Shown in pieces: positions 1-64,000 of a stretch of 64,000 bases of DNA. The stretch is from NCBI GenBank assembly GCA_951406725.2, contig OX597814.1, forward strand, positions 189,844,001 to 189,908,000. Direction: 5' to 3'. How positions within the stretch are numbered: position 1 is the first letter of the stretch; each line of letters begins with the position of its first letter. This DNA is from Octopus vulgaris. Its lineage: Eukaryota. A program made the position numbers and the translations under genes. Under the pieces are notes generated by a model that worked only from the letters and a program-made list of their open reading frames with translations, did not search any database and was not told the origin of the DNA.

Positions 1-12
1 ATAACCGTTTGA

Positions 13-470
13 CATTAAGATGTGCCGCTCACTGAAGAATTTGTATAAATCCTTTGAAGCTTTAATTTTACTAATATAATTCCTTTCCTTTTTAACTTTT
101 ACTTAAATATACTAGTAATAATAATAATGACTATAGCCATTACATCTGGAATTATTATTGCACCCATTGCTTCACATAAATAACCACCTTTACATATTCG
201 TAGTAACCGTTTAATAACCTTTGAACATACATACTTGGCAACATTAATAATGTTGGCATTAAGATGTGCCTCTCACTAATGAATTTCTATAAACCCTTTG
301 CTGGTGTAATTCCACTAATATAAATCTATCCTTCCCAATTATTTACTTCACTTACCTACTTATAATATTTGATATAACCATTACGTCTCAAATTAGTATT
401 TACCCCTCTGCTTTCCATTAATAACCACATTTACATACGTTCTTAATAAGAATTTGATAATATTTTAACA
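13..470. repeat. Diverged tandem duplication, period about 244 bp
   Basis: cattaagatgtgcc.ctcact at 13 and 257; ataaccac.tttacata near 180 and 421. Confidence 0.8.
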
Positions 471-477
471 TATATGT

Positions 478-536
<59 letters not shown>

Positions 537-1081
537 TATATTATTATTTGATTGAACGCCACGCATCCATTTCCAAGTAATTCGTTTTTCTCCCCTTCGC
601 CGTTTTGAATCTCTCTGTCTGTCTCTCTCTCTACCTCTTTTTCCTTTAATGCCTCTCACAGCTCGAACGTGACTATCGTTCATCTTTCTTTTCCTCATGA
701 GATCAGCTTTCTTTTCCTTCAGGGCTGTCGAAAATCTGTCTTCTACCTTTTCTCTTGTAAATGAAAATATTTTTCCAGCGTTCGCTATTTTAGCTTCAAC
801 TGGTCTGACAACCCTCTATGTTTGTTTTCGTTCGGTTTCTTTGTATGTCTCAACTGCCCTGTTTTTCTTACCGACTTAGACCCTCCATTAATCCCAAATT
901 ATATTTTGGCTTTTGTGTGAGCAACTGCCTTCGAAGACTAATATTGTTGCTCAATGGTCGAAATGAGTAGATGGATAGCCGACAACGGATGAAGGGTTGT
1001 TCTTTATGTTACTTGTCCTGTTTTCAATCTGTTTTCGTATTTCATGTTGTTTAATTTGTGACGTCCTGTACACATATATGC

Positions 1082-1150
<69 letters not shown>

Positions 1151-1151
<1 letters not shown>

Positions 1152-3713
1152 TCATTTATTTTATTTTTTATTTTATTTAGTTTCAGCTCACAAGCTGTGG
1201 CCATGCTGGGGCACCGCCATTTGGTGTTGCTACATGATTTTACTTCACGAATGCTTTTTAGAAAATGCCATCTGGTGCATGAGAGAGTTTGATGCAGCTG
1301 CCCTCATCTGCAACTCCTGTCGTGAAGTAGGTTCATCTGGGACATCTGACAAGAAGAGATCCAGTTTCATTTTAAAGACATCTGCATCCATCCCATGCAG
1401 GTCTCTTAGGTTCTTCAGGAGGATATTGAAGAGCTGTGGGCCTCGGAAGCCCAGGCTATCACAGTATCTTGTCCTACATCTTGATGGCAAATTTGGAGTC
1501 CTTGGCACTATGCAGTAACGCCCAGTTCTGGCATTTGTGTAACTCTCGATGTCAAAGTTTGGGACAAGTCCTTCCAGGATCTTCCAGATGTATATTATGG
1601 CATATCTTTCTCGCCTACGCTCTAAGGAATAGAGTCTCAATCTCTTGAGTCTTTCCCAGTAGCTTATATGCTGCACAGAGGCTATCTTCTTCGTGTAGCT
1701 TCGTTGGATCGCCTCAAGTTCTGTGATTAACTTGACACTGGATGGTGACCATAGCTGAGAGCAATAGTCTAAGTGGCTTAGGACAAGTTTCCTCCAGAGG
1801 ACCATCATGGTTTCCTGGTCTCTTGTTCTAAAGGTTCTAAGAATCCATCCGGTCAGCCGCCTACATTTCATTGCCAGTTTAGCAACATGCACATGAAAGG
1901 TTGCATCATCACTCATGTAAATACCCAGGTCTCGCACTGATTGTGCCTCTGGGATTGCAATCCCTCTAGGTCCAGTGTATTTATTGGGTATTGCATTTAG
2001 TTTTGCATGCTGATAGTATAAAGCTTGAAACTTTTCAGCATTGAACTGCATGCTATTCTTTTCAGCCCACTTGTATATTTTGTCCAGCTCACATTGCAGG
2101 TGCTTAGTGTCTTCAGGGTTCTGTATTGCCTGTGAAACGTTTGTATCATCTGCATAACTTGTGATCGTGGTTCTCTGCGTGGCTGAGGGGGCCATTATGA
2201 ACAGTAGTGGTCCTAGAACAGTGCCTTGCGGAACACCGCTCACTATTTGCGTGTTAATGGAAGTGGCCCCATTGGCTACTACCACCTGACTTCTATCCTT
2301 CAGAAAGTCATGAAGCCATTCTCCCAATTTTCCAACTATGCCAAGATTACGCAGTTTGTGACATATCATTCCATGATCGACTTTATCAAAGGCCTTTGCA
2401 AAGTCGAGATATATCACTTCCACATTTGAGTGGTTGAGCAGTCGTTTCAACACCCGGTCATAGTGTTGTGGGAGCTGAATTAAGCAGCTTCTTCCTGGTC
2501 GGAAACCATGTTGGGTGTCAGGCAGCAAGTCATTTTCTTCAAGGAAGGTGATTAGTTTCCTTCTGACTATTCGTTCCATGACCTTGCTGATGTGTGAGGT
2601 CAGATAGATAGGTCTGTAGTTCTTGGCCTCCGCTCTGCTACCTCCTTTATGAATAGGGCATATTTTACCTTCCTTCAGTTTTCTTGGAAGTTTGCCAGTT
2701 GCAAGGAAGCTCTGAAAGAGGAACTGCAGTGGTTTTGCTAGGACTCTCTTACATACTTTTAGAAGGATTGCTGGGAATCTGTCGGGGCCAGTAGCTGAGT
2801 TTGTTTTCATTTCATCAATAGCCTTTATTACATCTTCTTCCTTTATATCGCTGCCTCAGTGGTAAAGAAGTCAGTTGGATTGCTGACTTGAAAATGCCCT
2901 AGGGGTGGAGTGAAAATACTCTTGAATTGCTCATTTAGTATTTCACTTACCCTCATTGGATTTCCTGTGAGTGTGCCGTCCTTTTCAAGGAGTGGCCCTA
3001 TCCTACAGTGCACCGTAGCTGTTTCTTTGGCATAACTGTAGAAAGCTCTGGGGTTAGATTTTATGTTGTCTATAGCCCAGGCTTCTTTGTCTGCTCTTTC
3101 TTTTTCATGGGAGAGTTGCAGACATTTTTCAATTTCCAACAGTTTTATTTTTAGGCGGGACTTTTCACTGCTTTCAATTTGTTTGTTTAGGCGATTTGAA
3201 ATTTTTGTACGCCGTCTCATTAGAATTTTCCTCTCTCTGGGGATTTTGCTCTTGTGTACAGTGGCCTTTCTCTCTGGGACACATTTGTAGCATATGGCTT
3301 GCATTACAGACATGAATTGTTGAAGTTTTATGTCGATGTCTGGCGAGGATAGATATTCAGGCCAGTTTTGTTTGAGGATCTCTTTCTCAATTTGTTTCCA
3401 GTTTTCCTTATGGAAGTTCACGCTGGAAAGATTCTGAGAGTTTCTTGTAGGCTGCATGTCCATGCTTTCCTTTGGCCCGTACATGGTCAGCTCTACCATG
3501 TTGTGATCCGAGAGTAGAGTCGGCGTCACTTTCACATTATGGATGAGATCCATATTATTTGTGAAGCAGAGATCCAGTACGTTACCTGCCCTGGTTGGTT
3601 GGAGTATTACTTGCTCCATGTACAGAGTGTTGATGAGGTTCAGGAGGGACCTCGCCTGTCCTCGTTCACATCGTGTCATTCTTGGGAGAGAAAGTCCCTC
3701 GGGCCATATATAC
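1151..3713 (-). mobile_element. 5'-truncated CR1/L2-group (jockey-like RT) LINE with 3' UTR stem-loop and A-rich tail
   Basis: Two consecutive minus-strand ORFs give the end of an APE domain plus a full RT; short 3' UTR 1151-1244 runs into (TA)n. Confidence 0.93.
1245..2810 (-). CDS. LINE ORF2, reverse transcriptase and C-terminal part (frameshift-separated)
   Basis: Motifs NYRPI, QHGFRPGRSC, YLDFAKAFDKV, GVPQGTVLGPLLF, YADD, DLGI, SLERRR. Confidence 0.93.
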   Translation of the reverse strand: MKTNSATGPDRFPAILLKVCKRVLAKPLQFLFQSFLATGKLPRKLKEGKICPIHKGGSRAEAKNYRPIYLTSHISKVMERIVRRKLITFLEENDLLPDTQHGFRPGRSCLIQLPQHYDRVLKRLLNHSNVEVIYLDFAKAFDKVDHGMICHKLRNLGIVGKLGEWLHDFLKDRSQVVVANGATSINTQIVSGVPQGTVLGPLLFIMAPSATQRTTITSYADDTNVSQAIQNPEDTKHLQCELDKIYKWAEKNSMQFNAEKFQALYYQHAKLNAIPNKYTGPRGIAIPEAQSVRDLGIYMSDDATFHVHVAKLAMKCRRLTGWILRTFRTRDQETMMVLWRKLVLSHLDYCSQLWSPSSVKLITELEAIQRSYTKKIASVQHISYWERLKRLRLYSLERRRERYAIIYIWKILEGLVPNFDIESYTNARTGRYCIVPRTPNLPSRCRTRYCDSLGFRGPQLFNILLKNLRDLHGMDADVFKMKLDLFLSDVPDEPTSRQELQMRAAASNSLMHQMAFSKKHS

Positions 3714-3715
3714 AA
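2843..3715 (-). pseudogene. LINE ORF2 N-terminal part: end of AP endonuclease plus linker; frameshift near 2850
   Basis: PTR..NVLDL and SDH motifs of APE; reading continues in another frame (DIKEEDVIKAIDEMKTN) into the RT ORF. Confidence 0.88.
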
Positions 3716-4116
3716 TCTAAATTAATATGTGCCTACTTATTTATTTATTGATTTATTTATATTCAGATCTTCTATATACTCCAAAATTATTTTCCACTTA
3801 CATAATTCTGTGCCCCACCTATTCTAATTTTTTACATACAACTAAACAAAATACTTTCCTTTCTCTTGTATTTATGAGAATGTATACATACACACACAGA
3901 CGTAAGTAATTTATTAATTATTGGTATATGAAGATATATTTTAGGCGTGTATGTATGTGGAAGTGCATTTATGTACATATGTATGTGTATGAGTAGATGT
4001 ATGCATGTCTATGTGTGTATCAGCATGTCTGTATATGTATGTATGTACATATACATATGTGAGTGTGTGCACATGTACGTGAGTGTGCATATGTGTATAT
4101 ATGTGTTTTTATGTAA

Positions 4117-4149
<33 letters not shown>

Positions 4150-4331
4150 CGATCAGATGCACATACATATGAGTACGCGAGCGTGTATGCATGCACGCCT
4201 GTGTATGTGTATATATATATATGTGCGTGTGCGTATGTGTATACATGCATGCTGGGATATATATGTATATGTGCGTGTGCATATGTATGCGTACGTATGA
4301 ACGTGTGTGTGTGTATATATATATATATACA

Positions 4332-4396
<65 letters not shown>

Positions 4397-4716
4397 TAAT
4401 ATACGTGCATATGTGTGTGTATGCGTGCATATATGTGGATAAAAATAAATATATAGTAATAAATATGTGTGTGTGTGTGTCTGTGTGCACGCATATATAT
4501 GAGTATATGTGTAATACATATAATTAATAATTATTATTAAAAACCTTGTTTCGATTAAAGCTAAATTATAACTGTCTAAAAGACAATATAAAATATAATG
4601 TATTACAACTTACATGTTATCTGGACGAGGTTCAGTCAACTAATTTCTCAAAAGACTGTCTTAACTATTGGTGACGTAGTTCGTAGTATCAAATGTCTTT
4701 ACCTATTTTGGTGACG

Positions 4717-4946
4717 TGGAACACCACCTTCAGTGGAGTAAATCAACCCCAGGACTTATTCTTTGTAAGCCTAGTACTTACTCTATTGGTCACTTTTGCG
4801 GAATAGCTATATAACTGCGACGTAAACGCATCGGTTGTCAAGCGATGTTGGGGGGGGGGACAAACACTGACACACAAACATATACACACACATACATACA
4901 TGCATGCATATATATGTGTATATATACATATATATATATATATATG

Positions 4947-5002
<56 letters not shown>

Positions 5003-5133
5003 TATGTACGTCTACCAAATCCACTCACAAGGCTTTGGTCAGCCCGGAGAGGACTCTTGCCGAAGGTGCCACGCAGTGAGACTGAACCTGGAACCATGTG
5101 GTTGGTAAGCAAGCGACTTACCACACAGCCACT
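4717..5133 (-). mobile_element. SINE-A (tRNA-like head, internal TA/TG microsatellite, CR1/L2-type tail; tail eroded here)
   Basis: Matches about ten other copies in the window; A/B-box-like tggctgtgtggt and ggttcagtc. Confidence 0.85.
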
Positions 5134-5135
5134 AC

Positions 5136-5166
<31 letters not shown>

Positions 5167-6581
5167 TCACACACATCGTGGTACTCTAGAAGCGGTGCAC
5201 ATTACCAGAACTTTCGACTCGAATCAAATACAACTATTTCAAGTGGTTGTTAGAGTATCTACATAAGAATAGTCAGGACTGGCTAGTTTGTACTGGCGTC
5301 GAGCCCATTATTACACCTTATACGATTCGATGCCAGTACAAACTAGCCGGTTCCAACTCCACTCACATACACATATAGACATATATATATAAACACAGAC
5401 CCATATATATATATACATGCATACGTAGATGGGCACGTACATTCATGCAAACATCCATGCATTATATTTATCTGAATTTTTATGTTTATTTTCACATTCT
5501 GTTATGCCATATGCTTTTGAGAAATCGTTACTGAATAATTCAAATGCGATAACACACAGTCGCCTATTTTACCTATTCCCTTACTTATTTCAAACAATAT
5601 TGAGACATGGGAACGCTGAGATATGAAAAATAAATAAACAAACATATAACACAAATAAAACAAGTGGCAAAACAAAAATATAACACATTAAACCCCAAAT
5701 CTTTGCCGTTATTGCATGCTAGATAGATTATACTGAATATTTGAATATTTTCATTGTCATATATATATTTTCATTTTTGTATTATTAATTTTATTTTTAT
5801 TTCATTTACACATTTTTTTTTTCAGATATTTCACTTTTCTCTCATTGAGGTATTTCTTAACACATTTCTATACAGAATATCGGAAGTAATTTATATATAT
5901 TCCAACGATATTATTTCGTCTGATGTCATGACACTATTCGCTGTAGCCTACCACCATCAGTGTTCATGTCGCTATTGTTGGAACCGAATTAGATATTCGA
6001 AGATGAAGCTGTATATACACATATGTATACGTATATACAAATAATGATATACATACATACATATATGTGTGTGTATGTGTTTGTGTGTAATGGGGAACGG
6101 TGTGTGGAATGGGTGGGATAATGGGGTGTATGTCTTAATTCAAAATATAGACTATCAAATCAAATGAAAATGAGACAAAAACCATTCTTTTATTTCAAAT
6201 TGAATCATTTTGTGTGTAATGGCACAGAATGAAATCTAGGTTGTTGAGTCACAGGTACGGTAGCGAGCCAGAAGTAACCCTACCCACAGAGTAGTTAATT
6301 TTCATTCTGCGTTCCATGTTCGAATCGTACTGATGCCGGGCTCGGTATTTCATCCATCCCCCCTAATGAATCGAAAACCTGAGCGTCAGTTTCGGTCTTA
6401 AGTATTCAGTCGACTGACAAAGTTCTTCTCTATGGATCGGGAAATGAATATGAGAATTCATTGCCTAAATTATTATTGTTATTTTTTCACTACCATCGGA
6501 GGGCGATGCGCTCCTTACAAACAAGTTCGTGATATATAAAATGTTTTGAATAGGAACCGGAAAGTGAAGTGTGAAAATACA

Positions 6582-6814
6582 TATTTCTTTACTACCCACA
6601 AGGAGCTAAACACAGAGGGGACAAACAAGGACAGACAAACGGATTAAGTCGATTGCATTGACCCCAGTGCGTTACTGGTACTTAATTTATCGACCCCGAA
6701 AGGATGAAAGGCAAAATCGACCTCGGCGGAATTTGAGCTCAGAACGTAACGGTAGACGAAATACGGCTACGCATTTTGCCCGGCGTGCTAACGTTTCTGC
6801 CAGCTCGCTGCCTT
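6582..6814 (-). mobile_element. SINE-B monomer (tRNA-like head, Nin-like central domain, Tx1-type tail)
   Basis: A box tggcagaaacgtt, B-box-like gagctcaaattcc, central gaggtcga.tttgcctttcatcctttcggggtcgataaattaagtaccag. Confidence 0.9.
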
Positions 6815-7179
6815 CAAGTTTATAACTATATACATGTGTGTGTTTGAATATATATGGGTAGAATGAGAGGGAAGCAGGTAGACACAGATAGCTGAAAGCG
6901 TTAATTATCGTTCCTAGTTATGTAAATAAAATTATGTAACAAGACTGAGACAATAGAAGTATATACAGGCACACTGACAAACAGACATACAGAAACACAC
7001 AAACCGACACACATACACATATACACAAACACACAAATACATTCACAGATACACAGTTACATGCAGTCTTGAGGATGTGTGTGTGCGTTTGGTGTCTCAA
7101 ACGAGAACCTCATAAACGGGTACAAACAAGCATTATAATTAATATAAATTTAAATAAATAAATATATATATGCATATAT

Positions 7180-7231
<52 letters not shown>

Positions 7232-7255
7232 TATATATATATATTTATATGCATA

Positions 7256-7286
<31 letters not shown>

Positions 7287-7324
7287 GCATGGATATATAC
7301 ATACATATATATATGCATGTATAT

Positions 7325-7356
<32 letters not shown>

Positions 7357-7413
7357 GCATGTATATATACATATATATGTGTATATATAAATGCATGTAT
7401 ATATATATGCCTG

Positions 7414-7472
<59 letters not shown>

Positions 7473-7497
7473 TTATGTATATATATATATCTGTGTG

Positions 7498-7532
<35 letters not shown>

Positions 7533-7705
7533 GTATGTATATATATGTATGTATGTATATATTTATATGTGCTACTCACAACTTACACCAGCTGTCGCTA
7601 TTGTCATATCATTTCGTTGTACACAATCTAAAAGTTTTCTTTTTGAAAAAAAATCTGTCCTTTACATGTCCTTCCCAATTATTGTTGCAATTTTGATGCC
7701 TATCA

Positions 7706-7740
<35 letters not shown>

Positions 7741-8059
7741 GGTATTATTAATGTTATCATTATCTCGTTTCAATTACTGTGTCATAGAGTAAATTTTATG
7801 TTTCGTCTGTCTTTTTTATGAAGTTTAATTCGTTCATTGTGTCACGTCCTTACGTCCTTAGCTATCCCGAATTTATTACGTAGCTGTGTCTTGTCCACCA
7901 CAGCACTACATATTTTGTAATTGCGATGGTTTAAACTTTATTGTCTGTATATATTTATGTAATTAAGGCTATGAAAGATCCAATAATAATAATAATAATA
8001 ATGACAAAAAATACAACAGCAACAGCAACAACAACAATAATAATGATAATATTATTATT

Positions 8060-8094
<35 letters not shown>

Positions 8095-8113
8095 TAATAA
8101 TAATAATTATAAT

Positions 8114-8667
8114 AGCCCTCATGGCTGTTGATCTTAACTCTCTCATGGCTTCTGATCTTAACTGATTGGAAGTGTTATCATCTACATGTTTTGTCTTGGT
8201 ATAAAAGATGGGCTACAGCAAATATTCTGCTCAGTACCACAGATTTGCTTGTCAGTTGTTTGACCTTAACCAATTGAGCACGTCCCTTAATGCCTGACGA
8301 TATGTGTATCTCTGATCACGAGCAGAAGTAGTGGGGGAGCATCATAGCCATGTGTTGAGAGGGATTCTTTGGAGTTTGGATAATTCAACTTTGGAAACAT
8401 GGGTTGCTCGTTCAACATCCTTAAATAATCCTTCTTCAGGGACATTTTGAGCGGGATGGGCTGCTCGACCAGAAGAAAATTCAAACTGGGCCCCACCTAC
8501 AAGGTAATGCGCTGGTTATCTTGATATGAGATCACCATATCGCGCACATATGGTTGTGATGCATGTGCCTAGTGTACCCTTATCAGACGGGTAGTCATGA
8601 TGAGTATACTGGGCTTCGTATATTTTACCCCAGTGTCACTTTGATGGCATGCACTGCTATCTCACTC

Positions 8668-8716
<49 letters not shown>

Positions 8717-8849
8717 CCCCGATGCAGTACCAGGCAGTAGCTCTCATGGCTTCTGATCTCAACTGATTGGAAGTGTTATCATGTACATTGTTTTGTTTTG
8801 GTATAAAAGATGGGCTACAGCAAATATTCTGCTCAATATCACAAATTTA
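8114..8849. mobile_element. Non-coding ~555-bp element embedded in (AAT)n: near-full copy 8114-8667 plus partial copy 8716-8849
   Basis: Homologous to the inverted copy at 52022-52576; ends abut AAT/ATT repeats. Confidence 0.82.
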
Positions 8850-9449
8850 CTTATAATAATAATAATAATAATAATGCCCACACAAAGAGAAAAACAGCAA
8901 CAACTACAACATCAACAACATAGGAAGCAACTACAACCGGACAACCAGCCCATCCCTCTCGGATCCTGTGCTTAGAGAACATAGCCTAGCTAGTAACAAA
9001 AACAACGACTATAAAAACACCGTCACTGCTGAAGTAAAGAAAAAAGCAACGATCTTGGTTTTCATACGCTGAGCTTGTCCCCCGAAGAAGACTGCAAGTG
9101 AGCAATGGACTCTCTGAGCAGTCATTTGGCATGTTAGAAAGAGTAGTTACTTCTCTTTCAAATCGTATCTAACAACGCAGATTAAGGACAAATCAGATAG
9201 TGTAATCCTGTATGCGGCTGTCCTTGTCACCCCTGCCCTGCGTAGGCCGATGTAATCTCTGCGTTTGTGGGAGGCCTGCAGCAAGTCGCACAGGGCGAAC
9301 TTGGCGTCTCAAGCCTTTGCCGGCAACCAAGTTAGAGTTGGTGTGGTATTTGGGGTAAGCCTTTACATGGAAATCTCAAATAAACACATCCGGGGAGTAA
9401 ACTCGGTAAAAGATCATTCTCATTCTTTGCAATGATAACAAGGACACAT

Positions 9450-9633
9450 TCTTTATAAGTCTAGTACTTATTCTATTGGTTTCTTTTACCGAACCACTAA
9501 GTTACGCGGACGTAAACACACCAACATCGGTTATGAAGCGATGGTGGGGGAACAAACACAGACACAAAAATGAATACACACACATAAATGATAGGCTTCT
9601 TTCCGTTTCCGCCCGCCGAACCCACTCACAAGC
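9450..9633 (-). mobile_element. SINE-A internal fragment
   Basis: Similarity to the SINE-A body. Confidence 0.75.
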
Positions 9634-9893
9634 ATAAAAATTTGTAACGACGTTTGTCGTTGTTGTTTTTTTAATTTGTGGGCATGATGGTATTTGTGGG
9701 TGTTTGTGTTGTGGGCTGTGTCTGGTCTGTAGTGATGATAGTTGTGATGGTGACGATGGTGTTGATAATGTTTGTGTTGTTGTTGGCATGTTGCTGTCGA
9801 TAGCTTGTCCGTTTGGATCTTATTGCATTTTGTTGGTGTGTCTTCCTTGTTTCGTCAACATGAGTTTTGCTTATTTGCTTGTCATATCTGTAA

Positions 9894-9940
<47 letters not shown>

Positions 9941-11112
9941 GAGAGAAAGAGAGACAGACAGACAGACAGACAGAAATAGATATATATCACCGGGTCGAAT
10001 AGACTATCCGCTGTTGTTATACATCGGGGATGTGATCACAATACGCTTTCTCGCATTGTTTTAGACTTCAAATTATGCTCTCATCCCAGAGAGAACGTGG
10101 AACGATTTTTTTTCTTCTTTTTTACTGAACAGTGGATCTCGAAACACATAAATCTATAAATAATAGCATGAAGATATTGGGTTGGAAAAAGCCTTTTCAT
10201 AAGAAAAAAAAGTCGAAATTCTTTCTTCTTAACAGCAAGGATCGTCTGTTTCTGATGTCATAGCAATTTAGAAACTTTCGGGTGAACGTGAAACAATTTT
10301 TTATGCAACTCCTTACGCAGTAATTCTCGAAGCACATAAATCTCAAAATTAATATTATATTATTATATAACTATTAGGTTAGGTTACAGTATTGTAATTT
10401 TAATGCAAGTTCACATGTACGGCGAAACTTCACGAGCGAAATGAAAAGAGAACTCGATCCCCCGAGTAGAACAAATATTTATGTTTTCCAATATTTAGCT
10501 TTCGACGTATCGTTATTCAAAATTTCATATCTTCAGAGCATCTTTAGGGCAATCATCAGACGTGGATGCAGCATCCAGAACCGCTGACCTTTGATACTTG
10601 AAAAGCTATTCATGTGTTTAGTCGATCATATCAAAACCAGTACATATTTCAGACTGGTTCTTAATTTATTGATCTTTATTTATCTAAAAATCATTGGCGC
10701 AGACATGGATAAGGCTGTGGCCGACTAGTTACAGTACACACGCATATACACGCATATACACACATATATACACGTGCGCACACATACGCACGTAGAGACA
10801 CACATATACACAGACAAGCGTGGTCACGTTTTCAGTTATATTTGCATGCGATTGACCTTGAGTGCTTCTATATACGTTTGTATTTATATATGTATGTATG
10901 TATGTAATTATGTATGTATGTATGTATGTATGTATGTATGTATGTATGTATGTATGTATGTATGTATGTATGTATGTATATATGTACGTATGTATACAAG
11001 TGTGTATATGTTTGTCGGTGTGTGAGTGTGTGTCTGCGGTACGTTGACAATCGAACCTAACTTTACAATGCAGAATTTAATCGATGTACATTTGCATATA
11101 CAAAATTCGGAT

Positions 11113-11199
<87 letters not shown>

Positions 11200-11293
11200 G
11201 TATATATATATATGTGTGTATATATATATATATGTATATATATATATACATATATATATATACATATATATATACATATATATACACATATAT

Positions 11294-11348
<55 letters not shown>

Positions 11349-11863
11349 TGGCATATATTTACATGTACAAACACATATGTACACTCACATATCTATATCT
11401 ATCTATCTATACATATATATATATATATATATAATTTTAATAATCATAATAATTCATATATACATAGATATACATATATACATTACATCATATATACATG
11501 TACACATACACATGTACAAATACTGAATAAAAGGATTGTACAGAAGCCACGATATGGTATAACACTTAGTTTGAGCAAGGCCTGAAACATCAGAGTGGAT
11601 CCAGTCGAATATCAGTCAAATTACAGTAAGCCAGGAATCAGTACGGACAAATGGAAAGGGAATCAAATGCGTTGCAGAGAGTTTTGTTTGAAACGCACAG
11701 CTGAAACTGTTGAAGTTATTATATCAGCCACATAGACGATGTAATGTATATAAAATATTTTGATAAAACAGGCGATCTATTGAGGATGTGTTATCAAAGA
11801 AAACACTTATTAAAGTAGCCAACCAGAGAGATGTATCGTAGACGTTTATATATCGCATATATG

Positions 11864-11904
<41 letters not shown>

Positions 11905-11921
11905 ATGTATTTATATTTACA

Positions 11922-11975
<54 letters not shown>

Positions 11976-12101
11976 CATACATACATATATATATGTGTAT
12001 AAACATATATATATGTATGTGTGTATATACATATATATGTATATATGTATATATATATATGTATATATGTATATATATATGTATATATGTATATATATAT
12101 G

Positions 12102-12138
<37 letters not shown>

Positions 12139-12187
12139 TTATATGTATATATATATATGTATATATGTATATATATATATGTATATA

Positions 12188-12280
<93 letters not shown>

Positions 12281-12483
12281 CAAAGATTAATATGCGTGTA
12301 TGCATGTCTTATAGGCTGTTACGGAATATACTTTAGCGCTTAAATGAGATATGAAATTATAATATTAAAGGGACTCCTGAATCACTCTATATGTTCATAT
12401 TTGCAAACACATGCATATATATATATATATATATGCGTATGTATGTATTATTCATGTATATATATATATATATATATATATAT

Positions 12484-13588
<1,105 letters not shown>

Positions 13589-14069
13589 GTATATATATAT
13601 ATGCACATATATATATACGTTTAAATATTTGTTGTGCAAGATTTTTTATGCGAAGTCGTGTGTTGAAACAGATATTGTTATATTTCGGAATGGTCATTTT
13701 GCCAGTTTAGCCAATAAAAACACACGCACTATATATTTGGTGTTACTTTGCTTCAGTGTTATTTATTTTTTACATTAATCTTAATCTTATTTCGGCCAGA
13801 GTTCTTTCGTCACACTCCTGTGACCGCATCAGTGGTCCTTTGTTTTCTTCTCACTTATTTGTGTCTATCCTTACTAACCGTCAGCAATTTTGTATATGTA
13901 TATTTTGTATATGTATATTTTGTATTATATATAGTGCGTGTATTTTTATTGGCTAAACTGGCAAAATGACCATTCCGAAATATTTTGTATATATATAGTG
14001 CGTGTGTTTTTATTGGCTAAACTGGCAAAATGACCATTCCGAAATATAACATATATATATATGTATATA

Positions 14070-14126
<57 letters not shown>

Positions 14127-14864
14127 ATATTACATATATATGTATATATATATGTGTGTATATATATATATATATGTGTGTGTGTATACATACATACATA
14201 AAATTACATATATACACATACACACACATATATACTTTATTAAACTTGAAGCTGAGAGTTTGTTTCACGTATGATCACATGTGCACATATAAGTACACAC
14301 TTATAACACACACATGCATAATTATTCAAACGATATAAAATTAAATATGGATATCAGTATTTCTTCTATATGCAATGTTCTTGGAACTAATTTGAATATG
14401 AAGATTGTTCTTTACAGCTGTTTCGAAAATGCTGAGGCTGGTCGATGCTACATGGCATTTTATGCAAACACGCGTATAAATTGGAAGAATGATTATTCAC
14501 TGCAACTATGCGAAAAACCAAATGCTATCCATCTATATCCAATACGATGCAGCAAGAAGGATAATATTCTGCGGTTCCAACTTAAAGACATTTACGTATC
14601 TTGGTCCACAGGGATTGGTGATATATTTGCTCCTTTGGTTATTTGCTGTATATATAATTGTTGCCTCAATACATACGCCTATTTGCATACTATACATTAT
14701 AATATCCACCCGTCACCAAATATCTGCTGCAGGTGTAAAAAAGTATACTCTTATATGTTAATATTGATTTCAAATTTTGACTCGGCGGAGGAGTAGTTCT
14801 GCTGGACTATTTTATCATGATTAAGGCTTTGGTGCTTAAGAACCTGAATTGAGTATAAATTAAT

Positions 14865-15022
14865 TTAAAGTAAGAGGTTTGCTTCCCGACCATATAGCCC
14901 CAAGTTCATTCGCACTGCATCACACTTTAGGCAAGTAACTTCTAGTATAACCTCCAGCCGGCCAAAGCCTTATGAGTAGATTTGGTAGACGGAAAGTGAA
15001 AGAAGCCCGTCGCATATATATA

Positions 15023-15112
<90 letters not shown>

Positions 15113-15680
15113 TGTGTGTGTGTGTGCGTGTCTTTGTATCTGCGTTTGTCCACCACCACTACTTGACAGCCGGTGTTGTGTTTGCGTTCAGCAAAAGTAA
15201 CTGATAAACTACCAGGCTTAAAAAGAAAAGAAGTACTGAGACAGACCAACATATTCCTCACGGTAATGCTCTAGCATGTGAAGGCGCATGGCTCAGTAGT
15301 TACAGCGTCGAACTTACGACCGTGGGTTGTGAGTTCGAATCCCGGACCGGGCTGCGTGTTGTGTTCTTGAGCAAGACACTTTATTTCACGTTGGTCCAGT
15401 TGACTCAGTTGTAGAAATGAATTGCGACGTCACAGGTACCAAGCTGTTTCAGCCTTTGCCTTTCCCTTGGATAACATCGGTAGCGTGGAGTGGTGGGACT
15501 GTTATGCTTGGGTGACTGCTGGCCTTCCATAAACAACCTTGTCCGGACTTGTGCCTGGGAGGGTAACTTTCTAGGCGCAATCCCACGGTCATTCGTGACC
15601 GAAGGGGGTCTCCGATCTACGATTGCTCTAGCATAGCCGCAGTCTAATGACTGAAACAAGTAAAAGATAAGAAAATAAAG
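14865..15680 (+). mobile_element. Diverged SINE-A with SINE-C nested in its tail
   Basis: SINE-A body; tail resumes after TSD tgctctagcat. Confidence 0.82.
15278..15623 (+). mobile_element. SINE-C (tRNA head plus CORE-like domain), tail type 1
   Basis: A box tggctcagtagtt, B box gttcgaatcc, CORE-like tgttcttgagcaagacacttt; TSD tgctctagcat at 15267-15277 and 15624-15634. Confidence 0.88.
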
Positions 15681-15921
15681 ATGTCTAAATAGCCGTTAAT
15701 ATAGTTAAGAAAACTCGTTCGTCAACGCCTCTTTCCTTCTCTATTCTGATTGCAAAAATACCATGGACATATACATTTATTTATTTCCACATATACACTG
15801 AAGTTTGTGATAAAATATCCTCAGTACGTAAGTGTATTTGAAATGTGTGTATATGTTTTTGTTTTTGTGTGTATATATATCTTTATGTACACACATATAA
15901 CTGTATAAATATATAAGAATC

Positions 15922-15952
<31 letters not shown>

Positions 15953-16824
15953 GCATTTATGTATTGTTATACATATGTAGTTGCGCTAATATAAATATAT
16001 GTGTGTGTATGTCTGTGTGTGATGTGTGAGGGCCAGCCTTTGTGTGTGTGTGTGTGTGTGTGTGTGTTTGTATGCGAGTACGCACACACACATGTGATTC
16101 AGGAAAACAAACCCACTCCATTATGTAATCGAATGAAAGTATAAGGTTATCAAGATTATTTTGTAGTTTGAATTGTTGAATTATTACCCGGAGCGAAACC
16201 GTGGAGAGTCAAAGAGTTAGCTACTGGATTCTGCAGCAGAATGATGTAAGTACTAACAAAGTATTTACATCACGGTCAGTGTGTATTAGCGACCTTACGT
16301 TTTAGAAAATTAACATTAATGGGTACATCAGTAGATCATACACCAGATTATCATAAACATAGTATCTTAAAAGTGTTGAAACTATTGTAGTGAAGGGGGG
16401 AAAATTGTGAAATGATACAGGTCCATGGCTGTATGATACAAGAGAAACTGTTCGTAGAAAACTATTTGGAACAGAAATGCATTTTATTATTGAAAAGGAC
16501 TTTCATTTATTTTTATGTAATATTTCTTGTGATATTAGCATGTGCACGGTGAGATACGGAAATTCCTGCCCAAATGCATTATATACGACCATTCTTAAAT
16601 TTCTGACCGTAAATATCGTCCCATTTTCTTACTATATTTTACCCTACGCTATTCTCATGTCCGTGCTTTCCTAACAAAATTATCAACACAATTAATTTAA
16701 AACTGCACAATAGTTACATTATTATCAGCTGTTTTGCGGGCTATTAAAAGTTGCAGAAACTATCAATGCTCTTCCAGCTGATCAATAATAAATCATTGCC
16801 GCTTACTTAAAATTTTCTCCAAGT

Positions 16825-17240
16825 AGGCGCAGGAGTGGCTGTGTGGTAAGTAGCTTGCTAACCAGCCACATGGTTCCGGGTTCAGTCCCACTGCGTGGCC
16901 TCTTGGGCAAATGTCTTCTGCTATAGCCCCGGGCCGACCAATGCTTTGTGAGTGGATTTTGTAGACGGAAACTGAAAGAAGCCTATCGTATATATGTATA
17001 TATATATATGTATGTGTGTGTGTGTGTTTGTGTGTCTGTGTTTGTCCCCCTAGCATTGCTTGACAACCGATGCTGGTGTGTTTACGTCCCCGTCACTTAG
17101 CGGTTCGGCCAAAAGAGACCGATAGAATAAGTACTGGGCTAACAAAGAATAAGTCCCGGGGTCGATATGCTCGACTAAAGCCGGTGCTCCAGCATGGTCG
17201 CAGTCAAATGACTGAAACAAGTAAAAGAGTAAGAGTAAAG
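16825..17240 (+). mobile_element. SINE-A full length
   Basis: Head to (gagtaa)-type tail; matches other copies. Confidence 0.9.
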
Positions 17241-17817
17241 ATTATGAGATTTTGAGTTCATGTAGTAGCTGAAGCTTTTAGCTTCAAGTGAGCCACGGCA
17301 GTCCTATTGTTAAATGCATTTCAGCTGTGATTATTCCATTATTTTTCAGACTCTCTTGGAACCTATAAAAGAGACTGTTCGACAGGGATATCGATCCGAG
17401 ACTCAGGGCGCTGAAGAGAGGTCCTTCACACTCTGCTAGGTATTCTTGTATGAGAAAAAGAAAGGGTTCAGCCTCCTGTAATTTAAAAGAGCATCACCTA
17501 TCGGTGCCCACAATCAGTTTTGTTTCGCCTTGCCAAATTTCTTCCGGATGCCCTTTTTTTTGTGCTTTCCTTTTAAAGCGATATTGATGTTACGAGAGAG
17601 ATTTGGTTATTATTGTAATTTAAACTGAATCTTCCTCTCGTTGGATTGCGTAATGCTGTTAAATATTTTCAATGACAAATGCGACAACATATATTGTTTA
17701 AATCCCTTGTTCATCCGCGGTATTATTTCACTATTGTTGAACTAAAATAAATTAAGTCATCAGAAAAAAATTCAGCACACGACATTGAAGACAAATCTGA
17801 AGGTATGAGAAGTTTAA

Positions 17818-18047
17818 AGGCGGCGAGCTGGCAGACACGTTAGCACGCCGGGCGAAATGCGTAGCCGTATTTCGCCTGCGTTACGTTCTGAGTTCAAATT
17901 CCGCCGAGGTCGACTTTGCCTTTCATCCTTTCGGGGTCGATAAATTAAGTACCAGTAACGCACTGGGGTCGATATAATCGACTTAATCCGTTTGTCTGTC
18001 CTTGTTGTCCTCTCTGTGTTTAGCCCCTTGTGGGTAGTAAAGAAATA
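17818..18047 (+). mobile_element. SINE-B monomer
   Basis: TSD ggtatgagaagtttaa at 17802-17817 and 18048-18063. Confidence 0.93.
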
Positions 18048-19480
18048 GGTATGAGAAGTTTAAACCTGTATGTGTGTCTACGTCTTTTGGGCAGAATGTT
18101 TTTTTATATTTTAAATGCTTTTTACTTTCTTTTCTTCCTCTAACAACATGTTGCTACATAAAATATATTTATATGTAAAACAAAAATGAAAAGAATTTGG
18201 CATGTCCGCGATTCTCTATTTTGTAAACAGGTGGCATATCCAATTTGGTTAGGCCTGGCAATTTTACAGGTGTATTATAATCATAGTTGAGGCTGACAAT
18301 GATGAGGATGTGTTGGTGTAAATTACTTGTTATTCGACCCAGTCATAGATGCGCCCGTTCCCGATGTTAATTGAAGGTAATGTGGCTACTATTTGTAGAA
18401 AACTTGGCAAAATGCAGATGCATCTTCCTGATTCGGTTGCGATGTACAGGGGTTTTGTGTCTGTAACCTCTATGCATATTACGATTATGTAGTCTGCAGC
18501 CTTGTAGAGATTTTGGAGAAGCCGGATGTTGTAGTTATGTCTTGTTGGGGAGATGCTGAAGCCCTACGTAGGTTTGATAACTATATATATGTGTATATAT
18601 ATATATTTAGTTATCAAACCTACATCGAGCTTCGTGTATGTGCTTAATACACTGGTGGGTATACTGTAGGTTGCATAAAAACATGCATTTCAAAATTAGA
18701 ATAATTAGTTATTTTATGCATGCACACAGGCGCACATATATACATATATAAATACATTATACCCACGTTTGTTATGTTTTAATAATGTGATAATACAGAA
18801 TTATAATACCAAGTAGGCTTGCGACCTGACAGGTTGTTTCCTAGTCGGTGTTGTTTTTGATACTGTAGTTATTAATTAGCAAAAGATTTTATCTAATGAA
18901 ACAGTCTTATGATCAAAGGCGTTCCAGTTGTGACCATTCTGTCATTTTGTACGTCTGTGTTTACATTGTCATATGTTTTCTTGCATTATTAGATGGCAGG
19001 GTGTGGTTTAAGAGAAATTTGATTGACATTTCTTGCAGATAGGATTGAGAACGTTCTTCTTTCTTTGTATTAGCGGCGAGTGTTTGAAGTGAAAAGATTT
19101 CTTTATTACCTATAAAAGGCTAACGTAGACAATCTTTCCGAACATTACAACACATAAAGACAATACCGACATCACAAACACAAATTCGGGGAAGTAAAAA
19201 TACAAAAAGATTATGAAATTAGAAGAAAAACTAAAATAAACAAATGGTAATATGAAAGGATGAAAATGAGAAATGGAAGTGTTGTTACCTGCCCCATCAA
19301 GTAACTGCACTTTCTGTCCTTTATGCCTGTTTTTCCATAACATCCACTCCATAACGTGACTTCAGTTCCTCATTACTTATCTCCCTTGGCAACCTGTCCA
19401 TGTCGATAATCACCTTCCACGACTCAAAACCATCAAATACTTCAATTTCGTCAAGGTGTTTTTCCTTTACCAGTATAACC

Positions 19481-19694
19481 TATTTCTTTACTACCCACAA
19501 GGGGCTAAATACAGAGAGGACAAACAAGGACTGACAAACGGATTGAGTCGATTACACCGACCCCAGTGCGTAACCTCGAAAGGATGAAAGGCAAAGCCGA
19601 CCTCAATGGAATTTGAACTCAGAACGTAACGACAGACGAAATACGGCTACGCATTTCGCCCGGCGTGCTAACGTTTCTGCCAGCTCGCCGCCTT
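19481..19694 (-). mobile_element. SINE-B monomer (small internal deletion)
   Basis: TSD ctttaccagtataacc at 19465-19480 and 19695-19710. Confidence 0.92.
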
Positions 19695-20299
19695 CTTTAC
19701 CAGTATAACCGTGACCATATCGTTGCACACACCTTGTCCTACCATTTCTGTACTATCTCGCGTAGTCCTTCTTTTGACTTGAAAAAAATACATGTAAAAC
19801 AATCAATGGGAGGGGGAGTTTTTAAATTAAAACTAATATAATCAGAAAAGTTGAGGATTTTATTGCTGTTATTGAAGCAATCATGAATTTTCTGTTAATG
19901 ATGCGTAATTGCTGTGGTTGTTGGATGTAGTGATTCGAATCTGTGTTGTGACTTGAAAAGGGGGAATGTGTTGTGTCAATGATATTGGGAACACTTATTT
20001 CTTTGTGCTATTGTTGACATCCTTTTTGTCTCGGGAGACAATGGAGTTGCGTATAGAATAATCTAGTCCGGCTTTTATATTTCATGACCTAATACATCTC
20101 CTGCTGTGGCTGTGTAGTCCTATCCTGGGCAAACACTCCCCCTGGCAGGTGCCGCAAATGTAGCGAAGACTTTGCCTGGCATAGTTTCTTGTTGACGTCA
20201 TAGTTTCTTGTTGACGTCTTTTCCTGTCTTTCCATTTCTCCTCTCTCCCTTTCACTTTCCCTATGTAGCATTTTTAAAAAATTACCTATCTTATATAGG

Positions 20300-21350
20300 A
20301 ATAGTACAACTGGTTGTCGATATCGATGAGTGCGCTGATTACTTCTACACTTAAATGTTTGTGGTTTTGTTAGGCCTTGACTACTTTTGATATAGGGGCT
20401 TCCGTTTTAATTTTCTGATATCTGATGAAGACGAATTAGCTAAATCATGATGTAAGAAAGCTGTTGAATCTTTTCTGTGTTCGTGCTTTCTCTGCATAGC
20501 TTTTGGTGGTCGGTTTTCGAAAAATAATGGCGTTTTTTTGTTGTTGTTGTTGTTGTCACATAAGTACATGTTATAACAACACCTTAAGTTGTTTTTACTA
20601 CAATTGTCCATTGTTATAGATTACGATGCTTCTAAATATTTCATATGAATTTCTACTGCTAGCTTCGTTGTTTAAGTTGTATAGAAATAATTGCTTTTCT
20701 ACTTATAAAGTATTTTGTTTTTGTTTGGTTGTGTCTTTTTCAGTCGATTGATGTTGAGTTTCATTTCTCTGATGTGTGATGCTGGTATATTTTGTCTGTT
20801 AGCTTTAGTTTTTAGCAGATTGGTTATTTCAGCTGCATAATTGCTGTTGTATTTTTTATGTAACGTTACGAGGTATATTTTCTAGAAATGTCTGTAATTA
20901 TGTTGCTGAATGTGTACACTGCAGTGATTTCTGCGAATTTCCATGTTGTTTCTTGTAGGAAATAATTCCAGTTGGGCTTCTGAAGTCTGTAAAAGTCTTT
21001 TTTTTATTTAGTTCATTCTCATGGGTGTTGAGAGAATGGTAGACTTTTGTTCAGTAGAGAGCTGGGAGACCGCTTACCATGTTCATGCGGTAGATAAATG
21101 TTTGCAGTAGAAAGGGAATGCTATTAAGGTGTTGTTTCAGGATATGAAGTATGACGGGAGCTTTGTTGCGATATTATTCCATCACTCCTTGTGTTATCTG
21201 TGTTTATTGAGTACCAGTATGTGTTCTAAGCATTCCTGGTACGGTAAAGTGTTGAAGTGCTGAACTACGTAATCTGTTAGGATGTTTAGAAGTGCGAAAA
21301 ATGGTAAGCAATTGTCAAATCAGTTAACACATTTCGAGCTGCTGAATTTT
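20300..21350 (-). pseudogene. Possible very degenerate Penelope-like coding remnant (GIY-YIG region)
   Basis: Broken-frame peptides GVV.TCT.VTT and KHEHRKDSTA resemble PLE endonuclease segments; no intact motif. Confidence 0.3.
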
Positions 21351-21402
21351 GTTTGTGATTGCTTATATATATTTTTTATAGTATGATGTTGTGTCTAGTA
21401 AT

Positions 21403-21750
21403 GTGTGTGTGTGACCCCCTTCGGTCAGACACTGACTATGGGCTTGCACCTAGAGAGTTACCTTCGAAGGCACAAGTCTGGGCAAGGTTGTTTTATGGAA
21501 GACCAGCAGTCGCCCATGGATACCAGCCTCCCCTCTCCATGTCACCAGTGTTATCCAAGGGAAAGGCAAAGGGGCCGATACAGCTTGTCACCTGTGACGT
21601 CGCAACTCATTTCTACAGCTGAGTGAACTGGAGAAACGTGAAATAAAGTGTCTTGCTCAAGAACACAACGCACAGCCCGGTCCGGGATTCGAGCTCACAA
21701 CCTCACGATCAGAAGCTCGACACTCTAACCACTGAGCCACGCGCCTTCAC
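21403..21750 (-). mobile_element. SINE-C, tail type 1
   Basis: TSD tgtctagtaat at 21392-21402 and 21751-21761; homologous to the 15278 copy. Confidence 0.9.
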
Positions 21751-22799
21751 TGTCTAGTAATAATGATCGAGTATCGTTTGTTGCATCTCTATACTGGATT
21801 TATGATTTTAAGAATATTATAAGTACTCTAAGAAACACACAAAATCCGTTAGATTCACTTCAACATTTAAATTTAATTTGTCAACATATTTTCTTTGCTT
21901 TGACATCGCGACCTGTTCACTGATGCGGCACGGAATTTTGTCAGTAAACAGGTCGCAGTCTCAAAGCGACGAAAATATTTTGACAAATTGGATTTAAATG
22001 TTGAAGTGAATCTAACAGTTTTTGTGTGTTTCTTAAATGGCTTATAAACACCTTCCACGCTGCAATTGTTTTCGTTCCAGCACACGATCTCAGATCAGGT
22101 CATTTGCTATGCAAGTACATCTCCGTAAAATATAAGTACTCGTCTGTAGGTTAATTCGTCGTTCCTCATCGATATATAATTCATAAGAATTTTGTGTGGG
22201 ATTTGTAATCTCGGATTTTGCATAGTAGCTTTAATACGCCGTGAATGACATTTGTAATGAAAATCCTTGGTTTCGTAAACTTGATATTTAAGGCGTTACA
22301 AAATGTTTAAGATTTCTCAATGCATAGTTTTCTTCATACGTTGTACATTTGTTACTTAGGGCTTGTTCTATATTTTTACGTGAAATAATTGTATATTATT
22401 ATATATCATGTATATAATATAGTATAATATAATACAATATAATATAATATTATATCATATAATATAATATTATATGATATAATATAATACAATATAATAT
22501 AATATAATATATAATATAATATAATGTTATAAAATTTAATATATAAAATCTTGATATTATATATCATGTATATCATGTATATTATTTATATTCTTTGCAG
22601 AACTATTCATTATGAAATAGAAGCTAATGAGGTATTGACAGTATTTACGCTTTTTCTTGTCATTTTTCTTGTTATTTGAACTCTGCTCCAACTGGTTGTG
22701 GAGTTTTGCGTTGTCTGTTTACATTAGTAAATATACTCTTCAATCGCACTTTTGTAGTATTTTATGTTTTCTTTGGTGCAGAGACCGTTGGTTGTTTCT

Positions 22800-23208
22800 T
22801 ATTTCTTTATTGCCCACAAGGGGCTAAACACAGAGAGGACAAACAAGGACAGACAAATGGACTAAGTCGATTATATCGACCCCAGTGCGTAACTGGTACT
22901 TAATTTATCGGCCCCGAAAGGATGGAAAGCAAAGTTAACCTCGGCGCAATTTGAACTCAGAACGTAACGGCAGACGAAATGCCTATTTTTTACTACCCAC
23001 AAGGGGCTAAACACAGAGAGGACAAACAGGGACAGACAAACGGATTGAGTCGATTACATCGACCCCAGTGCGTAACTGGTACTTATTTAATCAACCCCGA
23101 AAGGATGAAAGGCAAAGTCGACCTCGGCGGAATTTAACTCACAACGTAACGCAGACGAAATACCGCTAAGCATTTCGCCCGGCGTGCTAACGTTTCTGCC
23201 AGCTCGCC
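22800..23208 (-). mobile_element. SINE-B, one head plus 2 units
   Basis: Internal junction aaaata|ggcatttcgtctg near 22983; flanking repeat ggttgtttct. Confidence 0.9.
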
Positions 23209-23562
23209 GGTTGTTTCTAGGTTTCATCTGCTTCTATATTTCATACAATTCATGTTTTATTAGTTCCTGGCTGGCAGCTGGTATCTCTACCATCTGATTA
23301 TCATTCTAGCTGTCCCCAACATTTTCTCTTCGTTCTGTCATTTCATATCGAGATATCAGTTACCTAGTGTACACTCTCATTGAAAAGACAAACCAGCCAA
23401 GTGATGTTATGAGTGAATGCATTGCTATTTCTAGTAGATTAAATACAGTGGGTTCCTTTCAAAGTAAATTCTACGCACTGGCACGCGCGCGTACGCTTGC
23501 ACACACTGACACACCGACACACACACACATACATACACAAACGTGCGCGCACTCATACAGTC

Positions 23563-23976
23563 AGGAGATGAGCTGGCAGAAACGTTAGCATGCTGGGCGA
23601 AATGCTAAGTGGTATTTCGTCTGCCGCTACGTTCTGAGTTCAAATTCGGCCGAGGCCGACTTTGCCTTTCATCCTTTCGGGGTCGATTAAATAAGTACCA
23701 GTTACGCACTGGGATCGATATAATCGACTTAATCTGTTTGTCCTTTTTTTGTCCTCTCTGTGTTTAGCCCCTTGTGGGTAGTAAAAAAATAGGTATTTCG
23801 TCTGTCGTTACGTTCTGAGTTCAAATTCCGCCGAGGTTGACTCTGCCTTTCATCCTTTCGGGGTCGATTAAATAAGTACCAGTTATGCACTGGGGTCGAT
23901 ATAATTGATTTAATCCGTTTGTCTGTCCTTGTTTGTCCTCCCTATGTTTAGCCCCTTGTGGGTAATAAAGAAATAG
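23563..23976 (+). mobile_element. SINE-B, one head plus 2 units
   Basis: Internal junction aaata|ggtatttcg at 23792. Confidence 0.9.
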
Positions 23977-23997
23977 GTATTATTAGTTCTAATCTGA

Positions 23998-24333
23998 AAC
24001 AATATCCAACCGAGTTGGGCCCCATTTGCCTTGGTGCGGTTAAGTCCTCGTGTGTTCTCTCTGTCAGAAGTTTATGTTTCAGTCAATGCCAAATCGTCAC
24101 TGAACACATATTTTCGAATTAACAGGTTTATGTTGAGACACATCATACTATCAATAAAGTTAGCAAGCCCCTTTGACTCAACAATATCTAACCGAGTTGG
24201 GCCCCGTTTGCCTTGGTGCGGTTAAGTCCTTTCAATCAGAAGTTTATGTATCAGTCAATACCAAATCTTCTTTGAACACTTATTTTCGAATTAACAGGTT
24301 TATATTGAGACACATCATACTATCAATAAAGTT
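23998..24333. repeat. Local tandem duplication, period about 182 bp
   Basis: aacaatatc.aaccgagttgggcccc..acacatcatactatcaataaagtt occurs twice. Confidence 0.9.
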
Positions 24334-24339
24334 GAATAT

Positions 24340-24511
24340 AGGGGTAGGAGTGGCTGTGTGGTAAGTAGCTTGCTTATGAACCTCATGGTTCCGGATTCAG
24401 TCCCACTGCGTGGCACCTGGGGCAAGTGTCTTCTACTATAGCCTCAGGCCGAGCAAAGCCTTGTGAGTGGATTTGGTAGACGGAAACTGAAAGAAGCCCG
24501 TCGTATATATG

Positions 24512-24564
<53 letters not shown>

Positions 24565-24771
24565 GTTTGTGTGTCTGTGTTTGTCGCCCCAACATCGCTT
24601 CACAACCAATGCTGGTGTGTTTACGTCCCCGTAACTTAGTGGTTCGGCAAAAGAGACCAATAGAATACGTACTAGGCTTACAAAGAATAAGTCCCTAGGG
24701 TCGATTTGCTCGACTAAAGGCGGTGCTCCGGCATGGCCACAGTCACATAACTGAAACAAGTAAAAGAGTAG
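24340..24771 (+). mobile_element. SINE-A full length
   Basis: Matches other copies. Confidence 0.9.
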
Positions 24772-25299
24772 CAATGATATCAAGACTTCTCCCAGATTTC
24801 CTTATATATATATTCTGTGCTTTCTTAATTGAACACGGCTTCCTTTAAATTTCCTTATAGTCTGCATTTTGCTATATTTATTGTTTTTTTTTTAATTTCA
24901 CATGTTATTTTTCGAATGAACGGGTTTCTTTCGGATTCAGTCGGACTTATTTATAATATTTTATTCCTTTTTGTTTTAGTTGTTATAATAATTTTTTAAG
25001 CACCACATGAATAACAAATATAAGCTTACAAGGCGAGATCCTACCTTAAGGAAATAAGATGTGAGTCACTGACTACGAAAAAAGATATTTATATGTTAGT
25101 AGTGATTCATTTTGAACACATAACATACAAACTGCTTGAGCTGATAATTTAGTTGACCTCAGCTTGTAGGCTATGAGTTCAAATTCCATGGAAGGATTTC
25201 GCCGAATTTTGTCTAGTAAATACTTTATTCCACATTACGACACTGACGGAAATAGGTACACGTCTCAAATACTACACAATCTTAGTGTTAATAATAGTG

Positions 25300-26130
25300 A
25301 CTAAAGGCAGCCAGCGAGCTCAGTCGTTAGCGCCCCAGACAAAATGCTCAACGGCATTTCGCCCGTCTTTACGTTCTGAGTTCAAAGTCCGCCGAGGTCG
25401 ATTTTGCCTTTCGTCCTTCCAATGTCGACGAAAATAAGTACCAGATGAGCACTGAGGTCGATGTAACTGATTTCCCCCTCCCACCAAATTTCTGGCTTTG
25501 CGCCAAAATTTGAAATCAATAATTCTAGTGACTAAGGCAGTGAGCTGGCAGAAATGCTTAGTGATATTTCGTCTGCCGCTACGTTCTGAGTTCAAATTCC
25601 GCCGAGGTCGGCTTTGCCTTTCATCCTTTCGGGGTCGATTAAATAAGTACCAGTTACGCACTGGGGGTCGATGTAATCGACTTAATCCGTTTGTCCGTCC
25701 TTGTTTGTCCTCTCTGTGTTTAGCCCCTTGTAGGTAGTAAAGAAATAGGTATTTCGTCTGCCGTTACGTTCTAAGTTCAGATTCCGCCGAGGTCGACTTT
25801 GCTTTCATCCTTTCGGGGTCGATAAATTAAGTACCAGTTACGCCCTAGGGTCGATGTAATCGACTTAATCCTTGTGTCTGTCCTTGTTTGTCCTCTCTAT
25901 GTTTAGCCCCTTCTGAACAATAAAGAAATAAGAATTGTTAGCACGCTAGACAAAATTTCCGCATTTCTTCCGTCTTCACGTTCTGGGTTCAAATTACGCC
26001 GAGGTTGACTTTGCCTTTTCATCCTTCCGAAGTCGATAAGATAGGTGGCAGTCGAGTACTTGGGTCAATGTAAATGACTGGCCTCATCCCCCAAAATTGC
26101 TAGCCTTGTACCAAAATTTGAAACCAATGA
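25300..26130 (+). mobile_element. Nested SINE-B cluster: two old-tail copies, the second interrupted by a 2-unit Tx1-tail array
   Basis: Old tail ccaaaatttgaaa(t/c)caat near 25503 and 26111; repeat attctagtgact at 25522 and 26130; junction ggtatttcg at 25748. Confidence 0.85.
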
Positions 26131-27436
26131 TTCTAGTGACTGGTGAAAGTAAAACCACCCGTTCAAACCGAGTAAAATGTAATTGAGAACATAGAGACAT
26201 TCTTTTGTACTTTTACAAGAATTAAAAGTGCAAAAATCAGTTGATATCATAGGTTGACAACATTCCATAATCTTACCGAATCAGTAATATTTTCAGTGTG
26301 GTATTCTCTTCCCCTAAATATTCTAAACATGGAAATTAACCAGCTCTCGTAAAGTTGGTTACATTTCCTAAGTACCAGAACCGATATTACAGCACAGCTG
26401 CAGATCAAAGTTTTGCTGCGTTCGCAACATATTTATTTAGAACTTTATTCCAGGTGTTGGTTGCTTTCTAAGCTTTTCTTGTACCTTTAGCCCCTTGACA
26501 ATGCTACAGAAAATCAATCAGATATATTACAGAGCGAAGCCAAAAAATACTATATCTCTTTTAGTTCGTACAAAGGGAGAGCAATAGAGGGTGTGAGAGA
26601 GAGAAGGAGAGTTATATAAGGACACAGAAGAGGAAAAAATGTGGAGAAAAGTGAGAGTTAGATATATAGAAAGAGAGATGAACAAGAGAGAAATAGGCGA
26701 AAAAAGAGTCTGACAGAAACTGCGGAGAGGAGATTAAAATAAAGAAAAGGTTGTGCAAAGGAGGTGTAAAGATATAAACAAACAGAAGAGAGAAAGGATG
26801 AGGGAGAATAGAAAGTTGTAAATGGAAGGCATTGGACATGAAAAAGAGGGAGATAGATAAAAGTTGGTAGAAACATAATGGAGGAATGTAAATAAAGAGA
26901 GAGATAAAAAATGGGGGAATCTAAAAAGAGAGAAAGGCTGGAGGTAAATAAAGAGCACGGAAAGATAAGGAGGAAATAAAAAGGTAAAAAGACAGCAGCA
27001 GCGGGAAATAGAAAGTTGATGTGATTGGGGATCTAAATATAGTAATATTTTTTCTTTTAACGTGTGAAAACAATTAGTTGATCAAATCTTTATTCTCTGA
27101 AGAACATGCAGACGGATTTTGTATCGTATTTGAAATTGCAATCTTAGTGAAAACGTTTTGTTTAATAAATATATAATTAGAAGTTGACTATATGCCAAAA
27201 AAAAAAACTTTTCTCGTGATTTGTATACTTTTTTTATAAACATCAAATGATAGATTGTCTTATTAATTTATGAGATCTATGTGTATATACATACATACAT
27301 ACTTACATATATACATATATATATATATACATATGTATGTATATATATATGTATATATATATGTGTCTGTGTAAATCTATATATGTAGATATATATATAT
27401 TTATTTATTTATATATATACATATGTACGTATATAC

Positions 27437-27510
<74 letters not shown>

Positions 27511-27609
27511 GTATGTATGTATATATATATATGTGTGTAAATCTATATATGTAGATATATATATATTTATTTATTTATATATATACAAATGTACGTATAT
27601 ATATATATG

Positions 27610-27640
<31 letters not shown>

Positions 27641-27671
27641 GCATATATGTGTGTACTTTACATATATACAG

Positions 27672-27730
<59 letters not shown>

Positions 27731-29003
27731 TTCCCAAAATGTATACATAGTTTAACAGTTCATAGCTAACTTAGTCTTTATATATTTTTATAGATTTAAC
27801 CCATTAGAAGCAATGGAGAAAGCCAAACAACTTTGAACAAAGAAACAATTTTTTTTAAAGTGCATTGAAAATGCAAATACAGTTTGACGGTTTAGGATGG
27901 AGCTTCAACCACATCTATGTACGTAATTTACCGTCAACTGAATTAGAGAGAACAAATTACCAGAGGTTCAAGAAAATCTGTGCCGTAAACGAGTCATATG
28001 CTAAAGATCTCAAAATCAAGCTTCCATTGCATTTTGAAGCGCTGTCATTGGAAAAGTTACACCCCGAGAATAATTCATGTTCTCAATGAAGATTATTTGA
28101 ACCTAAAAGGGATGTTTTGCGAGTGGTACTGAGGAAGATGTGCAGAAGATGCACACTTTCCAACACAGATCGGTTTGGAGCGTGGAGGTTGCATTTAAAC
28201 TGAATCTCTGCGGGCCATATAAACTGAATTATATAATGCGGACCTGAAAATATCAGAGACCTGAAAATACGCATATTGCTGACTAACATCGTGTTTATTT
28301 AACTGGAGTTACATTACGGAGCAACTTTTCATAAAAAGGATTAATTTGAACCAGTCCGTTTGTTAGGGAGACTGATCGTATTTTCTTGAACTGAATGCAA
28401 CAGTCTGTCCTGCCAAACAATCAAGAGGCCTTTGACGATGTAGAGATTTATTTCCAGAAAATGGGACAGTCCCTCACTAACATAGCAATATAAAAGCCTA
28501 CTCTGATGAGATTTCAACAAACAAGCAGATTGGGCAATAAGGTCCAACACAATGCTCTCCGCTTTCACCGGAACTCACACCATGAGAATTCCGTTACAGG
28601 AGATACCTCACATCAAGGGACGATATGAAACCGGCAACAATCAACGCATTGATGACAGCCACCGAAGAGCAACATGTACAAATGCTAAAATAAATGTTTC
28701 TTGGAGTTTGCAATGCTATTCCTTTGCGTTATAAGCAAGCATTGGACCAGAACAATCACCAGTTTTAAAGTAGACGTTCATAAACAATTAAATAAAATTC
28801 TGTCTGAAGATTTTATTTAATTTTCAAAATGAAATGTACTTTAATAAAACAGAATTTATACTAATTCAATATGTATATACAATTTTGGGGACAAACTATA
28901 CACACACACAGACACACACATGTATGTATATACACATATATATATATAGACATAAACCGAATTTATAGTAATTCAATGTGCATATACACTTTGTTTGGGG
29001 ACA

Positions 29004-29054
<51 letters not shown>

Positions 29055-29107
29055 TGTATATAATGAGAGAGAGAGAGGTGTACGTGTATTTATATATATG
29101 TATACCC

Positions 29108-29354
29108 TTTTACTCTTTTACTTGTTTCAGTCATTTGACTGTGGCCATGCTAGAGTACCGCTTTTAGTCGGGCAAATCCACCCGAGGACTTATTCTTTGT
29201 AAGCCTAGTACATATTCTATCGGTTTCTGTTGCCGAACCGCTAAGGTACGGGGACGTAAACACACTAGTATTGGTTGTGAAGCGATGTTGGGTGGGGGAC
29301 AAACACAGACACACAAACATATACACACACACACACACATATATATATGTATAC

Positions 29355-29401
<47 letters not shown>

Positions 29402-29586
29402 ACATATATATATACATATATACGACGGGCTCCTTTCAGTTTCCGTCTACCAAATCCACTCACAAAGCTTTGGTCAGCCCGAGGCTATAGTAGAAGACAC
29501 TTGCCCAAGGTGCCACGCAGTGGAACTGAACCTGGAACCATGTGGTTCGTAAGCAAGCTACTTACCACACAGCCAATCCTACACCT
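29108..29586 (-). mobile_element. SINE-A full length
   Basis: Matches other copies. Confidence 0.9.
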
Positions 29587-29591
29587 ACTCC

Positions 29592-29688
<97 letters not shown>

Positions 29689-29815
29689 TAAATTAGAGAT
29701 AAAAGCACTATTAGGCAAATCAAACAATGAAAAACATAAGCCAATACATAAAATTAATTAATTTATATTATTTTAAATATATATCAAAAGTATTAAAAGT
29801 TTAATAAAAGATAAA

Positions 29816-29892
<77 letters not shown>

Positions 29893-29942
29893 AAATATAT
29901 TTAAAGATCGAGGCATATTGATTCAATCGTCTGTTTGTATTT

Positions 29943-29990
<48 letters not shown>

Positions 29991-30321
29991 TATAGGTTCA
30001 AACACCACGAAGAAAATAGTATGCAAGACCAAGTGAAAAGAGTGTAATTATTTGTCTAACGCTCAATGTAAGATGAAGACATTGAATGTATCTTTGACGT
30101 TTCAAGCTTTAGCTCTCTTTCAGCAAGCAGAAAACTAGTTAGAAGAAAGAAGCGTAGACAAAGAAACTCTAAAAATGAGTAGCATAAAGAATAAATATTG
30201 TTTCAGTGTCCAATCACCTTGAATGTGGCGGAGTTCGAATGACCGGGAGTGTCGCAGAAGGGTTTTTTTATTATATGCGTAAGAACACCAGCGATATAAT
30301 TGTGTATGTACTCGCATGTGC

Positions 30322-30378
<57 letters not shown>

Positions 30379-30469
30379 AATTTGTTGTTTCTCTTTGTGA
30401 TCTGTGAATCAAATACATGGAGTAGAACATATTGGTGTATAATCATGATGTGATATAAGGTAGAAAAAA

Positions 30470-31255
30470 AAGGCGGCGAGCTGGCAGAAACGTTAGCGCG
30501 CCGGGCGAAATGTTTAGCGGTATTTCGTCTGCCGTTACGTTCTGAGTTCAAATTCCGCCGAGGTCGACTTTGCCTTTCATCCTTTCGGGGCCGATAAATT
30601 AAGTACCAGTTGCGCACTGGGGTCGATATAATCGACTTAATTCGTTTGTCGGTCCTTGTTTGTCCCATCGATGTTTAGCCCCTTGTGGGTAGTAAAAGAA
30701 ATAGGTATTTCGTCCGTCCTTATCTTCTGAGTTCAAACTCCGCCGAGGTCAACTTTGCCTTTCATACTTTCGGGGTCGATTAAATAAGTACCAGTTACGC
30801 ACTGGGGTCGATATAATCGACTTAATTCGTTTGTCTGTCCTTGTTTGTCCTCTCTGTGTTTAGCCCTTTGTGGGTAGTAAAAAACTAGGCATTTCGTCTG
30901 TCGCTACGTTCTGAGTTGCAATTCCGCCGAGGTCGACTTTGCTTTTCATCTTCTCGGGGTCGATAAATAAAGTACCAGTTTCGCACTGTGGTCGATATAC
31001 TAGACTTAATCCGTTTGTCTGTCCTTGTTTGTCCTCTCTGTGTTTAGCCCCTTGTGGGTAGTAAAGAAATAGGTATTTCGTCCGTCCTTATGTACTGAGT
31101 TCAAATTCCGCCAAGGTCGACTTTGCCTTTCATCCTTTCGGGGTCGATAAATTAAGTACCAGTTACGCACAGGGGTCAATATAATCAACTTGATGCCTTT
31201 TTCTGTCCTTGTTTGTCCCCTCTATGTTTAGCCCCTTGTGGGCAGTAAAGAAATA
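30470..31255 (+). mobile_element. SINE-B, one head plus 4 units of 184-185 bp
   Basis: Units start at 30519, 30704, 30888, 31072; TSD tataaggtagaaaa at 30454-30467 and 31256-31269. Confidence 0.93.
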
Positions 31256-32175
31256 TATAAGGTAGAAAACATAAGATATATAAAGGGAGAGAAACGGGAA
31301 GTTTTAAAAATATTGGTGAGGAAGAGTTGGATTTAAACAGTGCAGAAATGATACAAGAAATACAAGATACAATGATTCAAGAAATACAAGAAATATAAGA
31401 AGCGTAAAATTGGTCGGAAAGACTACGGTAGGCATATAAATAACAGAAACCCAACCAGAATAATAATAATAAAAGAATAAATGAATGAAATGGATATATA
31501 ACGAGTTAATGTTCATGGGAAGAGATATAATGAGGAAATGAAAACAGGTATAAAGGAGATTAAATGTAAAAGAAACGAGATCAATGTAGAGAAAGAGAGA
31601 TAAAGAGAATATGTAAAGTGGAGAGAAAGTGGGGGTGATATAAAAAGAGAAGGCTGGAAGTGGAAAGTTGATATGATAAAGGGGTTAAAACAAAGATGAA
31701 GATATTTTTTTTCTGTAATGTGTGAAAACAACCAGTGTATGAAATTCACAAAGAGTATAAAGATGAATTCTGTATGGCATTTGTTATTATAGGAAAAAAA
31801 AAAAGTTTTGTTTAATAAGTATGTAAACAGAAATTGATCATATGCCAAAAGAAAACTTTCTTTGTGGTGTATATATTTTCCTGTACACATCAAATGATAT
31901 ATGATCTTATTAATTTGTGAAATAAAACTATCCTATCGCTCTAGCCGTATAGCTGCCTACCTGATTAAATATACTCGCACGCGCACACACACATGCACAC
32001 AAATACACAAATATATAAGTATTATCGACCATATATACTTAACGTATATGCTTTATTTATTTTTGAATGGACAGGTTTCAATCCAAATCACTACAATTGT
32101 TTCTGTACATTAGTACGAGCTGGAAATTGCTGGGTGTTTTACATTTTATACACAGTTTTAAAATATGATCCAACG

Positions 32176-32580
32176 AGGAGTGGCTGTGTGGTAGATAGCT
32201 TGCTTACAAACCTCATGGTTCCGGGTTCAGTGCAACTGCGTGGTACCTTGGGCAAGTGTCTTCTACTATAGGCTCGGGCCGACCAAAGCCTTGTGAGTTG
32301 ATTTGGTAGACGGAAACTGAAAGAAGCCCGTCGTATATATATATGTGTGTGGGTGTGTTTTTGTGTCTGTGTTTATCCCTCCAACATCGCTTGACAACCG
32401 ATGCTGGTGTATTTACTGACCCGTAACTTAGCAGCTCGGCAAGAGAGACTGATAGAATAAGTACTAGGCTTATAAAGAATAAGTCCTGGCGTCGATTTGC
32501 TCGACTAAAGGCGGTGCTCTAGCAAGGCCCCAGTCAAATGACTGAAACAAATAAACGAATAAAAGAAAGAAAAAGAATAA
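32176..32580 (+). mobile_element. SINE-A
   Basis: Matches other copies. Confidence 0.9.
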
Positions 32581-33168
32581 ATACCTACACGTCTTCAGGG
32601 GATTGGGTTCGCGAGCACAGCTGGATCATAGCTTCTTATTGTTTTATCCCCATATTCTAGTTTTAGCATTACATTGACCAAGAGCGACATGGAAATACAA
32701 GAAGATTCAAATTATACAAAATATTAAAAATGAATTGATAGAAATAACAATCAAATAAATAAAATATAAAATAAACAGACCAAAATATACCGACGACCGT
32801 TCGGTTCAAAGTCTCTCTTGACTAGAAATGGCCTGAACTCTTTGCATGAACACCCTCTCTGTACATAACTCCATGTCCCCCTACATGGCCTTGCTTTTGC
32901 TTTTTGAGCCATAAAATTAACTTAACTAACTTAACTTAAATAAATTAATCAAAATAAAATATATAAAATAAAGATAAACCCCATATTCAATCCATTCTTA
33001 AGCACAGGAATGCCTCGACTTTAATGAAGATAGATGATGACCCTAAGATGTTGCAAACATACAGACCAGAAAGATTCCTTATCTCTTGTATCTGTTAGCA
33101 TTCTACTACAGAAGAAATTATTTGCGCGTTTCAGCTCTTTACCACGACAGGGTATTCGTCATTTAATA

Positions 33169-33683
33169 CCGTAAATCCTCGAGTATAGTCCGCCCTTGAG
33201 TATAATACGCAGGGGATTTTTAGTGGGCTGTAACTCTGAAAAACCTAAACCTTGTGTATGATACGCACCCCTTCTCTAACTTGAGTCAAGGGAGTCTATA
33301 TAACGTCCTTGGTTTGTAAAAATGTATACGGTAACGTCCTTTATTATTGTATATATAACATAATGCAAACGTGTAGCTTTTTTGTGCATTTTGTTTGCAG
33401 AAAATAAAGAAATAACAGTAATAACAATAATAACGTTTAATAAATGTTGCTTACTGCAAGTTATGGATGATTCTTTTATGACTTCATTGCTTTCAGGCTT
33501 AGCTAAAGGTATTTTCGCGCCCGACATCACAAAATGCGTCTGAATAAACATTGCCGGACAGCAAATAGACTCGAACATTGCTTAGAAAATAATTTTCATT
33601 TTTAACCTCGTATATAGTAGCACTAAGGATTTTGATTTTTAAATTTTGGGGGAAAATTGCGGATTATACTCGAGGATTTACGG
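33169..33683. mobile_element. MITE, pogo/Tigger-like
   Basis: 25-bp TIRs ccgtaaatcctcgagtata(g/a)tccgc with one mismatch; TA on both sides; no transposase ORF. Confidence 0.9.
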
Positions 33684-33968
33684 TATATAGAATGACGTGT
33701 TTACAGAAATACATTGAAATTCGTAATAGCTTGATGCCATCTGGTCTTATAAGCAACTTGGAATTTTAAAGTAATAAGAACAAACTATTTGTGAAATCTA
33801 AGTAAGTTTAATAAGTTATGGAGAAATTAGCTTTCCAATAGAAAATATCTATATTTTCCCTTCTTTTGTATGTATGTTTTTACAGAATATAGCAATTAAA
33901 TCTACAGAATAGTTTGTCTGTTGCCTATCTCGATCACAGAAACGTAACTTCTTGGCAAAACGTAACTT

Positions 33969-34386
33969 AAAGGTGGCGAGCTGGCAGGATCGTTAGCACA
34001 CCGGGCGAAATGCGTAGCAGTATTTCGTCTGCTGTTAAGTTCTGAGTTCAAATTCCGCCGAGTTCGGCTTTGTGCTTCATCCTTTCGGGGTCGATTAAAT
34101 AAGTACCAGTTACGCACTGGGGTCAATGTAATCGACTTAATCCGTTTGTCTGTCCTTGTTTGTCTCCTCTGTGTTTAGCTCCTAGTGGGTAATAAAGAAA
34201 CAGGTATTTCGTCTGCCGTTACGTTCCGAGTTCAAATTCCGCCGAGGTCGACTTTGCCTTTCATCCTTTCGGGGTCGATAAATTAAGTACCAGTTACGCA
34301 CTGGTGTCAATGTAATCGGCTTAATTCCTTTGTCTGTCCTTGTTTGTCCCCTCTATGTTTAGCACCTTGTGGGTAGTAAAGAAATA
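33969..34386 (+). mobile_element. SINE-B, one head plus 2 units
   Basis: Junction gaaaca|ggtatttcg at 34203; flanking repeat aaacgtaactt. Confidence 0.91.
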
Positions 34387-35188
34387 CGAAACGTAACTTC
34401 TAGGTCTAGATCATTTTGTTTCGAAGAATTTGTTGTCGACGAATTCAGTTTATTTCTAGCAAATCTTCCTAAGCCTCTGCGTATGCGTGTGCGCACCCTC
34501 GTGTTTGTATTTGTGCGTGTGCGTGCGTATGTGTAATGTTATAAGGAGCACAAAATTGTATCTGACGCTGTATTTTCGCTTTAACATTTCTCAAAATACA
34601 CACATGTTCTCATTCGTTTCCTTTCCTGAATATTTTCCTGTCATTCTGCTTCCAGTTCTTCCTTATACATGTTATTTCGTCATTTTTTTTCCCTTTTCAT
34701 GTTATGACATATAATCCGTCTGTTGTTCACCGTCCACGTCTTCTCTTTGTATTTGTTCACTTTGTTTTCACTAACATAAGTATCCTGCACATTCGGGTTC
34801 GGTCATATGGCTTCCATATCCGTTGATATTTCAATGCTCTCTTATCTCCTATGTTCTTCATTCATCCTTCGCTTGTATCGTCTCATTCTTTCTAGTATTT
34901 CATGTCTTCATTTCGATCTGAATTTGAAATAATCTTTCCTTTTTTTTTTTTGTAAATGACAAATGAGTTTTTACAGCATATGTTTTCCAGTAATGCAAGA
35001 GCGTAACTGATGATACAAGCTAACAAGAGGCTGGAATACCTTCCCTGCTGTCTTGCTGTGTGTTGTCCCATGCATGAATGTAAGAATGAATTAATCTAGA
35101 AAACGATGATTCACGCTCATACACACTTTTACAAACACCCAAATTGTTCACTATTCTCTGCAAAGAACATAACAAGTGGAGTGGAGTG

Positions 35189-35240
<52 letters not shown>

Positions 35241-35241
<1 letters not shown>

Positions 35242-35670
35242 CTTTCTTTATTGGCCATACAGAGCTAGACACAGAGGGAACAATTACAATGTAGAGTTTT
35301 TCTTTTCAAGGGGGGGGGGGGAGAAAAGACAAAAAGGTGGGGATAGGGGCAACGATCAAAAGGGATCGAAATCGTTGGGTATATATGCAAAAAAAAAAGA
35401 GTCAAAATGGTATAAAAAGTTCCCAAGAAATGGAGAGGTTTATCTGTGGAAAGAAAAACCTACGAAAAGACCACTGTAACCGCGGGCAATAATGTCACAT
35501 ATTAACATTTTTATTTACAAATAAGTAACTCCCTATTTTAAAGTTTTACGTTTCATAGGGTCATGCTCAAGGTGGCTTCGTTATTCATACGTGCCATCCT
35601 TGCTACATTTACCCATCTTTTTCTGAAACATTCGCTAGACAAGACTTCCCTCTCTACTCTCACCTTACTT
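35241..35670 (-). mobile_element. 5'-truncated second Tx1-like element inserted in (GATA)n
   Basis: Minus strand 35669-35553 reads SKVRVEREVLSSECFRKRWVNVARMARMNNEATLSMTL*, resembling a Tx1/L1 ORF2 C-terminus; 3' end ccctctgtgtctagctctgtatggccaataaagaaagt; GATA repeats on both sides. Confidence 0.72.
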
Positions 35671-35747
<77 letters not shown>

Positions 35748-35885
35748 CGGGTATATAGATAGACAGACGACCGGAAGGACGAATCGATCGATTGCTAAGA
35801 TAGATTTAGATATGAATGCGTGTAAACATGTGAGTGAGTGTGTATGTATGCATATTGTATTTCTCTACCCTTTACAAGGGATACA

Positions 35886-36270
35886 GGCGTAGCTGTGTGA
35901 TAAGAAGCTTGCTCACCAACCACATAGTTTGGGTTCAGTCCCACTGCGTAGCATCTTGGACAAATGTCTTCTACTATAGCCTCAGACCGAACAAAACTCT
36001 GTGAGTGGATTTGATGAACGAAAACTGAAAGAAGCCTGTCGTGTATATATATACACATATATGTGTATATATATATATACACACATATATATATATATAT
36101 ATATATGCAAATATTTATGTGTGTGTCTCTGCCTGCATTTGTACCTTATCGTCGCTTTGCAGCCGAATTTGGTGTGTTTACGTCCCTGTAACTTAGCAGT
36201 TCCGCAAAATAGTCAGATAGAATAAGTACTAAGCTTACAAAGAATAACTCCGGGTGTCGATTTCTGCAAC
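35886..36270 (+). mobile_element. SINE-A, diverged, tail lost
   Basis: Matches other copies up to the gtcga hairpin. Confidence 0.82.
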
Positions 36271-36321
36271 TAAAATTGCTCGATATGATGAGAATACTGA
36301 AATAAATATAAATAAATAAAA

Positions 36322-36378
<57 letters not shown>

Positions 36379-36462
36379 CGTTTAAATATTTGTTGTGCAA
36401 GATTTTTTATGTGAAGTCGTGTGTTGAAACAGATATTGGCAATATGACCATTCCGAAATATA

Positions 36463-36719
<257 letters not shown>

Positions 36720-36855
36720 TTTTACTTTACATGTCTCGAGTTGCGCCGAAGATTTTTTTTATTTTGGATATATTTGGGGTACTTAAGACTGCTCAGGACT
36801 TAGTGCTTGCTTTTTCCGTGGGTATGAGTAAGTATTTCATTTATATCTCGCGTAT

Positions 36856-36916
36856 TTACCGCTGAAGAGGGGAAAATTTCTTATGAATTAACCCCGAAAT
36901 TGGACCAATACGGTAA
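36856..36916 (+). ncRNA. Putative type I hammerhead ribozyme (Penelope/retrozyme type)
   Basis: ttaccg-CTGAAGA-gggg..cccc-GAAA-ttgg a ccaa-TA-cggtaa: complete core and three stems by eye. Confidence 0.72.
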
Positions 36917-37093
36917 TAACGAATTTTTTAGAGATTGCTATGGGTTTGTTTCGAAACGCATAAATTATAATGGTTATCAACAATTTTTCTTCTGCCCTTA
37001 TCTTGTAAATTATGTATAAATTTTACCTTTAAAGGATTTTTTGATATGCTGGCCATTGATAAAATTTTTTTCCCGAAAAAATTTTATTCTATA

Positions 37094-37165
<72 letters not shown>

Positions 37166-38394
37166 GATATTAAGTACGGAAAAAGTATCATATTATTATT
37201 ATTATTCATAATAGCTTTCTACATATCTCACTTACTGTGTATATACGAGCCAAACCTGCAAAACTACACTATTCGTCTCATATTGACATACAGAGCACTA
37301 AAGAATATCAGTCGCTGTCCATACGCCTCCAATAGAGTAGAGCAGTTACTAACTCTTGATTTCTGTGTCTTTGTACCTATTCAGTAGCAGATATTCACTA
37401 TCAGCTGTATGCTGAGACAAATCTCGCTACTTCTGGTGCACTTCTGTGCTTTTTGGCACTATACCACTATACGAGATGATTTCTCAAGATGAAAACTGCA
37501 GTTTTGTAGTATTCAATACTAAGTCAGATATACTGAATACAACATACGATCTACATCGATATACATACATGAAACCTTATTTTCCATCTCTTGTTTTATC
37601 TACTACAGAATATTTTGTTTTCTTCTCGGCACGTGAAATGAACAGACGTCGGTCAGTATAAAGTGATAGGCTGAAGTTTGGATGCCATTAAAATTTGATA
37701 CTCCGCATTATTCATACAATTATTTGTTTCTCTTATCAATGAAAAACACAGAGTGAATCTTCAAATATTGCTTACTTGCTTATAGCTGTCCGTCATTGTT
37801 GACGACGACGTTGTCCTCTAGGATTCTTGTCCTACGTTTTGTGACTTTATATATGTCAAAACAGTCCGATCCTGGAATGGCATGTCCTCGAACACAGATG
37901 ACAATGGAAGTTGCCCATCATGTAGATAAGTCTGAAATGACGTTGACGTCTCTTTTCCTCAAATATTGTTAATGGTAAGTCATATATCATGTTTCCTTCT
38001 CCCCATCGCTTGTAGAGCACGTTCTGATATCATTATATCGCATGAATACATTTTGTATAGGATTACAATCACTAAAACTTAAAGCAAAATTATTATCACA
38101 CGTTTTTTATCATTTGTCTTTTACTTGTTCAGTCATTAAACTTCAGCTATGCTGCAGTAATCCCTTTAAGGGATTAATCGAACAATGGCCCCAGTTTAAT
38201 GTCTGATTCTTACTCTATTGCTTTCTCTGACGAAGAGTAGGCTATAGGGAGATAACCAAACTCTATCCACCATTAACAAAAACACGTTTGAAACAGTTGC
38301 AGTGAATGAACCATTATCCATTTGTTGTTATTTGTCTTTATACATACACACATACACACACGACAGGCTTCCACGGAATTTCCATCTACCATAT

Positions 38395-38627
38395 TTGTTT
38401 CTTTATTTCCTACAAGGAGCTAAACATAGAGGGGACAAACAAGGACAGACAAAGGGATTAAGTCGATTACATCGACCCCAGTGCGTAACTGGTACTTAAT
38501 TTATCGACGTTGGAAGGATGAAAGATAAGTCGACCTCGGCGGAATTTGAACTCAGAACGTAACGGCAGATGAAATACGGCTACGCATTTCGCCCGGCGTG
38601 CTAACGGTTCTGCCAGCTCACCGCCTT
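38395..38627 (-). mobile_element. SINE-B monomer nested in an old SINE-A-like copy (about 38110-38760)
   Basis: TSD atttccatctaccatatt on both sides. Confidence 0.88.
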
Positions 38628-39054
38628 ATTTCCATCTACCATATTAATTCACGAGACAATGGTCGGTTTGTGACTATAGTAGAACACACCTGCCGATGGT
38701 GTTGCACAATAAGACCCAGCTCGAAACCAATGCAAGTTTCTTAACCACGGAGCCATACCTCAAAATATAAGTAGATATTTACGTTATACAAATGTGGAGC
38801 ATTGTAATCCCGTTTCCAATATGATTTAAACATATTTCTTCAATATATAGGATTATGAACAATTTCTCGCTAGATGCTTTTCGTTAACAGTTTTAACGAA
38901 TATATTTGTCAACTTGCAATAATTCTTCCAGTTCTTTGTATTCTTGGTTCAAATCACACTGCAGTCAACATTAACTTCCAACCCTCCACTATCAATAAAT
39001 AAAGTATTCTTCAAGTACCGAGGTAATTCTTGCGCCTATCTCACTCACTAAAAT

Positions 39055-39284
39055 GCGGTGAGCTGGTAGAAACGTTAGCGCGCCGGGCGAAATGCTTAGC
39101 GGTATTTCGTCTGCTGCTACGTTCTGAGTTCAAATTCCGCCGAGGTCGACTTTGCCTTTCATCCTTTCGGGGTCGATAAATAAAGTACCAGTTACACACT
39201 AGGGTCGATTTAATCGACTTAATTCCTTTGTCTGTCCTTGTTTGTCCCCTCTATGTTTAGCCCCTTGTGGGCAATAAAGAAATA
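39055..39284 (+). mobile_element. SINE-B monomer
   Basis: TSD tatctcactcactaaaa on both sides. Confidence 0.9.
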
Positions 39285-42125
39285 TATCTCACTCACTAAA
39301 AATCGGTTTCGATAGACGGTGCCTATCCAAGAAATGGATAGTTGAACTACAGTCCAGCAACCTCTCCTCAAGAGGAACACTACAAAATCCACTGAAGGAT
39401 AAACTATAGAGCAGACAGCTATTAAGAACATTATAGCCACATTTTTATGTTGTAACACATGTTTAATTCCACGTGAATCATCTGTTTTCTATCATGAAGT
39501 ATTGATCTATCTTGTGATGGTACATATCTTATAGAAGTGGTGTTGCCAACAGCCTAACGTATGCATTGTAAGATTTCAAGGACAAGAGACAGTTTGCTAA
39601 AAGAAACAGGTCATAAAAAATTATGCAACAATACGACAAAATCCAAAGAAGAAATACTTTAGATTGATTATTAATGCTAATATTTGAGAGGTCTCAGTAA
39701 ATAAAAAAACAGCTAATCCCAATGGTGCGGAGCATGCCAAACGTTGCACACAAAAACTGGAATATGACGACTGAATTGGAGCAAAAAGAAAAAAATATTA
39801 CAAACTAATATGACAGTGATATTCCATCCACGCAGACTACAGACTACATAGAGTTTTGTCATTCATAGTAATACAATGAATCTGTAATATAACTTTCAGA
39901 CTACATCAGAGTACCTTTCATAAGGGATATCCTTTAGGATATAATATCAAACGTATCAAACGTAAGAATAGGAGGAGAAAGAGAGTTAAAGATGAAGGTC
40001 TATAGATAAAGACGAAGTATTAATGAAGAAGGAGAAACAGAGAGACAGAAGAGAGAGAGAACAGTTGTAGGTGAAAGCAATTTTCAATATCACTCTCTTT
40101 TGCGTCTTTCCTCAGCAGCGCTACATTCCTTACAGATTCCCAGAGTTGTAAATATTTTTGGCACTGTGTGGTAGCATTTTCGTCACAAAACAGATGGAAT
40201 TGTCAAAGCTAAATCACAAGCACTTAGATATAAATAAATAAAAGTTGTTCATTGAACGCGATTGCAGAGACGCGACGTTATAGCGAAATCGCAATCCGTT
40301 CTTTGAAGGACCGGTACAAGGGCGAACTACGTGACTTTCCATCGGGGCTTTGCTCAACTGGCCAAGGCGAGTGATGGACCGCAGATCACCTTGAATTTTT
40401 GTGTCAATCTCTGTGGTCTCTCCTGGACTGTGACAGAGGAGGCAAAGTGCTGAGAAAAGCTAACAACGACAGCTGAATTACATTAAGTGGTTGTTTAGGA
40501 AGTAAATTACCCGCTTTACATTCTCCGCCTTATGAACTTTACTAATGCATGTCAGATGTGTTCACTGATGCTTTAGCAGATGTCCACTGATATTGGCAAC
40601 AATTTCTTAGACACTTGCCTGGCGATATACATTCGCGCATCCCACTCTCAAGATGTTTATTTCGGAGTTATTGGTTCTGTGAAGGATTATTAATACATTC
40701 TAGTTGGGGAAAACTGTTCATATAGACCCAGATCCATTGGAATTGTTTTTCATAGTCCTACATTTTCCAGTTTTCTTCTTACCGAGCACCTAATATATAC
40801 TTGTTTAGGAGTTGTGACTTCCACTCCCCTCTCTCTCTGTTCCCAAGTTCGTAGGAGTTATTTTATGGTTTTAATTCTATGAACTCCATCAATTCATTGT
40901 TATTGCGAGTAGTTAAGAGTGTTGCTGTTGGTTTTGTAATTGCCCTTACATTTATTGTTGTTATAGTTATGGTTTTTCATGTTTTTGACCAGTTATTATA
41001 GTTGATTTTACTGTTCGTATTTGTTTTTGATATTTTTTAGCATCTGACAGGTCAGTCAAACACACTATTCTTCTCGGTAGTTTAGGTCTGCCAGCATTTC
41101 TGAATTTAAGGCTCTTTTTCCTTTTAGACCTGAACAAAGAGGAGTTTCCTTATTCAACTCTATCGCTTTACGAGATGTTTAAAGAAGACAAAGACAATGG
41201 CATGTCCGAGAAAATTTCAGTTTTTAATTCGCGCGAGAGCATTAGTGAAAAGGCTTTCATGAAGGAAAGATGCTTGCTTTTCAGATAATAATTTTAGCGG
41301 CTAATTTTGCCATTTTTTTTTCGTTTTGCTTTGTTAATGGTATTGACAGCAGTGTCGCTTGTATTGTAATCACTGCTTTATATAGAAGTAGAAAAACCTA
41401 AGATGGTTAATACCACTGCAATAAAAGGGCTCTTTTTTTCTTTTTAATTTTTGTCCTTCAGCTTCACTGGTGCCATAAATAATTGCGTTTCTTCAATATG
41501 GAATTGATCTGTCAGTTTTACAGTTTGCCGCTGTGACTAATATTTAGTACCTAGATTTCCAACGGAAGACCGATACATTGTATAACCTCGTTACTATTGT
41601 ACTACCACAAAATTCCGCTAATCTGTGCTTCGTGCTACCAGTGCCATCTTAAGACACATCTGGCAACTGTCCGAGAGCCTCACAGCCCAAGAGACTCAAT
41701 GCTAATCTATGTGTGAGATCAACAATTATTACAGGCCCCAGTGTTTCACATTAGTTTATAATGCTGTTAAGAATACTCTAAATGGCATATTATCAACCGT
41801 CAATAAGTTTGGATGATAACCCACAAACGTAGCGATTAGACTTAAATATCTCACAGATTCCTGGCGTTAATAGAATACTTCTCTGCTTCTTTCTCCCTTC
41901 TGAACAAGATTTCTGCTGACCCATTATATTTTCTACGTACTGAAATGTTTTCAAACATTTTGATACCTGATCACAATTTTTTACTTCCTGTTTGTGCACC
42001 AGTGTGCAATTATGCTCCTCATTTCACTATTCAACTTTCACTAATCCTGGATTAGGAGATACCAAGAGTTTTAAATATCCTCCTTCATTATAGAATGTTT
42101 TGAAACGAATCTAATAATCTAATAC

Positions 42126-42295
42126 GCGCAGAGGTGGCTGTGTGGTAAGTAGCTTGCTTACCAACCACATGGTTCCGGGTTCAGTCACACTGTGTGGCAC
42201 CTTGGGCAAGTGTCTTCTACTATAGCCTCAGGCCGACCAAAGCCTTGTGAGTGGATTTGGTAGACGGAAACTGAAAGAAGCCCGTCGTATATATG

Positions 42296-42338
<43 letters not shown>

Positions 42339-42557
42339 ATGTTTGTGTGTCTGTGTTTGTCCCCAAAACATCTCTTAACAACCGATGCTGGTGTGTTTAC
42401 GTCTCCGTAACTTAGCGCTTCAGCAAAAGAGACCGATAGAATAAGTACTAGGCTTACAAAGAATACGTTCTGGGGTCGATTTGCTCGACTAAAGGCGGTG
42501 CTCCAACATGGCCGCAGTCGACTGAAACAAGGAAAAGAGTAAAGAGTAAAAAGAGTA
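42126..42557 (+). mobile_element. SINE-A full length
   Basis: Matches other copies. Confidence 0.9.
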
Positions 42558-42623
42558 TCAAAATAAATAAGATTGGGCGGTAATTTACAGAGTCAGTGTT
42601 CACGATCAAGAGAAACTCGGATA

Positions 42624-42716
42624 GAAGAAGAAGAAGAAGAAGAAGAAGAAGAAGAAGAAGAAGAAGAAGAAGAAGAAGAAGAAGAAGAAGAAGAAGAAGA
42701 AGAAGAAGAAGAAGAA
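42624..42716. repeat. (GAA)n microsatellite
   Basis: Direct reading. Confidence 0.97.
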
Positions 42717-43050
42717 AAACAAGAAGAAAAACAAGAAGAAAAAGAAATTCTAAGGTTACACCAGATACCATACTAAAATATGGTGAGAGATAACCTACCC
42801 AGGTGAAGTTGGTCGGGACCTTCTGAACCTCTCCAGGTAAACGTGGTTACGTATAAGGCCATAGATATTAAATACCTTTCTCTTTTCTCTTCTGAGTGCG
42901 AGGAATAAAATACTATTGTGCTACCCAGCGCAAGATAACCTTCCTAGATGAGGGAAGACAGGCCCATCTGAGCTACTTTAAGCAAACCTGTGGGGTAAGG
43001 ATATACTGAGGTACTAAATATCATATGATTTTCATTTAAATAATACAGAT

Positions 43051-43450
43051 CAGGTGCAGGAGTGGCTGTGTGGGTGGTAGCTTGCTTACCAACCGCATGG
43101 TTCTGGGTTCATTCCCACTTCGTGGCACCTTGGACAAGTATCTTCTACTGTAGCCTCGGGCCGACCAAAGCCTTGCGAGTGGATTTGGTAGACGGAAACT
43201 GATAGAAGCCCGTCGTATATATGTATATTTATATATGTATGTGTGTCTGTGTTTGTCCCCTTAACATCGCTTGACAACCGACGCTGGTGTGTTTACGTCT
43301 CCCGTAACTTAGCGGTTCAGCAAAAGAGACCGATAGAATAAGTACTAGGCCTCCAAAGAATAAGTCCTGGGGTAGATTTGCTCGACTAGAAGCGGTGCTC
43401 CAGCATGGCCGCAGTCAAATGACTGAAACAAGTAAAAGAGAAAAAGAGAG
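43051..43450 (+). mobile_element. SINE-A full length
   Basis: Matches other copies. Confidence 0.9.
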
Positions 43451-43559
43451 TATCGTACCACCTCGTTCGTCGTACGGTACACAGGGACGCGCTCCCTGTA
43501 GTGCACCATGATAGAATCGAAAAAGAAACTGCTGGAACTGACTCCCAAAATGACAGTGT

Positions 43560-46370
43560 AAACGGTAATTAGGACCGGGAAAACTCACTTTGAACTATTT
43601 GAACATCAACCACCAATAACACCAGTTATCAAAACACAAAGCAGAAAAGGATACCAGAGAAATATAAAGGGAAAATGAGCTTCTGAAGAGAATGTCAAAA
43701 CTGGAAAAGCCAAAAAAAAGAAAAGTTAATAACAAGTGAAAAAAATAAGAGATGAACGAAGTCTTCCTACTAACAAAGAGATTCTGAGACAATACGTCCA
43801 ATCGAAGAACAGAGGGTAAGAAGACAAGAAAAAGAAGTAAATTCTATTGACAGAGCAAGACCCAAACAAATTTTATAATGAAATTCAATTAGTCTCAAAG
43901 AAATTTTATAAGGAAACGGGGAAACAAGAAATAAAAATAAAAGATCCACTTAATATGAGTGAAGTTTAGGAATTTTTGAAGAACATCTTGAGTTTTCAAA
44001 AGAATATAAACGACGACACTGAACAGAGCTCAATATAATATCATTGAATGGGTATACGCTTGGAGGGAAAAAAGTGGGCGATAAGACTCGACAAAACATG
44101 AAGACCAATAAGCTAGAAAATACACGCAGAGACATATTAAGAAAGAGAAGACTCATACAATCCGAGCAAGATGTTATAAGGGTGCAAACCAGCCCAGCGC
44201 ATGAATAAGTTATATTAAACTAGCAGTATCGCCCGGCGTTGCTTGGGTTTGTAAGGGAAATAACTATAAAGCATTTTTAGAGAGTTATGGCCAAAAAATA
44301 GCAAAAAATGCATTAAAAATGGGAAAAAAATTATGGTAATTTTTTTTAAATCGTTGACTCATCGTAGACATTTTTAGAGAGTTACTTCCCTTATATAATA
44401 GCGAAAGAAATGCATTAAAATGGAAAAAGATGATGGTAAATTATTTTTAAAATCGTAGACTCATCGTAGACGTGCGCTAATACCCAGAAGGGCTCGATAT
44501 GAATCACGACTATAAGATACCCGGTTTTGGTTAAACTGCAACGCAAAATGTAGGAGTAGTTAGGAATCTAAATCGTAGGAGACAGACACACAACCTTACT
44601 TTTATATATAAAGATGTATATGATAGAATACTTGTAGCAGCTGTCCATAACAAGACAGTAGAAACTACGAGAAGATAATAATCAAGTGCCAGATGGCTAT
44701 GAAAATGTTATCCCACTTCTTGAATTACATAAGAAAGATTTCGTAGCAGTCAAGGAAGATATCATTAGAGAATTGAGTATAACCATATGCACTGAAAACT
44801 CAGAGACTAGCTGCAATAAAAAGGACGCATACCTAGTTAAAATGTATAATGCAGTAATGAAGGAAATAATGAAAAAAGAGGAAGCGAATATAATAACCAT
44901 GAATAACCTTGGGTACTTGGGTACTCTATGACAAAAGCTTTGGGCAACCAAATTGGATTTACAAATAAATAGGAAATTTGTCAACAAGCAAGCAAAATGG
45001 AAAGCTAAAATACAAAAATAAATTAAATAACTGCGAGAGGAATTGTTGCTTGTTCATGAGCTTTCGGAGGCAATGTCCAAGCTAGAAAAGTATGAAAAGG
45101 CAAAAGAAAAATAGCTGATGAACAAAATCTTCCTACCATCAAAGAGATTCTGAAATGACGCATAAAATTCTAAGCACAGTGGATGAGAAAATATGGAAAA
45201 AGAAGTAAATTCTATAGACAGCAAGAGTTTTTGAAACAAGTAAAGAAATTTTATAGAAAAATGGGGAAGCAGCCAAGAGAAATAAAGAATCGATCTAATA
45301 GGAATGAAATTGAGAAATTTTGGAAGAACATCTGGAGTATTCAAAAGAAAATAAGAAAGCAAGTTGGATTAAAAGGGAAAATGTGCAGATCAAAGATGTG
45401 AAACAGTAAAAACGGGTAGAGATGGGAGTGACGAGCTAAGGCAGGTCTCTAGAAAAACACAAAAATACAAGTAGTCGCCACGAAAAGATCAAATGCTAAA
45501 TAATTATATAAATACAGGAATACATAAAGCACTGGTCAATGAAATGACTGCGCTGATGCAAAACCATGAGAATGTCTGTTACTGGTTGACAGAAAGCATA
45601 ACGTGCCTTCTACCGAAAACACCAAAACCCAAAAAGAAAAGAAACTATAGACCTATTATATGCCTTACTACAACATACAAACTTCTGACTTCAATGCATC
45701 TCACTGAAAGAGTTTTTTATTAAGAAAACGCCTCATTCCACGGGAATACAAAGGAGGTAAACAAACTCAGCGCATGTAAAGACCAAGTGGAACCAGAAAA
45801 TTGCCATAAAAAGAATATGAAATTCAGTAATGCATCCAATGATTACCGAAAAGATTTCGACAGTTTCCCCCATAAGTGGATACAGAACACTTTCTTCGAC
45901 GTAGCATGACAAAATAGGTAATATCTCCCTTTTTAAATCAAATTAAACTATGAAAGTTTAGGTAAATTCATTTTGCCTATCATGTGCCGTATGATATTTT
46001 CCCACTTTTTGTGGACGGAATAATACAGTGTATTTATAGAAACTAACATAACACAACTACAACAACAGAAAAATCAATCACTTATTCGTTATGGACGACC
46101 AGAAACTATATGCCTTGCATGACCTGAAGTTAGAAGGACTCTCTACCAACGTTAAAGCAGTTGAGCAACGATATAGAAATGGGATTTGGATTTGTTGAGT
46201 GTACAAAAGCAACTGCTTTCAAAAGGGGAAAGTTCATCGCTGTATCATCCATTAAGCCCCACCTAGGCAGCACTACAAAAAAGAAATAAAATAAACAATC
46301 ATGAGGGTATCTACAAATATTTGGGTATGAAGAAGGGGGGCGGAATCCGTTATACTGAAATGGAGGAAAG
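43560..46370 (+). mobile_element. Degenerate R4/Dong-like non-LTR retrotransposon, interrupted by a Helitron-like element and ending at a mariner
   Basis: WLTESITCLLPK..NYRPIICLTTTYKLLTS (45493-45723), DY..FDS..HKWI near 45840, INHLFVMDDQKLYA near 46075, DIEMGFG; the upstream KR.KFYRQQ..KKFYR segment occurs twice (about 43700-43990 and 45050-45350). Confidence 0.78.
44220..44614 (-). mobile_element. Non-autonomous Helitron-like element
   Basis: A|TC start, cccaagcaacgccgggcgatactgCTAG|T end, no TSD. Confidence 0.82.
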
Positions 46371-47142
46371 AATCGTAATGGATAATCCCTTCCCAGTTCC
46401 ACCATACACTTCAACATCGTTTTACGCGGATGAAGATCTTGTTTCACGCGTGGTATCGCTTGTTTATGCTGCTTCATATTGATATACAGGCACCACTTTT
46501 CTCGCCAATTACGATTCGGTAAAGAAATCGTTACTTGTGTCTATAAGTTGAGCGGTGACGAGCAAGCAAACCAGCGGAGAGTGTGGTTCGTTGATTTTTG
46601 TTGTTGTCGCTTAAAGCATGCGGAACCCATGCTCCATACTGCTGAACATTTCCCATTGAGTGAAGATACTTCTCTATAGCAGTGTGGGAGCATTCCATTT
46701 TCTCTGCCAAGTCCCTTGTCGTTTGACGAGAATTTTCGTGCAAAAGTTGGTTTAATCGTTCTTCATCAAACTCAACTGGACGGCCAGAACGAGGTGCGTT
46801 TTTGAGATCAAAATTTCCATTTTTGAACTTGGCATACCAATCACGAGCGGTTCTTTCAGCTATGGCATCCTCTCTATACACAGCACAAATGTCGCGAGCA
46901 GATTTTGCGGCCTTAAAACCTTGATTAAAAGCAAAAAGGAGGTTTCGAAAATGCTCGTTTTTTTTTTAACTTGACATTTCATTTTAATGATCTGAAAATA
47001 AACAAAAATTAACTAAAATTAAAGGATTGCAAAATGATTAAAAAATAGAATTCTCGAAAAAAAATTGATTGCAAAATTTAAAAAACGCAATAAATTCCAA
47101 ATTTTAAAAAAAAATGGTGGTAACTTAGTTGCCAACCGAATA
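46370..47142 (-). mobile_element. Mariner (Tc1/mariner) transposon fragment, 5' TIR plus N-terminal transposase pseudogene
   Basis: TIR-like tattcggttggcaactaagt at 47142; HTH region ..WYAKFKNGNFDLKNAPRSGRP, WVPHAL (WVPHEL motif), DLHPRK; catalytic domain mostly lost. Confidence 0.88.
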
Positions 47143-47504
47143 TTTGATCTTCAGAGAATGGATGGAAAAACACGATGTCCTCTTAACGTCAACAAAAAAC
47201 GCAAACATATTAAGGCAGGCATCAACCAGCCAACATAAATTATGGAAACATATTTCAACAAAATCAAACATTAGAAGAATATATTTGTAAAAGGGGGAGA
47301 ATATTGAGGATAAATATTCAACCCGTAAAGTTTTTGTATTACTGATGACGCTATCGAAGATAAATGTTAACATCGTTGTGAGGACATTGACCTGAATCTT
47401 TCAACGGATTTACGAACCTGAAATATCATCAATAATGTTCACGTTGTTCTTTTTTACACATGCTGATACGTTAACATTGGAATAATCACTGCAAACGTTT
47501 ACTA

Positions 47505-47888
47505 CCTCTATAATAAAGCTGAAGTTATCTGTGTATGGCAAGTTTGGTAGCCTTCAACTAACACTATCTCCTCCGAGAACCTGCGGCGCAAGTTGACCAA
47601 AACTGAGAGCATGCTAGATGAAGGCTTGCTCTTCCTTCCGTAGAAGAAAAAATTCAAACGGACCATGTTAAGAACAAAAATTATTAACATCAAAAAGGTG
47701 ATTTTTTCTATGAAAAGTCCTATTTTTTTACGATATTTTGACTGCTGTGTCCCCATTTTTCGGTGTATTTCAACCAGAAAAATGTTCACTTAAAGAAAAT
47801 AACTACATAATGCAAAAGTTTTACTTTTCAAAAATTCCAATTCTAAAGAGTCGAAACAAACCCGAGCAACGCCGGGCGATACTGCTAG
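47505..47888 (+). mobile_element. Non-autonomous Helitron-like element
   Basis: Ends cccgagcaacgccgggcgatactgCTAG|T; 5' (c)ctctataataaag resembles the other copies; start is approximate. Confidence 0.72.
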
Positions 47889-48435
47889 TAAATGGATAAA
47901 AAGCAACACTGAGCAACGAGAGAGGAAAAGGAACATTTGGCATAAAGAAAAGTCAAAATAAAAATCTAGATTCGCATTCCATAGAACATAGGCCATCGAC
48001 AACTTTTCCCCATTCTTCCCGACATTGGACTGTCTTTTCCTTTCTCTCCCAGGTTGTTGGTTTGAATTGTCATTGATGCTTCTGTAACTTCATTTTTTTA
48101 TAAAGCTGTGGTGGTGACCCTGTGAAAACTCATTTTTGCCTCTAGGAAGAGGTGATCCATATTTGTCTGCCATCTATCCTTTGACCTGTCCAGTATGGTA
48201 AGCGCTACCAAGAGTTTTTACTCTGTTGTCATGGGTCCCAGGGTTATTGACTGGATAGAACTGCTTTCAACTACTAGGTTTAGTATCATTTCTCTCTCTC
48301 TCCCTCTCTCTTTTTCTCTCTACCTATTTCTACCAATCTATCTCTGTCTCACTATCTCTATCTCCACCTTATTCTCTCTCTTTCTATATCTCTCTCTCAC
48401 TTCAACTCTCTCTGTCTCTTTCTTTCTTTTTATTG

Positions 48436-48469
<34 letters not shown>

Positions 48470-48739
48470 ACTCTCTTCTCATCTCTTCTATCGTTATCTA
48501 TCTCTAACCTTTCCTCCCTCTTTCAATTTCAATCTCTTTCTCTCGGATTCACTTACGAGAAGGAGTCATAAGAGGAATATTCGCATAGTGTTGTTACTGT
48601 TCTTTTCGTCATCACACTATCTGCAGCTCAATAAAAGACCGACCTTAATTTAAATACCGACACCATACCTCACTAACTACTTTCTCTGTTGTCAAAGTTG
48701 CCCTTCATTAACCCATTGCGTCATCAGTACCGTCTTTAT

Positions 48740-49057
48740 ACTTTTCTTTTTTTCTCGCCCTTTTCAAGCCTAGCCAGGCTCATGGGCCCGGTTTCCCGGT
48801 TTCTGTGGCGTATATCTTCCCCCCAGCTGGACAGGACGCCCGTCCAACGCAGCGTTACTGAAGAAAAAGGAAGAGAGAGTGAGAGAAAGTTGTGGCGAAA
48901 GAGTACAACAGGGGTCGCCACCACCCTCTGCAGGAGCCTCGTAGATCTTTAGGTGTTTTCGCTCAATAAACACACACAACGCCCGGTCTAGAAATCGAAA
49001 TCTCGATCCTCCGACCGCGAGTCCGCTGCCCTAACCACTGGGCCATTGCGCATCCAC
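48740..49057 (-). mobile_element. SINE-C variant, tail type 2, different central domain
   Basis: tRNA-like head tggcccagtggttagg..ttcgatt; tail shared with the 61078 copy; flanking repeat accgtct.tat. Confidence 0.85.
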
Positions 49058-49135
49058 ACCGTCTATATCCTAACCCACGAAACATATAAACTTTGTTGGT
49101 CCATAAGAAAGTAGTATTTTCTTTAGAGGAATACC

Positions 49136-49551
49136 TATTTCTTTACTACCCACAAGGGGCTAAACACAGAGGGGACAAACAAGGACAGGCAAACGGATTA
49201 AGTCGATTACATCGACTCCAGTGCGTAACTGGTACTTAATTTATCAACCCCGAGAGGATGAAAGGCAAAGTCGACCTCGGCGGAATTTGAACTCAGGACG
49301 TAGCGACAGGCGAAATACCTATTTCTTTATTACCCACAAGGGGCTAAACATAGAAGGGAAAAACGGACGGACATAGGTATTAAGTCGGTTACATCGACCC
49401 CCAGTGCGTAACTGGTACTTAATTTATCGACCCCGAAAGGATGAAAGGCAAAGTCGACCTTGGCGGAGTTTGAACTCAGAACGCAGCGGCAGACGAAATA
49501 CTGCTAAGCATTTCGCCCGGCGTGCTAACGTTTTTGCCAGCTCGCCGCCTT
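49136..49551 (-). mobile_element. SINE-B, one head plus 2 units
   Basis: Junction gaaata|ggtatttcg near 49319; TSD ttctttagaggaatacc. Confidence 0.92.
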
Positions 49552-50683
49552 TCTTTAGAGGAATACCATAAAATAAAAACTTAAACCGTAGTAGAGGCAA
49601 CCCCATGACTTGGTCTCGATTCTTAGTTGAAGCTACTTCACTTACTCTGTTAATACCCTTCTTAAAACATTAACGTTTCAACAACAGCGATTTCGCCTTC
49701 TCTATAAATCTAGAACCTTATGCCCTTCATAAGATTAAATCAATATTTACTGTGAATTTATGTAGCCATAGTGCTAAAGTTGAACACATTATGAAAACTA
49801 GTTTTATCAATGTTGAAATACATAAAAACAAAACTAAACAGATATTTCATGTTAAAATAATCTAGTCTTTCAGGATTTTCAATTGCTCCATGATGCAAAT
49901 TTTCCATTAGAAAAAAGTAATTGCAGTCCTTGTAAAAGATTACTTAAATGTTGAGTTTGAACTTAAAAAAAAAAAATACTAATAATAAATCAATGCTAAA
50001 ACGCGCATGCTCACAAAATTGCAAGTCATTTTTCATTTCCGAATCACATGAAGTTCAATGCTTGGAAATGACTACAAATTTATTTTTACTGATTGGTCTT
50101 ACGCCAAAAATGTTTAGTGAAACAAAACTACCTATAAATAACAAAAACAAATCAACAGTACATTGATAAATCAATAACTTCAATATTAAATTTCCAACAT
50201 TTGCAGTTCTAGTTTGTTGTCTAGCCAATAAAGGAAATTCACCAAGAAAAGAGAAAATATTCACTAAGATTAAAAAAAAAACAAAGAGAATAGATAGTAA
50301 AAACATGATGATGAAGAATGCTCAAAACCAATCTTTCAATGTTTACATTTAACGCTTCCTTACAACTCCATTTAAAACGCATTTCAAAGTATTTTTATAA
50401 TTATTTTTATCTACAGTCAAAAACTAACTGTAACCTTTTAGTGACGGTATTTTACGTTTATTCGAGCGGAATATTATTTTTTTTTATTTATTGATGCTTA
50501 ATATTACTCCAGGATGAAGTTGTTTTACTTCTGTCGTTTCGCTAATGTCTATGGCAAAAGAATAAATGCCGCAAAATCTCATTTACCTTCTTAGATAAAC
50601 ATGAAGCTCACTGCCAATATAAACTATCCACGTTTACGTTGCTCATCAAACAGTATATACGATATGTACCATATCGCTTTAAT

Positions 50684-51089
50684 CTCTTTTACTTGTTTCA
50701 GTCATTTGTACTGTGGCCATGCTGGAGCACCACCGCCTTTAGTCGAGCAAATCGACCCCAGGACTTATTCTTTGGAAGCTTAGTACTCATTCTATCGGTC
50801 TTTTTTGCCGAACCGCTAAGTTATGAGGACGTAAACACACCAATATCGGTTGTCAAGCGATGTTGGGGGAACAAACACAGACACACAAACATATACACAC
50901 ACACACATGCATATATATAGACATATATACGACGGGCTTCTTTCAGTTTCCGTCTACCCAATTCACTCACAAGGCTTTGGTCGGCCCGAGGCTATAGTAG
51001 GAGACACTTGGCCAAAGTACCACGCAGTGGGACTGAAACCGGACCATGTGGTTGGTAAGCAAGCTACTTACCACACAGCCACTCCAACG
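50684..51089 (-). mobile_element. SINE-A full length
   Basis: Matches other copies. Confidence 0.9.
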
Positions 51090-51373
51090 CATATATATAT
51101 ATATATATATATAGGGTAGCGAATATTCGTTATAAATACCACGACCAGTGGTCTAGCGTATATAATAGTCAATAGACAACATATTCATATTTTTAAAATA
51201 GTGTACATTTAAACAGAAAAGAAAACTACCATTTAACAGGTAATTTTTACATGCTAGGAATAGCAGCCAACACGGCCAAACCCACGAAAATTGCTATTAA
51301 ATCGTGGTTTTGGCCGTGTTGGCTGCTTTTTCCTAGCATGCAAAATTTACCTGTTAAATTGTAGTTTTCTTTT

Positions 51374-51418
<45 letters not shown>

Positions 51419-52021
51419 ATAAATAAAATATATGCATACATACAAACATATATGTACGTACCTACATCTACATGCATATATACATGCATATATAAATATA
51501 TATATACGTGAGTACAGGACACCACAACTAGACGTAGAACTCAACGAGAAACGAAAACGGAAAAGCCATTTTTTTACGGAACTCAACGAGAAACGAAAAC
51601 GAGAAAAACAAAATTTTTTTACAACAGAAAAACAGAGTACAGGACATACTATACAAGGAAAAATCCCCAATCATCAGCTGTCGCTAGTTAGACTCAAGCG
51701 TGTTTCAAATATATGTATGTATACAAATTTTTCATCGGCTAGACTATTTAAAAGCAACGATGAATAAGAGAGAACCTTGTGGCTAGACAAGGTCGTGAAC
51801 TGATTTTGACCTTGGTCTAATTCACGTCTATTTCACTTTTTTTTCAGTTGTCTTTGGAAAAGGCATCATTGTAAATAGTTTACAAAAAGAAACAACTTTA
51901 ACATAATTGTAGCCCTGAAATATTATGTAATATAACGTTCTTCAAATATTAATAATCGTGAAGATTTACGTCAGTCTTCATTATCAACACCATCATCATC
52001 ATCATCATTATTATTATTATT

Positions 52022-52576
52022 GAGAGAGAGAGCAGTGCATGCCATCAAAGTGACATTGGGGTAAAATATACGAAGCCCAATATACCCATCATGACTACCC
52101 GTCTGATAAGGATATACTAGGCACATGCATCATAACCATATGTGCGCGACATGGTGATCTCATATCAAGATAAACAGCGCATGGCCTTGCAGGTGGGGGC
52201 CCAGTTAGAATTTTCTTCTGGTCGAGTAACACATCCCGCTCAATAGGTCCCTGAATAAGGGTTATTTAACGATGTTAAACGAAACACCCATGTTTCCAGA
52301 GGTGAATTATTCAAACTCCAAAGAATCCCTCTCAACACATGGCTATGATGCTCCCCCACTACTTCTGCCCATGATCAGAGATACACGTATCATCAGCCAC
52401 TAAGGGACATGGTCAACTGGTTAAGATCAAACAAATGACAAGCAAATATGTGGTATTGTGCAGAATATTTGCTGTAGCCCATCTTTTGTACCAAGGCAAA
52501 ACAATGTACATGACAACACTTCCAATCAGTTAAGATCAGAAGCCACGAGAGCCACTGCTTGGTACTGTATCAGGGC
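52022..52576. mobile_element. Full copy of the (AAT)n-associated element, opposite orientation
   Basis: Reverse complement of 8114-8667 plus the gccctgat.cagtacca end seen at 8716. Confidence 0.85.
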
Positions 52577-52799
52577 ATTTATTACCATCATCATCATCAT
52601 CATCGTCATCGTCATCATCATCATCATCATCATCAGCGTCACCGTCGTCGTCGTCGTTGGTGGTGTTGTTGTTGTTGTTGTTGCTGTTGTTGTTGTTTTT
52701 GTTGTTATCATTATTATTTTCTAAATGGGACTCTAAAAGATAGCGAAGGATCATCCCTCAGACAAACTGCTTGAAATTTAAAAAAATTAAAACATTTCC

Positions 52800-54520
52800 A
52801 TGAAAAGAGAGGCGGCTGAAAAATGTAAAGATGAACCCTACAACCTTCTATAGATTCGGAAAAGAATCTGCCTCTGGAAGCTACAAAATAGGGCCGCTGT
52901 TCAAAGAAAATGTTTTACTAACTGCAGACCCTTACAGGATAAGTGAAATACGGAATGTGTAACACAAAATTATTTTCACAGCTCCGTTGGGACATTTGTA
53001 AGTAGCTGCCTGATGAGATCTTCGGCACCACAACGCTACATAAAGATATGGCAATTAACGATTACATCGACAGGAAACTGATGTCTGCCGCTGATGAAAT
53101 GAGCTGAAACTCAGCCACAGGCTTAGATGGATACCCAGCTAAAGAAATGTAAAGGGGCTCCAGCAAGACCACTGTAGATACTCTTCTAAAGCTTCCTCGT
53201 CATTGGGAGACTTCCTAGAAACTTGATAAAAGGAATAGTATGCCCTCTCCATAAAAGCGATGGTAAACTGGACGTTACGACTTATAAACCTGTCTCTCAG
53301 ACTTCACGCCATCACGAGGATCTGATTGTTAGGAGGAAACTGATCGCGTTCCCAGAAGAAAAGTGACTTGCTCCTCACACCCAGCATGGCTTCCGTCCGA
53401 GAAGAAGCTGTCTTACGCAGCTTCTGCAGTATTATGACTGGGTGTTGAGATAATTGAATGAATCGTTCGAAGAGTTTTAATAAAGCTGATCATGGGATAA
53501 AGCAAAGACATTTGATAAAGCTGATCATGGGATATGTCACAAGCTACGGAGATTTGGCATCGTCGGAAAACTTGGAGAGTGACTACTTTAAAGGTAGAAG
53601 CAGAGATGTGGGAGCCAATGAGGACCTTTGCAAGCATACAGTAATAGCGAGTGGAGTGGCTTAGGGAAGTGTCTTGGGGGCCGTTGCTCTTTATGATGGC
53701 ACTTTCGGTCATTCCAACCCGTTACACAGGCAACCACACGATACAAAAGTAGCAGGAACAGTCAAGGAACCTTTCGATGTTAATCTTCCGCAGAAAGATA
53801 TAAATGCCATATAGAAATGGCCTGAACAAAACAACATGTAATTTAATTCAAGAATAGTCCAAACCCTCCGCTATCAGCCGACGTCTGCTAATACGCCACA
53901 ACAAAGATGAATTGGATCAAAAGGAGCGGCAATCCCGGTGTCAAAAACAAGTGCGTGAGCTGGGGATTAATATGAGCAGTGACGCCTCATTTCGTATTAT
54001 TAACACTAAGATGGTAGCAATGTTCAGGTGGATGGAAGTATGTATTCTGAGAACTTTGAGGACAAGGGACAAAGAAATTATACTGGTTCTATGTAGGACA
54101 TTTGTACCCAGCCCTCTGAAATACTGATTTCAGTTATGCTCACCACATCAAAATAGATCGCATCAGTGGAACAGCTGAGCTACTTGGAGAGTCTGAAAGA
54201 ATTACAGCTCTATTCCTTGGAACAAAGACGGGAGATATATGCAATCATATACATATGGAAGATCCTAGAGTGGTTAACATAAGACTTTGATATCGAGAGT
54301 TATAACAGCCGCCGAACTGCACAGTGCCAAAGGTCCAATCCGTCACTTCTCGACTGAAGACCTGATACTGCAATAGCTTGGGATTTAAAGTCCCCCCAGC
54401 GACTTAATATCTTAACAAAAAGCCTAGGAGATCTACATAGAATGGGGGTAGTTGTTTTCAAGTACAGTAGTATCTGACTCCCTCTTTCACCAAAAGCCAA
54501 TAACAAATGAATAGTTACTG
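52800..54520 (+). mobile_element. Old, heavily degenerate copy of the same CR1/L2-group LINE family
   Basis: Collinear nucleotide similarity to the reverse complement of 1245-3100 (QHGFRP, FDKADHG, VLGPLL, ILRTLRTRDKEI, YSLEQRR); many stops and frameshifts. Confidence 0.88.
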
Positions 54521-54528
54521 AAAAGGCA

Positions 54529-54571
<43 letters not shown>

Positions 54572-54865
54572 ACAGTTGTCTCACAATCACGAGTTTTTGA
54601 TATAGTGTATGCGTGTGTGTGCATATGCGTGTGTCTGTGATTGTGTGTCAATGTGTGTGAGTGTGCATGCGCTTGCATGTAATTCAGCTCTTGCTACAAG
54701 CCATCCTCGTCTGATAACTGCCTCTGGACATAAAATTTTGAATAATAGCATAAAGTAACCTGACCTAATGTACACAATGGAATTACTTCATCAATATGAC
54801 GAAGATCTTTTCAATTTCTGTCCACTACCGTTTTTAACAAAAATGGCTCGGAGACACAACCCAAC

Positions 54866-54936
<71 letters not shown>

Positions 54937-55540
54937 AGCATGTATGTATGTGTGCCTATACATATATATATATATATATATAACCAATGTACATATGAAC
55001 GCATATATATGTGTGTGTGTGTGTACGTATTCGTTTATATGCGTATAGTCATTGCTGCTTTGGAAGAGATCAACCAGTGAAAGAAAAATGTAGCACTGAT
55101 TCTCCATTAATTAAACAATTAATGTAGTTGGCCTGTGAAAAGAGCCAATTAAGGGTGGTTGTGGTTGTGCCAAATCAAACCAGCCAAATAGTAGTAGTAG
55201 ATTGTCGGCCAGATTAGCGAGACATACACAACTGTGAAAATAGATATTTTTTCCCGTTTTCTGGTTACAAACCAATAATTTTCTGGTTACAAACCAATAA
55301 TTTTGAAAGTGCCTTGAGTGATCTACACTTGGCATGCAAACGCGTCAAAATATATGTACGGTTTGTTTCCTTTTTTCCTAAAGGTCTTAAAGTGTTCCAT
55401 TTTGCCGCCCACGCGTATAAATATGCAACAGAAATAGTCGCATTGTTAACAGTGCATGTGTTACGAAGGCCAAATTGTACAATGATCTACACGAGATTAT
55501 CCTCATTGCTCACATCTAAAAAACTCATTCTTATTCTTAT

Positions 55541-55949
55541 AGGCGTAGGAGTGGCTTGCTTACAAGGCGGCGAGCTGGCAGAAACGATAGCAAAACCGCG
55601 AAGCGAAATGCTTAGCGGTATTTCGCCTGCAGTTACGTTCCGAGTTCAAATTTCTCCGAGGTTGACTTTGCTTTTCATACTCTCGGGGTCGATAAATTAA
55701 GTACCAGTTACGCACTGGGGTCGATGTAATCGACTTAATCCCTTTGTCTGTCCTTGTTTGTCCCATCTATGTTTAGTCCCTTGTGGCCAATAAGGAAATA
55801 AGTAGCTTTCTTACCAACCACATGGTTCCGGGTTCAGTCCCACTACGTAGCACTTTGGGCAAGTGTCTTCTACTATAGCCTCGGGCCGATCAAAGCCTTG
55901 TGAGCGGATTTGGTAGACGGAAATTGAAAAGAAGCCCGTCGTATATTTG

Positions 55950-55980
<31 letters not shown>

Positions 55981-56190
55981 ATTTATGTTTGTGTGTCTGT
56001 GTTTGTCCCACCAACATCGCTTGACAACCGATGCTGGTGTGTTTACGTCTCCGTAATTAGCGGTTCAACAAAACAGACCGATAGAATAAGTACTAGGTTG
56101 GCAAAGAATAAGTCCTGGGGTAGATTTGCTCGACTAAAGGCAGTGTTCCAGCATGGCGTCAGTCAAATTACTGAAACAAGTAAAAGAGTA
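55541..56190 (+). mobile_element. SINE-A with a SINE-B (55565-55800) nested in its head
   Basis: SINE-A head is interrupted after gcttgcttac and resumes agtagctttcttaccaacc at 55801. Confidence 0.87.
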
Positions 56191-56475
56191 TACATCCAAG
56201 AACTAAAATCAAAAAGATTTGATCACTAGGCTACGAGAGAATTAAAACACATACATATATATTATCTTCTTCATGTCCCCTCCATCCATACTTTGTTACA
56301 AATTCCAAATATTACAACAAACTGCTCTAGATTGCTACTCACTTCTCACATCTCAGAAATTCATTTTAACTGACATATTTATAACACCCAAGAACTAAAG
56401 TCGAAAACAGAATCATTTGATTGCTAAGCTACAAGACAACCAGGACTCATATGTATTGTCTTCTTTGGGCATCAT

Positions 56476-56576
<101 letters not shown>

Positions 56577-56859
56577 AGTGATAGAGAGAAGAATCAACTG
56601 AAGTTCTGATGCAATATTCACGGACCATAAAAGAAGGAACGACAAAGTTCACCTCGGCGGAATGTAAGCTCAGGAAACAAAGCGCCGAAACAAAATCGTA
56701 AGGCAGTCTGTCCAACGCTGTAACGTACTGTTTCCCCTCTGGCAAGCCATGAAAATCTAGTCTTTCATTAGCGGTTGGTAGTGAATTAAAACGTTCTAGA
56801 CGAGACGAAAGCATTCTTGAATTATTTTTGTGCATGGTTCTTTATACGTAATTTTATTA

Positions 56860-57241
56860 TCTCTCTCTATATAAACGGCAGTTTGTTTGTGTGCGTGTCT
56901 GTGTGTCTGTTAGGTTGTACCCTCACCCTGACCACGGCTTTCAACCGATTCTGATGAAACTTGACACACACATAGCCCAATGTCATAATTCAAAACTAAC
57001 GCAGCGAAAATTTTGAAAAGTTCCCCCAGTTCTGAAAATAATCGATAAATTCGACATGGGGTCGAGAATCAGAAACACAAACCACAGAATGTCTAGGGGA
57101 CGCAACTCGACCTTTTTAACTAAAAAAAAAATTACCATCATTTTTTTTCCATTTTTTTGCTATTTTTTGGCTATAACTTTCTAAAACTGCTTTATAGTTA
57201 TTTCCCTTACAAACCCGAGCAACGCCGGGCGATACTGCTAG
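56860..57241 (+). mobile_element. Non-autonomous Helitron-like element
   Basis: A|TC start, hairpin plus CTAG|T end; last ~120 bp shared with the 44220 copy. Confidence 0.82.
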
Positions 57242-58097
57242 TACACGCATAAATAACGCAGCAAGCGGGTAGAACTGTAAGCGAGTCGGACAAAATGCTC
57301 AGTAGCATTTCTTCCTGCTCTTTACGTTCAGGGCTGAATTACTACCGAGGTCATCTTGGTATTTCATCATTCCGGGGTTGATAAAATAAGTACCATAAGT
57401 GAAAGTTGGACACCGGAGGCGTTCTAATCGATTTACTCACTTCCTTAAAATTGCTAGCCTTGTGCTAAAGTTTTAAGCCATACATGCATAATATATTTTC
57501 CAAGATAGGGAAATTTTGGCATCTAATATTAGTACGGGCACCTTACAAACAAATCAAATCTACATGAAGGAAATGTAGAGATTTAGTCTCAACAAGGTCT
57601 CGGTTAAATCAAGAATTCTTAAACAATTTATTTGGTGGTTCCTAATGGGTTTAGAACAGCCAAACTTTTCATAGACAGTTTTATTTGTTTAATCTCTTAT
57701 GAAATATAGCTTTATGAAAGAGAAAAACGTGATTACTAAAGATATATAACAATTAATTATGGGTTCCCCTTCGGTTCCTCAAGAGTAAAAAGGCTGGGAA
57801 ACGCCTCTGTAAAGATGCTGTCAAATTACCATCTAGATATAACCTTTTGTGGTTCAATAAATTATCGTTTGAGGTAGCGAGCTGGCAGAAACGTTAGCAC
57901 GGCGGGCGAAATGCGTAGCCGTATTTCGTCTGCCGCACATGTGTTCGTGGTAAGAATTGCTGTTTCTTGGTGTTAATATTGTTAATAACTGTTGTTTCTT
58001 GTTAAGCTGTTGAATAACTTAACTGTTGGAGTTTTCAATTGAAAACACTTAGTGCTTGTGGTAGCACGCGTTGTTCATTCCCCCTTTGGGGGGAAGA

Positions 58098-59624
58098 ATG
58101 TCGTCTAGCATGGAGCCTACCGTTGGAGCAGAAATACTTGTTTCTCCTGTTGAGAGGAGGAAATACATGTCCGGCGAGGAGCCAACTACAGACAAGGAAA
58201 TAGGGGTTTCCCCCGCTACAAGAAGGAATCGCAGAGAGGATAATATATTTGATATTTTTGGAGATGTGTCTGAGAGCTCGTCAGAACTTTCACCAGAAGA
58301 GTTTCCGACTTTGCCAGAGAACAAAGGCATTGTGTCGAAGAGAATAATTGATGTGCCTAGCATCCAGATAGAACCAAAAAATAGAAAAAAAAGTTTTGCG
58401 TTGGCTGCTGGGGGTGGAACCCGGATACTGTCGACGAATAAAAGCGACTTTATGAAATACAGCCAAATGATGAAAATAACTGACAACGGTGTGAAAATTG
58501 AACCTCCGCAAAAGTTATTACAAGAAGAAAAGCAAAAAACAATAATTTTCAAAACATATTGTCTACAAAAAAGAAAAATTGAAAGAATGTCAGAAGAGAA
58601 AATAGAAAAGTGCTTAAAGCCAATATGGGGCGACGTAGTATATCTGAGAAGAGGAAAAAAATTCGGAACGGTGGAAGTAAGGTTCACCAATAAAGAAATA
58701 GCACACAAGAACTCAGTTGAAACGCTGAAAACGAACGACGTGGAGTTAATCCCCTATTATATGGGGATGAGGACGTCGCGAATAAAAATTACAAGGGTCC
58801 CGCCAGAGGTCGAACCTATGTGGTTGTTGGCGGCAGTCCTAATCAAAGAGGTAGAAAAAATTACTCTCCTCCAGGCTACCGCTACGGAAAACCCACGCTG
58901 GGATGGTCAAACAATTAATCTTCTCATTCAAGCGGACCCTAAAATAATTCAAGCAATTCCTGAGACAATTGAGGTAGGGGAGGAGAACCTCGTGGTGTTT
59001 GTTGAGGGCCGAAAACCTCGATGTTTTTTATGTGGTCAATTAGGCCACATTCGAAGGAACTGCAAGGAAAATGAAGAAGAGGAGGAAGAGGAGAAAAAAG
59101 ACAAAGAGGAAGAAGATAAAGAAGAAACAGATGAGAAAAAAACAACAAACAAAAGAAAAATACAACCAGCAACCCAGCCGAGAGCGGCGACTACTACAGA
59201 ACAACGACCAAAAAAGACTGCCAGAAGAGAAAAAGAAGAAAAAGGCATAATAGCCGTATACACTAAAGATACTGAGCTCATGAGAGACATTCAACTGATA
59301 AAGACTGTAAAAAAAATAGATAACCTTTCAGAGGAATTTATCAATTACGACATATATGAAGTCTCAAATAAGACTTATAGAATTCTACAAAATAAGTACA
59401 GAAAGACTGTATCTTCATTGAGATCAGAATTTAACAAGTCGATATTTCATGGATTACCAGCCCCGATCCCGCGAGAAAAGGAAAAGGTGGAGATTCCCCC
59501 TCCACCTGATAATTCTGTGTCGGTGGTGAGACGGGATTTTGACAAATCTATTTCCCAAGACCGTCCACCTCCGACCCTGGATCAAAAAAAAGGTGGAGGG
59601 TCCCCCTCCACCGGACAATCCTAA
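58098..59624 (+). CDS. Non-LTR ORF1 (gag-like nucleic-acid-binding protein with CCHC zinc knuckle)
   Basis: Uninterrupted ORF of about 508 codons from ATG 58098; CFLCGQLGHIRRNC (CX2CX4HX4C) preceded by a putative RRM-like region and followed by an acidic/basic low-complexity tail. Confidence 0.88.
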   Translation: MSSSMEPTVGAEILVSPVERRKYMSGEEPTTDKEIGVSPATRRNRREDNIFDIFGDVSESSSELSPEEFPTLPENKGIVSKRIIDVPSIQIEPKNRKKSFALAAGGGTRILSTNKSDFMKYSQMMKITDNGVKIEPPQKLLQEEKQKTIIFKTYCLQKRKIERMSEEKIEKCLKPIWGDVVYLRRGKKFGTVEVRFTNKEIAHKNSVETLKTNDVELIPYYMGMRTSRIKITRVPPEVEPMWLLAAVLIKEVEKITLLQATATENPRWDGQTINLLIQADPKIIQAIPETIEVGEENLVVFVEGRKPRCFLCGQLGHIRRNCKENEEEEEEEKKDKEEEDKEETDEKKTTNKRKIQPATQPRAATTTEQRPKKTARREKEEKGIIAVYTKDTELMRDIQLIKTVKKIDNLSEEFINYDIYEVSNKTYRILQNKYRKTVSSLRSEFNKSIFHGLPAPIPREKEKVEIPPPPDNSVSVVRRDFDKSISQDRPPPTLDQKKGGGSPSTGQS

Positions 59625-59639
59625 TTAAACAGGTAAGTG

Positions 59640-60050
59640 ATGGCTATTCACATTGGTTGTTTAAATGTTCATGGCCTGTTGTCAAGCTGGAAGCAAGGAC
59701 GCTTTCTAAATGACATCAGGTCGAGAAATTTGGATGTAATTGTTGCAACGGAAACCCGGGTGAAGGGGCCAAGAGATCTGCTCCCCCTCCTGAATGGCTA
59801 CGAGAAATACGTTTCTCCGAGTCGGGCGGGAGGTGGGGGTGGGGTGTTGGTCCTACTAAAAAGAAACCGGGTAGCCAAGAAAAAGTGACCCAGAAGGCAG
59901 GCTGGTCGTTCTCGACTTGACATTCAGTTGTGGCAAGACAATCAGGCTGGTCGCTATTTACGCACCAAACATTATTGGCCTGCAAACTGAATATTTTCGT
60001 GGCCTAGGAAAGTTCCTAGCCACGTCGCATTCACTGTTGTGCGTGCAAGG
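59640..60050 (+). pseudogene. ORF2 AP-endonuclease N-terminal fragment (frameshifted, truncated before GDFN)
   Basis: IGCLNVHGL, DVIVATET, GGVLVLL; after a frameshift near 59885, DPEGRLVVLD and LVAIYAPN; then jumps to 3' UTR-like sequence. Confidence 0.87.
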
Positions 60051-61077
60051 AACCGTGTGAATAGACGAGGAAAAAAAAAAAGGAAAAATAAAAAGGTATC
60101 AGCGGTAGATCGGGGCTTGTGGGATCGGAGCGTAACTTGATCATCGCTTCATTTGTATTGTTTTTGTACTGTGTATTCCATTCGATTTTTATGTATTATA
60201 TTTTATTTTTGATGTCACATTTATATAAAATCATATCGATTCACTGATCCCATCAGTTGTACTGTCCATATCTATGTTTGGCCCCCGGTGGGCAATAAAG
60301 AAATTCGTATTTCGTCTGTCTCTACGTTCTGAGTTCAAATTACGCCGAGGTCGACTTTGCCTTTCATCCTTTCGGGATCGATAAATTAAATATCTGTTGC
60401 GTACTGGGGTCGATCTAATCGACTGGCTCCCTCCCCCAAAATTTCAGGTCTTGTGCCTAGTGTAGAAAAGAATGAATTATCGTTTGAGGGGTCCTTTAGA
60501 CAGGCTTTAAAATTACGTTCTACCTTCTTAAAAAACACGGAACTACATATAATATAGTCGTAATGGCCATGTCTGGAATACTTTCGATCATAAATTTCCC
60601 AAAGCAGGATTTTCCTTATCAAGAGTTTCACAGCAATAATAAATCTAATGTATGTAGCAAGTCTGGTCTGGTTCCAATTCTATTAAGTGCAGCCCATTCG
60701 TCGTTAACTGTGTGGTTTGCCGTTACAGTGTAAGAAAATATATTATTATAAAAGTGCTTTACCTACAAACAAAGAAATAAACTTTCCAATTGAAGACCTG
60801 GTGAAATGTGATGATTAAACATTCATAAGCTTCACAAAGTTATTAGTGCCAGTATTATTGAAGTATATCAAAGTGTTCTAATACTACTTCGAAAACTTTG
60901 AAGAATAATCCTTCCAATTATTTATTATTTTGAAAGCAAATCTGATGTGTAGTTTCGATGATCGCTTTGCAACCAGGCGGTCACAAGTTCAAACTTAATG
61001 CAGGTCTTTATTATTTTATTTTTTTCATCTATAACCAAAGAACAGCCAATGCCATTTGGTAAAGTATGTAGATTGAA

Positions 61078-61345
61078 GTGTGGAGACGCATGGCTTAGTG
61101 GTTAGGGTGTCAGCATCATGATCGTAAGATTGAGGTTTCGATTCCTGGACCGGGCGACGCGTTGTGTTCTTGAGCAAAACACTTCATTTCCCGTTGCTCC
61201 AGTCCACTCAGCTGGCAAAAATGAGTAACGCTGCGATGGACTGGCGTCCCATCCAGCTGGGGAACACATATGCCATAGAAACCGGGAAACTGGGCCCATG
61301 AGCCTGGCTAGGCTTTAAAAGGGGGCATTTATTTATTTTTTATAA
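61078..61345 (+). mobile_element. SINE-C, tail type 2 (older copy at about 61408-61660)
   Basis: tRNA head, CORE-like domain; TSD gtagattgaa at 61068-61077 and 61346-61355. Confidence 0.88.
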
Positions 61346-61710
61346 GTAGATTGAAACTACTTAGAACCCATCAGATATATGTGTTGTCTGCACGTATGTG
61401 CATATGTGTGTAGAGGCGCTTGGCTTAGTGGTTAGGGTGTTGAGCTCATGATCCTATGATTGTAGTTTCAATTCCTGGTAAGGGGCGTTACATCGTGTTC
61501 ATGAGTAAAGCACTTCCTTTCACGTTGTTCCTGTCCACTCGACTGATGAAAATTAATATTCCTGCGACAGACCGGCGTCCCCCGTCCAGGGGAAAGGATA
61601 TATACCCCCACCGAATCCGGGAAACCTGTCTCTAGAACCAATGGATCGGAAAGGACTTCTTTTATGTGTGTGAGTGCCTGCTGTGTCCGTGAGTGCTTTT
61701 GCATTTTACC

Positions 61711-61937
61711 TATTTCTTTTATTACCCACAAGAGGCTAAACATAGAGGGGACAAACAAGTACAGACAAACGGATTAAGTCGATTTTATCGACCCCAGAGC
61801 GTCACTGGTACTTAATTTATTAACCCCCGAAAGGATGAAAGGCAAAGTTGACCTCGGTGGAATTTGAACTCAGAACTCAGACAAAATACCGCTAAGCATT
61901 TCGCCCGGCGTGCTAACGTTTCTGCCAACTTGCCGTT
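61711..61937 (-). mobile_element. SINE-B monomer
   Basis: Matches other copies; 3' flank ggtaaaatgc. Confidence 0.88.
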
Positions 61938-62850
61938 TGACAACCGGTGTCGTTCCCTTTTCTTCTTCGTATTTTAACGCTTCGGCAAAAAGAGACTGAT
62001 ACAATAAGTACCCGATTTTAAAAATAAGTTGTGGGGCTGATCTGATCGATTAATATATCAAAGTGATACCCTAGCATGACCGCATTTCAATGACTGAAAC
62101 GAATAAAGAATAAACTTGTGGAGTATAAAATAAGTTGTAACCCTCCTGCAAGAGGATCGCAACATGATCCACAAGGATCTGTCGAAAGGAAAATAAAATG
62201 ACACTAGGCTGAGAATCGAACCATATAGTCTGGATATTGCGTCTAGTGTACGATGCCAGCCACACATAAATTAATCAAAATGATTTTAAATATTACTGAA
62301 ATTCGGAAATTACCTTTGTTGTTTTATAAATTATACAAAATCCTAAGAGAGATAAAATGGAGAAAAAATACATTATTTTAGAGCGAAATAAATGTTTAAC
62401 GTTTGACCTTTTCTTCTAAGTATTTTTGTATAGAGAAAGCGAAGTGAGCGTTGTTTTACCCTTCCTGCCAATACAAGCGCTGTTTTCTTCCTTGTTGTTG
62501 ACATATACGATCTCATCCCCTAACCAGATCAATATTCATTGATTCAATTACTGAAAACAACACTTTCTACTAAACATGTTCATTCTCTTTTATTTTCCCC
62601 CCAAAATGTTTTTTTTGTCTGTTTTGCTATTTTTTTTGTTATGGTTCTTTCAGAACATCGATTTTCTATGGAACTTCTGCCTCTGACACTTTTTATTCAC
62701 GATAATAATTCCAGGAAGTTTTATGCAAACTGATGAAATGAGTATTATTTTAACTCTATTTTCCAAACAAGGTTTTAACGTGATAGGAAAGCATTGTTTA
62801 ATTTAATTTAACTAAACAATGCTTCATACACACACACAAACTTCCATGCA

Positions 62851-62889
<39 letters not shown>

Positions 62890-62892
<3 letters not shown>

Positions 62893-63090
62893 TCCAAACA
62901 TGAACAAAGAGAAAACACAATAATGCGAGGACGTGGAACAAATATAGTGTTATTAGACGCTCAGGAAATGAAAGAAAGAAGGGGGAATTAACGTTTCGAG
63001 CGGAGCTCTTTGTCAGAAACATAGAAAAAAGGAAAGGTCCAAGGAAGGGAAATCGGAGAAAGAAAATCGACAACGATACACACGCGGTCA
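62890..63090 (-). mobile_element. Penelope-like pLTR fragment with degenerate minimal hammerhead (62986-63020)
   Basis: Minus strand ctgacaaa-gagc tcc gctc-gaaa-cg-tt; similar layout at about 30000-30300. Confidence 0.55.
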
Positions 63091-63859
63091 CGCACACACA
63101 CACATATATATATTATGCGCATATCTCTCTTAATTTGTGTGTGTGTGTGTTTGATGAGCGGATCAAAGAGTATTCACTATTAGAAAGTAGAGTATGAACT
63201 ATTGTTTAATATGTAAGTGATTGTCAGATTCCCATTTCGATACAGTGGATCTCTTGTGAACAGGGCGAATTGTTGTTTAGCCCCAGGTCAGTCGTAACTG
63301 AGCAGACATATAATGAAAGGCATACTACATCTGATCATATAGTTCTTTATTATTAATATCTTGGATTGTATTATCTGATATGTTATTCCATTGTTTAAGA
63401 TAGTAGAGAGTGATTTATGGGAGACATGGCTGCAATTACTAGACGGAACACGTACAATCTTACTCCTTTAGTTGTCTCATCAAGTTATGGGTATGATTCT
63501 CTGACAGTATTCAAACATAGAAGATAGACACGTGGACTCGTTGTTAATTATCAATGGATAAGAAAAAGTGAAAGGCATATGCCGTGTGGGGTATAAAAAG
63601 TCTAACGCTTCGCTCTTATGCTCTTCTGTAAGAGAGCAGTATCTAAAATTTTTCTGCTTTAGGTTCAGAATGGTCCATGAGAAAAGGAATTATGTAGAGA
63701 GATGATGTCGGGTAATTCATACTAAAGATATAAAGTTGAAAAGCAAATTAGGATGGATGTGATTAGTTAGCCAGCTATACGATACAGGAGGAAATAATGT
63801 GTTTTAGTAGTGTTTATAACAGAACTCAGGTTAGATGATATGAGAGATGTGAGAATGCA

Positions 63860-64000
63860 AAGGGTGGCGAGCTGGCAGAATCGTTAACACGCCGGGCGAA
63901 ATGCTTAGCAGTATTTCGTCTGCCGCTACGTTCTGAGTTCAAACCCCACCGAGGTGGACTTTGCCTTTCATCCTTTCGGGGTCGATTAAATAAGTACCAG
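63860..64000 (+). mobile_element. SINE-B, cut by window end
   Basis: Head plus Nin-like domain. Confidence 0.88.

Follow-up and report, generated by a model that had tools for sequence, protein, structure and literature searches.

The window, the whole stretch of DNA that was analysed, comprises 64,000 nucleotides of the Octopus vulgaris genome (contig OX597814.1, positions 189,844,001 to 189,908,000 of the forward strand), and coordinates without a locus name refer to it. On its forward strand, between 30454 and 31269, lies a tandem array of a short interspersed element (SINE) in which one head is followed by four body-plus-tail units. Head and units together (30472-31255) are enclosed by a target site duplication (TSD) of 14 bp, the left copy of which (TATAAGGTAGAAAA, 30454..30467) is that of the founder copy and the right copy of which is at 31256..31269. 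The single tRNA-like head (30472..30518) corresponds to SINE nt 1-47 and consists of the 5' arm and loop of a hairpin, the 3' arm of which starts at nt 48. It is followed by unit 1 (30519..30703; nt 48-231, T219 tail), by unit 2 (30704..30887), the first 20 nt of which are a rare haplotype common to unit 4, by unit 3 (30888..31071) and by unit 4 (31072..31255; C219 tail), which is likely to be the founder body.

Six one-headed arrays with repeated body-plus-tail units had been reported in the window in the preliminary description, and parsing confirmed all six, together with exactly eight internal junctions (22983, 23792, 25748, 30704, 30888, 31072, 34203 and 49319), at all of which a tail is followed directly by GG(T/C)ATTTCG. 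Two dimers are on the reverse strand, one with a 10-bp TSD (22790..23220) and one with an 18-bp TSD beginning GGTATT (49136..49549), and two are on the forward strand, one with no TSD found and followed by GGTATT (23564..23975) and one with a TSD (33972..34386). The remaining forward-strand array (25522..26141) is compound, with an internally deleted head, two units and a junction from tail to nt 15 of an older sister SINE. It had also been stated that TSDs flank whole arrays; they were found for four of the six, but none was found for the array at 23563, and at 25535 a TSD-like 12-mer repeat encloses the larger compound, older sister SINE included. Head hairpins with an internal deletion between short direct repeats were seen repeatedly (window 25551; L033:4975 and 8655; L079). 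A SINE monomer is also present inside a copy of another abundant SINE family (window 55530-55860), and the same host family is occupied at a similar place in L122.

The young monomer (family B) is 231 nt long. An A-box-like motif (nt 8-19) and a B-box-like motif (GTTCAAATTCC) were seen in its head; a search of the SINE with ARAGORN and Rfam gave zero matches and no tRNA call. In the genome, of 2.8 Gb, at least 84,102 intact 25-nt tails were counted (an undercount, owing to a trailing condition in the search), and 24,847 exact junctions in which the 25-nt tail runs directly into nt 48 (GGTATTTCG). A junction 19-mer occurred 43,993 times compared to 0 for its reversed control, which is far beyond chance. 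TSDs, mostly of 12-18 bp, were found for 45 of 100 scored elements, and the last 34-43 nt of the tail match two LINE families (82% and 89%). The element is a short, non-coding, dispersed, high-copy sequence with TSDs and with a 3' tail shared with a LINE, as is characteristic of tRNA-derived SINEs. Family B is approximately 5% decayed, and three older sister families (O1, O2 and O3; 11-16% decayed) share nt 1-166 with it and differ in their tails.

Elements were parsed in the window and in 140 loci of 10 kb (80 random, 40 chosen for a junction and 20 neighbouring the window), with frequencies taken from the 80 random loci only. In these 800 kb, 18 of 49 SINE tails were followed by nt 48 and 2 by nt 15, and 12 of the 43 elements starting with a young unit were arrays. 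Only 42 of 1177 GGTAT sites were the nt-48 site. Arrays end in a B or an O unit, and every unit ahead of the last has a B tail. A variant of the junction, in which the end of the tail is doubled (GAAATA twice) ahead of nt 48, was seen in L004, L040 and L079.

The same base of the SINE is occupied by a LINE. On the forward strand of the window, a SINE TSD, a G43/C48 head and nt 48-63 (57860..57935) stand in front of an internally deleted L1/Tx1-type LINE at SINE nt 48, the 3' tail of which resembles that of the SINE (57936..60305), and the remainder of the host SINE, with an older sister tail type, and the right TSD follow (60306..60489). This copy retains an intact ORF1 of 508 aa with a zf-CCHC domain (58098-59624) and, from 59640, a stub of ORF2, most of which is deleted. 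The full-length LINE is 5.35 kb long and encodes a zf-CCHC ORF1 and an ORF2 of 1133 aa with endonuclease, reverse transcriptase and zinc domains; the best solved relative is L1 ORF2p (E 2e-64), and the closest named homologue among the matches listed is an Argonauta protein. Two ORFs, with a CCHC knuckle in ORF1 and an AP endonuclease and reverse transcriptase in ORF2, and target specificity with a TSD are features of the Tx1 clade, a label that rests on structure and targeting, as no named Tx1 reference was among the 120 homologues listed. An unrelated reverse transcriptase fragment (window 2133-2846, reverse strand) is 27% identical to the LINE ORF2.

Of 72 intact LINE tails, counted by eye, 70 were at nt 48 (49 before C48, 19 before G48 and 2 before T). 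In all 18 full-length copies aligned, nt 48-63 was present on both flanks. The LINE copies were approximately 1% apart and the flanking SINE heads and bodies 6.8% and 7.4% apart, respectively, and the copies were therefore inserted independently; a head borne by the LINE itself was rejected on the same distances. One of four Mantel tests gave a hint of covariation of LINE 3' ends with downstream SINE bodies (r=0.41, p=0.03), which would agree with a degree of block movement. At the window LINE the left and right copies of nt 48-63 are not identical, and 9 of the 18 full-length LINEs have T at nt 61 in the left flank only; the final part of the duplication is therefore probably contributed by the 5' end of the LINE. 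At L253 (C3:153111001-153121000) a SINE-LINE-SINE compound occurs twice, 6450 bp apart and with the same flanks, as a local segmental duplication.

In a tree of 29 LINE 3' ends, the 19 C48-group copies formed a clade (100/100) with end branches of 0.1-0.9%. The tree took 10 of the 19 G48 copies, three of which were short fragments with unreliable long branches; the seven usable ones had end branches of 2.4-5.8%, equal to the age of family B. The old G48 LINE subfamily is the likely builder of the arrays. The endonucleases of the two groups were compared by means of one decayed G48 copy (82-92% identical in four pieces). As the tail of the nt-48 LINE is not the best match to that of the SINE (82%, compared to 89% for a sister LINE inserting elsewhere), its putative role as carrier is deduced from the shared site, and several LINEs have probably served the SINE as carriers. 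Where sister LINEs have similar tails, the tail runs out into (TATC)n, (ATT)n or unique DNA, and a search for the target pattern of the sister LINE gave 6 matches of unclear origin. Related LINEs (41-55% identical in amino acids) with similar tails, ending in (TATC)n or (ATT)n, were seen in L018, L038, L028, L082, L098 and L014, and LINEs of this kind may feed the abundant microsatellite loci of the genome.

Target-primed insertion into a resident SINE, as had been proposed from the window, was supported at nt 48 by the LINE at the same base, by two-headed forms and by arrays of young units on old ones. A genome-wide search for two heads separated by a target duplication (first head, then nt 48-57, 2-16 nt and the second head) matched at 59 places, a figure which is not a count of events, some matches being local duplicates or repeats of the head block. 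Eight of nine distinct loci that were read consist of a resident head, a duplicated stretch from nt 48 to approximately nt 60-63, often AA, and a full young copy, and continue through a tail-to-48 junction into the resident body, which in several is an old sister copy; the target duplication in these forms is 13-17 bp. The same form was found 48 times genome-wide at internal tail-to-48 junctions (some of them local duplicates, L281), and in all seven such cases read the headed copy is followed by a restart at 48. At one of these (L282) the left duplication mismatches the right-hand unit, which could reflect priming within a read-through dimer RNA. A 65-bp block (head, nt 48-63 and AA) occurs in tandem, giving three heads running, in L146 and L152 and in paired matches among the 59. 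At L078:4556 (forward strand) and L286, a SINE inserted in antisense into a resident SINE at GGTACTTA, with an 8-bp TSD, and a sister LINE likewise antisense in a SINE body were seen.

The restart base, nt 48, is the first base past the tetraloop of a 13-bp hairpin (nt 31-43/48-60). This hairpin was considered as a targeting signal and rejected: it is strong for the G43/C48 copy only (z -3.85, compared to -0.47 for T43/G48 and -0.55 for the junction). As internal junctions, which are without the upstream hairpin arm, are hit too, the arm is dispensable and the hairpin is not needed for targeting.

Young units were also found on much older ones. At 30 loci the next unit starts with the O1/O2 haplotype; in 20 of these, decay is 11-27% in the last unit compared to 1-9% in unit 1, and at many young-on-old arrays the old TSD is still visible. 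Three of the 30 are two-headed, compared to 1 of 73 in the general sample, an excess which is not significant (p=0.07) and would be weakened further by L140, a second two-headed case in the general sample. Decay was lower in first than in last units (0.040 vs 0.050; n=35, p=0.017).

The absence of a second head had been explained by annealing of the cDNA to the 16-nt overhang of the target, with the resident head kept, and as a rule this was not supported. Roughly one young monomer in three has a compensatory G43/C48 pair (both bases present in 14 of 52). Heads of this type were found in 16 of 73 arrays, and in 15 of those 16 the next unit starts with G; internal units start with GG in 114 of 121 cases, with C48 junctions in 3 of 121. 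With the resident head and overhang retained, head and next unit should match at nt 48, which they do not. G43 heads were present in 7 of 19 arrays ending in O3; for comparison, the figure was 1 of 23 among O3 monomers (p=0.015) and 16 of 48 among B monomers (p=0.78).

Heads were further profiled on 22 residents at least 10% decayed (17 from the O1/O2-haplotype loci and 5 from the main sample, leaving out three two-headed loci and one nested at nt 15). In bins of nt 1-12, 13-24, 25-36, 37-47 and 48-63, the second of which is biased by a search pattern that fixed nt 16-23, unit 1 on these residents differed from the B consensus by 16, 6, 11, 3 and 4%, compared to 13, 7, 10, 6 and 7% for B monomers and 24, 17, 31, 11 and 28% for O monomers. 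In the last two bins the values were 3.2% and 3.9%, compared to 11.2% and 28.2% in old monomers, and several heads are a mosaic in which the 5' side is of the old type. By these comparisons the head and nt 48-63 are of the donor type in most arrays, and the cDNA is likely to join further upstream and to replace most of the resident head. Retention of the overhang survives as a minority route (2 of 27 one-headed arrays by eye, and probably units 2 and 4 of the tetramer).

The reading that we hold to be quite probable, on sequence comparison, is that one-headed arrays arise by insertion of a SINE at nt 48 of a resident copy by means of LINE enzymes, with the cDNA pairing with and replacing the resident head. 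The SINE would insert by target-primed reverse transcription using the enzymes of the L1/Tx1-type LINE that occupies nt 48, and the cDNA would run to the 5' end of the RNA, pair with the homologous head of the resident and mostly replace it, switching at points that vary within nt 1-63 and are usually far towards the 5' end. The founder TSD stays around the array, and the internal tail-to-48 junctions are targets in turn. In a minority of joins the 16-nt overhang route would be taken, or annealing would fail and leave two heads. We infer that the join is made during integration and not by later recombination between heads, as we do which LINE carried which SINE.

Insertion might instead always be two-headed at first, one head being deleted later by recombination between the 60-bp heads. 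The two-headed forms themselves agree with such a course, as do the mosaic heads (old type at nt 19 and 36) seen in five of the eight one-headed arrays whose resident is of the oldest sister family. It is nevertheless unlikely, because 59 exact two-headed forms compared to 24,847 exact junctions would require near-complete later deletion, and because crossovers placed at random within nt 1-63 would preserve much of the resident head, whereas the heads are on average donor-like over nt 13-63.

Local duplication, by unequal crossover or slippage, or the movement in blocks of a few multimer masters is a decidedly poor candidate for the origin of the arrays. The units of dimers are unrelated, with a median distance of 0.099 compared to 0.105 for random copies (n=34; 5 of 34 less than 5% apart), a crossover in a monomer cannot yield a tail-to-48 junction, and the last units of arrays belong to at least four families, which also speaks against descent of all dimers from one ancestral dimer master. 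An Alu-like single dimer master was rejected on these grounds, and a retrozyme or rolling-circle multimer because no ribozyme was found in Rfam and dimer units are approximately 10% apart, not identical. Mobilisation of arrays as blocks, previously read from the flanking TSDs, is not needed, since the founder TSD simply persists, and no mid-unit 5'-truncated array with a clear fresh TSD was seen among the 9 listed (by eye). A correlation of first- and last-unit ages was tried as a test of block movement (rho 0.001) and discarded as powerless, since the halves of single units are uncorrelated too.

Closeness within arrays, refuted for dimers, does apply to longer arrays. Three arrays are long, with 7, 7 and 10 restart sites observed, and in these the internal units are mostly 0-1% apart and the last unit is 6.5-16.5% away. 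The distance of 19 of 80 adjacent unit pairs is below the 1st percentile for random pairs, the nearest neighbour of 39 of 133 units lies in the array to which the unit belongs, and the closeness of adjacent units increases with array length. Local duplication holds as a second tier: insertion seeds the array and local duplication lengthens it. Unequal exchange or slippage would copy the internal units of an existing dimer and so give long uniform arrays.

A single event in which the reverse transcriptase copies SINE RNA up to nt 48 (the hairpin loop, perhaps cut) and jumps to the tail of a second RNA is very improbable, for although nt 48 lies directly past the tetraloop of the hairpin, the head goes with unit 1 and one TSD surrounds the array, it gives no account of two-headed forms with duplication, of LINEs at nt 48 or of bodies decayed by 11-27% behind young units. 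Free 5' ends at that base are also rare, L081 being the one candidate in 22 listed headless starts, and C48 RNAs are common yet C48 junctions number 3 of 121.

For the tetramer itself, an ABAB pattern had been described. Units 2 and 4 do share variants (59C/61T/63C/67T), but these are confined to the first 20 nt (nt 48-67), and the two units are no closer overall (11.4% apart) than others: pairs 1-2, 1-3 and 1-4 differ by 10.3-10.9% and the two remaining pairs by 13.6% and 14.7%. A duplicated dimer is ruled out by these distances. The 20-nt haplotype had at least 13 matches genome-wide (a trailing condition drops some, unit 2 included), and at that rarity its sharing is not due to chance. It spans approximately one target duplication (nt 48-63; the fourth site is a CpG) and is probably a duplication retained when the overhang was kept. 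In the simplest history, unit 4 would be the founder with its TSD, unit 2 would have arrived keeping the founder overhang, and units 3 and 1 would have arrived with their own 5' ends. A read-through dimer (units 2 and 3) as donor fits as well, and is the sole hint of multimer mobilisation here. In public contigs the right junction of the tetramer is present in two other organisms (B and D) and the left junction in B. For organism C an empty site is suggested by one 831-nt contig, in which the right flank is present as far as the TSD and, to judge from equal depth, the left flank as well. Polymorphism in unit number was also looked for; among the pieces listed none spans the whole array.

Target choice differed with tail type. 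In a deduplicated sample enriched for nt-48 junctions, T219 tails were followed by nt 48 in 165 cases, by nt 15 in 3 and by other DNA in 81, and C219 tails in 15, 16 and 45 cases, respectively. At sites in other DNA, T tails were followed by G in 52 cases compared to A in 8, and C tails by A in 25 compared to G in 8 (p=2e-9). The second self-insertion site, nt 15 (AGAAACGTTAG), was used mostly by C219 tails (16 vs 3; window 25931; L019, L048, L082, L105 and L114). Two-headed SINE insertions numbered 2 on C48 residents (neither of them true) compared to 59, although C48 sites are common (23 vs 30 in the sample); the SINE has spared the G43/C48 variant, which the younger LINE clade subsequently took up as a target. 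A test for RNA-templated bases at 3' junctions gave 13 sites vs 4 in 35 TSDs (p=0.049, the sites not being independent), which is suggestive only. The dependence of target on tail type can be accounted for by the use of different LINEs as carriers or by read-through RNA that pairs with the nicked DNA.

More tentatively, and with somewhat less than even confidence, a heritable RNA-assisted targeting loop with an arms race may be envisaged. Read-through RNA behind the tail would pair with the nicked target, so that a lineage would inherit its landing site, T219 tails going to G-starting sites and nt 48, and C219 tails to A-starting sites and nt 15. Each hit would place a donor head over a resident head, a genome-wide retro-conversion of pol III heads, and the compensatory G43/C48 variant would have escaped the G48-specific machinery until the younger LINE clade switched to it.

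Comparison with known systems draws on portions of the published accounts. The crocodilian SINEU-3 shares the target of Tx1-Mar, and sequential insertions give tandems (Kojima 2015; PMC4494074). The octopus SINE likewise shares the target of a target-specific Tx1 LINE; the target in crocodilians, however, is a Mariner DNA transposon and the tandems sandwich a TSD, whereas the octopus SINE targets its own head region and loses the second head through homology. The 5' junctions of R2 in PRINT are mostly seamless ('anneal'), a minority ('join') duplicating the shared stretch (PMC11371274). There, as here, the 3' end of the cDNA is homologous to the upstream target, and the template 3' tail of R2 anneals to the nicked target; R2, unlike the present LINE, has a restriction-like endonuclease, an rDNA target and 28 nt of homology on an engineered template, compared to 63 nt of natural homology and an AP-type endonuclease. 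The TSD-(SINE)n-TSD multimers of Scapharca broughtonii (PMC11481361) also have one complete head, head-truncated repeats and one TSD pair, but theirs are truncated at both ends, with unequal recombination suggested by the authors, whereas here all units have a full tail and dimer units are unrelated. Squamate SINE-derived satellites and jerboa Dip multimers (PMC10702118) are similarly tandem arrays of SINE parts that homogenise with length; in the portions available, no site-specific self-insertion is described for them, and Dip multimers are full-length. The repeats of O. vulgaris include active L1-Tx1 elements and many unclassified SINEs (PMC13282606), and the available parts of PMC4824008 and PMC4758252 contain no identification of this SINE. 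No report of a SINE targeting its own family, or of these octopus arrays, was found in the literature searched, and repeat databases or supplements may name the families.

The arrays are a real feature and a novel twist on target-specific Tx1-type mobilisation, in which the passenger is also the target and homology makes the join seamless. They offer a concrete account, open to testing, of how dispersed SINEs could turn into tandem arrays and seed satellites, self-targeting making the dimer and duplication extending it. They also constitute a natural experiment on how the 5' end is joined in non-LTR integration, a step that is poorly understood, and comprise tens of thousands of events in which donor and target can be distinguished by diagnostic bases. 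The shift of the LINE from G48 to C48 is a recent target switch of use for studies of the endonuclease. For the annotation of cephalopod repeats, SINE heads overwritten by younger copies mean scrambled subfamily phylogenies and age estimates.

Follow-up and report, generated by a model that had tools for sequence, protein, structure and literature searches.

A Tx1-like LINE family found at one site in the head of an octopus SINE, and a candidate LINE/SINE circuit

Can a LINE use as its landing site a SINE that it also mobilizes? The question is raised by a locus of Octopus vulgaris (contig OX597814.1) at which a retrotransposon lies inside a SINE, within a stretch of 64,000 nt that was analysed as a whole and is called the window here. 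A sequence-only reading of the window had proposed that a Tx1-like element, which sits with its flanking TSD in the A-B box interval of a SINE that has an outer TSD, targets its own dependent SINE. The architecture was confirmed at both levels, inner and outer (Table 1), and the element at 57937-60305 proved to be an internally deleted member of an L1/Tx1-type LINE family of ~5.35 kb, named family A. The motifs that we take to be the A and B boxes of the SINE were assigned by comparison with the general consensus.

The window element and its family

The window copy lacks reference nt 2110-5080 and with them the final part of the endonuclease and the entire RT; the deletion (~2.97 kb) reaches to the last codons of ORF2, and the copy is non-autonomous. 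Its ORF1 has a zf-CCHC match, and its ORF2 remnant matches an APE domain. The window ORF1 is 96% identical to that of copy L047, for which no zf-CCHC match was obtained at E ≤ 0.01. The A1 5' UTR has 40 scored genome matches at 96-100% among 67 candidates, with a SINE head upstream in 29/30 loci and a shortened head in the remaining one. The last 28 nt of the element occur in 71 exact genome copies (reversed control: 0), and the last ~45 nt of the 3' UTR are common to the type-1 SINE and to sister LINE families. Left and right inner TSDs differ at 14 of 507 positions in 39 full-length elements (L042, L051, L059, and L142 left out); beyond them, the left copy differs from the right at position 14 in 23/39 elements and at position 17 in 33/34.

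Table 1. Features of the window element, its host SINE, and SINE arrays in the window
Feature	Position	Strand	Remarks
Host SINE outer TSD, left copy	57860..57873	+	14 bp, AATTATCGTTTGAG, identical to 60475-60488
Host SINE head, 5' part, G..C variant	57873..57919	+	84-97% to 14 other window places
A-box-like motif in host SINE head	57883-57893	+	presumed A box, from the general consensus
Target site / inner TSD, left copy	57920..57932	+	13 bp, CGTATTTCGTCTG
Target-like bases of the LINE's own 5' end	57933..57936	+	left/right copy differences
LINE 5' UTR, young subfamily A1	57937..58097	+	genome matches
ORF1, 508 aa, intact, CCHC zinc knuckle	58098..59624	+	PF00098, E = 8.6e-5
ORF2 remnant: APE aa 1-82, frameshift, aa 86-137, deletion, last codons	59640..60060	+	
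LINE 3' UTR	60061..60305	+	tail motif in the last ~45 nt; no poly(A)
Target site / inner TSD, right copy	60306..60318	+	same 13-mer as the left copy
Remaining host SINE head and shared SINE body	60319..60428	+	>20 body matches in window, 68-91%
B box of host SINE head	60333-60343	+	
Type-2 tail of host SINE, not LINE-like	60429..60474	+	
Host SINE outer TSD, right copy	60475..60488	+	
Example array: SINE head and four ~184-bp body+tail units	30472..31254	+	joined at the LINE target site; outer TSD
Other window arrays	22800-23207(-), 23570-23974, 25551-25929, 33971-34385, 49137-49545(-)		approximate positions

L033, L056, and L144 each carry an open reading frame for the complete ORF2 (1133 aa, APE+RT+zf-RVT), and both ORFs are open together in 0 of 43 full-length copies. 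ORF2 of L056 matches PF03372, PF00078, and PF13966, that is, an N-terminal APE endonuclease, an RT, and a C-terminal zinc motif, and its best solved relative is human L1 ORF2p (E = 8e-64), far above R2. ORF1 is separate (508 aa), and the TSD measures 13 bp on target and 11-15 bp in the off-target copies L066, L147, and L164. Family A thereby belongs to the L1/Tx1 group, for which an ORF2 with APE, RT, and zinc motif, a separate ORF1, and a 10-20-bp TSD are expected, the last being typical of APE LINEs (excerpts of PMC4494074 and PMC6895275). The endonuclease hairpin of family A aligns without gaps to human L1 EN, while the LTx chimera 2v0r needs two extra residues; by this alignment the extended Tx1L-like hairpin is absent. 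Such a hairpin is a feature of Tx1L itself and is not established as a definition of the clade, and a gag-like CCHC zinc knuckle in ORF1 characterizes Tx1 elements but not mammalian L1. Insertion at specific sequences, another trait of the Tx1 clade, is seen in family A and also in its sister families B and D. No named Tx1 reference is among the homologues listed, and we treat family A as a candidate Tx1 member that appears to behave as an element of that clade. It comprises two subfamilies of unequal age, A1 and A2, with pairwise divergences of ~2% and ~9% (8.7%), respectively; the LINE tree is star-like, and the variant at 5' position 14 tracks it only loosely. The element is covered by contigs of other data sets (4 runs), which are uninformative on transcript ends, and no data set labelled as RNA is among those listed as containing it.

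LINE ends in the SINE head

In 73 of 77 copies (78 rows less L158, which is a SINE), the LINE's 3' end falls on a single position of the SINE head, ^[C/G]GTATTTCGTCTG, in the interval from A box to B box; since L042 has the same flanks as L041 and is counted among the 77, the independent ends are 72 of 76. With target-like positions at 25 places in the window (~2e-4 per base) as the chance yardstick, the on-target placement is not chance. Flanks of the four off-target ends begin with CGTA, GGTA, TGTA, and GATA (NRTA). Most on-target copies (61/73) run on into SINE body and tail, the tail being LINE-like (type-1) in 52 of the 73 and type-2 in nine. The host heads and bodies diverge by 14.2% and 9.3%, respectively, and the LINE interior by 1.6-2.3% (L042, L061, and four truncated copies left out, and for bodies also L053, L057, L063, and L069); heads and bodies are thus far more divergent than the LINE, and the insertions of family A are therefore independent. 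Junctions of the older 5' type, A2, have the target motif in 35/39 and SINE context in 38/39, but a family-A tail follows A2-type 5' ends at the expected distance in only 1/20 and ORF2 in only 2/20. At the 5' alignment end no head was scored in 25 of the 77 copies, mainly older G-type fragments (52/78 scored); both observations count against the scheme set out below.

The sequence-only reading had made site specificity depend on the flanks of other copies not being random, and they are not, in either subfamily and across independent hosts. As judged from sequence, family A has one site, one orientation, a duplication of ~13 bp, independent hosts, and rare off-target copies with an NRTA start.

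SINE arrays, sister families, and rival readings

Genome-wide, the target site (SGTATT) comes directly after 34,056 of 83,868 exact SINE tails. Junctions of the tail+14-nt type number 31,804 at this position (site 1), and 2,536 junctions lie at a second, upstream head position (site 2), a ratio of ~12 to 1. The claim that all internal junctions of the SINE arrays occur at the site is correct for 8/8 scored head-less (body-to-body) junctions of the window and too general otherwise, given that at 25929 a tail is joined to the upstream head position, as at the site-2 junctions elsewhere. With ~59% of its tails off the site, the SINE shows much lower specificity than the LINE, and these off-site flanks have the LINE's relaxed NRTA start: among 66 non-array flanks, the NRTA-matching positions hold R in 62, T in 49, and A in 56. 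SINE units differ by 9.1-9.3% and A2 copies by 8.7%; the SINE shares with family A an insertion signature (site and NRTA rule), and it appears to overlap with A2 in age, as expected of a stringent LINE/SINE pair. The SINE, a candidate tRNA-derived SINE (SINE2), is present in at least 83,868 copies counted by tails, with A/B-like motifs seen by eye and TSDs in 11/20 tested. Outer TSDs have 9/173 mismatches around LINE hosts and 3/144 around plain SINEs, next to 14/507 for inner TSDs, under a scoring that favours perfect repeats and that found no outer TSD in 9/23 LINE hosts and 9/20 plain SINEs. Given the low plain-SINE value, the 9% spread among SINE copies may overstate their age, and the hosts are therefore shown to be independent, but not to be older.

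SINE tails in the window match the last 33-42 nt of the element at 81-91%, in agreement with the earlier claim of a shared tail, from which the host SINE with its type-2 tail departs. The type-1 tail is identical to family A at 37-40 of 44-45 positions and to a sister family, C, at 44/45 and 40/46; being nearer to C than to A, it marks the LINE group and not one family. The motif is shared by at least four sister LINE families, one of which fits the SINE tail better than family A does. Folding predicts a 4-bp hairpin for most of the tails (z-scores +0.65 to -1.32, not significant). Families B and D are target-specific as well: B, with an ORF2 57% identical to that of family A, has 11/11 ends in (ATT)n, and D has 14/20 in either of two other repeats. 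Family C has 0/20 ends on site 1 and 6/20 starting AAGAA, with L142 and L190 at the second head site. The idea of a SINE belonging to this one LINE is only partly borne out: SINE copies occupy the same site and share the NRTA start, but the tail is shared with sister families, that of family C is closer, and some hosts carry another tail.

We judge it likely that family A inserts into the SINE head by target-primed reverse transcription and mobilizes the type-1 SINE, the passenger thus making the pads of its driver. A two-ORF LINE with an APE endonuclease would act at one head site of an abundant tRNA-like SINE, the bottom strand presumably being nicked first, where the 13-mer starts. Its RNA would have a few host-derived bases at the 5' end and probably also at the 3' end; those at the 5' end may anneal to the target and overwrite target bases, and this pairing and overwriting could explain the precise full-length 5' junctions. 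The main trans-mobilizer of the type-1 SINE, which has the 3' tail motif of the LINE group, would be family-A-type machinery, and probably that of A2, whose age and junction base agree with those of the SINE. A SINE landing at a loose NRTAT site would found a new pad, and one landing at the preferred site inside an existing SINE would give head+(body)n arrays, part of whose growth may be local duplication or multimer copying. A LINE insertion would leave the A and B boxes kilobases apart, whereas a SINE unit added at the site would retain their spacing and leave a fresh target; the promoter split that had been foreseen is thus expected of LINE insertions and not of SINE additions. More tentatively, and just short of what we would call probable, these steps may close into a circuit: the LINE site lies in the promoter of the mobilized SINE, every SINE copy is a pad, SINE-into-SINE insertion remakes promoter and target, host sequence at the RNA ends partly guides insertion, and sister families partition targets (two head sites, (ATT)n, other repeats) yet share one SINE.

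Other readings bear on separate parts of this scheme. Family A might target the SINE without driving it, the mover being family C or a family not found and the heads serving as a safe harbour, as for Tx1-Mar on Mariner-N4. The tail identity points that way, as do the AAGAA ends of family C and its two copies at site 2, which is joined by the 2,536 SINE tails and where the CAA/CAG SINE subtype predominates among the junctions listed; but site 1 prevails ~12 to 1, site 1 with the NRTA rule is the signature of family A and not of C, and one search for LINEs that combine a 3' UTR of A type with the exact SINE tail found none, a weak negative given its guessed pattern, and we find this reading somewhat unlikely. 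Rather less credit is given to the view that most array junctions are not separate insertions but descend from a few targeted masters through multimer copying (pol III read-through) or local duplication, under which LINE targeting would hold and SINE self-targeting would be much rarer than the counts. Adjacent array units differ at 3.44 diagnostic bases versus 4.74 in shuffled pairs (18 arrays, p = 0.003), so neighbours are more alike than chance and the junction count overstates independent insertions; the TTTT run is missing from 86/117 units, and long arrays with even 184-185-bp spacing and one tail variant occur among the matches listed. Against wholesale copying, adjacent units are on average 7.9% apart, compared with 8.8% for random pairs, with <2% in just 1/27 pairs; linkage between first and second units across loci is weak at most (Mantel r = 0.10, p = 0.055); and a type-1 unit lies ahead of a type-2 body at 7/51 site-1 junctions, which places some junctions beyond simple duplication.

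At the level of mechanism, specificity could come chiefly from RNA-DNA pairing and not from the endonuclease, with read-through RNA ends, extended by downstream target bases, annealing at loosely nicked NRTAT sites and bringing each element back to sequence that resembles its own flank, a serious possibility if not the favoured one, and one that can coexist with family A as inserter and driver. The first junction base tracks the element (A1 has C; A2 and the SINE have G), L131 has G on its 5' side and C on its 3' side, 5' target copies carry element-specific variants (10/22 A2-adjacent heads, 0/83 plain heads), and the endonuclease hairpin region is as long as in human L1 and shorter than the Tx1L graft. 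The G..C head variant is found in 43/44 heads adjoining an A1 LINE versus 15/56 plain heads. Against pairing as the main source, truncated A1 copies, whose 5' flank is necessarily host DNA, also sit in G..C heads (small n), which fits recognition upstream of the nick, and family B, despite its related ORF2, uses another target. Two further readings are far less likely. The real target might be a multicopy RNA gene ancestral to the SINE head, with SINEs as decoys, in keeping with Tx1 families that hit RNA-gene loci (Mutsu 5S, Keno U2, Dewa tRNA-Leu spacer; excerpts of PMC3706591); this is very improbable, with SINE body and tail downstream of most on-target copies, no tRNA gene reported by ARAGORN in the window, and no Rfam match at E ≤ 10 for one SINE copy. 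For the window as a whole, the 150 Rfam matches listed of 196 are all miRNA noise caused by microsatellites. That head, LINE, and SINE body travel as one composite by hitch-hiking or template switching, with flanks inherited and not targeted, would agree with young copies being mostly full length with the same junction (35/39) and with an outer TSD around the whole in 14/23 tested; it is contradicted by flanks 4-9 times more divergent than the LINE, by two host tail types, by truncated copies that retain the head (L044, L055, L067, L132, L136, L141, L145, L154, and L155), and by off-target copies with TSDs of their own, and we give it almost no weight.

Meaning and comparison with known systems

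If family A indeed inserts into a SINE that it mobilizes, the case differs from known site-specific LINEs, whose target is kept up by the host or a third element, in that the target is apparently made by a passenger of the LINE group. Pads made in this way are a possible mechanism for the persistence of a strictly targeted element and might account in part for the abundance of SINEs in octopus genomes, where they are the main repeat class (excerpt of PMC8967140). With ~40% of scored SINE tails at the site, "tandem repeat" annotations of ~184-bp units are to be read as insertion arrays. Sister families with the same tail and different targets, together with subfamilies that differ by one junction base, provide a natural series on endonuclease recognition versus RNA-DNA pairing.

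Xenopus Tx1L and Tx2L are APE LINEs at a single site inside other mobile elements, Tx1D and Tx2D, as family A is inside a SINE; no loop arises there because the host DNA transposon is independent of the LINE. Dewa, Keno, Mutsu, Kibi, and Koshi are sequence-specific Tx1 families with multicopy targets, and family B resembles Kibi and Koshi in its microsatellite target (excerpts of PMC3706591 and PMC4494074); unlike here, their targets as described are host genes, spacers, or microsatellites, and the element does not multiply its target. R2 and other site-specific LINEs with target sequence in their RNA resemble family A in 5' joining via the upstream target (excerpts of PMC4494074 and PMC6895275), although R2 uses a restriction-like endonuclease and rDNA and family A an APE, and 5' pairing in family A is deduced solely from variants. 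Octopus tRNA-derived SINEs go back to Ohshima and Okada 1994 (via excerpts of PMC4758252 and PMC4824008). Compared by description, they and the MetaSINEs share a tRNA-like head, a common body, and exchangeable 3' tails with our SINE, while these excerpts mention no Tx1 partner or self-insertion. In the openly accessible literature, Repbase, Dfam, Repbase Reports, and bioRxiv supplements apart, no description was found of a LINE that inserts specifically into its partner SINE or of a SINE as its own target.

The closest known case comes from crocodilians, where Tx1-Mar LINEs and SINEU have a Mariner target in common (Kojima 2015, excerpt of PMC4494074). There, as here, target-specific Tx1 LINEs and presumed partner SINEs share a transposon target, tandem SINE insertions sandwich the TSD, two hot spots serve different families, and truncated copies are used to exclude hitch-hiking. 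As described in that excerpt, a third element, Mariner-N4_AMi, provides the target, and the tail of SINEU does not derive from a LINE; in the octopus, by contrast, it is the pol III promoter of the SINE itself that contains the target, the SINE has the tail of the LINE group, and junctions run to tens of thousands.

Target specificity of family A

A genome-wide LINE that takes the head of a SINE (the part with the A and B boxes) as its site-specific target is real, and so are SINE arrays, each a head followed by repeated ~184-bp body and tail units, built at the same site, a 13-mer between the two boxes (site 1). The LINE is family A, to which the window element belongs. A 3′ UTR search of the genome gave 208 candidates, 40 of which were scored, and an exact 28-nt LINE tail pattern has 71 genome copies (control, 0); the 78 loci examined, including the window, are the union of both searches and cover only part of the family. 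At L158 the LINE-like tail belongs to a SINE, leaving 77 LINE ends, 73 of them at the target (72 by script and L059, whose tail is 9 nt short, by eye). The flanks of L042 repeat those of L041, giving 72 of 76 independent on-target ends. Site and orientation are direct observations, and the flank tabulation bears out the site-specific insertion proposed in the sequence-only reading; that the LINE targets the SINE is held with very high confidence. The four off-target copies (L066, L143, L147, L164) follow a relaxed NRTA rule, with flanks starting CGTA, GGTA, TGTA, and GATA, and three have their own 11-15-bp TSD.

At full length a copy measures ~5.35 kb, and its ORF2 (1133 aa, with APE, RT, and zf-RVT domains) has human L1 ORF2p as its best match of known structure. 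Of the named homologues, the nearest come from cephalopods (Argonauta 62%, Octopus sinensis 56%). Among 43 full-length copies checked, three (L033, L056, and L144) have an open ORF2 and six others an open ORF1; none has both. Near-identical flanks occur in L041/L042 (G000:C3:153110641-153126091), L235, L238, and L246 (contig C25), and L269, L281, and L283 (C7), and these copies may be local duplications or assembly duplicates. The final 35 nt of the L158 SINE are identical to the family-A tail, possibly a tail exchange through template switching. Downstream of the LINE in L069, partial head and B box repeats stand in tandem with a junction different from that of the usual arrays.

The window coordinates confirm the proposed nesting of outer TSD, head, 13-mer, LINE, 13-mer, B box, body, and tail. 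The host SINE was wrongly said to carry the tail of the LINE; it ends in the second kind of tail (type 2, 60429-60474). This tail, also in L058, L064, and L179, often stops just short of an ATT-rich stretch and has a loose likeness to the 3′ end of a sister LINE family, B; both features suggest a different partner LINE for the type-2 SINE subfamily. The window element has an intact ORF1 (508 aa, CCHC knuckle) with a 35-bp direct repeat (86%) at its end (59482-59516 and 59588-59622), and its ORF2 is broken; nt 2110-5080 of the full copy are missing, and the element is thus without RT. Adjoining it are two copies (61080-61330 and 61415-61500) of a different tRNA-like SINE family. The SINE head contains an imperfect inverted repeat with the target at its loop-stem border (38540-38625 on the minus strand, 57906-57930; predicted hairpin, z = −1.66), and this predicted DNA structure could possibly play a part in nicking.

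Coordinates of the window element and its host SINE
Feature	Position	Remark
Outer TSD, 14 bp	57860-57873 and 60475-60488	encloses host SINE and LINE
A-box-like motif of SINE head	57883-57893	
Inner 13-mer CGTATTTCGTCTG, left copy	57920-57932	
LINE element	57937-60305	
Inner 13-mer CGTATTTCGTCTG, right copy	60306-60318	
B box	60333-60343	followed by SINE body and tail

Independent insertions and the 5′ junction

A fixed composite of head, LINE, and body moving as one would also place every LINE at one site. It is ruled out because the flanks are divergent (34 full copies differ pairwise by 1.6%-2.3% in the LINE and by 14.2% in the flanking heads; 30 host bodies differ by 9.3%), because host tails are mixed (52 LINE-like, nine of the second kind, 12 cut or unclear), and because nine young 5′-truncated copies keep a head upstream. 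These data speak for independence, not for hosts older than the LINE, as dating by TSD mismatches gave no clear age order. No head was scored at the 5′ alignment end in 25 of 77 copies, mostly older fragments.

The left and right 13-mers differ at 14 of 507 positions and behave as a TSD. Past the 13-mer, the left copy departs systematically from the right, at position 14 in 23/39 and position 17 in 33/34. The young subfamily A1 (1.9% pairwise) joins the target with C, and G..C-type heads make up 43/44 of those next to A1 vs 15/56 plain heads (p = 3e-14). The older A2, with a different 5′ UTR and a diverged ORF1, joins with G, and its left target copy holds a variant in 10/22 adjacent heads vs 0/83 plain heads; five of these ten also have common changes upstream of the nick. 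Among 39 A2-type 5′ ends, the target motif is immediately upstream in 35 and SINE context is found in 38 (head with target upstream in 21, SINE tail and target upstream in 13). At the searched position, a family-A tail was found for 1/20 A2-type 5′ ends and ORF2 for 2/20; the loci that tie the A2 5′ type to a family-A 3′ end are L157, L160, L165, L255, and L259. In the simplest reading, the LINE RNA would begin with host-like sequence, pair with the target, and overwrite it. Comparable 5′ pairing has been proposed for R2 (PMC4494074, PMC6895275).

Shared tails, arrays, and a probable LINE/SINE loop

The SINE was taken to be the LINE's own. Site 1 is indeed common to family A and the SINE arrays, but the LINE-like (type-1) tail is found across several related LINE families, with family C the closest match (44/45 and 40/46; 37-40 of 44-45 for family A). 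Family-C flanks are mostly scattered, with an AAGAA start in 6/20 and two copies, in L142 (4250-4420) and L190, at a second, upstream head site; this site, exemplified in the window at 25929, has 2,536 SINE tail junctions, and in L142 a single head carries insertions of both families, C and A. Family B (ORF2 identity 57%) has its 3′ ends in (ATT)n at 11/11 loci. It is young and lies in tandem head-to-tail runs of ~5.87-kb period with many open 1145-aa ORF2 frames (L168-L187; G000:C4:93802392-93834472, contigs C47 and C50), and is probably the most recently active of the group. At 14/20 loci, the 3′ flank of family D (L208-L227) is either of two recurrent sequences, which look like two further repeat families serving as targets. 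Such target-specific sisters fit Tx1-clade behaviour.

The genome has 83,868 exact type-1 tails, 34,056 of them (41%) directly followed by SGTATT, and a shorter-tail pattern continuing for 14 nt of the target occurs 31,804 times. In fetched DNA, 51/117 SINE tails lead into target and body (a type-1 unit preceding a type-2 body at seven of these 51 junctions), and the other 66 follow the loose rule of A followed by NRTAT, as in off-target LINEs. A2 matches the SINE both in junction base and in spread (8.7% and 9.1%-9.3% pairwise). Neighbouring array units, which differ overall by 7.9%, have more diagnostic bases in common than expected by chance (18 arrays, p = 0.003), so that arrays may have grown partly by duplication or multimer copying.

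Bottom-strand nicking followed by TPRT is established for LINEs and would operate at the target here. The SINE would be moved in trans mainly by A-type machinery, each SINE-into-SINE insertion would regenerate promoter and target, and a LINE insertion would abolish the promoter. We regard this full loop, in which every SINE copy offers a new landing pad, as probable. RNA pairing, as read from the 5′ junctions, might instead of enzyme recognition be the main cause of specificity, which we think somewhat doubtful; these judgements concern separate steps and are not shares of a single total.

Our literature search, which did not extend to Repbase, Dfam, one MetaSINE supplement, or Ohshima and Okada 1994, any of which might affect the claim to novelty, found no case of a LINE targeting its partner SINE's promoter. 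Among described systems, crocodilian Tx1-Mar and SINEU come closest (PMC4494074): they have a common target in a Mariner element, with a TSD sandwiched between tandem SINEs. In both systems LINE and SINE have one target, but in octopus this target is the SINE's own promoter.
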